Counted from the stretch's first letter, positions 1-64,000 are shown. The stretch is DNA of 64,000 bases from Solirubrobacterales bacterium (GCA_036379955.1 DASVFR010000037.1:37280-101279); one strand, 5' to 3'. The notes: generated from the sequence alone by a model not told the origin. Translations and numbers: made by a program.

Positions 1-2
1 GC

Positions 3-1199
3 GTCGGCATCGCCTTCGCCCTCGGCGCCCTGTTCGCGATCTGGCTCGGCGGTAGGGCGGAGTGGCGCCGCGTCTGGATCGTCCTCGTTCCCGGCGCCCT
101 CTACGTCGCCTGGTTCCTCTGGGCGCGCAAGTTCGGCCAGTCGGAGGTGACCGCGGAGGCGCTGAGCAGCCTCTTCAGCGGAATGGCCGATCAGCTGGCC
201 GCCCTCTGCGCCGCGATCACCGGCCTCTTCCGCGTCCCCGGCAGCGCCGGGGTGCCGGAACTGATCGAAATCAGGCCGGCCTGGGGGTACCCGCTAGCGG
301 TCGTCCTCGCCGGGCTCGTCGCTCTGCACGTGCGCCGCGCTCCCCGCTCGATCCGCTTCTGGACCGTCGCCGGCACGCTCGTCGTCTACACCGCCCTGGT
401 CGCCGCCGGCCTGAGTCCCGCTCGGGCGCCGAACGCGAGCCGCTACGTCTACATGGGCGGGGTCCTCGCCCTGCTGCTCGTCGCCGAGCTGGGACGCGAC
501 GTCCGCTGGTCGACCGCGGTCAGCCTCGTGGCCGCGGTCCTCTTCGGCCTCTCGCTGACGGCCAACGTCGCCGAGCTGCGCGTCGGCGGCCACCTCTTCG
601 GTGCCGAGGGCGAGACCAACCGGGCGACCCTGGCCGCGCTGGAGCTGGCTCGCGACCGGGTCGACCCCAACCTCGCGGTCGAGGACTCCTCGACGACCCA
701 CTCGCATCCCGACATGCTCTTCCCGGCATGGGCCTACTTCGACGCGGCCGCAGACTTCGGCTCGCCTGCGTTCGACGAAGCCGAACTCGCGGCGAGCGGG
801 GAGCAGGCGCGCGAAGCGGCCGACCAGGAGCTGGTCCGCGCGCTGGGAATCGAAGCGGCCCCGGCCGGCGCCCCGCGCGTCGATCGCGCGGGACAGGCGC
901 CGACGGTCAGCGGCGAAGCGGGCGGCCGGGCGCTGACCCGTGGGCCCTGCGTGGCGCTCCTCCCCGAAGCGGGCCGGACCGCAACCTTCACGCTTGAGCT
1001 GCCGCCGGGGGGGCTGAGCTACCGCACGGCCCCCGGCAACACGGTGGAAGCGAAGCTCGGGCGGTTCGCGGACAGCCCGGTCGTCGAACTGCCGCCGGTT
1101 GCTGGCTCGGCCGAAGTCGCCATCCCCGGCGATCGCTCCCCCGTTCGGTGGACCGCCGAGCTGACCACGGCCAGGAGGGTTCTTGCCTGCTCCCGCTGA
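3..1199 (+). CDS. polytopic membrane protein, 5' end outside the window
   Basis: The frame of tracked ORF 147..1199 stays open back to base 3 (VGIAFALGALFAIWLGG...). Several hydrophobic helices are followed by a soluble C-terminal part. No family recognised. Confidence 0.55.
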   Translation, partial: VGIAFALGALFAIWLGGRAEWRRVWIVLVPGALYVAWFLWARKFGQSEVTAEALSSLFSGMADQLAALCAAITGLFRVPGSAGVPELIEIRPAWGYPLAVVLAGLVALHVRRAPRSIRFWTVAGTLVVYTALVAAGLSPARAPNASRYVYMGGVLALLLVAELGRDVRWSTAVSLVAAVLFGLSLTANVAELRVGGHLFGAEGETNRATLAALELARDRVDPNLAVEDSSTTHSHPDMLFPAWAYFDAAADFGSPAFDEAELAASGEQAREAADQELVRALGIEAAPAGAPRVDRAGQAPTVSGEAGGRALTRGPCVALLPEAGRTATFTLELPPGGLSYRTAPGNTVEAKLGRFADSPVVELPPVAGSAEVAIPGDRSPVRWTAELTTARRVLACSR

Positions 1200-3150
1200 G
1201 CAGACTGCCCGCCCCGCACCCGAATCCGCTCCCTCCACCCACAGGCGCGGGATCGACGCGGCCCTGTTCAAGGCCGTCCTGCTCTCCTCACCGCTCTGGG
1301 GCGCGGCGATCGCGATCGCCACCTGGCCGATCGGGACGATCGAGCCCACTCCCGGTCTCGACCAGTCCTGGGTGGCCGGTCTTTACATGGAGGCGGCGCG
1401 GGGCATGCAGGCGGGCACCGAGGTCGTCTTCACCTACGGTCCGCTGGGCTTCCTCGGGCTGCCCAACCTCTACGACGTCTGGCTCGGTCGCATCGCCTTC
1501 CTCTGGTCCTTCCTGATCCAGGTGGCGCTCTGCGGCTCGCTGATCTGGGCGGCTCGCCGCGCGTTCGGGTTCCCGCTCGCGGTTCTCGTCGTCCTGCTGG
1601 TGACCTCGGTGGCGACCGCCGACCCGCTGCTGCTGGCGGCGACGGTGGCCTGCGCCGCGGCGCTCTTCGGCGAGTGGAGCCCGAGGCGGCGGGCCTGGTT
1701 CGCGATCGGCATCGGCGCGCTAGCGGGGATCGAGCTGCTCGGGTCGTTGCGCGACGGGCCGACCCTGGCGATCATGGGCCTCGCCACCTGCCTCACCTTC
1801 TCCGACCGCCGCCGCGCGGTCCCCGGGTTTCTCCTCGCCACGGCAGCGAGCTTCGGCCTGTTCTGGTTGGTGACCGGCCAGGCCGTCTCGGACCTCGGTC
1901 AGTACATGGTCAACACCGCGAGCGTGGTCAGCGGCTACTCCACCTCGATGGTGGTCTTCGGTCCCGGCCCGTGGTGGGAGAGGCCCGCCGTCGTCGTCGG
2001 GATCGTCACGGTCGCGGTCGTCTGCCTGGCGGCCGTCCGCGGGCGCGACCGCGCCCGCCAGGTCGGCTGCGTCGTGACCGTTGCCGCGGTCACGTTCCTG
2101 ATGTACAAGCACGCAATCGTCCGCGAAGCTCCGGATCGCATCGAGCCCTTCGTAGCGGCGTCGCTGGCAATCTGCCTCGCCCTCTCTCCATACGTGCGCC
2201 GGTTGATCTCGGTCCCCGCCGTCTTGGTCTTGCTCACCTTCCTCTACATCGCCGCCAGCGAGCATCTCGACTCGACCCTCGCCTACGAAACGCGTGCCAG
2301 GACCTTTCGCACCCAGCTGGAAACGATGGCGATCCCGGGCCGGGCCGAGGCCCTGCAGCGCCAGGGGCGCGAATGGCTGATCAGCGAATACGACCTCGGC
2401 CCGCGCGAACTGGCGCTCGTACGCGGCCGGACCGTTCACGTCGCGCCCTGGGAGGCCAACGTCGCCTGGGCGTATGGCCTTGACTGGGACCCGCTTCCCG
2501 TCTTCCAGCAGTACTCCGCGTATACCGGCAGGCTCGACCGGCTGAACGCGGCCAAGCTCGAATCCCCCTCGGCGCCCGAGACGATTCTCTGGCAGAACAC
2601 CGCTCCCGAGGGGCTTGCCAACCACCCGGGGGCGATAGACAATCGCTGGCCGGCCTTCGAGTCGCCGGCTCAGATGGTCGCGATGTTCTGCCGCTACCGG
2701 GCCCTGAGCTGGAACGCTCGCTGGGCCGTCCTGCGCCGAGGGCCGAACCGCTGCGGCCCAGAGCGCCCGCTCGAGACCGTGACGACCGGCAACGCCGAGG
2801 CGGTGCGGCTGCCCCCGACCGGGCGGGACGAGGCGCTGCTGGTCCGCGTCGATGGCCTCGGCATCACCGGAGTCGAACGGCTGCGCAACCTGCTCTTCAG
2901 GGCGGCCCGGCGCAGCGTCGTCCTCGACGGGGCTGGCTGGAGCCTGGTCGGGGAAACGGCGGCTGACGGCCTGCTCCTGCGGGCCCCGAGATGGGCCGAC
3001 TACCCGGAACCGTTCCGGCTGGGAAGGGTAAGACGCGAAGTCACCTTCGTCCGCGAACCGGGCCGCCTCACTGGCGTGACCGACTCGACCAAGCTCACGC
3101 TGCATTTCTACGCGCTGCCGTTGCGCGCCCCGGCGACTCTCGCGCGATAG
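1183..3150 (+). CDS. large integral membrane protein, unknown function (start uncertain, TTG at 1183)
   Basis: 655-aa ORF with many hydrophobic segments (LLSSPLWGAAIAIATWPIG, VFTYGPLGFLG) and a soluble C-terminal third. It overlaps the stop of the upstream gene. Confidence 0.55.
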   Translation: MPAPAEQTARPAPESAPSTHRRGIDAALFKAVLLSSPLWGAAIAIATWPIGTIEPTPGLDQSWVAGLYMEAARGMQAGTEVVFTYGPLGFLGLPNLYDVWLGRIAFLWSFLIQVALCGSLIWAARRAFGFPLAVLVVLLVTSVATADPLLLAATVACAAALFGEWSPRRRAWFAIGIGALAGIELLGSLRDGPTLAIMGLATCLTFSDRRRAVPGFLLATAASFGLFWLVTGQAVSDLGQYMVNTASVVSGYSTSMVVFGPGPWWERPAVVVGIVTVAVVCLAAVRGRDRARQVGCVVTVAAVTFLMYKHAIVREAPDRIEPFVAASLAICLALSPYVRRLISVPAVLVLLTFLYIAASEHLDSTLAYETRARTFRTQLETMAIPGRAEALQRQGREWLISEYDLGPRELALVRGRTVHVAPWEANVAWAYGLDWDPLPVFQQYSAYTGRLDRLNAAKLESPSAPETILWQNTAPEGLANHPGAIDNRWPAFESPAQMVAMFCRYRALSWNARWAVLRRGPNRCGPERPLETVTTGNAEAVRLPPTGRDEALLVRVDGLGITGVERLRNLLFRAARRSVVLDGAGWSLVGETAADGLLLRAPRWADYPEPFRLGRVRREVTFVREPGRLTGVTDSTKLTLHFYALPLRAPATLAR

Positions 3151-3174
3151 CGGCCGCGCACTATCCTGCGCTGC

Positions 3175-5229
3175 GTGGCGAAGGACACCGAGAAGCTGAT
3201 CCGCCAGCTCTCGCTGATCTCGTTCCTGATGGCACAGGGGAGGCCGGTTTCGGCGCTCGAGATCAAGCGCGAGGTGGAGGGCTACAGCGACATGAACGAC
3301 GACGCGTTCGCGCGCCGCTTCTACGCGGACCGTGCCGAGCTCGAGAGCCTCGGCATCCAGCTCGGAGTCGAGAAGCCTGGAGAGGGCTTCTTCGAGGCCG
3401 AGCTCTACTCGCTGCCGCCGGAGAACTTCTACCTCGACCCGATCGAGTTCACGCCCGAGGAGTTGGCGGCGCTGAGCACGGCGCTCTCGCTGCTCTCCGA
3501 AGGAGACTTCGCTTACGCCGAGCCGCTGCGGCTCGCCCTGCAGCAGGTCGCCTGGGGGCACCCCAACCCGCTTGAGGAGGGCGGCCGGGCGCCGGTCGAG
3601 ATGGCGATGACCGCCTCGGCCGGGGGGCGCGAGCTCTCGCAGCGCCTCTCCAAGATCGAGACCGCGATCTCGCGCCGCAAGACGATCGAGTTCACCTACT
3701 ACACGATGGAGCGCGACGAGACCGCGAAGCGCAAGGTCGACCCCTACCACCTGGTCTTCCGCGGCGGGCAGTTCTACCTGATCGGCCACGCGCACGAGCG
3801 CGACGCGGTGCGCGTCTTCCGCCTCTCGCGGATCCAGGGCAAGGTCGGCTACGCCTCGAAGGCCGAGCACGACTTCTCGCCGCCCGAGGACTTCGACCGC
3901 CGCGACTACGGCCAGCGCGCCGACTGGCAGCTGGGGGAGATCCGCGGCAAGGCGAAGGTCTTCGTGCGCGACCGGATCGCCTGGCTGGTCGAGCGCGACT
4001 ACGGCGCCTACGGCGAGCTGCGGCCGGCGAAGCGCTCCGACGGCGCACCGGGCAAAGGCTCGGTCTTCGAGACCGAGTACGCCTCGCCGCGCGAGCTGAT
4101 CGCCTGGGTGCTGCGCTGGCGCCAGAACGCTCAGGTGCTTGGCCCCGACGAGCTGCGCGCGGAGGCCGAGAGCCGCCTCGGCCTGCTCCACGATCGCCAT
4201 CGCAACGGCGGCTTCGAGCCCGCCGAAACTGTCGATCGGCCGCTGCGTGAGGCGCCGCGGCGGACGCGGTCCAACGGGCGCGGCGAGGCTGCGATCCGGC
4301 CCGAGCGCTTCGCCCGCCTCGTCACCCTCGCCGGCCTCCTCATCGACTCGGCCAAACGGGGCGAGCGCCTCGGCGTCGCCGACCTGCGCAACCGGCTGGA
4401 GCTCACCGGCGAGGAGCTGCAGGAGGACATCGACCTGCTCAACGTCGTCAACTTCGGCGGTGGCACCTACGTCCTCTACGCCGAAGTCGTCGGCGACGAG
4501 ATCGAGGTCGACTCCGAGCCCTACGGCGACAACTTCGCCCGCCCGGCGCGGCTGCTGCCGCTGGAGGCGAAGGCGCTGGTCGCCGCGATCGACCTCTTCG
4601 GCGACCACCTGCCGCAGGGAGGGCTGCAGAGCGCCCGCGGGAAGATCGTCGAGGCGCTCGGCCACGACCCCTCCGAGGAGGGGTTGGAGATCGCTTCGGC
4701 CAGCGGCGGCGACGCCGAGGTCGCGCGCATGGTCAACGAGGCGATCGGCGGCCGGCGGGTGCTCGAGATCCAGTACTACAAGGAGAACGAGGACCAGTTC
4801 ACCAAACGCGCGGTCGAGCCCTACCGGCTGGAGAACGGCAAAGAGGGCTGGTACGCGGAGTGCTACGACCTGACCAAAAGCGGCGTGCGTCACTTCAAGC
4901 TCGACCGGATCAAGGAGGCGACGCTCACCGAGGACGCCTACGAGCCCCGTCCCGAGGTCGAGGAGCTGGCCGGGGTCGAGGGTTGGATGACCCACGGCGA
5001 GGTGCCGACCGCCCACGTCGCCCGCGTCTGGGTCTCGCCCGAGCGGGCGCGCTGGCTGCGCGAGGAGCGCACCGTGGTCGAGGAGCTGGCCGACGGCGCC
5101 GTCGTCGTCGAGCTGCCCTACGCCGGCACTTCGTGGCTCGTGCGCGAGATCCTGCGCGGCGCCGGCGACCTCGTCGTGCTCGAGCCCGAGGACGCGCGCG
5201 CGGCGATCGCCAAAGAGGTCGGCGGCTGA
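3175..5229 (+). CDS. pafBC: fused PafB-PafC-like HTH-WYL transcriptional regulator
   Basis: Two tandem modules, each an N-terminal HTH plus a WYL-type core. The cores read RKTIEFTYYTMERDETAKRKVDPYHLVFRGGQFYLIGH and RRVLEIQYYKENEDQFTKRAVEPYRLENGKEGWYAECYD. GTG start lies 7 nt after a TATCCT -10-like hexamer. Confidence 0.7.
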   Translation: MAKDTEKLIRQLSLISFLMAQGRPVSALEIKREVEGYSDMNDDAFARRFYADRAELESLGIQLGVEKPGEGFFEAELYSLPPENFYLDPIEFTPEELAALSTALSLLSEGDFAYAEPLRLALQQVAWGHPNPLEEGGRAPVEMAMTASAGGRELSQRLSKIETAISRRKTIEFTYYTMERDETAKRKVDPYHLVFRGGQFYLIGHAHERDAVRVFRLSRIQGKVGYASKAEHDFSPPEDFDRRDYGQRADWQLGEIRGKAKVFVRDRIAWLVERDYGAYGELRPAKRSDGAPGKGSVFETEYASPRELIAWVLRWRQNAQVLGPDELRAEAESRLGLLHDRHRNGGFEPAETVDRPLREAPRRTRSNGRGEAAIRPERFARLVTLAGLLIDSAKRGERLGVADLRNRLELTGEELQEDIDLLNVVNFGGGTYVLYAEVVGDEIEVDSEPYGDNFARPARLLPLEAKALVAAIDLFGDHLPQGGLQSARGKIVEALGHDPSEEGLEIASASGGDAEVARMVNEAIGGRRVLEIQYYKENEDQFTKRAVEPYRLENGKEGWYAECYDLTKSGVRHFKLDRIKEATLTEDAYEPRPEVEELAGVEGWMTHGEVPTAHVARVWVSPERARWLREERTVVEELADGAVVVELPYAGTSWLVREILRGAGDLVVLEPEDARAAIAKEVGG

Positions 5230-5273
5230 GGTTCTGACGGGTTGATGACCCTATGGGGTCAAAAAGGCGTCAA

Positions 5274-5999
5274 ATGACCGCTCTAGCGCCGGGGCACCCC
5301 GAGATCGTCCGGATCGTCGCGCCCAACCCGGGGCCGATGACGCTGGCGGGGACGAACACCTACCTCTACGGGTCCGATCCGTGCGCGATCGTCGACCCCG
5401 GCCCCGACGTCGCCGCCCACCTCGACGCGGTGCGCGCGGCGGCGGAGGAGCGCGGCGGGATCGGCCTCGTCCTCCTCACCCACAACCACGGCGATCATGC
5501 CGACGGGGCAGGGGAGCTCGAGGCCGAGATCGTGCTGCCGGCCGACGGCGAGGAGCGCGCCGGCCTGCGGGCGCTCGCCACTCCCGGCCACGCCCCCGAG
5601 CACGTCTGTCTGCTGAGCGACGACGGCGTCTGCTTCAGCGGCGATCTCGTGCTCGGCGAGGGCTCGACCTTCGTCCCTCCCGACGGCGGCTCGCTCGCCG
5701 CCTACATGGACTCGCTGCGCCGGGTGCAGGCCGAGCCGGTCGAGCTGATCTGCCCCGGCCACGGCCCCTGGATCGAGGACCCCGCGGCGAAGCTGGCCGA
5801 GTACGTCGAGCATCGCGAGATGCGCGAGCGTCGCCTGCTCGCCGCCCTGCGGCGCGGCGAGCGCTCGCGCGAGGCGCTGCTCGCCGAGGCCTGGAGCGAC
5901 GTCCCCGTCGAGCTCCGCCCGGCCGCGGCCCTGGTGATGCAGGCCCACCTTGACAAGCTCGCCGCCGAAGGCCGCTTCGAAGCCGACATCTCACCCTGA
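5274..5999 (+). CDS. MBL-fold metallo-hydrolase
   Basis: HxHxDH motif (LLTHNHGDHADG) and NPGPMTLAGTNTYL near the N-terminus. The second ATG (5274) is preferred over the tracked 5253 start because 5253 sits inside a palindrome and has no RBS. Confidence 0.75.
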   Translation: MTALAPGHPEIVRIVAPNPGPMTLAGTNTYLYGSDPCAIVDPGPDVAAHLDAVRAAAEERGGIGLVLLTHNHGDHADGAGELEAEIVLPADGEERAGLRALATPGHAPEHVCLLSDDGVCFSGDLVLGEGSTFVPPDGGSLAAYMDSLRRVQAEPVELICPGHGPWIEDPAAKLAEYVEHREMRERRLLAALRRGERSREALLAEAWSDVPVELRPAAALVMQAHLDKLAAEGRFEADISP

Positions 6000-6006
6000 T
6001 CCGCTT

Positions 6007-6049
6007 CCGGTGCGCTTTATGTGGTCATCGACCACATAAAGCGCACCGG
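6007..6049. repeat. perfect 20-bp-arm palindrome (CCGGTGCGCTTTATGTGGTC atc GACCACATAAAGCGCACCGG)
   Basis: Read directly. It lies 8 nt after the MBL hydrolase stop and 4 nt before the acylase ATG. Candidate terminator or operator. Confidence 0.9.
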
Positions 6050-6053
6050 AACG

Positions 6054-8477
6054 ATGAGGTTGGGTTGGCTGGTTGGCCAGTACCCTTGGCCGATGGCGGG
6101 CAGACGAGCGGCGCGGACGGGACTGACGATCGGTCTGGCGAGCACTGGGCTTGCGGCCGTGACCACGGCTGCCGCCTGGCACTGGCTCGCCCGCCGGCCG
6201 CTGCCCAAGCAGAAGGGGACGATCGCGCTCGACGGTCTTGAGGGGCCGGTCCGGGTGCGGCGCGACCGCTGGAACGTGCCGCACGTCGAAGCGCAGGGTG
6301 CCGCCGACCTTTGGTTCGCCGAGGGGTTCTGCCATGCCCAGGAAAGGCTGTTCCAGATGGACTTCTACCGGCGCGTCGTCAGCGGGCGGGTGTCGGAGCT
6401 CGCCGGCCCCGAGGGGCTGCCGATCGACCGGCTGATGCGCACGCTCGGCATCCGCCGCACGGCCGAGCGCGAGGCGGCGACGCTCGACCCCGAGCTGCTC
6501 GCCCTGCTCAACCGCTTCTGCGAGGGCGTCAACGCGGCGGCGGCCGGCGCCAAGGCGCTGCCCTTCGAGATGCAGCTGCTGCGCCTCGCCTGGAAGCCGT
6601 GGCGCCCGGTCGACATCCTCAGCCTCGGCAAGCTGCTCGCCTTCGGCCTCTCGACCAACTGGGAGCGGGAGCTGCTGCGCGCCGACATGATCCGCGCCCT
6701 CGGGCCGGAGCTGGCGGCCAAGCTTGACAACCCATACCCCGCGGGCAACCCCGTCGTCACCCAGGAAGCCTGGTCGGGCGAAGGCCTGCCGATCGTCGAG
6801 CAGATCGACGCCGTGCGCCGCTCGATCGGCCTTGCCGCCGAGGCGAGCGGGTCGAACAACTGGGCGGTCTCGGGCAAGCTCAGCGCCAGCGGCTCGCCGC
6901 TGATCGCCGGCGACCCCCACCTGCCGCCGAGCATGCCGGGGATCTGGTTTCAGATCGGGCTGACGCTCGGCGACCGCTTCGTGCGAGGCGCCTCGCTGCC
7001 CGGCTTGCCGGGTGTCTTCATGGGCCAGAACAACGACGTCTGCTGGACCTTCACCAACGTGATGGCAGACGTCCAGGACCTCTTCGTCGAGCGGGTCGAT
7101 GGCGACCGCTATCTCTTCGAAGGCGAGTGGCGCCCGCTCGAGATCGTGCGCGAGGAGATCGCGGTCAAGGGCCGCGAGGAGCCCGAGGTGCTCGACGTGC
7201 GGATCACCCACCACGGCCCGCTGGTCAACGCGGCTCTCGGCGCCGACGAATCGGAGCCGCTCGCCCTGCGCTGGCAGACCCTCGACCAGCCGACTGCCTT
7301 CAAGGGAATGTTCGAGCTGCACGAGATCGCCTCCGGCCCGGAGCTGGTTGCCAAGCTCGCCGACCACAGCTCGCCCGCGTCCAACCTGATCTGGGCCGAC
7401 CGCCACGGCTCGATCGGCTACAAGCTGATCGGCCGCCTGCCGCTGCGCAGGGGCGGCTGCCCGGACCTGCCCAAGCCGGGATGGACGGGGGAGTTCGAGT
7501 GGGAGGGAACGGTCCCCTACGAGGAGCTGCCGGAAAAGGTCGACCCCGAGAGCGGCTTCCTCGTCACCGCCAACAACCGCATCGTCGGCGACGACTATCC
7601 CCACCACATCACCAGCGAGTGGTTGGACGGCTTCCGCGCGGCGCGGATCGAGCAGCTGCTGCGAGCCAGCGACGAGCACACGATCGAGGGCTTCGAGGCG
7701 ATGCAGTCCGACAACCTCTCGCTGCCGGGGATCGAGGCGGCGCGGCGGCTGGGCCGGCTGCAGCCGGTGGGCCAACGCGAGACGAGCGCGATCGAGCGCC
7801 TGCGCAGCTGGGACGGCCGGCTCGACCCCGATTCGATCGCCGGCACGATCTACCAGGCCTTCCTGCTGCGCCTGGCGCGGGAGGTGGCGCGCGCCGCGAT
7901 CGGCGATCGTGATCTCTGCGAGCGCTGGCTCGACCGCGCCGACAACGGCTTCACCCCGCACGTCACCTCGCCCTGGCGCTGGCACTCGCACCTGATGGAC
8001 CTCTGGGAGTCCGAAGACGAGGAGCTGATCGGCCGCCCCTGGGAGGGGCTGGTGCTGGAGGCGCTGAGCGGCGCCCTCGACGATCTCGAGGAGCGCTTCG
8101 GGCCCGACCCCCAGGCCTGGCGCTGGGGCCACGTGCACGAGATGGAGTTCCCGCATCCGCTCGGCGAGGCGAACCCGCTGCTGCGCAAGCTGCTCAACCG
8201 CAGACTCAGGGCCGGCGGCGCCCAGGAGACCGTGAGTCAGATCGCCTACGACCCCAACGACCCCTACAAGGCGGTCTGGGCGCCGAGCTGGCGCATGGTC
8301 GCCGACCCGACCGCGCCCGAGCGCTCGCGCTGGCAGATGTTCACCGGCCAGTCCGGGCACCCGGCCAGCCGTCACTACGACGACCTGCAGGCCGACTGGT
8401 TGGAGGGGCGGACGCAGCCGATGGCGGGTGAGGGGCCTTGGCGCGAGTTGGACCTCGTGCCTGGGGCGGGTTCGTAA
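6054..8477 (+). CDS. penicillin acylase family Ntn-hydrolase (acyl-HSL/penicillin amidase-like)
   Basis: GSNNWAVSG...GDPHL processing-site/nucleophile region, FCHAQERLFQMD, and a length typical of the family. ATG 6054 is preferred to GTG 6021, which lies inside the hairpin. Confidence 0.8.
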   Translation: MRLGWLVGQYPWPMAGRRAARTGLTIGLASTGLAAVTTAAAWHWLARRPLPKQKGTIALDGLEGPVRVRRDRWNVPHVEAQGAADLWFAEGFCHAQERLFQMDFYRRVVSGRVSELAGPEGLPIDRLMRTLGIRRTAEREAATLDPELLALLNRFCEGVNAAAAGAKALPFEMQLLRLAWKPWRPVDILSLGKLLAFGLSTNWERELLRADMIRALGPELAAKLDNPYPAGNPVVTQEAWSGEGLPIVEQIDAVRRSIGLAAEASGSNNWAVSGKLSASGSPLIAGDPHLPPSMPGIWFQIGLTLGDRFVRGASLPGLPGVFMGQNNDVCWTFTNVMADVQDLFVERVDGDRYLFEGEWRPLEIVREEIAVKGREEPEVLDVRITHHGPLVNAALGADESEPLALRWQTLDQPTAFKGMFELHEIASGPELVAKLADHSSPASNLIWADRHGSIGYKLIGRLPLRRGGCPDLPKPGWTGEFEWEGTVPYEELPEKVDPESGFLVTANNRIVGDDYPHHITSEWLDGFRAARIEQLLRASDEHTIEGFEAMQSDNLSLPGIEAARRLGRLQPVGQRETSAIERLRSWDGRLDPDSIAGTIYQAFLLRLAREVARAAIGDRDLCERWLDRADNGFTPHVTSPWRWHSHLMDLWESEDEELIGRPWEGLVLEALSGALDDLEERFGPDPQAWRWGHVHEMEFPHPLGEANPLLRKLLNRRLRAGGAQETVSQIAYDPNDPYKAVWAPSWRMVADPTAPERSRWQMFTGQSGHPASRHYDDLQADWLEGRTQPMAGEGPWRELDLVPGAGS

Positions 8478-8478
8478 G

Positions 8479-8592
8479 GGACCTGCTGGGGTGGGGCCCT
8501 CCACTTGCGCCTTTTCTGTGGAGAGGAGCCGGCTGGCGCCTCTAGCTCACCGGAAAAGGCTAAAACGTTCCGGACCCCACCCCAGCAGGTCC
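8479..8592. repeat. 114-bp palindromic element with perfect 18-bp terminal inverted repeats
   Basis: GGACCTGCTGGGGTGGGG at 8479-8496 is the exact reverse complement of 8575-8592. Nested inner stems CTCCAC/GTGGAG and GCCTTTTC/GAAAAGGC. Confidence 0.85.
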
Positions 8593-8623
8593 TCACGGAA
8601 CGTCTCATGCACTCGGTTTTAGC

Positions 8624-10045
8624 TTGAAGCCGAAACCATCGGTTGCTGCGATGGTTAGCGCGGTAATGCGCCTGCTTCGGCCGGTACTGGCGGCACTCGT
8701 CCTACTCGCGGTTTTCGCGACGCCCGCGGCTGCGCGGACGGTGCACTTTGGCGGCGAAACGGTGCGGGTGCCGGCGGGGTGGTCGGTCGTTCGGCTCGCC
8801 CAGCATCCGCGGATGTGCGTGCGGCTCGATCGGCGCGCGGTGTATTTGGGGAGGCCCGGCGCCGCTCAGAGCTGTCCATCGCGGGCTCTTGGTCGTCGGA
8901 GGGCGATCCTGGTTGAATCTGACGCGCCGCGCGGGGCCGCCGCCAGCGCGGTCGGGCCGCCGACGGAAACGGAAGCCGTCACCGGCTCCGAAGACTTCAC
9001 CGGCCTCGGCTTCGACGCCTGCGCGACGCCCTCCTCGCGGGCGATGTCGGCTTGGGCCTCCTCGCCCTACCGGGCGATCGGCGTCTACATCGGCGGCGCC
9101 AACCGGGCCTGCTCGCAACCCAACCTGACACCGGAATGGGTCGGCGAGCAGGTGGGGGAGGGCTGGCACTTGATCCCCACTTACGTCGGCCTGCAGGCAC
9201 CGACCAGCTCCTGCGGCAGCTGCGCGGCGCTCAGCTCGAGCCTGACCCAGGCGAAACTGCAGGGCGCGGAAGCGGCCCGCGACGCGGTCGCCGAGGCCGA
9301 AGCGGTGGCGATGGGGCCCGGCAGCCCGCTCTACTTCGACATGGAGTCCTACACGCGGACGACGAGCGCCACGCGGGCGACGCTCACCTTCCTCTCCTCC
9401 TGGACCACGCAGCTGCACGCGCTCGGCTACGCCTCCGGCGTCTACAGCTCGAGCAGCTCCGGCATTGCCGACCTGGCCCGCGAATTCGGCGCCACCTACA
9501 CGATGCCCGACAACGTCTGGACCGCCAACTGGAACGGGGCCAGGAACGCGCTCGACGCCTACATCTCGGCCGACCTCTGGATCGAGCACCAGCGCATCCA
9601 CCAGTACCTGGGCGGTCACGACGAGACTTACGGACGGACGACGATCAACATCGACAACGACTACGTCGAAGGGGCGACCGTCGGCTCGAGCGCGGCGTTG
9701 CCGCCGCTGAGCGTGCGCAAGGTCGGGAGCGAGCGAGGCACCGTCAGCCTCTGGGTCCGCTGCGGCTGGGCCGAAGGCGAAAGCTGCCCGGGTCGGATCC
9801 TGCTGCGCACCCACGCCGCTCTACCGCTGCGGGCCAGGCCCGGCGCGCCGCGGCGGGTCGTGAGGATCGGGGTCAGCAGCCGTACCTTCGCGCTTGCCGG
9901 TGGGCGCTCCCACACCTACCGCGTCGCGCTCGACGAACGCGGTCGCGCCCTGCTGGCGCGTCACGGCTTCCTCAGAGCCCAGCTGCTGGTCGCGATCCCC
10001 GGCTCGCGCGTGGCCCGCGCCGTCCGCTTCAGCCTGGGTCGCTAG
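8624..10045 (+). CDS. secreted DUF1906/Rv2525c-like glycoside-hydrolase-fold protein (start may be 8651 or 8666)
   Basis: Signal peptide MRLLRPVLAALVLLAVFATPAAA, then GFDACATPS...YRAIGVYIGGANRAC...WHLIPTYVGLQAP, typical of the DUF1906 domain. Confidence 0.65.
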   Translation: MKPKPSVAAMVSAVMRLLRPVLAALVLLAVFATPAAARTVHFGGETVRVPAGWSVVRLAQHPRMCVRLDRRAVYLGRPGAAQSCPSRALGRRRAILVESDAPRGAAASAVGPPTETEAVTGSEDFTGLGFDACATPSSRAMSAWASSPYRAIGVYIGGANRACSQPNLTPEWVGEQVGEGWHLIPTYVGLQAPTSSCGSCAALSSSLTQAKLQGAEAARDAVAEAEAVAMGPGSPLYFDMESYTRTTSATRATLTFLSSWTTQLHALGYASGVYSSSSSGIADLAREFGATYTMPDNVWTANWNGARNALDAYISADLWIEHQRIHQYLGGHDETYGRTTINIDNDYVEGATVGSSAALPPLSVRKVGSERGTVSLWVRCGWAEGESCPGRILLRTHAALPLRARPGAPRRVVRIGVSSRTFALAGGRSHTYRVALDERGRALLARHGFLRAQLLVAIPGSRVARAVRFSLGR

Positions 10046-10122
10046 GCCGCTACTCCATTCCGCCGCCGTCCCGGGCCTTGGCCCCGTCAGCTTGCCGGAG
10101 AAGCTGCGCTGAAGCCGGTCGG

Positions 10123-10503
10123 TCAGACCCAGGTCGCCTGTGGAAGGTGCTCGAGGATCGTGCGGTCGGCGGTGACGAGGGGCACGTCGGCGACGATCGC
10201 CTGAGCCGCAATCAGGCGATCGAACGGATCGCGGGTCCAGGAGACGTCGATCGCGGCCCCCACGATGGACGCAAGCGAGACGTCGGCGACCCGTAGGCCG
10301 ATCGTCCTGCGCAGCGCGCCGAGGGGCGCTGCAGCCGGCTCGGTCACGCGCCCCACTTCGTGGAGGAAGGTCAGCTCCAGCTCCACCACCGGCGACACAT
10401 ATGGCTCACCGGACTCGATCAGCTCGCGCACCGTGGTCGGGATGCGCCGGTCTGCGCCCTCGTAGAGCCAGCCGACGATATGGGTGTCAAGAAGGATCAG
10501 GAT
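10123..10503 (-). CDS. PIN-domain toxin (VapC-like); no canonical start codon upstream of the conserved N-terminal Asp
   Basis: The frame reads ..ILILLDTHIVGWLYEG..RELIESG...TRDPFDRLIAAQAIVADVPLVTADRTI. The tracked ORF starts only at GTG 10431, downstream of the LLDTH acidic motif. It overlaps the antitoxin stop. Confidence 0.55.
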   Translation of the reverse strand: MLILLDTHIVGWLYEGADRRIPTTVRELIESGEPYVSPVVELELTFLHEVGRVTEPAAAPLGALRRTIGLRVADVSLASIVGAAIDVSWTRDPFDRLIAAQAIVADVPLVTADRTILEHLPQATWV

Positions 10504-10720
10504 TCCACTCCGAGGACCAGTCCATGTGGATCAGATCGTCCGGATCGCCGACGATGTACCCCTCGCGACGTGGAAGGCGGTCCCAGATCGACCGCTCCTC
10601 CTTGGGGGCGATCACCAGGACCTTGCCGTTGCGCTTGATCTCGAGCGGCTGGCCGGTCTCGAGGACCTCGTCCAGCAGCCGGTAGACGTCGGCGCGCAGC
10701 TTGGAGGCGGTGATTGTCAT
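10487..10720 (-). CDS. Phd/YefM-family antitoxin
   Basis: MTITASKLRADVYRLLDEVLETGQPLEIKRNGKVLVIAP is a typical Phd/YefM N-terminus. GGAG lies upstream of ATG 10720. The tracked longer start (10819) adds non-homologous sequence. Confidence 0.75.
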   Translation of the reverse strand: MTITASKLRADVYRLLDEVLETGQPLEIKRNGKVLVIAPKEERSIWDRLPRREGYIVGDPDDLIHMDWSSEWNPDPS

Positions 10721-10736
10721 CTTCAGCTCCTCAGGA

Positions 10737-10774
10737 TACGTACGTACAAGGAAAGGATAAAACGTACATACGTT
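10737..10774. promoter_or_regulatory. ACGTAC-containing palindromes upstream of the antitoxin (candidate operator)
   Basis: TACGTACGTA (self-complementary, 10737-10746) and AACGTAcaTACGTT (10761-10774) lie in the AT-richer stretch just upstream of the phd-like start. Confidence 0.4.
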
Positions 10775-10922
10775 AACCCGTGGGGCGGCGGCAGCTTGGA
10801 GATGAGCTTGCATCGTCATCGTGCGGCGAGCCTAGGGAGCGCCAGCGCACGCGTGGCGCGCCGAATCGCACGCATCTCAAACTTCTCCTCCGCCCGATCC
10901 GTCACTCTTTGCGATCGCAGGG

Positions 10923-11390
10923 ATGAGCCGCCGCGACCAGATCAAGTTGAGCGAGGGGGAGCTACTCGAGCTGCTCGACGGCGAGCGGATCGCGGTCGTC
11001 TCCAGCCTCGGCCCCCGCGGCTGGCCGCACTCGATGCCGATGTGGTTCGTCCCCCGCGCCGGCGAGGTCTGGATCTGGACCTACGCGAAATCGCAGAAGG
11101 TGCGCAACCTCGAGCGCGACCCGCGGGCCACCGTCCTGGTCGAGACCGGCCGCGAGTACGGCGAGCTGCGCGGCGCGGCGATCGAGGCCGAAGCCGAGAT
11201 CCACCGCGACCCCGCGACCGTTCTCGGGTTCGCGGAAGAGCTGACCATGCGCTACGCCGGGGGCATCTCCTCGGTGGAGGGCGACGCCAAGGCAGCGCTG
11301 GAAGCGCAGGCGCCGAAGCGGGTGGCGATCCACTTCAGGCCCGTTCGGGTCGCCACCTGGGACCACCGCAAGCTGGGAGGGACGTATTGA
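10923..11390 (+). CDS. pyridoxamine 5'-phosphate oxidase (PPOX) family protein, probably F420-dependent class
   Basis: IAVVSSLGPRGWPHSMPMWFV...VWIWTYAKSQKVRNLERDPRATVLVE... pattern of split-barrel PPOX proteins. Confidence 0.65.
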   Translation: MSRRDQIKLSEGELLELLDGERIAVVSSLGPRGWPHSMPMWFVPRAGEVWIWTYAKSQKVRNLERDPRATVLVETGREYGELRGAAIEAEAEIHRDPATVLGFAEELTMRYAGGISSVEGDAKAALEAQAPKRVAIHFRPVRVATWDHRKLGGTY

Positions 11391-12595
11391 GAGCCGCTAG
11401 GAAGGATTGGCGAAACTCGCGTGGGCGGGCCGGCGAGCGCCGGACCAAGGGGTACAAGGACGCAGGTCGGCCGAATAGCAGCGCTATTCGGCCGACCGAG
11501 GACGCCGTACCGCGCAGCGTCCGCCGCCGCCGGACGTGCGCGGGGGTTTCGCCAATCCTTCCTAGGACCGCCGCGCTCCTCGCCTCGATCGTCGCTGCGC
11601 TGCTCCTGCCGGCGGCGGCGCGGGCGCTGCCGCCCTCCTTCTTCGGGATCGCGCCGCAGACGCCGCTGACCGATGCCGACGCCGTCTACATGAAGGCGGC
11701 CCGGATCGGCACCGTGCGCTGGCCCGTCAACTGGGCGCTCGTGCAGCCAACCGCGAACGGGGGCTACGACTGGAGCAGCGTCGACCCCGCGGTCGAAGCG
11801 GCGCGCAAGCGCGGCTTGCAGGTCCTGCCCTTCATCTACGGGACGCCGCGCTGGGTCGCGCGGCAGCCGACGACGCTGCCGATCGACAGCGCCCGTGCCC
11901 GTCGCGCCTGGCTCGCCTTCGTGCGCGAAGCCGTGCGCCGCTACAGCCCGCGCGGCATCCATACCTGGCAGGTCTGGAACGAGGCCAACTTCTTCTACTT
12001 CGCCTACCCGGTCTCACCCGGGCGCTACGCTCGCCTACTGAAGCCGACCTACGCCGAGATCAAGGCTGAGGACCCGCGCGCGAAGGTGATCCTCTCCGGG
12101 CTCTTCGGCAATCCCGACGAGGGCGGCCGGCGTGGCATGGACGCCTCGAAGTTCCTCGCCGCCCTCTATCGCGTGCCCGGCATCGAGCGCTACTTCGACG
12201 GCGTCGCCCTGCACCCATACGCCTTCCACGTCGACGACCTCGAAGCGCTGACCGAAGAAATGCGCGAAGTCGTCCTCGACAACGGCGACCCCGGCGCCGG
12301 CCTCTACGTCACCGAGATGGGCTGGGGCTCCCAGAACGATTCCAACGTCGTCGCCTTCGAGCAGGGGATCGCCGGCCAGGCGCGCGAACTGCGCAAGGCC
12401 TACAGCTTCCTGATCGCCAACCGGGTGCGCCTCAACCTCAAGGCGGCCTACTGGTACTCGTGGAAAGACAACCCGGAATACACCGCCTGCTCCTTCTGCG
12501 ACTCGGTCGGCCTCTTCCGCGCCGGCGTCAGCTTCAAGCCGAAGCCGGCATGGCGATCGTTCGTGGCGCTGACCGGCGGCCGAGCGCGCCCCTAG
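11387..12595 (+). CDS. secreted clan GH-A-like glycoside hydrolase (PslG/GH39-like); start unresolved
   Basis: WQVWNEANF (acid/base NE) and YVTEMGWGS (nucleophile E). Signal-like RRRRTCAGVSPILPRTAALLASIVAALLLPAAARA. The only in-frame ATG/GTG/TTG upstream of the signal region and outside upstream genes is TTG 11387, so the 5' coding part would be element-derived. Confidence 0.6.
   Translation: MRAARKDWRNSRGRAGERRTKGYKDAGRPNSSAIRPTEDAVPRSVRRRRTCAGVSPILPRTAALLASIVAALLLPAAARALPPSFFGIAPQTPLTDADAVYMKAARIGTVRWPVNWALVQPTANGGYDWSSVDPAVEAARKRGLQVLPFIYGTPRWVARQPTTLPIDSARARRAWLAFVREAVRRYSPRGIHTWQVWNEANFFYFAYPVSPGRYARLLKPTYAEIKAEDPRAKVILSGLFGNPDEGGRRGMDASKFLAALYRVPGIERYFDGVALHPYAFHVDDLEALTEEMREVVLDNGDPGAGLYVTEMGWGSQNDSNVVAFEQGIAGQARELRKAYSFLIANRVRLNLKAAYWYSWKDNPEYTACSFCDSVGLFRAGVSFKPKPAWRSFVALTGGRARP
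11397..11565. mobile_element. 169-bp MITE-like palindromic element (family 2), perfect 20-bp terminal inverted repeats
   Basis: CTAGGAAGGATTGGCGAAAC at 11397-11416 and its exact reverse complement at 11546-11565. Central hairpin GGTCGGCCGAATAGCAGCGCTATTCGGCCGACC. A diverged copy lies downstream of groEL. Confidence 0.8.
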
Positions 12596-12626
12596 GCGGA
12601 CCAGTGCGAATAGCATCGCGGCCCGC

Positions 12627-13361
12627 ATGAGCGCCGCCCCCACCCGAGAGCCGGCCTGGCTGGTGTTGCCCACGTACGAAGAGGCCGGCAACATCGAGCG
12701 CTTCGTCGAGGCGGTGCGAGCGGTGCTGCCGGAGTCGGCCCACCTGCTGATCGTCGACGACAACTCGCCGGACGGAACGGGCGAGATCGCCGACCGCCTC
12801 GCCGCCGAGCAGCCCAACGTCTCCGTCCTGCACCGTCCGCACAAGGAAGGCCTCGGCCCCGCCTACATCGCCGGCTTCCGCCGGGCGCTCGCCGAGGGCG
12901 CGGCGCTGGTCCTTGAGATGGACTCCGACTTCTCCCACGACCCCTCCCACCTGCCGGCGATGCTGGCGGCGGCCGAGCGGGCCGACCTCGTGATCGGCTC
13001 GCGCTACGTGCCCGGCGGCGGCGTCGAGGACTGGGGGCCGGTGCGGCGGGTGATCAGCCGCGGCGGCAGCGCCTACGCGCGCCTCGTGCTCGGCCTCTCC
13101 GTGCGAGACCTGACGGCGGGCTTCAAGTGCTTCCGTCGCGAGGTCCTCGAAGCGCTCGACCTCGACGCGATCGCCTCCCGCGGCTACGCCTTCCAGGTCG
13201 AGATTACCTACCGCACCATCCAGCACGGCTTCGACGTGGTCGAGGTGCCGATCGTCTTCCGCGACCGCCAGGTCGGCAGCTCGAAGATCGACGCCTCGGT
13301 GATCACGGAGGCGTTCTGGCGGGTCCCGCAGCTGCGCTTCGGCGCTCGAGCGCCGCGTTAG
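12627..13361 (+). CDS. ppm1: polyprenol-phosphate mannose synthase (Dpm1/Ppm1-like GT2)
   Basis: LVLPTYEEAGNIE...LLIVDDNSPDGTGEIA...HRPHKEGLGPAYIAGF...SRYVPGGG. Length and motifs match Dpm1-type synthases. Confidence 0.75.
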   Translation: MSAAPTREPAWLVLPTYEEAGNIERFVEAVRAVLPESAHLLIVDDNSPDGTGEIADRLAAEQPNVSVLHRPHKEGLGPAYIAGFRRALAEGAALVLEMDSDFSHDPSHLPAMLAAAERADLVIGSRYVPGGGVEDWGPVRRVISRGGSAYARLVLGLSVRDLTAGFKCFRREVLEALDLDAIASRGYAFQVEITYRTIQHGFDVVEVPIVFRDRQVGSSKIDASVITEAFWRVPQLRFGARAPR

Positions 13362-13391
13362 CGGCCTGTCTCGCGCATAGACTCGCGCACC

Positions 13392-15134
13392 GTGTCGGGA
13401 GCTTGGTGGCGCGAAAGCCGGGACGTCGAGCGGTTCGCCCTGGTCGGGCTTGCGGTGGCGATGGTCGTTGCCGCCGTGCTGCTGCTTGCCGAGACTCGCG
13501 GCCTGACCCTGCTGGTCGACGAGTGGTCGTGGGGCTACGCCGGCCGCACCGACCTCGACCTCCACGCTTTCGTCGATCCCCACAACGGGCACTTCGTCGC
13601 GGTCATGGTGCTGATCACGAAGGCGGCTTTGCAGCTCTTCCATGAAGACGCCGAGACGCCGCTGCGGCTGCTCGCCGTGGCGCTCCACCTGGCCGTCGCG
13701 GCTTGTCTGTTCGCCCTCCTGCGCCAGGCGCTCGGCGCGCTCGGCGCGCTCGTGCCCACCGTCCTCTTCCTCTTCCTCGGCGCCGCCAACGACGGCATCG
13801 TCGGCTCGCACGGGATGTCGGTGACGATCACCGTGCTCTGCGGCCTGGGCGCCTGGCTGGCGCTGCAGCGCCGCCGCACCGGCTGGGACGCGGTCGCGGC
13901 CGGGCTGCTGACGATCGGCGTCGCCACCGAGTCGACCGTCTTGCCTTTCGTCTTCGCCGCGGCTTTGATCGTCGCCCTCGACCGCGAGTCGCCGCGCTCC
14001 CGGTACTGGGTCGCGATCGCTCCGTTGGCGGTGTACGCGGTCTGGTGGCTCGCCTGGGGCCATACCGAGAAGAGCGACGTCGCGATCGCCAACTTCGCCG
14101 CCCTGCCCTCCTTCGCCTTCGACTCGCTCGCCGCCTCGTTGGCTTCGGTCACGGGCGTCTTCACCATTCCCGGCAGCCGCACGGTCGGCTTCGACCTCGC
14201 TGCCGGTCAGGCGCTGGCCGGCGGGATGCTCATGGTCCTGCTCGCGCTGGTGCTTGCGCGCCGCTACCGCCCGGGCGTGGCAAGCGCTGTGCCGATGCTC
14301 GCGCTGCTCTCCTTTTGGCTGCTGACCTCGGGGGTGGCGAACCCGGCCCGCCAGCCGTATTCGAGCCGCTTCATCTACATCGACGTGGTCCTGTTGCTGC
14401 TCGTGCTCGCCCAAGAGATCGCGGCCTCGCCCGTGAGACGCCGGGCTGTGCCGATCCTGGCCGGAATCTGCGCGCTGGGGCTGTCGCCCAACGTCCGCGA
14501 GCTCACCTACGCCGGCGACGGCGCCCGGGTCGGCGCCGAAGTCAACCGGGCGGTGATGGGTGCCGCCGACCTCCTCGCCGGCCAGGGCGAAGCATCCGCG
14601 CTGCTCGAGGATCCGCGGGATCCGATCGAAGGTCAGGTGGCCGACCTGGCCTTCCCGCTCGAACGGTACGAAGCCTCACGCGACCGCTTCGGCGCCCCGG
14701 CCCTCTCGCCGGCGCAGATCGAAGCTGCCGACCCGGTGGCCCGGGTGGCGGCCGATCACTTCCTCGTCCGCGCCCTGTCGATCTCCGTGGTCCCCGCGGC
14801 GGGGTTGCCCAGGCCCCTCTCGGCACCGGCCGGGGCCTCGCAGACCGGCGGTGTCCTCACGCACGCGCGCGGCTGCCTGCGTTTCACCCCGCTCGTCGTT
14901 GGCGCCCAGATGACCCTGCGACTGCCTCTCGGCGGCCTCTGGCTGCGTCCGGCGGCGGGACCGCCCGTGCCGATCTCCGTCGCCCGCTTCGCCGAAGGGC
15001 CCGCGGGCGGGGTCGGAGTCGGCCCCGCTCTCGGCGGCCGCGCCTCGCGACTCGACCTGCCGCGCAGCCGCGCCTCACGGGGCTGGAGCGCCCAGCTCGT
15101 TCCCGATCAGCGGCTGCTGATCTGCGGGGCCTGA
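13392..15134 (+). CDS. large polytopic membrane protein (possible GT-C-type glycosyltransferase)
   Basis: 580 aa with about 10 or more hydrophobic segments followed by a soluble C-terminal domain. Adjacent to the Ppm1-like gene. No motif recognised. Confidence 0.5.
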   Translation: MSGAWWRESRDVERFALVGLAVAMVVAAVLLLAETRGLTLLVDEWSWGYAGRTDLDLHAFVDPHNGHFVAVMVLITKAALQLFHEDAETPLRLLAVALHLAVAACLFALLRQALGALGALVPTVLFLFLGAANDGIVGSHGMSVTITVLCGLGAWLALQRRRTGWDAVAAGLLTIGVATESTVLPFVFAAALIVALDRESPRSRYWVAIAPLAVYAVWWLAWGHTEKSDVAIANFAALPSFAFDSLAASLASVTGVFTIPGSRTVGFDLAAGQALAGGMLMVLLALVLARRYRPGVASAVPMLALLSFWLLTSGVANPARQPYSSRFIYIDVVLLLLVLAQEIAASPVRRRAVPILAGICALGLSPNVRELTYAGDGARVGAEVNRAVMGAADLLAGQGEASALLEDPRDPIEGQVADLAFPLERYEASRDRFGAPALSPAQIEAADPVARVAADHFLVRALSISVVPAAGLPRPLSAPAGASQTGGVLTHARGCLRFTPLVVGAQMTLRLPLGGLWLRPAAGPPVPISVARFAEGPAGGVGVGPALGGRASRLDLPRSRASRGWSAQLVPDQRLLICGA

Positions 15135-15144
15135 GGCATCCCGC

Positions 15145-15885
15145 TTGCCGACCCTCTCCCTGATCGTCCCGGCCTTCGACGAGGAGGCCCGCCTGCCGGC
15201 CTTGCTGGACGTCTTGGAAGGGAGCGCGGAGGAGGCCGTTGCGCGGGCGGGGTTCGAGCTGGCGGAGACGCTTGTCGTCGACGACGGCAGCGGCGATCGC
15301 ACCGCGGAGATCCTTGCCGCGGCGGGCGGACCGAAGCTGAGGCCGATCCTCGGCGGCGCGCATGAAGGCAAGGGTGCCGCGGTCGCGCGCGGAGTGCGCG
15401 CCGCGGGCGGTGAGTACGTCCTGCTCGCCGACGCCGACCTCTCGACGCCGCTGGGCGAGCTGGGACAGCTGAGCGCGGCGATCCGCGAGGGCGCCGACGT
15501 CGCCGTCGGCTCTCGGGCGGTGGCGGGCGCCGCGGTCGACCGCGGCCCGGTGCACCGCAAGCTGACCGGCCGTGCCTTCGGCGTCGCGGTGCGACTGCTC
15601 ACCGGACTGCCGATCCGCGACACCCAGAATGGCTTCAAGTTGTTGCGCACGGCAACCGCGCGCGAGCTGTTCTCCGAGCAGCTCTGCCCCGGTTTCGCCT
15701 TCGACGTCGAGCTTCTGATGCGGGCGCAGCGGGCGGGCCTGCGCATCGCCGAGGTGCCCGTGCTCTACGTGCACGACTCCCGCTCGCGCCTGCGCGTCGG
15801 CCGCGCCAGCTTCGAGATGCTGGCCGAAGTCAGCCGCCTGGCGCTGCGCCTGCAGGGGCGGGGATTCCGGCCTCGGCGGCCCTGA
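15145..15885 (+). CDS. GT2 glycosyltransferase, dolichyl/polyprenyl-phosphate beta-glucosyltransferase-like
   Basis: LSLIVPAFDEEARLP...VVDDGSGDRTAEI...LLADADLSTP...RDTQNGFKLL...FAFDVELL. Confidence 0.7.
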   Translation: MPTLSLIVPAFDEEARLPALLDVLEGSAEEAVARAGFELAETLVVDDGSGDRTAEILAAAGGPKLRPILGGAHEGKGAAVARGVRAAGGEYVLLADADLSTPLGELGQLSAAIREGADVAVGSRAVAGAAVDRGPVHRKLTGRAFGVAVRLLTGLPIRDTQNGFKLLRTATARELFSEQLCPGFAFDVELLMRAQRAGLRIAEVPVLYVHDSRSRLRVGRASFEMLAEVSRLALRLQGRGFRPRRP

Positions 15886-17101
15886 GCGCCGGCCGGCGCA
15901 GCAGTGCGACCATCGCCACCGTGGCGTCCGCGGCGGCGAAGAGCAGCGCGACGTTGCGGACGACCAGGTTGAACGGCGAGCCGTAGATCGGCATCTCTCC
16001 CCAAGTGCCCATGGGTCCGTAGGCGGCGGTGGTGAGGATCGCGGCTCCGATCACGATCCAGGCCGGCCGCGCGATGCGCGTGCGGGACTCGGTCAGGGAC
16101 ACCGCCGCCAGGCCGAAGAGCCAGACCATGTACTGGGGGCTGAGCACGCGGCTGGCGATCACCAGGAGCAGGACGGCGGTGAAGACGAAGTCGCGGCTGA
16201 CGACGGCGTCCTTCAGGTCGTCTCTGCCGGCTCGGATCGCCTTGGCTCGCGCCATCCACCAGGCGGCGATCCCGATCAGCACCGCGAGGCTGACCCACTT
16301 GAGCAGGTCGGCGGTGACGTCGGCGGGGTGGCTGGCCAGCTCGGCCGCCCCGTAGCGCGGGTAGGCGAAGGGTTCCTCGCCGGTGACCAGCTGACGCAGG
16401 TGCCAGGGGGTGGCGGCGACCGCTTCCACCTGCAGCCCGCGGCCGCCCTGCTCTTTGAGGAATTCGAGCGGATCGCCGTGGAAGGCGATCCTGCCGAGCG
16501 CGAAGACGAGCGCGACCGCCACCCCGGCGGCGAGGCAGGCGCGCAGCAGGCGGCGCCATTCCCACTCGCCGAAGAGGACCGCCACCGGCCAGACTTTGAC
16601 CGTCGCGCCGAGGCCGGCGAGCGCCCCGAACCAGGCGGGACGGCGGTGGATGACGACCAGCGCTCCGATCGCGGCCGCGGTCGCCGCCGGGTCGAAGCGC
16701 AGCACCGGGATCGCGCGCAGCATCGGCATCGCCAGCAGCCAGACCCAGACGCCGGCGTCGCGGCCTTCGCGCCGCGCCAGCAGGCCGATCAGCGCGAAGC
16801 AGATCAGGTCGAAGGCGAGCATCGCCGCCACGAAGCAGGACAGGTACCCCTGCGCGAACAGCCCCAGCCGCGGCAGCAGCAGCACGAAGGCGGCTCCGGG
16901 CGGGTACTGCCAGAACTGGCCGGCGGGCAGGGTGTGGTCGTGGGCCAGCTGGTTGGACCATTCGGAGTAGAGCCGGACGTCTTCGGTGTTGGCCCCGATC
17001 GTGTGGTTCCAGAAGCCGACCTGGACAACGATCAGCGCCCGCGTCAGCAGCCAGACCGCGGCCCAGACCCAGACCTTGTGGCGGGCGTAGAGGGCGCTCA
17101 T
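15830..17101 (-). CDS. GT87/DUF2029-family polyprenol-phosphate-sugar-dependent membrane glycosyltransferase
   Basis: Starts [19 protein letters not shown]...DVRLYSEWSNQL...WQYPPGAAFVLLLP (DUF2029-like). The tracked 553-aa ORF has a spurious N-terminal extension. ATGA overlap with the upstream GT2. Confidence 0.65.
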   Translation of the reverse strand: MSALYARHKVWVWAAVWLLTRALIVVQVGFWNHTIGANTEDVRLYSEWSNQLAHDHTLPAGQFWQYPPGAAFVLLLPRLGLFAQGYLSCFVAAMLAFDLICFALIGLLARREGRDAGVWVWLLAMPMLRAIPVLRFDPAATAAAIGALVVIHRRPAWFGALAGLGATVKVWPVAVLFGEWEWRRLLRACLAAGVAVALVFALGRIAFHGDPLEFLKEQGGRGLQVEAVAATPWHLRQLVTGEEPFAYPRYGAAELASHPADVTADLLKWVSLAVLIGIAAWWMARAKAIRAGRDDLKDAVVSRDFVFTAVLLLVIASRVLSPQYMVWLFGLAAVSLTESRTRIARPAWIVIGAAILTTAAYGPMGTWGEMPIYGSPFNLVVRNVALLFAAADATVAMVALLRRPALRAAEAGIPAPAGAAPGG

Positions 17102-17832
17102 CCCTCGCGGCGGTAGTCGCCGCGGCTCAGGTGGTGCTCGAGAAAGACGTAGAGGACGATGAAGAGGTAGCGGCTGCCCATCTCGTTGAGGTGGAGCTTG
17201 GAGACGCCGGCCTTGCGGTTGGTCCAGGAGATCGGCACGATTCCGTAGCTGTATCCGCGCACCACCGCCTTCAGCGGCAGCTCGACCGTGAGGTTGAAGT
17301 GGTTGGAGAGGAAGGGCCGCAGGTTTTCGATCACCTCGCGGCGGTAGGCCTTGAAGGCGTTGGTCGTGTCGTTGTAGCGGTGGCGGAAGAGGACGCGGAT
17401 CCCCCAGTTGACGATCCGGTTCATGATCAGCTTCGAGCGCGGATAGTCGAGGACCTGGGAGCCGTGCATGAAGCGCGAGCCGAAGGCGCACTCATAGCCC
17501 TCCTCCAGCAGGCGCTGGTAGGCGACCAGGTCCTGGGGACTGTCGGAGCCATCGGCCATCACGATCGCCACCGCGTCGCCGTCGAAGGCGTCGAGCCCGG
17601 CGCGCACCGCGAAGCCGAAGCCGTTGCGGAAGGGCGAGGGCAGGCAGCGGACCTGGGGGTGGCCCGCGGCGATGCCTTCGACGACCGCGGCCGTGCCGTC
17701 GGTGCTCGAGTCGTCGACGACGATCACCTCGTGCTCGATGCCCTCGGCAGAGAGGGCGGAGACGATGCCCTCGACCGTCTCCTCGACCACCTCCTCCTCG
17801 TTGTGGGCGGGGATGACGACGGAGAGCTTCAT
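17098..17832 (-). CDS. GT2 glycosyltransferase (Dpm1/GtrB-like polyprenyl-phosphate sugar synthase)
   Basis: [16 protein letters not shown]...[12 protein letters not shown]...[11 protein letters not shown]...[14 protein letters not shown]. Confidence 0.7.
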
Positions 17833-18902
17833 GCAGGGGCAGAGGTCCAGCGCTCGGCGTTGGCCTCGTGGATTTCGCGCAGGATCTGCTCCAGGCCGCG
17901 CCGCGGGCGCCAGCCGCCGTGCTCGGAGCCGAACTCGCCGAGGTCGCTGATCCACCAGCGGTGGTCGCCGACGCGCGCCTCCTCGCCCATCTCCCAGCGC
18001 AGCTCGCGCCCCGCGACGCGCTCGCAGAGCTCGATCGCCTCCAGCATCGAGCAGGCGTTCTCGCGACCGCCGCCGATGTTGTAGACGGCAGCGGGGCGGG
18101 GCCTTTCGTGGAAGAGGAGGAAGGCGTCGACCAGGTCGGCGGCGTGCACGTTGTCGCGCACCTGCTTGCCCTCGTAGCCGAAGACGGTGTAGGGCTCGCC
18201 GGTGACGGTGCACTTCATCAGGTAGGCGAGGAAGCCGTGCAGCTGGGCGCCAGCGTGGTTGGGCCCGGTCAGGCAGCCGCCGCGGAAGCAGACGGTGGGC
18301 ATGTCGAAGTAGCGCCCGTACTCCTGCACCAGCAGGTCGGCGGCCGCCTTGGAGGCGCCGAAGAGCGAGTGCAGGGTGGAGTCGATCGACATCGAGGTGT
18401 CGATGCCGCCGAAGTAGGGATGGTCCTCGGGCAGCTCAAGCCGGGTCTCCAGCTCCTCCAGGGGCAGGCGATTGGGGGTGTCGCCGTAGACCTTGTTGGT
18501 CGAGGTGAAGACGAAGGTCGCCTCGGGGCAGCGGTTGCGGGTCGCCTCGAGCAGGTTGAGCGTGCCGTTGGCGTTGATCCCGAAATCGGCCTGCGGGTCG
18601 CTCGCGGCCCAGTCGTGGGAGGGCTGGGCGGCGGTATGGACGACGAGCTCGATCGCGCCGCCGGCCTCGGCGAAGACGCGGTCGATCCCCTCGGCGTCGC
18701 GGATGTCCAGATCGACCGTGCGGAACGTCTCGAGCTCGCGCTCGAGCCGCTCGGTCACCAAGGCGGTCGAGGCCTCCGGCCCGAAGAGGCGGGCCCGGGT
18801 GTCGTTCTCGATCCCGATCACGTCGTAGCCGGCCTCGACCAGGCGGGAGGTGGACTCGGAGCCGATCAGGCCCCCTGATCCGGTCACAATCGCAGTCGGC
18901 AT
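17829..18902 (-). CDS. SDR-family NAD-dependent epimerase/dehydratase (CDP-paratose 2-epimerase-like)
   Basis: [11 protein letters not shown] Rossmann motif, [20 protein letters not shown] (YxxxK region), [13 protein letters not shown]. Start at ATG 18902 with a GAGGAAG RBS. Confidence 0.7.
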
Positions 18903-18924
18903 CGCTTCCTCGTGTCTCCTTCGT

Positions 18925-19992
18925 CTAGCGCCCGAATCCCAGCGCGGCGCGCAGCTCGTCCTCGTGCTCGGCGGACCAGTCAAGCAGGTCGGCCAGGACC
19001 TCGCGCGGCTCGCGGCGCGGCCGCCACGAGGTTATGGAGTGCAGGCGCGAGCAGTCGCTGAGGTAGACGGGCACGTCGCCGGGGCGGTTCTCCGGCTCGG
19101 CGCCGATCGGCACCTCGCGGCCGGTCAGCTCGCGGCAGAGCGCGGTCGTCTCCAGCAGCGAGAGGCTGCCCGCGCGGCCGCCGCCGACGTTGGCGACGAC
19201 GCCCGCCCAGCGCTGCGGCTCGCGCAGCTGCTCGTCGACCAGGTCGAGCAGGTCCTCAACGTGCAGCAGGTCCCGCACCTGCTTGCCCGAGCCGCCGTAG
19301 CCGATGTAGGAGAGGGGGCGGCCGAAGAGGTGGCTGAGCAGCCACCAGGAGAAGACGCCCTGGTCGACCTTGCCCATCTGCCAGGGGCCGGCGATCACGC
19401 CGCAGCGGTCGACCACCGCGCGCAGGCCGAAGGCGTCGGCGTACTCCTCGATCAGGTGCTCGGCGGAGAGCTTGGTCGCGCCGTAGAGGGTCCGCGGGCC
19501 GGCCATCGGGAAGTCCTCGGAGACGCCGGCCGGGCCGGCGCCGGGGACCGGCTGCTCGGCGGCGAGCTCGAAGCGGGTCTCCGCCTCCTCCAGGGCCAGC
19601 TGCAGCTGCGGCGCCACCGGGTAGACGCGGCTGGTCGAGAGGAAGACGACGAAGGCATTCTCGGCCCGGGCGCGCTCGAGGCAGTTGAAGGCGCCCACCA
19701 GGTTCGTCTGCACCGAGTAGGAGGCGTCGGCGAAGCCGGCCAGGACCGAGGGCTCGGCCGAGCACTCGAGCATCGCCTCGAAGGGCCCGGCCGCGGCGAG
19801 GTCGGCCGGCTCGCGCACGTCGCCGTGGACGAACTCGACGCCGGCCTCGCGCAGGCGCGGCAGGTTCAGCTCCGAGCCGCGCCGCATCAGGTTGTCGAGG
19901 GCGACGATCTCCCACTCGGGATGGCGCGCCGCGAGGCCGACGCAGAGGTTGGCGCCGACGAAGCCGGCGCCGCCGGTGACCAGTATCCGCAC
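18925..19992 (-). CDS. SDR-family NAD-dependent epimerase/dehydratase (CDP-paratose 2-epimerase-like paralogue)
   Basis: [50 protein letters not shown]. Confidence 0.7.
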
Positions 19993-20017
19993 GCCGGGAC
20001 TATATGTTGCGCGGCCG

Positions 20018-21967
20018 GTGGCAAAGGAAGGCTCGACGTCGCAGGGCAGGCGGCCGTTCTCGGCGGCCCGGGAGTGGACGGCCTCGCACCCGGTCGCGAC
20101 CGCGGCGCTCGCCTACGGCCTGCTCGCCGTGGCCGCCGCCATCGCCGCCTTCTACTCGCTCTTCGATCAGTTCGCCTTCTACGACGACGAGGGAACGCTG
20201 CTGGTCGCGCTGAAGGCGTTCGCCGGCGGCCAGGCGCTCTACCGCGACATCTACGCCGCCTACGGGCCGTTCTTCTTCGACGTCTTCGGCGGTTTCTTCG
20301 CCCTCACCGGATGGGCGGTCACCAACGACGCCAGCCGCCTGATTGTCGGCGTCGTCTGGATCGCGAGCAGCGTCGGCTTCGGCGTCGCCGTCCAGCGGCT
20401 CAGCGGCCGCCTGGCCCTGGGGCTCGGCGGCGCGATCGTCGCCTTCTCGACCCTCAGCGTGCTCGCCGCCGAGCCGATGCACCCGCAGGTGGCGATCGCG
20501 CCGCTGCTCGCCGGGATCACCCTGCTCGTCGCGCTCGGGCCCAGCCACAGGGTCGCCTGGGCCGGGGCGGCTACCGGGGCGCTGATCGGCTGCCTGGTGC
20601 TGACCAAGATCAACGTCGGCGGCTACGCCGCGATCGCCGCGGCGGTGGCCGCGGTCTTCGCCTGGGGGCCGCTCTACCGCCGCCGCTGGCTGCGCTGGCT
20701 GGCGGTGGCGGGCCTTCTCCTCCTGCCCTTCGCGGTCATGCTCCCCGACCTGCGCGAAGAATGGGTGCGCGACTTCGCCGCGCTCGAGCTGCTCGCCTTC
20801 GCTGCGGTGGCGATCGCCGCCCACACGGCGCGGCCGTCGCCGGGTGAGCCCGAAGCGCGGCTCGGGCGCTGGCTGCTGGCGGGGCTGGTGGGCGCGGTGG
20901 GAGCGGCCGTCGCGATCCTCGCCCTGCTCGTGCTGACCGGGCCGAGCGTCTCGGAGGCCTACGACGGGATCGTCACCCAGGGACTGAAGCTGCGCAGCGC
21001 CTTCATGATCCCGCTCACCACGCCGGGGGCGGCGATCGACTGGGGCATCTTCGCGGTCGCCGCCGCCGGTCTGACCGTCTGGCTGCGCCGCGAAGGGACG
21101 GCAGGGCCCTCGCTCTGGCCGGGCCTGCTGCGCGTCGGGGCCGGGGTCGCGATCTGGTTCACGGTCGTCGGCTCCTCGCCGCTCTCGCTCAGCCCGACCG
21201 GCAACTACATCGCCTTGCCGATGGCGCTGGCCTGGATCGTCGCCCTGGCTCCGTCCGGCGCTACCGAGGCTCCCTACCGTCGCTTCGCCCGCATCTTCCT
21301 GCCGCTGCTGGCGGTGGCCCAGACCCTCCAGGCCTACCCGGTCGCGGGCAGCCAGGTCCGCATCGCCTCGGTCGCCTTCGTCGCGGTCGGCGCCGTCTGC
21401 ATGAGCGACGGGATCGGCCAGCTGCGCGCCTGGAGCGCCGCGGCGGGCTGGCGGGCGCCGCGCTTCGAGGCGGCGAGCCTGGCGGCGACCGCGGCCCTCG
21501 CCGCGGTGCTCGGCTTCCACTCAATCGTCTCCTCGGCCGCGGGCGGGCTGGTCGCCTACGGGGAACGTCCGGCGCTGCCCTACCCCGGCGCCGACCTCCT
21601 GCACCTCGCCCCGCCGCAGGGCGAAGAATACGTCCAGCTCGTCGACCTCCTGCACGAGCACGGCTGCACCACCTTCATCGGCTTCCCCAACGTCGACAGC
21701 CTCTATCTCTTTGCCGAAATCGAGCCGCCGAAGCCGAACGCGCCGGGCGCCTGGCCGATCCTCCTGCCGCACGACCAGCAGCGGCGCGTGGTCGAGCAGA
21801 TGCGCGCCTCGCCCCGTCCCTGCGCGATCCGCAACGATGGCCTCGCCGACACCGCCTGGCTGCACGGCACCCCGCCCGACGAAAGCGAACCCCTGATCCA
21901 CTACATCTTCGACGACTTCAAGACCGTCGACACGGTCGGGGAATTCGAATTCCAGGTGGCGAAGTAG
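20018..21967 (+). CDS. large polytopic membrane protein with soluble C-terminal domain (possible GT-C-type transferase)
   Basis: Multiple hydrophobic helices (AALAYGLLAVAAAIAAFYSLF...). GTG 20018 is chosen because the tracked start 19892 overlaps the divergent epimerase gene. Confidence 0.5.
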   Translation: MAKEGSTSQGRRPFSAAREWTASHPVATAALAYGLLAVAAAIAAFYSLFDQFAFYDDEGTLLVALKAFAGGQALYRDIYAAYGPFFFDVFGGFFALTGWAVTNDASRLIVGVVWIASSVGFGVAVQRLSGRLALGLGGAIVAFSTLSVLAAEPMHPQVAIAPLLAGITLLVALGPSHRVAWAGAATGALIGCLVLTKINVGGYAAIAAAVAAVFAWGPLYRRRWLRWLAVAGLLLLPFAVMLPDLREEWVRDFAALELLAFAAVAIAAHTARPSPGEPEARLGRWLLAGLVGAVGAAVAILALLVLTGPSVSEAYDGIVTQGLKLRSAFMIPLTTPGAAIDWGIFAVAAAGLTVWLRREGTAGPSLWPGLLRVGAGVAIWFTVVGSSPLSLSPTGNYIALPMALAWIVALAPSGATEAPYRRFARIFLPLLAVAQTLQAYPVAGSQVRIASVAFVAVGAVCMSDGIGQLRAWSAAAGWRAPRFEAASLAATAALAAVLGFHSIVSSAAGGLVAYGERPALPYPGADLLHLAPPQGEEYVQLVDLLHEHGCTTFIGFPNVDSLYLFAEIEPPKPNAPGAWPILLPHDQQRRVVEQMRASPRPCAIRNDGLADTAWLHGTPPDESEPLIHYIFDDFKTVDTVGEFEFQVAK

Positions 21968-21988
21968 AACGAGCGCGATGCCGCCGGC

Positions 21989-22993
21989 TCAGCCGACCGG
22001 CGACCGGGACATCTGCTGCTCGGCCTGCGCGTGGATCCACTCGTAGGTCTTCGTCAGACCGTCGCGCAGCGAGATCGAGGGCTGCCAGCCGTACGTCCGC
22101 TCGATCAGGGCGTTGTCGGAGTTGCGCCCTCGCACTCCCTGCGGCGCGTCCAGCTTGTAGCTCCGCTCCAGCTCGATGCCGGCGATCTCCTCAGCCAGGT
22201 CGACGAGCTGGTTGATGGTCACGAGCTCGGAGGAGCCGAGGTTGATCGGCTCGATCCGGGGGCCCTCGGCGATCATCAGGGTCCCCTTCACGCAGTCGTC
22301 GATGTACATGAAGCTGCGGGTCTGCTTGCCGTCGCCCCAGATCTCGATCCGGTGCTCGCCGCTGAGCTGCGCTTCCGCCACCTTGCGGCAGATCGCCGCC
22401 GGCGCCTTCTCGCGACCCCCGTCCCAGGTCCCATGCGGCCCGTAGGCGTTGTGGTAGCGGGCGACGCGGGTCTCGAGGCCGAAGTCCTCCATGAAGTGAC
22501 GGCACATGCGCTCGCTGAAGAGCTTCTCCCAGCCGTAGCCGTCCTCCGGCATCGCCGGGTAGGCGTCGGCCTCGCGCAGCGCCACCACCTCGGGGCTGCC
22601 CTGCTTTTCGGCCGCGTAGACGCACGCCGAGGAGGAGTAGAAGAAGCGCTCGACGCCGCTGTCGCGCGCCGCGATCAGCATGTGGGTCGAGGGCAGCACC
22701 GAGAGCATGCAGAGGGCTTTGTTGCCCTCGATGAAGCCCATACCGCCCATGTCGCAGGCGAGGTTGTAGACCTCCGAGGCGCCCTCGACAGCCTCGCGGG
22801 CCGCCTCGAGCAGGGAGACGTCGAGGACCCGGTTGTCGGCCCCCTCGAAGACCTGATGCCACTCCTCCAGCGGCTTGCAGTCCACCGAGCGCACCTCGCG
22901 GCCCTGGCGCAGCAGCTCGCCGACGAGATGACCGCCGATGAAGCCGCCGCCGCCGGCAACGAGAACGGCGCCGCCTGGAGTCGAACTCGACAT
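21989..22993 (-). CDS. gme: GDP-mannose 3,5-epimerase-like SDR
   Basis: Runs of identity to the GME family as I remember it: LACDMGGMGFI, FFYSSSACVY, YGPHGTWDGGREKAPAAICRK, GVRGRNSDN. Confidence 0.75.
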   Translation of the reverse strand: MSSSTPGGAVLVAGGGGFIGGHLVGELLRQGREVRSVDCKPLEEWHQVFEGADNRVLDVSLLEAAREAVEGASEVYNLACDMGGMGFIEGNKALCMLSVLPSTHMLIAARDSGVERFFYSSSACVYAAEKQGSPEVVALREADAYPAMPEDGYGWEKLFSERMCRHFMEDFGLETRVARYHNAYGPHGTWDGGREKAPAAICRKVAEAQLSGEHRIEIWGDGKQTRSFMYIDDCVKGTLMIAEGPRIEPINLGSSELVTINQLVDLAEEIAGIELERSYKLDAPQGVRGRNSDNALIERTYGWQPSISLRDGLTKTYEWIHAQAEQQMSRSPVG

Positions 22994-23061
22994 CCGCCGG
23001 AATACTAGTCAGCCACGCTCTCGGTCATCATTCGCTCGCCTTCACGCTAACCCGACCGAGG

Positions 23062-23203
23062 TCAACGGATCAGCTTGACGGCGACGCTGACTTCTGGGAG
23101 GTCTGTCCAATCTTTGTCCGCTGTGACCGCAGGCACCTCGAAACGGGCAGCCAGCGCGAGGCACGCCCGGTCGCCGAAGGACAGCCCTTGGGCACCGGGC
23201 TCG
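23062..23203 (-). pseudogene. 3' fragment of a PIN-domain (vapC-like) gene separated from its 5' part by the 3.08-kb insertion
   Basis: Reads ..GAQGLSFGDRACLALAARFEVPAVTADKDWTDLPEVSVAVKLIR*, a classic VapC C-terminus. It abuts the left terminal repeat. Confidence 0.7.
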
Positions 23204-23576
23204 GGTAGTGGGTCAGTTTGAACTGACCTGCGTCCTGATCGCTTCGGCCTGCGCTGGGGTCAGCAACCAACGCCCTCCTTTGCCAGGGGCATCGCCTGGA
23301 AGAGTTCATGGGCAACCCGCCGAGTTTGGCGAGCACCAGCGCTTCGCGAGCCAGTCTGAGCGCTCCCCCATAGCTGAACAGCAAGCTCGGTAGGGGTCAG
23401 CGTCTCCATGCGCTGAGGCTAGCGAGCAATCAACCCAGCAGCGCCGCGATCAACAACGCGGGCGATTTGAGGTAGCGGGCCGCCGAGCTGTCGCCTATGC
23501 GAGACTGGGACCATGAGTGCCAGACCGATCCTGCATATTTGGGTACGCGGGTTGACTTCTCGCCGAGATTGCCGAT

Positions 23577-23786
23577 ATGGTGCCTGCGATGGCCGTTGAG
23601 ATTGGCGCCAATGGCGGGTTTGGCGAGTGCGTCTCCCTTACGGGAGACGATGCTACGCGCTTTGTGGACGACATTCTGCGTCCGTCTACTGACGCGCGTC
23701 GACTCGCCCATCTAGAGCGTTCCGACGAGTCTTTCGAGCGCTCCTTCTCGCCAGAGCCGATCAGCGAACTACCGACTGGCGAGTAA
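23577..23786 (+). CDS. possible DUF1778-like antitoxin (C-terminal part only; N-terminal RHH region not intact)
   Basis: SLTGDDATRFVDDILRPSTDARRLAHL resembles the TacA/DUF1778 C-terminal segment (LSxxDxxxFxxxLxxPxxPNxxL). It lies immediately upstream of the GNAT gene. Confidence 0.35.
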   Translation: MVPAMAVEIGANGGFGECVSLTGDDATRFVDDILRPSTDARRLAHLERSDESFERSFSPEPISELPTGE

Positions 23787-23792
23787 GCCACA

Positions 23793-24410
23793 TTGGCGCC
23801 GCAGCTCCGGCGCTTGGCGCTTCCGCTTGCTGCGCCACTGCTCGATGCGATTGGCGGGTTCGACTGCGTCGGCGAGCACCATCCAGGCGATCCGGTCGCT
23901 GACAACGTCAACAGCTTCCTGGCGGGCATGCGATTCCTAGATGGCTTGCGGCACGGCGTTAGCGCGACGTATCTCTGGATCGATCCGGGCGCTTCGCCCC
24001 AGATCGTCGGATACGCGACCTTGACCTTTGACTCAGTTCGCTTGACGAACGCAGAGAAGAGACGCATGGAGAACATCGGCTTCTCTGATTTCGGTGCCCT
24101 GCGCATCCAGATGATAGGCGTGGACCATCGCCACCAGCGAAACGGTCATGGCGGCGAGCTACTGCGAAGCGTTACGGGCCTGGCCCGCAAACTTTCCCAA
24201 GACGTAGCTGTTCGCTTCCTCCTAGCGGACGCCAATGTGCGGATGGTCGATTGGTATGAAGGAGCAGGCTTCGTACGAAACCAAGCTGACCGCTATGCGA
24301 CGAGGCCCGATCCCGAGCGCAGCGTTTCGATGCGCCTCGACCTGCTTGAGGGCCTTCAAGGAGAGGGCGTCGAAGCGGCTCCCGCAGTCGCAGAGGCGAT
24401 GAGCGAGTAG
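23793..24410 (+). CDS. GNAT-family acetyltransferase, TacT/KacT-like toxin candidate
   Basis: FDCVGE motif near the N-terminus, IVGYATLTFDSV, VDHRHQRNGHGGELL (acetyl-CoA loop), and the position downstream of an antitoxin-like ORF. TTG start. Confidence 0.55.
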   Translation: MAPQLRRLALPLAAPLLDAIGGFDCVGEHHPGDPVADNVNSFLAGMRFLDGLRHGVSATYLWIDPGASPQIVGYATLTFDSVRLTNAEKRRMENIGFSDFGALRIQMIGVDHRHQRNGHGGELLRSVTGLARKLSQDVAVRFLLADANVRMVDWYEGAGFVRNQADRYATRPDPERSVSMRLDLLEGLQGEGVEAAPAVAEAMSE

Positions 24411-24419
24411 GTCCAAAGC

Positions 24420-24555
24420 TAGTCAAGCAGCCTGCGATCTCTTCAAGCGACCAGACGTGATTGGCCACCCCGGTTGCCATCGCTGGCGTCCGGGGATAGC
24501 GATCCTTCAGCGCTTTGTGAGAACGGGCGAAGTTGTAGAGCCACAATCGCCAGCA
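24420..24555 (-). pseudogene. C-terminal remnant of an IS1-family-like DDE transposase
   Basis: WLYNFARSHKALKDRYPRTPAMATGVANHVWSLEEIAG matches the YNFxRxHxxL...TPAMxxGxxxHVWxxEE C-terminal signature seen in proteins annotated IS1 family. An upstream in-frame stop leaves no catalytic domain. Confidence 0.55.
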
Positions 24556-24770
24556 GCGCCGCAGGCCACCTCCGGAGTTCTGGATCAAGGTCGGGCTAGC
24601 CGTCAGCGCTGCGCAGCTACTCACCGGCTGGCACGCGCTGCTGTCGCCCTCGTTGTGCTCGCCCTCCCGGTGTGGCTATTCCGCCCACGAGCCAATGCCG
24701 CATTCCTTTGATGGAGGCCAAGCCATAGATCGGTACGGCAAAAGTCCTCTCAAGGTAAAGGAGAAATTCT

Positions 24771-26159
24771 GTGACGACCGATACGCCCACCGTGAATCCG
24801 GTGGGCTATCTCGAAACCGGCGTCCTATATTGCGACGACAATCTCCGACGTCTGACGCAGTTCCCCGCTGACTGCGTCGATCTGGTCTATCTCGACCCGC
24901 CGTTCTTTTCCAATCGCAACTACGAGGTTATCTGGGGTGATGAGGCGGAGGTCCGGTCCTTCGAGGATCGCTGGGAGGGTGGCATAGATCACTACGTCGA
25001 ATGGATGTCACACCGACTTCGTGAGCTGCATCGAATCTTGAAGCCAACGGGCTCTCTCTACTTGCACTGCGATTGGCACGCGAGCCATCATCTCCGGCTC
25101 CTGCTTGATGAAATTTTCGGCCCGCAAATGTTCAGAAACGAGATTGTGTGGCACTACCGCCGCTGGACCGGCGAGTCTCGATCCTTCTTGAAGATGCACG
25201 ACACACTGTTCTTCTACACCAAGACAAAAGACTACGAGTTCAATCGCCAGTTCACTGACTACACGGAGGCTTCGGCGAAACGGAAGGAGAACTACCATAC
25301 TCGGATTAAGGGGGATGAAGTCTTCGTGACTTCGGTCGACGAGCGGGGAGTAGCTGAGAACGATGTATGGCAGATTCCGCTAATCAATTCCCAGGCCAGA
25401 GAGCGGCTTGGCTACCCAACGCAAAAGCCCGAGGCGCTCCTTGAGCGCATCATTGCTGCCTCCAGCAATGAGGGAGGCATCGTCTTGGATCCTTTTGCGG
25501 GCTGTGGCACTACTCAGGTGGTAGCAGAGAGAATGCGTCGGCAGTGGATCGGCATCGACATCAGTCCTACGGCGGTCAACCTGATGCGTCGAAGGCTTCT
25601 GAAGGCGACTAATGGAGCAGTAGATATGCAGGTTATTGGCCTCCCAGTAACGGAGGTGGAGCTTGCGAAACTCAAGCCGTTCGAGTTCCAAAACTGGGTT
25701 ATTCAGCGTGTCAACGGTACTCATTCCCCCAGACTTACTAACGACAAGGGCATTGACGGATTCTGGTTTATGACCCATGATCCGATCCAGGTAAAGCAGG
25801 GGAAGGTCGGCAGGAACGTTGTCGATAATTTCGAGACCGCGATTGAGCGTGCGAAGTGCGATATCGGTTACATCATCGGCCTTGACTTCACACGCGACGC
25901 AAGGAGTGAGGTAGCCCGTGTCAGGAGAGTCAAGGGTCTTGATATCAAGTTGATTCGGGTCCGAGACCTAATTGGGGATCAGGAGAACGATCTTCGTACG
26001 CCGGACGTTCTAGCGAAGCTAGATCCAGCAAATCGGCCTAAAACATTCCTTGATATGCCACTGCCGGAGGGAAGAAAGAAGCGAGCACGCCCTTCGGTTA
26101 ATGATCTGCTCGGTAAGAGCAAGCGATCTAGGAAAAAAGCTTCGCTGAAAAACGCGTAG
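24771..26159 (+). CDS. beta-class N6A/N4C DNA methyltransferase fused to a C-terminal Mrr-like PD-(D/E)xK restriction-endonuclease domain
   Basis: Motif IV (LVYLDPPFFS) precedes motif I (LDPFAGCGTT). The C-terminal segment FEFQNWVIQRV...DKGIDGF...PIQVKQGKVGRNVVDNFETAI...GYIIGLDFTRDA has the Mrr_cat pattern. AAGGAG RBS before GTG 24771. Confidence 0.75.
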   Translation: MTTDTPTVNPVGYLETGVLYCDDNLRRLTQFPADCVDLVYLDPPFFSNRNYEVIWGDEAEVRSFEDRWEGGIDHYVEWMSHRLRELHRILKPTGSLYLHCDWHASHHLRLLLDEIFGPQMFRNEIVWHYRRWTGESRSFLKMHDTLFFYTKTKDYEFNRQFTDYTEASAKRKENYHTRIKGDEVFVTSVDERGVAENDVWQIPLINSQARERLGYPTQKPEALLERIIAASSNEGGIVLDPFAGCGTTQVVAERMRRQWIGIDISPTAVNLMRRRLLKATNGAVDMQVIGLPVTEVELAKLKPFEFQNWVIQRVNGTHSPRLTNDKGIDGFWFMTHDPIQVKQGKVGRNVVDNFETAIERAKCDIGYIIGLDFTRDARSEVARVRRVKGLDIKLIRVRDLIGDQENDLRTPDVLAKLDPANRPKTFLDMPLPEGRKKRARPSVNDLLGKSKRSRKKASLKNA

Positions 26160-26210
26160 CTCGTAGCTGCTCGCAGGCTACCGTTGCCAACGCGCTTGAG
26201 CGGTGGCGCG

Positions 26211-26231
26211 AGCGATCTCTGATCGCTTTTT
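26211..26231 (+). terminator. intrinsic terminator after the methyltransferase
   Basis: AGCGATC-tct-GATCGCT stem-loop followed by TTTTT. Confidence 0.6.
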
Positions 26232-26280
26232 GAGGAAGAAATCGCTCGGATCTAGGGCGATTTCAAACTGACCCACTACC

Positions 26281-26338
26281 CGGGCTCGTCTTGCAGCAGG
26301 CCAGCAACGCTGAGGCGTCGAGACTCGAAGCCGGGATG
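26281..26338 (-). pseudogene. 5' fragment of the interrupted vapC-like gene
   Basis: Reads ..LDASALLA / LLQDEPG (one frameshift between them) directly downstream of the antitoxin stop. It ends at the right terminal repeat. Confidence 0.55.
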
Positions 26339-26527
26339 TCAGCCCTTGGCACGTCGCCGCTCGGCCTCTGCCCGCTCTTCTGCGCGGACCTCGGCTCGAC
26401 GGTCGGCGATCAGCTCATCTGCCAGGCTCACCCTAGGGGCAACGTGCGCGAACATGCCGCGCATCTGCTCGGCCGCCTCGCGGCGACGCTTGACAACGGC
26501 TTCGTCTGCCTTGGTGGCGTGGGCCAT
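26339..26527 (-). CDS. small antitoxin-like protein (VapB-like C-terminal motif)
   Basis: 62 aa, ...VSLADELIADRRAEVRAEERAEAERR, an antitoxin-type tail. It sits immediately upstream of the PIN fragments. Confidence 0.45.
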   Translation of the reverse strand: MAHATKADEAVVKRRREAAEQMRGMFAHVAPRVSLADELIADRRAEVRAEERAEAERRRAKG

Positions 26528-26608
26528 TCCCTCATGGTATCGGCCGGGGTCGAAGCGACCTCAATCCGGGGCCCCTGGGGCAACATGCCATTTGCGTCGG
26601 CTCTGGCC

Positions 26609-27343
26609 CTAGATGAGGATCTCGCGTGAGATCACGGTGCGGCGCACCTGTTGGCGCAGGAACCACTTGGCGCGGATCGTGGCGCTGTTGTAGGCCGCGT
26701 CTAGCGAGCCGCTGCGGCCGATGAAGTAGGGCAGCGCCGCGAACGGCCGAAACGGGTTGCCGGCGGCGAGGGCGGCGAGCATGCGGCGCGCGGCGACGAC
26801 CTCGAACCGCATTCCCGTCCTCTCGTCCATCTCGGGGCCCATCGCGGTGAAGTACTCGTGGAAGACGGCGCGGGAGGCCCCGAAGAACCTGCTGTCCATG
26901 TGGTCGAGAGTTGGGACGATCGCGCCGCATACGCCGGCGGTCCGCTCGAGCCGGGGCAGGCACGCCTCGACGTTCTCGACGAAGAGCCTGCCGGTGCACT
27001 TGAAGATCCACTCGACCCGCTGGGCGAGCTCGGAGCCGGCGAAGTCGTCGATCAGCTCCGCCTCGCCGGCGCTCTTGCCGCCCGCCTCCGAGCCACGGCT
27101 CTCGCAGGCGAGGACGTGCACCTCGCGACCCGCCTGCCGACCGGCGTCGGCGAAGACGGAGGTGGGCCATCCCGAGTTCTCGGCGACGGCGATCTCCCAG
27201 CTAGGCGGCAGGGCCCGGCACCAGCGGCCGAGCGCGTCGAGGTATTCGGCCTCGCGCGCCTGCGGGTCGCGAACGGACAGGGCCGGGGTCTCGGGGTCGG
27301 GCGCGACGGTGGCGGTGAGCAGCAGCGCGCAGCTGGCGTTCAT
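26609..27343 (-). CDS. hypothetical protein, last gene of the polysaccharide operon
   Basis: 244-aa ORF 9 nt downstream of the GT2 gene stop (same strand). No family recognised (..KSAGEAELIDDF...IFKCTGRLFVENV..). Confidence 0.5.
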   Translation of the reverse strand: MNASCALLLTATVAPDPETPALSVRDPQAREAEYLDALGRWCRALPPSWEIAVAENSGWPTSVFADAGRQAGREVHVLACESRGSEAGGKSAGEAELIDDFAGSELAQRVEWIFKCTGRLFVENVEACLPRLERTAGVCGAIVPTLDHMDSRFFGASRAVFHEYFTAMGPEMDERTGMRFEVVAARRMLAALAAGNPFRPFAALPYFIGRSGSLDAAYNSATIRAKWFLRQQVRRTVISREILI

Positions 27344-27352
27344 CTCTTGACC

Positions 27353-28285
27353 CTAGAGGCTGTGGCGCCGTCGCCTGAGCGCGAGCGCCTGTCGCGCCGA
27401 TAGGTCGGTCAGCCCGCTCTCGGCGTGCTCGCGCCGCGCCGCGCCCTTGGCCGCCCGCCAGCCCCTCCAGCGGCCGCGGACGCCGCGCAGGGTGCGGTCC
27501 TGCAGGAGCTGGCCCGCGCAGATCGCCGTCTCGACCAGCAGCGCTCGGGCGAGGAGCGCCGGTCGCCGGCCGAATCCGTACCGGCGCAGCATGTAGCCGC
27601 GGCTCCAGCCGGTCATCTCGTACTTGGCGGCCGATCTGGCGCCCATCGTCTCCGAGTAGGCGTGGACGCCGCGCGCCAATGGGGCGAGCCGGCAGCGGGC
27701 GCCCTCGCGTCGCAGGCGCAGCGCCAAGTCGAGGTCCTCGTAATAGAGGAACATCCGCTCGTCGAAGCCGCCGACGCGCTCGAAGGCCACGCGCCGGAAG
27801 AGCGCCGCGCCGCCGGTCGGCCCAAGTGGGTCCACCGCGTCGGCCAGGGCCTCGACCGGCTCGCCGTTGAGGTAATCGAAGCCCAGCAGGGTGCGGTCGG
27901 CGATCACCCCGGCGGAGTCGATGCGGCCGGGGTCGCGTTCGCTGAGCAGGACGGCGGCGACCATCTCGACGTCCTCGTCGAGGACGTCGAGCAGCCCGGC
28001 GACGAATCCCGGCTCGACCGTGACGTCGTCGTTGAGGAAGACGATCGGGTCACCGGGCCCCTCGCGGACCGCCCGGTTGAGGGCCCTGCCGAAGCCCAGG
28101 TTCTCCCCGAAGTCGACCGTGCTCACCCAGGGGAAGCGCTCGCGGGCGAGGACCCCGGCGGCGTCCTCGCCGCTGTTGTCGGCGATCACGACGTCGGGCC
28201 TCGGCTCCTGCTCGGCCAATGCCGCCAGGGTTCGCGCCAGCCGCTCGCCGGCGCGCAGCGTGGGGATGTAGACGGTGGGCTTCAC
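27353..28285 (-). CDS. GT2 glycosyltransferase (rhamnosyltransferase-like)
   Basis: VYIPTLRAGERL...VVIADNSGED...ENLGFGRALNRAV...VFLNDDVTVEPGF...YYEDLDLALR. Confidence 0.7.
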   Translation of the reverse strand: MKPTVYIPTLRAGERLARTLAALAEQEPRPDVVIADNSGEDAAGVLARERFPWVSTVDFGENLGFGRALNRAVREGPGDPIVFLNDDVTVEPGFVAGLLDVLDEDVEMVAAVLLSERDPGRIDSAGVIADRTLLGFDYLNGEPVEALADAVDPLGPTGGAALFRRVAFERVGGFDERMFLYYEDLDLALRLRREGARCRLAPLARGVHAYSETMGARSAAKYEMTGWSRGYMLRRYGFGRRPALLARALLVETAICAGQLLQDRTLRGVRGRWRGWRAAKGAARREHAESGLTDLSARQALALRRRRHSL

Positions 28286-29425
28286 TCAGCGGTCCAGCTC
28301 GAAGGCGGCTCGGACCTGCTCGACGAAGCGATCGCCGTGGACCTCCTCGGCGTAGCGCCGCAGGTTCTCCTCGTAGCGCGCCGGAGCGCCGGGGTCGAGG
28401 GCCAGCTCCAGGATTGCGTCCCGGATCGCGGCTGGATCGTCGGGGTCGGGAGTGAGGCCGAGGCCGTATCGCTCGACGATCCTGCCGGCGACGTTGTCGT
28501 TGCCGATCACGACCGGCGTGCGGGCGCCGGCGGCCTCGATCAGCACCCTGGAGCCGGGCGCCTCCTTCCAGCCAAAGGAGAGCAGCGCGCAGCGCGCGCC
28601 TCCCATCGCCTCCATCGCGGCCGCGTAGGGAACCCTCGTCAGGTCGGTCTCGACCTTCACCCCGGCTTCGCGCAGCGCCGCCAGCTCGCGCTCGAGCTGC
28701 TCGCGGTACTCGGGAACCGGCGAGCCGTAGATCGTCAGCGGCAGCCCCTCGCAGCCCTCGGCGAGCGCGGCCGCGAGGCGGTCGATGCCCTTGCGCCGGT
28801 CGATCGAGCCGAAGAGGAAGCAGCCCGAGCGCTCCTCGGGCCGGCGGCGAGGGGGCTCGACCTCGAGGCGCGGCTCGGCCAGCCAGCGGGCCGGCGCCCC
28901 GCGCCTGCGCTGCCAGCGAGCGACCGCGGCCTGGTCGAGGCCGAAGACCGCGTACGCGTCACGGCGCCGCCGCCAGCGGGCAAGGCTGAGCTCCTTGAAG
29001 GCGGCTCGGGCCCGCTCCTTCGGGCTCAGCGGCAGCCCGTAGCTCCCCGGCAGCTGCGCCTTGGCGAACATGACGAAGGCGCTGACCCGGCAATCGAAGC
29101 GAGGCGCCGAGGCCAGCCAGCGCAGGATCGGATCGGCGAAGAGGATGATCGCCTGGTCGGGCCGGCTGGCCGCGATCGACTCGCGCAGGAGCTCGATCTC
29201 GCGTTTGGCCAGCGTCGCCTTGTCGAGGCCCTCTCCCGCGCCCGGCCGCGGCCGCGGCTCGCCCAGCGAGTGGGTCGTGACGCCGAGGTCGGAGCCGAGC
29301 TCGGCGAGGACGGGCTCTGGGGCCGCGACTACGACCTCGGCGCGCGGTGCCAGCGCCTCGGCGAAAGCGCGGGCGTAGAAGTTGTGGTGGCCGCCCGCGT
29401 TCCACTCGAAGAGGCAGATCCTCAT
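28286..29425 (-). CDS. GT-B fold glycosyltransferase (GT4-like)
   Basis: Starts MRICLFEWNAGGHHNF. C-terminal half has ...FLFGSIDRRKGIDRL...GSRVLIEAAGARTPVV. The tracked 541-aa ORF is N-terminally over-extended. ATGA overlap with the flippase stop. Confidence 0.6.
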   Translation of the reverse strand: MRICLFEWNAGGHHNFYARAFAEALAPRAEVVVAAPEPVLAELGSDLGVTTHSLGEPRPRPGAGEGLDKATLAKREIELLRESIAASRPDQAIILFADPILRWLASAPRFDCRVSAFVMFAKAQLPGSYGLPLSPKERARAAFKELSLARWRRRRDAYAVFGLDQAAVARWQRRRGAPARWLAEPRLEVEPPRRRPEERSGCFLFGSIDRRKGIDRLAAALAEGCEGLPLTIYGSPVPEYREQLERELAALREAGVKVETDLTRVPYAAAMEAMGGARCALLSFGWKEAPGSRVLIEAAGARTPVVIGNDNVAGRIVERYGLGLTPDPDDPAAIRDAILELALDPGAPARYEENLRRYAEEVHGDRFVEQVRAAFELDR

Positions 29426-30918
29426 GCCGGCGCTGCCCGGCGCCGGAGCAGGGGCCGGATGGTGTCGAGGATGCGCGCCACGTCGGCCCGGGAGAATATG
29501 AGCTCGAGGGGCAGCCAGACCGCGCATACGAGGACGAGGGAGAGCAGGAGCCCGGCGAGGTCGTCGGCGGGGTTCAGGAGCTGGGGGACGAGAGCGGCGA
29601 GCGCCGCGATGCAGCTCGCCTTCGCGACGGCGAGGAGCGAGCGCCTCACCGTCGGCCGGGCGCCGAGCGTCAGCGCCGCGAGGCCGACCACGGTGGAGGC
29701 GGTGATCGCCAGGCCGACGCCGGCCTCTCCCATCGGCGCCGTCAGCAGCGCCGCGAGGGCGAGCAGCACCGCCGATTCGCAGATCGCCGAGCCGAGCGGG
29801 AAGTTGGCCTCGCCCTCGGCCATGAAGGAGCCGATCATCGTCGCGCAGGCGCTGGCGGTCAGCATCATGCCGAGCGAGCCGACGAGGACGACGTCCGCGG
29901 TCGGCATCCATTCCTCGCCCAGGACAACCGCGATCAGCGGCTGCGCCGCGCCGGCGACCAGCGCCAGCGGCAGCCCGGCGACGATCGCCGTGTAGGCGAC
30001 GATCTGGGCCGTGCGCCGGGGCCGAAGCTCGGGTTCGCGCGAGAGAGCGGGGAAGGAGACCCGGGAGACGGCGGAGGTGAGGGCGACCGGGAAGGAGAAG
30101 AGGCGCTTCGCCATCGCGTAGTAGCCGGCCACCGGCGCCCCGCCGATCGCGGCGACGATGCCGACGAAGCCCAGTTCGCGCAGCAGGTAGATCCCCTGCA
30201 GGACGCTGATCCGCACGCCGAACCCGATCAGCGGCCGCACGGGCCCGAGGCGGAGACGGGCGCGGCGGACGAAGGGCTGGATCGCCCAGGCGGCGGCGAC
30301 GCCGGCGACCGCCCCCGCCGGCACCGCGCCGGCCAAGCTGAAGGCGCCCAAACCGGCGACCGCCGCGAGCAGCGCGAAGGCGTTGAACACCAGCGTTTCG
30401 GCGGTCTCGACCATGGCGACGCGGCCGAAGGCGAGGCGGCGCTCCATCAGCACCATCGGCATCGCCCGCGCCGCGTAGAGCGGCATCGCCAGGGCGGCGA
30501 CCGCGATCGTCCGCAGCGCTTCGCTGTCGCCGCCGGCGGCGGGCACGATCGCGAACGCGGCCAGGACCAGCAGCGCGCTCAGCGCCGTCGCGAAGGCGAG
30601 CATCGCCCCGCTCACCGCCGACTGGACATCCGGTGAGGGGTCCTCCTCGCGTCGCACCAGCGCCGCCGGCAACCCCAGCTCGGCCGCGCGCTGGCCGACC
30701 ATCTGCACGGCGAGGGCGATCGCGAAGAGGCCGTAGTCCGCGGGCGTCAGCAGGCGCGCGAGGACGACGGTGACGCCGGCGGTGAGCAGCTGCAGCCCCA
30801 GGGTGCGGCCGACGAGGACTCCCACTCCGCGGGCGGCGACCGCGCCGAGGGCGGGCTCGGCGGGCTGCGCGGCCTCGAACCGCTCCGCTTCCTCGAACCG
30901 CTCCTCCCCGTTCGGCAC
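29422..30918 (-). CDS. wzx: Wzx-type oligosaccharide flippase (polysaccharide biosynthesis protein, MOP superfamily)
   Basis: About 12-14 TM helices. N-terminal RTLGLQLLTAGVTVVLARLLTPADYGLFAIALAV is typical of the Wzx/PST family. Confidence 0.65.
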   Translation of the reverse strand: MPNGEERFEEAERFEAAQPAEPALGAVAARGVGVLVGRTLGLQLLTAGVTVVLARLLTPADYGLFAIALAVQMVGQRAAELGLPAALVRREEDPSPDVQSAVSGAMLAFATALSALLVLAAFAIVPAAGGDSEALRTIAVAALAMPLYAARAMPMVLMERRLAFGRVAMVETAETLVFNAFALLAAVAGLGAFSLAGAVPAGAVAGVAAAWAIQPFVRRARLRLGPVRPLIGFGVRISVLQGIYLLRELGFVGIVAAIGGAPVAGYYAMAKRLFSFPVALTSAVSRVSFPALSREPELRPRRTAQIVAYTAIVAGLPLALVAGAAQPLIAVVLGEEWMPTADVVLVGSLGMMLTASACATMIGSFMAEGEANFPLGSAICESAVLLALAALLTAPMGEAGVGLAITASTVVGLAALTLGARPTVRRSLLAVAKASCIAALAALVPQLLNPADDLAGLLLSLVLVCAVWLPLELIFSRADVARILDTIRPLLRRRAAPA

Positions 30919-30928
30919 CTAGTGGCCT

Positions 30929-33175
30929 CTAGAGCAGGCCGGCCGGGGGCTGGATGTCGAAGATTCTCAGCAGGGGGGCGCCGGGGGCTTCGGGGACGAC
31001 CTCGAAGAGCGAGGGGGCGCCGAGGTAGGAGCCCTGCAGGAATATGCGGCTGGCGGGGATGTCGCCCGGCTCGTCGATGTCGCGCTGGTAGTTGAAGCCG
31101 CCGTACCCTTCCTCGCCGGCGATCACCTTGAGGTTGGAGTGCTTCTCTCCCGGGTCGCGCTCGACGACGAGGATGTCGGGCTTGGGGGTCGCGACTTTGC
31201 CGTTGGGATAGGTCTTGCCGGCAAGTTCTCCTATGCCCAGCGACCATTCGTTCGGCTTCGCGCCGCGGAAGGGCAGGACCGTGCCGAAGGCTTGGGCCCG
31301 GAAGCCCGACTCGCCGGAGAGGATGCTGAGGCGCGCTCTGGAAGTGCTGAGACCGCGGTCGACCAGGAAGAGGTCGGCGCGCGGCGGGTCGTAGGAGGCG
31401 ATTTCGTAGGTCCTGGTGATCCCGGGGCCGGGAGCGCCGAGCGTGCGGGAGAAGGCCTTGATCCGGGCGCCGTTGTCGCTGCGGCGTACCGTGACGAAGA
31501 TCTTGCTCCGGCTCTGCTGGATTTCGAAGATCGCCGGGATCGCCATCGGCAGCCATGAGCCGACGTCGTAGTAGGTCTTCCCCGGCAGGCCCGAGGAGCG
31601 GAAGGTCGTCGAACGCGTCCGGCGGCTGACCGGGTCGAAGACGTGCAGGTGGACCGTGCGCCCGTGGCGGTTGACCCAGTAGACCTGGGTGTTGTCGGAG
31701 CCCCTGCCGCTGTCGGTGAAGACCGCTTGGGCGTGGGCAACCGAGCGCGGCAGGGGCATGGTCTTGACCAGCGGGAAGGGTTCGGGAAGCGTGCTCTGGA
31801 TCGCCAGGCCGGCGATCAGCACGACCGCGATCCCGACCAGCCCGCAGACGATCGTCGCCCGGGCGCCGAAGCGGCGCGGGCCGGAGGGCTCGGGAGCCGT
31901 CGCCTCCGCGGGCGGGGGAGGGGGCGCCGCCGCTGCCGATCCGCGCTGCCGCATGTGCCGGATCTTCCCCCAAGCGGTCCCGACGATGCCGGGCGGGGCA
32001 TGCGGGTCCTCGACGAAGGCGCCGAAGACGAGCAGCCCGGGGGCGACGATCAGCCAGTCGATCTGCTGGGTCCAAAGGTTGGTGTATAGGCCGAAGAGGG
32101 CGATGAAGGTGAGGTAGGCCGAGACCATGCACCAGCGGAAGGAGCGGGTGCGGGCCGCCGCGCCGTAGGCCCCGGCGGCCAGGGCCCCGGCGGCGGCGAC
32201 CCCCGGCACCAGCAGCGCGAACCCCCCGTCGGCCCAGAAGGAGCCGGCGATCGTGCTCGTCACCCAGGGAGGGGTCAGTTCGCCAGAGACGTCGCCGATG
32301 TGCTGTGCGCTGGGGACGAACCGGTCGAGCGCGGCCGCGTCGAACGCGCCGTGGGCGAAGGGAGCCGCGGTCGGGTAGTGGTGGACGATGCCTTCGAGGG
32401 CGAGGAAGTTGGTGGTGAGGATCAGGTAGACGGGGATCAGCGGCTTGAGGAAGAACGGCAGCGGCGGCAGCACTTCGCTGAACAGTTCGGCCTCGAAGGG
32501 GGTGGTCGGGTGCTGGTAGGTGCGCAGATAGAAGCCGGCGACGATCGCCAGGAAGGCGACCAGGCCGCCGGCGGTGATCAGGTAGGGGCTGGGTCGTCCC
32601 CAGTAGAGCCAGCGGGCGATGATCACGACGATGATCGGCAGGACGACGTTGCCGCGCCCTGCCTGCAGGGCGAAGGCCCCGAGGGCGAGGACCGAGAGCC
32701 CGAGCTCGAAGCGGGACTCGCGGCCGAACGGGTTGCGTGCCCGCGTCATCGCGACGATGACGGCGATCGTCAGCAGGTCGGTGAGCAGGATCGTCGGCCC
32801 GCCCTCCGAGAACCGCGCTTCGTCGATGCTGCCGCTGAGCAGCGGCGGCCGCCCGGCGCGGGCGAACTGGTAGGCGACGGCGAGCAGGCCGACCCCGATC
32901 AGCACGAGCAGCGCCCTGCGAAAGGTCCGCTCAGGGATGCGGATCCCCGACCGCAGCTTGGAGTCCGGCGTCGCCATCGCCGCGATCCCCTCGCCGATCA
33001 GCCCGCCGGCGATGAAGGCGAGGGGCACGGCGACGACGACCGCGACCATCACGGTCGACCAGGGGCCCTGGGCGTGCAGGATGTGGATCTGGGCGAGGAG
33101 CGCGGTCAGCGCCCAGACGAGCGGGAAGAGGAGCAGCGGCGAGAGCACCGAGGCGTTGAGGCGCCGCAGCGTCAC
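30929..33175 (-). CDS. polytopic membrane protein (Wzy-like repeat-unit polymerase candidate) with a C-terminal extracytoplasmic domain of about 330 aa
   Basis: The N-terminal ~400 aa are multi-TM. The C-terminal part is soluble and beta-rich (..ILVVERDPGEKHSNLKVIAGEEGYGGFNYQ..). Located between wzx and GT2 genes. GTGA overlap with the upstream gene. Confidence 0.45.
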   Translation of the reverse strand: MTLRRLNASVLSPLLLFPLVWALTALLAQIHILHAQGPWSTVMVAVVVAVPLAFIAGGLIGEGIAAMATPDSKLRSGIRIPERTFRRALLVLIGVGLLAVAYQFARAGRPPLLSGSIDEARFSEGGPTILLTDLLTIAVIVAMTRARNPFGRESRFELGLSVLALGAFALQAGRGNVVLPIIVVIIARWLYWGRPSPYLITAGGLVAFLAIVAGFYLRTYQHPTTPFEAELFSEVLPPLPFFLKPLIPVYLILTTNFLALEGIVHHYPTAAPFAHGAFDAAALDRFVPSAQHIGDVSGELTPPWVTSTIAGSFWADGGFALLVPGVAAAGALAAGAYGAAARTRSFRWCMVSAYLTFIALFGLYTNLWTQQIDWLIVAPGLLVFGAFVEDPHAPPGIVGTAWGKIRHMRQRGSAAAAPPPPPAEATAPEPSGPRRFGARATIVCGLVGIAVVLIAGLAIQSTLPEPFPLVKTMPLPRSVAHAQAVFTDSGRGSDNTQVYWVNRHGRTVHLHVFDPVSRRTRSTTFRSSGLPGKTYYDVGSWLPMAIPAIFEIQQSRSKIFVTVRRSDNGARIKAFSRTLGAPGPGITRTYEIASYDPPRADLFLVDRGLSTSRARLSILSGESGFRAQAFGTVLPFRGAKPNEWSLGIGELAGKTYPNGKVATPKPDILVVERDPGEKHSNLKVIAGEEGYGGFNYQRDIDEPGDIPASRIFLQGSYLGAPSLFEVVPEAPGAPLLRIFDIQPPAGLL

Positions 33176-34083
33176 CGCGCCGCCCCCAGCCGGTAGCCGT
33201 GGGCGTAGCCGGCGCGGGTCATCGCCAGCCAGACGCGCTCGCGCGGGCCGCGGGGCAGCGGCAGGCGAGCGATGACGCCGAGCAGCGGCTCGGCGAGGCG
33301 GACGGCCGACCAGGCGAGACCGCGGGGAGCCTGGATCGACGGGTGGGGCCGGTCGGGACGCAGCTCGTTGTAGAGGGCGGCCGAGCGGCCGACGGCAACC
33401 GAGCGACGCAGCGACTGCTCGGGCGTCGTCGGGTGGTCGTGGAGGACCAGCAGCTCGGGGTGGTAGTCGAGCTCGAGGCCGGCGTCGGCGAAGCGGACGC
33501 CGAGCTCGGTGTCCTCGACGGCCGCGGTCGGGAAGCGCTCGTCGAAGCCGCCGACCCGCTCGAAGAGGGCGCGCTTGACCGAGGCATGCGAGCTGTAGAA
33601 GTAGCTCGCCGCGTCGACCGGGCCGGCCTCGAGCTCGCCGTAGTGGAACTGGGGGCCGCCGTTCTCCAGCCAGCGCATGAACGGCGTCACCGGCGCCCGC
33701 GGGGTCCAGGTGATCCGCCCCAATACCCCGTAGGGGGACTCGGGGCGCGCCGCGTGCAGGTCGAGGTGAGCGCGCAGGAGGCTTGCGTCGGCGGGCTCGG
33801 TGTCATCGCCGAGAAAGAGCAGCACCTCGCCGGAGGCCGCCGCCGCGCCGGAGTTGCGCGCCGCCGCCGGGCCGCCCGCGGGCTGCTCCAGCAGTCGCAG
33901 CCGGAGCGACGAGCGTTCGGCCCGCCTTCGCACGACCTCGGGCGTACCGTCGTCCGAGCCGTTGTCGATCACGACGACCTCGAGCTCGGCGCCGTCGGCG
34001 CGCTGCCCTTCGAGGGCGTCGAGGGTTCGCGTCAGCGCCGCGACGCGGTCCTTGGTCGGTATGAGGACGGAAAGGGAATTCAT
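33172..34083 (-). CDS. GT2 glycosyltransferase
   Basis: LSVLIPTKDRVAAL...VVVIDNGSDDGTPEV...LFLGDDTEP... Confidence 0.7.
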   Translation of the reverse strand: MNSLSVLIPTKDRVAALTRTLDALEGQRADGAELEVVVIDNGSDDGTPEVVRRRAERSSLRLRLLEQPAGGPAAARNSGAAAASGEVLLFLGDDTEPADASLLRAHLDLHAARPESPYGVLGRITWTPRAPVTPFMRWLENGGPQFHYGELEAGPVDAASYFYSSHASVKRALFERVGGFDERFPTAAVEDTELGVRFADAGLELDYHPELLVLHDHPTTPEQSLRRSVAVGRSAALYNELRPDRPHPSIQAPRGLAWSAVRLAEPLLGVIARLPLPRGPRERVWLAMTRAGYAHGYRLGAAR

Positions 34084-34904
34084 CGGGCGCCGCCCGCTCT
34101 AAGGCGCCTGGAGAGCCTAAGTAGCGGCCCGGCTGCCGGCATCGTCCAGGCGTGGTGGAGGCGAATGTAGCGCTCGACCGAGCGCAGCCGGATCGCCTGC
34201 TGCTCGCGCGGGTCGACCTGGACGAAGGCCTCCGCCCCGGCGTGCCCGACCTGGGCCGAGCCGGCGACGAGGTTGCGGTAGCCGGCGTCGTGCAGCCGCT
34301 GCGCCAGGTCCACGTCCTCGTACCAGAGGAAGAAACCCTCGTCGAAGCCGCCCAGCTCCTCCCAGGCTTGGCGGCGGACGACGAAGCAGGCGCCGGATGG
34401 CTGACCGACTTCGGCGACCTCTCCTGGCGAGGGGGTCGGCTGCCGCCGCTCGCCGAAGGAGCCGACGAAGATCCGCGCCAGCATCGTTCCCGCTCCGGGC
34501 AGGGCCGCGTGGTAGCGGTCGGTGTCGCCGCTGAAGACCGGCCCCACCATCCCCGCCCGTGGCTCGGCGCCGGCGGCCGCGGCCAGCGCCGCGAGGGCGC
34601 CCGCCTCGGGCAGCACGTCGGCGTTGCTGACGCAGACGAGCTCGGCGTCGCCGCCGCGCAGCGCCCGGTTGGCGGCCCGTCCGTAGCCGAAGTTCTCTTC
34701 GCCGAGGTCGAGCTGCGCGCCTTTCGGGCAGCCCTCGCGCAGCAGCTCGCGCTGCTCGGGTCGCGAGTCGTTGTCGACGATCGTCACCCGCGCCTCGACT
34801 TCGTCGGAGGCGAGGTAGGCGCGCGCGGCGGCAAGCGCCGCCCCGGCTGTGTTCCAGTTGACGATCGCGACGTCGATTGCGGGCGGGGAGGCGTCCGGGC
34901 ACAT
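34080..34904 (-). CDS. GT2 glycosyltransferase
   Basis: VAIVNWNTAGAA...VTIVDNDSRPE...ENFGYGRAANRAL...WYEDVDLAQR. Confidence 0.7.
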   Translation of the reverse strand: MCPDASPPAIDVAIVNWNTAGAALAAARAYLASDEVEARVTIVDNDSRPEQRELLREGCPKGAQLDLGEENFGYGRAANRALRGGDAELVCVSNADVLPEAGALAALAAAAGAEPRAGMVGPVFSGDTDRYHAALPGAGTMLARIFVGSFGERRQPTPSPGEVAEVGQPSGACFVVRRQAWEELGGFDEGFFLWYEDVDLAQRLHDAGYRNLVAGSAQVGHAGAEAFVQVDPREQQAIRLRSVERYIRLHHAWTMPAAGPLLRLSRRLRAGGAR

Positions 34905-34933
34905 CGTCGCCGCGACGATAGCCTTCCCGCGAC

Positions 34934-36010
34934 GTGCAAGACCTCAAGGGCCTGATCCTCTCCGGCGGCGCCGGGACGCGGCTGCGGCCGATCACCCACA
35001 CCTCGGCCAAGCAGCTGGTGCCGGTGGCCAACAAGCCCGTGCTCTTCTACGGGATCGAGGCGTTGGTCGACGCCGGGGTGACCGAGATCGGGATCATCAT
35101 CGCGCCGGAGACCGGCGGCGAGATCCGCGAGGCGGTCGGCGACGGCTCCGCCTTCGGCGCCGAGGTCACCTTCATCGTCCAGGACGAGCCCGCTGGCCTC
35201 GCCCACGCGGTGCTCACCGCGGAGGGGTTCATCGGCGACTCGCCCTTCGTCATGTACCTCGGCGACAACCTTCTTGCCGACGGTCTGCGCGGCCTCGTCT
35301 CCTCCTTCCGCGCCGAGGAGCCGGACGCGTTGATCCTGCTCACCCCGGTCGACGATCCGCAGTCCTACGGCGTCGCCGAGCTCGACGGGGAGCGGATCGT
35401 GCGCCTGATCGAGAAGCCGAAGGACCCGCCCTCCAACCTGGCGCTGGTCGGCGTCTACCTCTTCGCGCCGTCGATCTTCGACGCCGCCCGGGCACTGGAG
35501 CCGTCATGGCGCGGGGAGCTGGAGATCACCGAGGCGATCCAGGGCCTGATCGACGAGGGCAGGGCCGTCAGGTCGGAGGTGGTGAGCGGCTGGTGGAAGG
35601 ACACCGGCCAGCTCGCCGACATGCTCGAGGCCAACCGGCTCGTGCTGGAGGAGATCGAGACGCGGATCGAGGGCGAGGTCGACGCGGCCTCGCGGGTCGA
35701 GGGCCGGGTCGTGATCGAGCCCGGCGCGGTGCTGAAGGGCTCGGTAGTGCGCGGCCCCGCCGTGATCGGCGCCGGCGCCACGATCGAGAGCGCCTACGTC
35801 GGCCCCTACACCTCGATCGGCGACGGGGTCCGCATCTGTCGCTCCGAAGTCGAGCACTCGATCGTCCTCGCCAACTCGGTCGTCGAGGACCTCGGCACCC
35901 GCATGGAGGCCAGCCTGCTCGGCCGCGAAGTGAAGCTGACCCGCAGCGAGGGCATGCCGAAGACCCTGCGCATGCTGGTCGGCGACCGCTCCGAGATCAA
36001 GCTGATCTGA
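34934..36010 (+). CDS. rmlA: glucose-1-phosphate thymidylyltransferase (long, ~355-aa form)
   Basis: GLILSGGAGTRLRPITHTSAKQLVPVANKPVLFYGIE plus a C-terminal left-handed beta-helix-like region. Followed by rmlD, rmlB and rmlC. Confidence 0.8.
   Translation: MQDLKGLILSGGAGTRLRPITHTSAKQLVPVANKPVLFYGIEALVDAGVTEIGIIIAPETGGEIREAVGDGSAFGAEVTFIVQDEPAGLAHAVLTAEGFIGDSPFVMYLGDNLLADGLRGLVSSFRAEEPDALILLTPVDDPQSYGVAELDGERIVRLIEKPKDPPSNLALVGVYLFAPSIFDAARALEPSWRGELEITEAIQGLIDEGRAVRSEVVSGWWKDTGQLADMLEANRLVLEEIETRIEGEVDAASRVEGRVVIEPGAVLKGSVVRGPAVIGAGATIESAYVGPYTSIGDGVRICRSEVEHSIVLANSVVEDLGTRMEASLLGREVKLTRSEGMPKTLRMLVGDRSEIKLI

Positions 36011-64000: not shown

Follow-up and report, generated by a model that had tools for sequence, protein, structure and literature searches.

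The window, by which we mean the whole 64-kb stretch of DNA analysed, contains a segment of 3,077 bp (positions 23204-26280) that is bounded by exact 19-bp inverted ends and flanked on both sides by parts of a vapC gene. The features of this region are as follows, with L-numbers designating the loci used for comparison.

23070..23195, minus strand: vapC (PIN) pseudogene, 3' fragment, aligned to the 3' part of the intact genes in L139 and L140
23196..23203, no strand: left copy of the 8-bp target-site duplication CGGGCTCG, flanking the terminal inverted repeat (TIR)
23204..23222, plus strand: TIR, transposase-side end (canonical right end), GGTAGTGGGTCAGTTTGAA; identical 19-mer in at least 120 genome loci and 109 viral contigs
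23213..23409, minus strand: small ORF from six-frame translation, function unassigned, uncertain whether a real gene
23577..23786, plus strand: acidic partner ORF, 69 aa, putative antitoxin, conserved upstream of GNAT
23793..24410, plus strand: GNAT acetyltransferase, 205 aa, full length (Pfam Acetyltransf_1, E 8e-5)
24419..24537, minus strand: IS1-family transposase remnant, last ~38 codons (..YNFARSHKALKDRYPRTPAMATGVANHVWSLEEIAG), from tblastn and DNA identity to L131/L133
24771..26159, plus strand: DNA methyltransferase (beta-class N6/N4) with a C-terminal Mrr_cat-fold domain, 462 aa (Pfam, PADLOC, PDB)
26178..26231, minus strand: small basic ORF remnant, last ~17 codons (..KKRSEIARATAQARWQR, then stop); compare ..AARRSEIAKKAASTRWGK, then stop, in L131 and ..KKRAEIAKKAALARW in L086
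26231..26280, minus strand: canonical left end, made up of the 19-bp inverted repeat (26262-26280) and ~30 subterminal bases common to the L130-L134, L073 sublineage
26281..26288, no strand: right copy of the 8-bp target-site duplication CGGGCTCG, flanking the TIR
26289..26352, minus strand: vapC pseudogene, 5' fragment, aligned to L139 and L140
26339..26527, minus strand: vapB-like antitoxin gene, 62 aa, intact; 95-97% identical proteins elsewhere

The 19-mer GGTAGTGGGTCAGTTTGAA is present in exactly two copies in the window, at 23204-23222 (+) and 26262-26280 (-), and 100 dinucleotide-preserving shuffles yielded no match to the inverted ends with up to 3 mismatches allowed. Directly outside both ends is CGGGCTCG, an exact (8/8) direct repeat. 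This octamer is common in the window (18 copies observed versus 20 expected); the probability that the two given flanks agree at 8/8 positions by chance at 70% G+C is approximately 5e-5. Because CGGGCTCG is nearly self-complementary, a repeat search reports a 27-nt inverted repeat, and the lineage-wide parse is a 19 bp end plus an 8 bp duplication. Ends in the IS1 family are of the GGnnnTG type (GGTGATG and GGTAATG in IS1) and are associated with 8-9 bp duplications. Both ends in the window begin GGTAGTG, and the 8-bp duplication falls within that range. The G+C content is 0.51-0.63 within the element and 0.67-0.76 outside it, and this drop of 10-20 points relative to the flanks points to a foreign origin. 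The interior is itself in two parts, with ~0.60-0.63 in the GNAT half and 0.51-0.56 in the methyltransferase half. The exact TIRs, the 8-bp duplication and the lower interior G+C had all been named in the original prediction and are borne out.

The interrupted gene was identified by comparison with intact homologues. VapB proteins that are 95-97% identical to that in the window precede a 140-aa PIN gene in other assemblies, and in two of these loci, L139 and L140 (VapB 97% identical), the PIN ORF is uninterrupted and overlaps vapB by 14 nt. The vapC fragments in the window align to both ends of this ORF: the 5' fragment has a GTG start (26350-26352) that overlaps the end of vapB, and the 3' fragment ends at a stop codon at 23070-23072. 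In L139 and L140 the target octamer is found only once in vapC, with a single CGAGCCGG at the insertion point. When the element and one copy of the repeat are removed, the fragments join in one frame to give ..LLQDEPGAQGLSFGDRACLALAARFEVPAVTADKDWTDLPEVSVAVKLIR, then a stop, downstream of the 62-aa vapB-like ORF and collinear with the intact homologues. Insertion into a vapC gene, as predicted, is thus upheld. The reconstituted peptide matches positions 87-118 of the 120 in the Pfam PIN model (E 0.036), at 15.1 bits and so below the gathering score of 23.6.

Two further lesions affect vapC: a 216-nt internal deletion in the 3' fragment, with its junction at ~23191/23192, 4 nt beyond the target duplication, and a 1-nt deletion in the 5' fragment at ~26299/26300 (GCTGGC-CTGCTG). 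The gene had been described as already shortened when the element arrived. The internal deletion is there, but it and the 1-nt frameshift may have arisen either before or after the insertion. As to empty sites, homologous, continuous vapBC loci with a single target were found. They lie in other neighbourhoods, as paralogues or xenologues of the locus in the window, and no empty site was found in the same genomic context.

The window was assembled from metagenomic data, the 19-mer is a repeat found widely in soil bacteria, and the sole other record, a Logan contig from run SRR25158496 that is 100% identical to window positions 22297-30491, is probably the same data and hence provides no independent confirmation. 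The junctions between low and high G+C could on these grounds be those of a metagenomic chimera formed at the 19-mer. However, a matching 8-bp target duplication is not what a chimera at a repeat would produce, nor would one split a single gene into halves that rejoin in frame, and we consider an assembly artefact scarcely credible.

A search for the 19-mer elsewhere gave at least 120 loci in species-representative genomes of many phyla, as well as 109 viral contigs. In those loci it bounds more than 40 elements whose exact 8-bp duplications differ from one another in sequence. Autonomous copies range from 2.1 to 4.1 kb and include L086 (2128 bp), L133 (3694 bp), L131 (4106 bp) and a 3370-bp copy in a Mesorhizobium loti plasmid (CP050295.1). 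Each of these four encodes a 277-aa transposase, in a single uninterrupted ORF according to ORF listings, and makes 8-bp duplications. By eye, the N-terminus of the transposase is HTH-like, and no CxxC-type zinc-finger motif was seen.

As the window retains only 38 aa of transposase, the IS1 models were scored on the autonomous relatives. The 277-aa transposases match Pfam DDE_Tnp_IS1 at 27.3-28.4 bits, above the gathering score of 24.1, over only ~41 residues, and their best NCBIfam match is transpos_IS1 at 34-53 bits, below its cutoff of 100. In GenBank the gene in the M. loti copy is called 'IS1 family transposase', as are other plasmid homologues. These scores and annotations make the IS1-family assignment of the original prediction probable. 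That prediction had also proposed a search of the genome for an intact transposase with the same ends; the copies described above, in other genomes, have one. That prediction would have failed had the 19-mer proved to be a dispersed repeat unrelated to transposition. It is indeed dispersed and common, but it is tied to transposition, bounding elements elsewhere that have an intact DDE transposase and 8-bp duplications.

Inside the element, the DNA next to the ends and two short coding remnants connect it to particular members of this lineage. The 48-55 subterminal nucleotides are 98-100% identical to those of L130-L134 and 92% identical to those of L073. The 3' end of the transposase gene (~24420-24541) shares 88-89% DNA identity with the autonomous L133 and L131; the predicted remnant is 74% identical to amino acids 238-275 of the L095 transposase (tblastn, E 6e-15) and carries a 1-nt deletion directly before the ancestral stop TAG (24419-24421). 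The match to the small basic ORF (tblastn, 10/15 identities, E 0.12) is weak alone, and it lies at the expected position; autonomous relatives carry this ORF near the same end. To judge from these identities, the window element derives from the L131/L133 sublineage and has been gutted. With no more than the final ~38 transposase codons left, and these frameshifted, it cannot move alone and is non-autonomous, as had been proposed. No other transposase was found in the 64-kb window by tblastn, and no autonomous partner is visible there. The ORF at 23213..23409 is also frameshifted (METLTPTELAVQLWG.. then ..GRWLLTPAQAEAIRTQVSSN), its TGA stop falling within the inverted repeat; neither Pfam nor NCBIfam gave a match for it, and the fetched loci yielded no convincing relative.

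Solo ends and miniature elements of 32 and 68 bp are frequent in the lineage, and the left end continues into CTGACC.., like the 32-bp palindromic mini-element of L043. Two independent ends of this kind might therefore flank a horizontally acquired patch, so that the 3.1 kb would not be one unit, and the difference in G+C between the two halves of the cargo is in keeping with this. Against it are the exact 8-bp direct repeat outside the outermost ends, the continuous vapC frame obtained on removing the unit, and the order and orientation of the small-ORF and transposase remnants, which are those of a single ancestral element. We regard two independent ends as highly improbable.

Three full-length cargo ORFs, judged by length against homologues, have been kept. 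The 462-aa ORF lies antisense to the ancestral transposase direction and encodes a clear methyltransferase, with DPPF at residues 42-45, a Pfam N6_N4_Mtase match of 181 bits (E 3e-53), a PADLOC MTase_II score of 279 bits and PDB matches to M.RsrI, CcrM and MboIIA. The PADLOC models span the methyltransferase part only. Residues ~321-391 match Pfam Mrr_cat (E 2.4e-5; 24.9 bits versus a gathering score of 21), and D325, D329 and Q340-V-K342 (D..D..QxK) are invariant in 29 homologues. In related cargo proteins the same C-terminal region matches the 'inactive REase' family NA-iREase1 equally well or better. Of the predicted methyltransferase-nuclease fusion, then, the methyltransferase is secure and 'nuclease' is a fold assignment; a single-chain restriction-modification protein, with endonuclease and cognate methyltransferase in one polypeptide, is a candidate reading. 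At least 8000 relatives of the fusion exist and it is full length relative to its homologues; the exact protein was found on one contig only. The closest relative (75% amino acid identity) is the passenger of an IS1595-family element, a 62% identical homologue is found in Mu-like phages, where homologues stand alone, and related fusions are carried by four other copies of this IS lineage.

The second cargo module consists of the GNAT gene and its partner. GNAT homologues are 204-206 aa long and 60-98% identical, and the best PDB matches of the GNAT profile (7byy, 6ajm, 6ajn, 6gts, 5zgn, 6g96 and 5xun; E 3e-6 to 1e-3, 22-30 bits) include the toxin KacT (5zgn, depositors' name). We take 6ajm, 6ajn and 6gts to be AtaT and 6g96 to be TacT. 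Homologues of the partner are 65 aa long, starting at the Met corresponding to 23589, and in L135, L136 and L137 the partner ORF is kept 6 bp upstream of GNAT, with close alignment throughout. The partner has no DUF1778, RHH or other family match in Pfam or NCBIfam at E 0.1 or better, and neither protein has a curated NCBIfam or PADLOC match. The predicted toxin module stays a candidate: the pair resembles tRNA-acetylating toxins, but the partner is not a DUF1778 antitoxin. The pair is also found as a free-standing cassette in Solirubrobacterales genomes, with 76% nucleotide identity over window positions 23537-24396. In a contig of run ERR12983021, a 98% identical GNAT gene has after it an antisense ORF, at least 77 aa long and cut off by the contig end, which suggests that there is a version with GNAT in which more of the transposase gene is kept.

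Taken together, these comparisons indicate that 23204-26280 is very probably a non-autonomous, passenger-carrying IS1-family derivative, i.e. a mobile insertion cassette (MIC). The ancestor would have been of the L131/L133 type. Between its two ends it would have had, in this order, wHTH-like and XRE regulators, the small basic ORF, a cargo slot in antisense, the 277-aa transposase and a second cargo slot downstream. Deletions would have removed the regulators and most of the small ORF from the copy in the window, and the transposase would have been cut to its last ~38 codons and frameshifted, with the methyltransferase/Mrr_cat-fold fusion in the middle slot and the two-gene GNAT cassette in the downstream slot. 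An IS1-type DDE transposase would have recognized the two identical 19-bp ends and inserted the entire segment in one event at codons ~24-27 of vapC, duplicating 8 bp of the target. With the transposase lost, further movement would need a related transposase in trans; in principle one could come from any resident autonomous copy, given that the whole lineage shares an identical end sequence. We infer expression of the cargo genes, with one module serving as a solitary modification enzyme and the other as a stabilizer of toxin-antitoxin type, and the 'defence or addiction' role previously given to them has the same standing.

How far this unit has moved without a transposase is a separate question. 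Transposase-less cassettes that share the ends of this unit and have perfect duplications abound in the lineage, examples being L101 (459 bp, STAS gene), L099 (2008 bp, FMN reductase and DUF4440), L005, L092, 68-bp MITEs and 32-bp mini-elements, and their abundance indicates that trans-mobilization does occur. The exact 3.1-kb unit was not found in a second copy, so its movement as a transposase-less unit is only putative; on balance we lean slightly towards it. At somewhat below even chances, the insertion decayed in place: an autonomous, passenger-carrying IS of the L131/L133 type entered vapC and then lost its regulators and transposase by internal deletions, possibly exchanging cargo by recombination with another copy, and the present unit never moved without a transposase. 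The several independent lesions (two deletions and the 1-nt frameshift in the remnant) fit such decay, as do the 37/69 scorable transposase copies in the fetched loci that are defective, many of them C-terminal remnants, and the ERR12983021 contig. The two further lesions in vapC suggest that time may have passed since insertion. The abundant cassettes argue the other way, and the ends are still 19/19 and the duplication 8/8, though both are short and the ends are conserved lineage-wide. As this evidence does not directly separate decay from trans-mobilization, the transposase of the cassette may have been lost after insertion and not before.

On a broader proposal, which we consider rather unlikely, the element would be the part so far visible of a cargo-shuttle system that spans phyla and is as yet undescribed. 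The 19-bp end is essentially invariant across Actinomycetota, Acidobacteriota, Pseudomonadota, Planctomycetota, Nitrospirota and (pro)phage contigs, and any resident transposase could therefore mobilize any cassette with those ends. Elements of the lineage offer two or three cargo slots of modular kind, its many cassettes range in size from 32 bp to 5 kb, and solitary methyltransferase/REase-fold fusions have been picked up in five independent cases, all transposase-disabled (Fisher p = 0.058). If the proposal were true, the methyltransferase may pre-modify carrier DNA to pass restriction barriers, and the methyltransferase and GNAT pair may stabilize the cassette after transposase loss; both roles are putative.

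Among known systems, the IS1 family shares with this lineage a DDE transposase that matches IS1 models in part, ends of the GGnnnTG type (here GGTAGTG), 8-bp duplications and sizes of up to 4-5 kb with passengers. Classical IS1 has an N-terminal zinc finger and HTH and is expressed via an InsA/InsAB' frameshift, whereas the transposase here is one 277-aa ORF without a frameshift or, by eye, an N-terminal zinc-finger motif. The NCBIfam scores are half the family cutoff, and the 19-bp end varies unusually little between phyla. The single ORF and HTH-like N-terminus would fit a single-ORF IS1 subgroup and not classical IS1; the nearest is presumably the ISMhu11-type group of ISfinder, single-ORF members able to carry passengers.

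The IS1595-family element L122 (GCA_038258095.1; 3.7 kb) carries the 75% identical N6_N4_Mtase and Mrr_cat gene beside its transposase, so the same type of cargo rides on a related IS family. However, L122 has 42-nt inverted ends of another sequence, an intact IS1595-type transposase (Zn_ribbon_IS1595 and DDE_Tnp_IS1595) and no GNAT module. The GNAT/DUF1778 systems TacAT, AtaRT and KacAT likewise consist of a small upstream ORF followed by a GNAT gene, here on a mobile element. The window GNAT type is ~30 residues longer (204-206 aa) and its 65-aa acidic partner has no DUF1778/RHH match; toxin and antitoxin roles are putative.

The closest parallel is with MICs, a type of mobile element that is already well known and so not new in itself. 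The terms MIC and transporter IS (tIS) were defined by the ISfinder group, a MIC having IS-type ends and a duplication around passengers, no functional transposase, and movement in trans by a related IS (PMC3129680). The window element has the IS-type inverted ends, target duplication and passenger genes, and no functional transposase. It differs in that trans-mobilization of this copy is putative and in that transposase and accessory-ORF remnants are still recognizable, so that it is evidently of recent derivation rather than a cassette streamlined long ago. Its autonomous relatives, as IS copies with extra passenger genes, correspond to tIS.

The 19 bp sequence GGTAGTGGGTCAGTTTGAA is found at 23204–23222 and its exact reverse complement at 26262–26280, bounding a 3,077 bp element. 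Exact copies of the octamer CGGGCTCG adjoin both ends (23196–23203 and 26281–26288), just where the original prediction of a cargo transposon inserted in vapC had placed the inverted repeats and the 8 bp duplication. When up to three mismatches were allowed, these were the only copies of the 19-mer in the 64 kb window, and none of 100 shuffles gave a match. CGGGCTCG is a frequent octamer in this G+C-rich window (18 observed versus 20 expected), and the probability that two specified flanks would be alike at 8/8 positions by chance is approximately 5e-5. The interior was also found to be lower in G+C, at 0.51–0.63 inside the element versus 0.67–0.76 outside, and its two halves are unlike each other. 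A Logan contig from run SRR25158496 is identical to window 22297–30491, and is probably the same data.

An exact-match scan for the 19-mer, with one genome per species, returned at least 120 loci. Among the matches listed, the taxa represented include the Acidobacteriota, Alpha-, Gamma- and "Delta"-proteobacteria, Actinomycetota, Planctomycetota, Chloroflexota, Nitrospirota, Gemmatimonadota, Verrucomicrobiota and others, and an IMG/VR scan added 109 viral contigs. Divergence between these loci starts immediately inward of the 19-mer, and when ends were paired within loci, over 40 elements proved complete, with exact 8 bp duplications of unrelated sequences. The frequency of the 19-mer is therefore that of a transposon end, and not that of a dispersed repeat unrelated to transposition. 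A literature search with the end sequence gave unrelated primer matches only.

Autonomous copies that encode a 277 aa transposase were found in Nitrospira (L086, 2128 bp), in two further fetched loci (L133, 3694 bp, and L131, 4106 bp) and in Mesorhizobium loti plasmid CP050295.1 (3370 bp). The 277 aa protein is above the Pfam gathering score for DDE_Tnp_IS1, while its top NCBIfam match, transpos_IS1, has a score that is half of the cutoff. In GenBank, the gene in the M. loti copy and other plasmid homologues are labelled "IS1 family transposase". The ends of the lineage start with GGTAGTG and insertion duplicates 8 bp, two features that agree with the IS1 family as described by ISfinder. The whole 3,077 bp entered vapC in a single transposition event, most likely catalysed by an IS1-type enzyme.

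Elements in this lineage range from miniatures of 32 and 68 bp up to 5 kb. The 32 bp palindromic mini-elements (L043:657–688 and L240:5801–5832) consist of two overlapping 19 bp ends (GGTAGTGGGTCAGTTTGAACTGACCCACTACC), and the one in L043 is flanked by an exact 8 bp duplication, CATCCGGG. A degenerate version of this motif (CTGACCtgCgtCC) follows the left end of the window element. The 68 bp miniature inverted-repeat elements (GGTAGTGGGTCAGTTTGAATTTTGACCCC..GAAAATTCAAACTG..CCACTACC) were seen in several Acidobacteriota genomes (L009, L038, L069 and L111), with an exact 8 bp duplication around two of the four (L009 and L069). At L048:1917–1962 and L130:1393–1438, the only two cases in approximately 235 loci, the ends of paired lineage elements are abutted with exactly 8 bp between them, which could reflect end-targeted insertion or a dimer/circle-type junction.

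The closest relatives of the window element (L130–L134) were found by scanning metagenomes with the right-end 33-mer. The autonomous L131 and L133 are 98–100% identical to it over 48–55 subterminal bases, and 88–89% identical over the 3′ end of the transposase gene (window 24420–24541). Between their ends, L131 and L133 contain, in order, an 82 aa wHTH-like ORF, an XRE regulator, a 70–92 aa basic ORF with the terminus ..RSEIAKKAA..RW, an antisense cargo slot (occupied in L131 by an HTH/M78-peptidase gene and a 217 aa ORF), the transposase, and 0.6–1 kb of downstream cargo (DUF1508 or DUF2335). The window element has the same frame when read on the minus strand.

Features of the window element in the minus-strand reading
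26280–26231, minus strand: end and approximately 30 conserved bases
26231–26178, minus strand: basic-ORF remnant, last ~17 codons (weak match, E 0.12)
26159–24771, antisense to this reading: methyltransferase gene
24537–24419, minus strand: transposase remnant, last ~38 codons (74% identical to the copy in L095, E 6e-15)
24410–23577, antisense to this reading: GNAT gene and its partner
23213–23409, minus strand: small frameshifted putative ORF, then the other end

The transposase remnant has a 1 nt deletion directly ahead of the ancestral stop, and there is no further transposase-like sequence in the 64 kb window. As predicted, only a C-terminal remnant is left, and the element can no longer supply its own transposase. 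No assignment for the small left-end ORF was obtained from Pfam, NCBIfam or the fetched loci; it terminates in ..SSN and its stop falls within the inverted repeat, an arrangement also seen at the ..DSN end of canonical lineage transposases. The 19 bp just beyond the transposase remnant (24403–24421) agree with the end sequence at 10/19 positions when aligned in the register set by L114 (binomial p = 0.026). We considered whether this could be a fossil inner end, left by decay within a composite of an IS and a miniature element. This idea was dropped, as the closest autonomous relatives, L131, L133 and L095, show cargo there in place of an end.

The element may already have been transposase-less when it inserted, in which case it was mobilised in trans, a reading to which we give a little better than an even chance. 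Transposase-less cassettes with the same ends and perfect duplications are frequent (L101, L099, L005, L092, L096 and L047), and the cargo of that in L099 is an FMN reductase and DUF4440. If instead the transposase was lost after insertion, which we rate at slightly under even, the remnant would be the product of decay in place. Consistent with this, of the 69 transposase copies in the sample that could be scored, 37 are defective, many of them C-terminal remnants, and a 98% identical GNAT on an ERR12983021 contig seems to be followed by a longer transposase ORF. When a second copy of the unit was sought, the exact methyltransferase protein was found on one contig only, and a blastn search of plasmids with the entire element gave no match. 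The L101 cassette (L101:3192–3650, 459 bp) has exact ends and the duplication TGACGGTC, and is almost wholly one STAS-domain gene of the anti-sigma antagonist type. A second copy of the STAS gene 3 kb away (L101:6497–6942) has an IS end on one side only.

The larger passenger, predicted to be a methyltransferase-nuclease fusion, encodes a 462 aa protein in which a beta-class N6/N4 methyltransferase domain is clear (Pfam 3e-53; PADLOC MTase_II), with M.RsrI, CcrM and MboIIA as relatives in the PDB. The C-terminal domain of the protein is above the Mrr_cat gathering score, and D325, D329 and Q340-x-K342 are conserved without exception in 29 homologues. More distant fusions with the same architecture are present in four other copies of the IS lineage (L008, L130, L170 and L189), and NA-iREase1, an "inactive REase" family, is a further match to their C-terminal region. 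We therefore accept the domain architecture and not the nuclease function. In the five IS-lineage copies with fusion cargo, including window 24771–26159, it occupies three different slots, and the transposase is disrupted in all five. Intact transposases were found in 0/5 copies with methyltransferase cargo versus 32/65 otherwise (33 defective), which is a trend only (Fisher p = 0.058), and we do not claim a link between transposase loss and this cargo. The methyltransferase family is very large (at least 8000 matches). The closest relative among the matches listed, at 75% identity, is a passenger of an IS1595-family element, and a 62% identical relative sits among the head genes of Mu-like phages. 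The IS1595-family element (L122:137–3844) is 3.7 kb with 42 nt inverted ends, and also includes 271 and 66 aa ORFs.

The 205 aa GNAT is full length against approximately 200 homologues. In L135–L137, a conserved 65 aa ORF precedes the GNAT gene with a 6 bp gap, as in the window. These copies, which are 76% identical in DNA sequence over window 23537–24396, lie outside any element with 19-mer ends, and the pair is therefore a self-contained cassette captured by the IS. The top solved-structure matches to the GNAT family profile are acetyltransferases, including the toxin KacT (5zgn), with E values from 3e-6 to 1e-3, and several others (6ajm, 6ajn, 6gts and 6g96) are the tRNA-acetylating toxins AtaT and TacT. 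Family library searches found no DUF1778 or RHH signature in the GNAT partner. A toxin-antitoxin role for the pair is plausible.

The 62 aa ORF at 26339–26527 has relatives that are 95–97% identical, and L139 and L140 each have a 140 aa PIN gene downstream of such a relative and overlapping it. These loci were aligned with the window after removal of the element and one copy of the repeat, which reconstructs the empty site as ...CTGCTGCAAGACGAGCCCGGTGCCCAAGGGCTG...; the homologues have a single CGAGCCGG at the place of the duplicated CGAGCCCG. One C is missing from the window vapC at ~26299/26300, and the frame is therefore shifted. A further 216 nt (72 codons) of the PIN domain are absent, with a 2 nt GC microhomology (by eye) at a junction 4 nt beyond the duplication. 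IS-mediated adjacent deletions start at the IS end and take away one copy of the duplication. Here neither copy is damaged and the junction lies 4 nt outside the duplication, so this model was rejected, and the deletion in vapC was a separate event. It may have come before the insertion, as the original prediction assumed, or after it.

Of the expected empty sites, with a single octamer and a continuous vapBC, L139 and L140 provide gene-level examples; they lie in other genomic neighbourhoods, and allelic sites in the same context were not found. Exact look-ups of the neighbouring 334 aa epimerase, 244 aa protein and 69 aa ORF returned nothing or the source contig only, and the 29 nt empty-junction pattern had no match in JGI metagenomes. 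As the intact homologues are in islands, vapBC seems itself to be mobile island cargo. The island in L139 (7396–11644) includes a caspase-like Peptidase_C14 gene, ThsB_TIR and CAP12-PCTIR_TIR domain genes and an integrase; that in L140 (666–4398) includes a D12 methyltransferase and an integrase. To the right of vapBC and the cassette in the window (26609–30491) are GT2 and GT1 glycosyltransferases (Pfam), and to the left (21989–22993) is the 334 aa ORF, which reads like an NAD-dependent epimerase. The surroundings look like a polysaccharide biosynthesis cluster.

In this genome, the element accounts for a 3 kb low-G+C island and a dead vapC, and probably brought in a solitary DNA methyltransferase, a predicted enzyme that could change the host methylome. 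As the IS1-like lineage is widespread and its end nearly invariant, a scan with the 19-mer uncovers cargo cassettes missed by ordinary annotation, including some with toxin-like and DNA-modification genes. The window element matches the definition of a mobile insertion cassette that descends from an IS with passenger genes; it was the ISfinder group that established the two concepts (PMC3129680). This kind of element is already known, and the current understanding of how such elements work is unchanged. Provided that it is not already in ISfinder, the wider lineage may be worth describing for its near-invariant 19 bp end in soil bacteria of many phyla and in viral contigs, its many miniature and gene-carrying derivatives, its modular cargo slots and its recurrent methyltransferase cargo.
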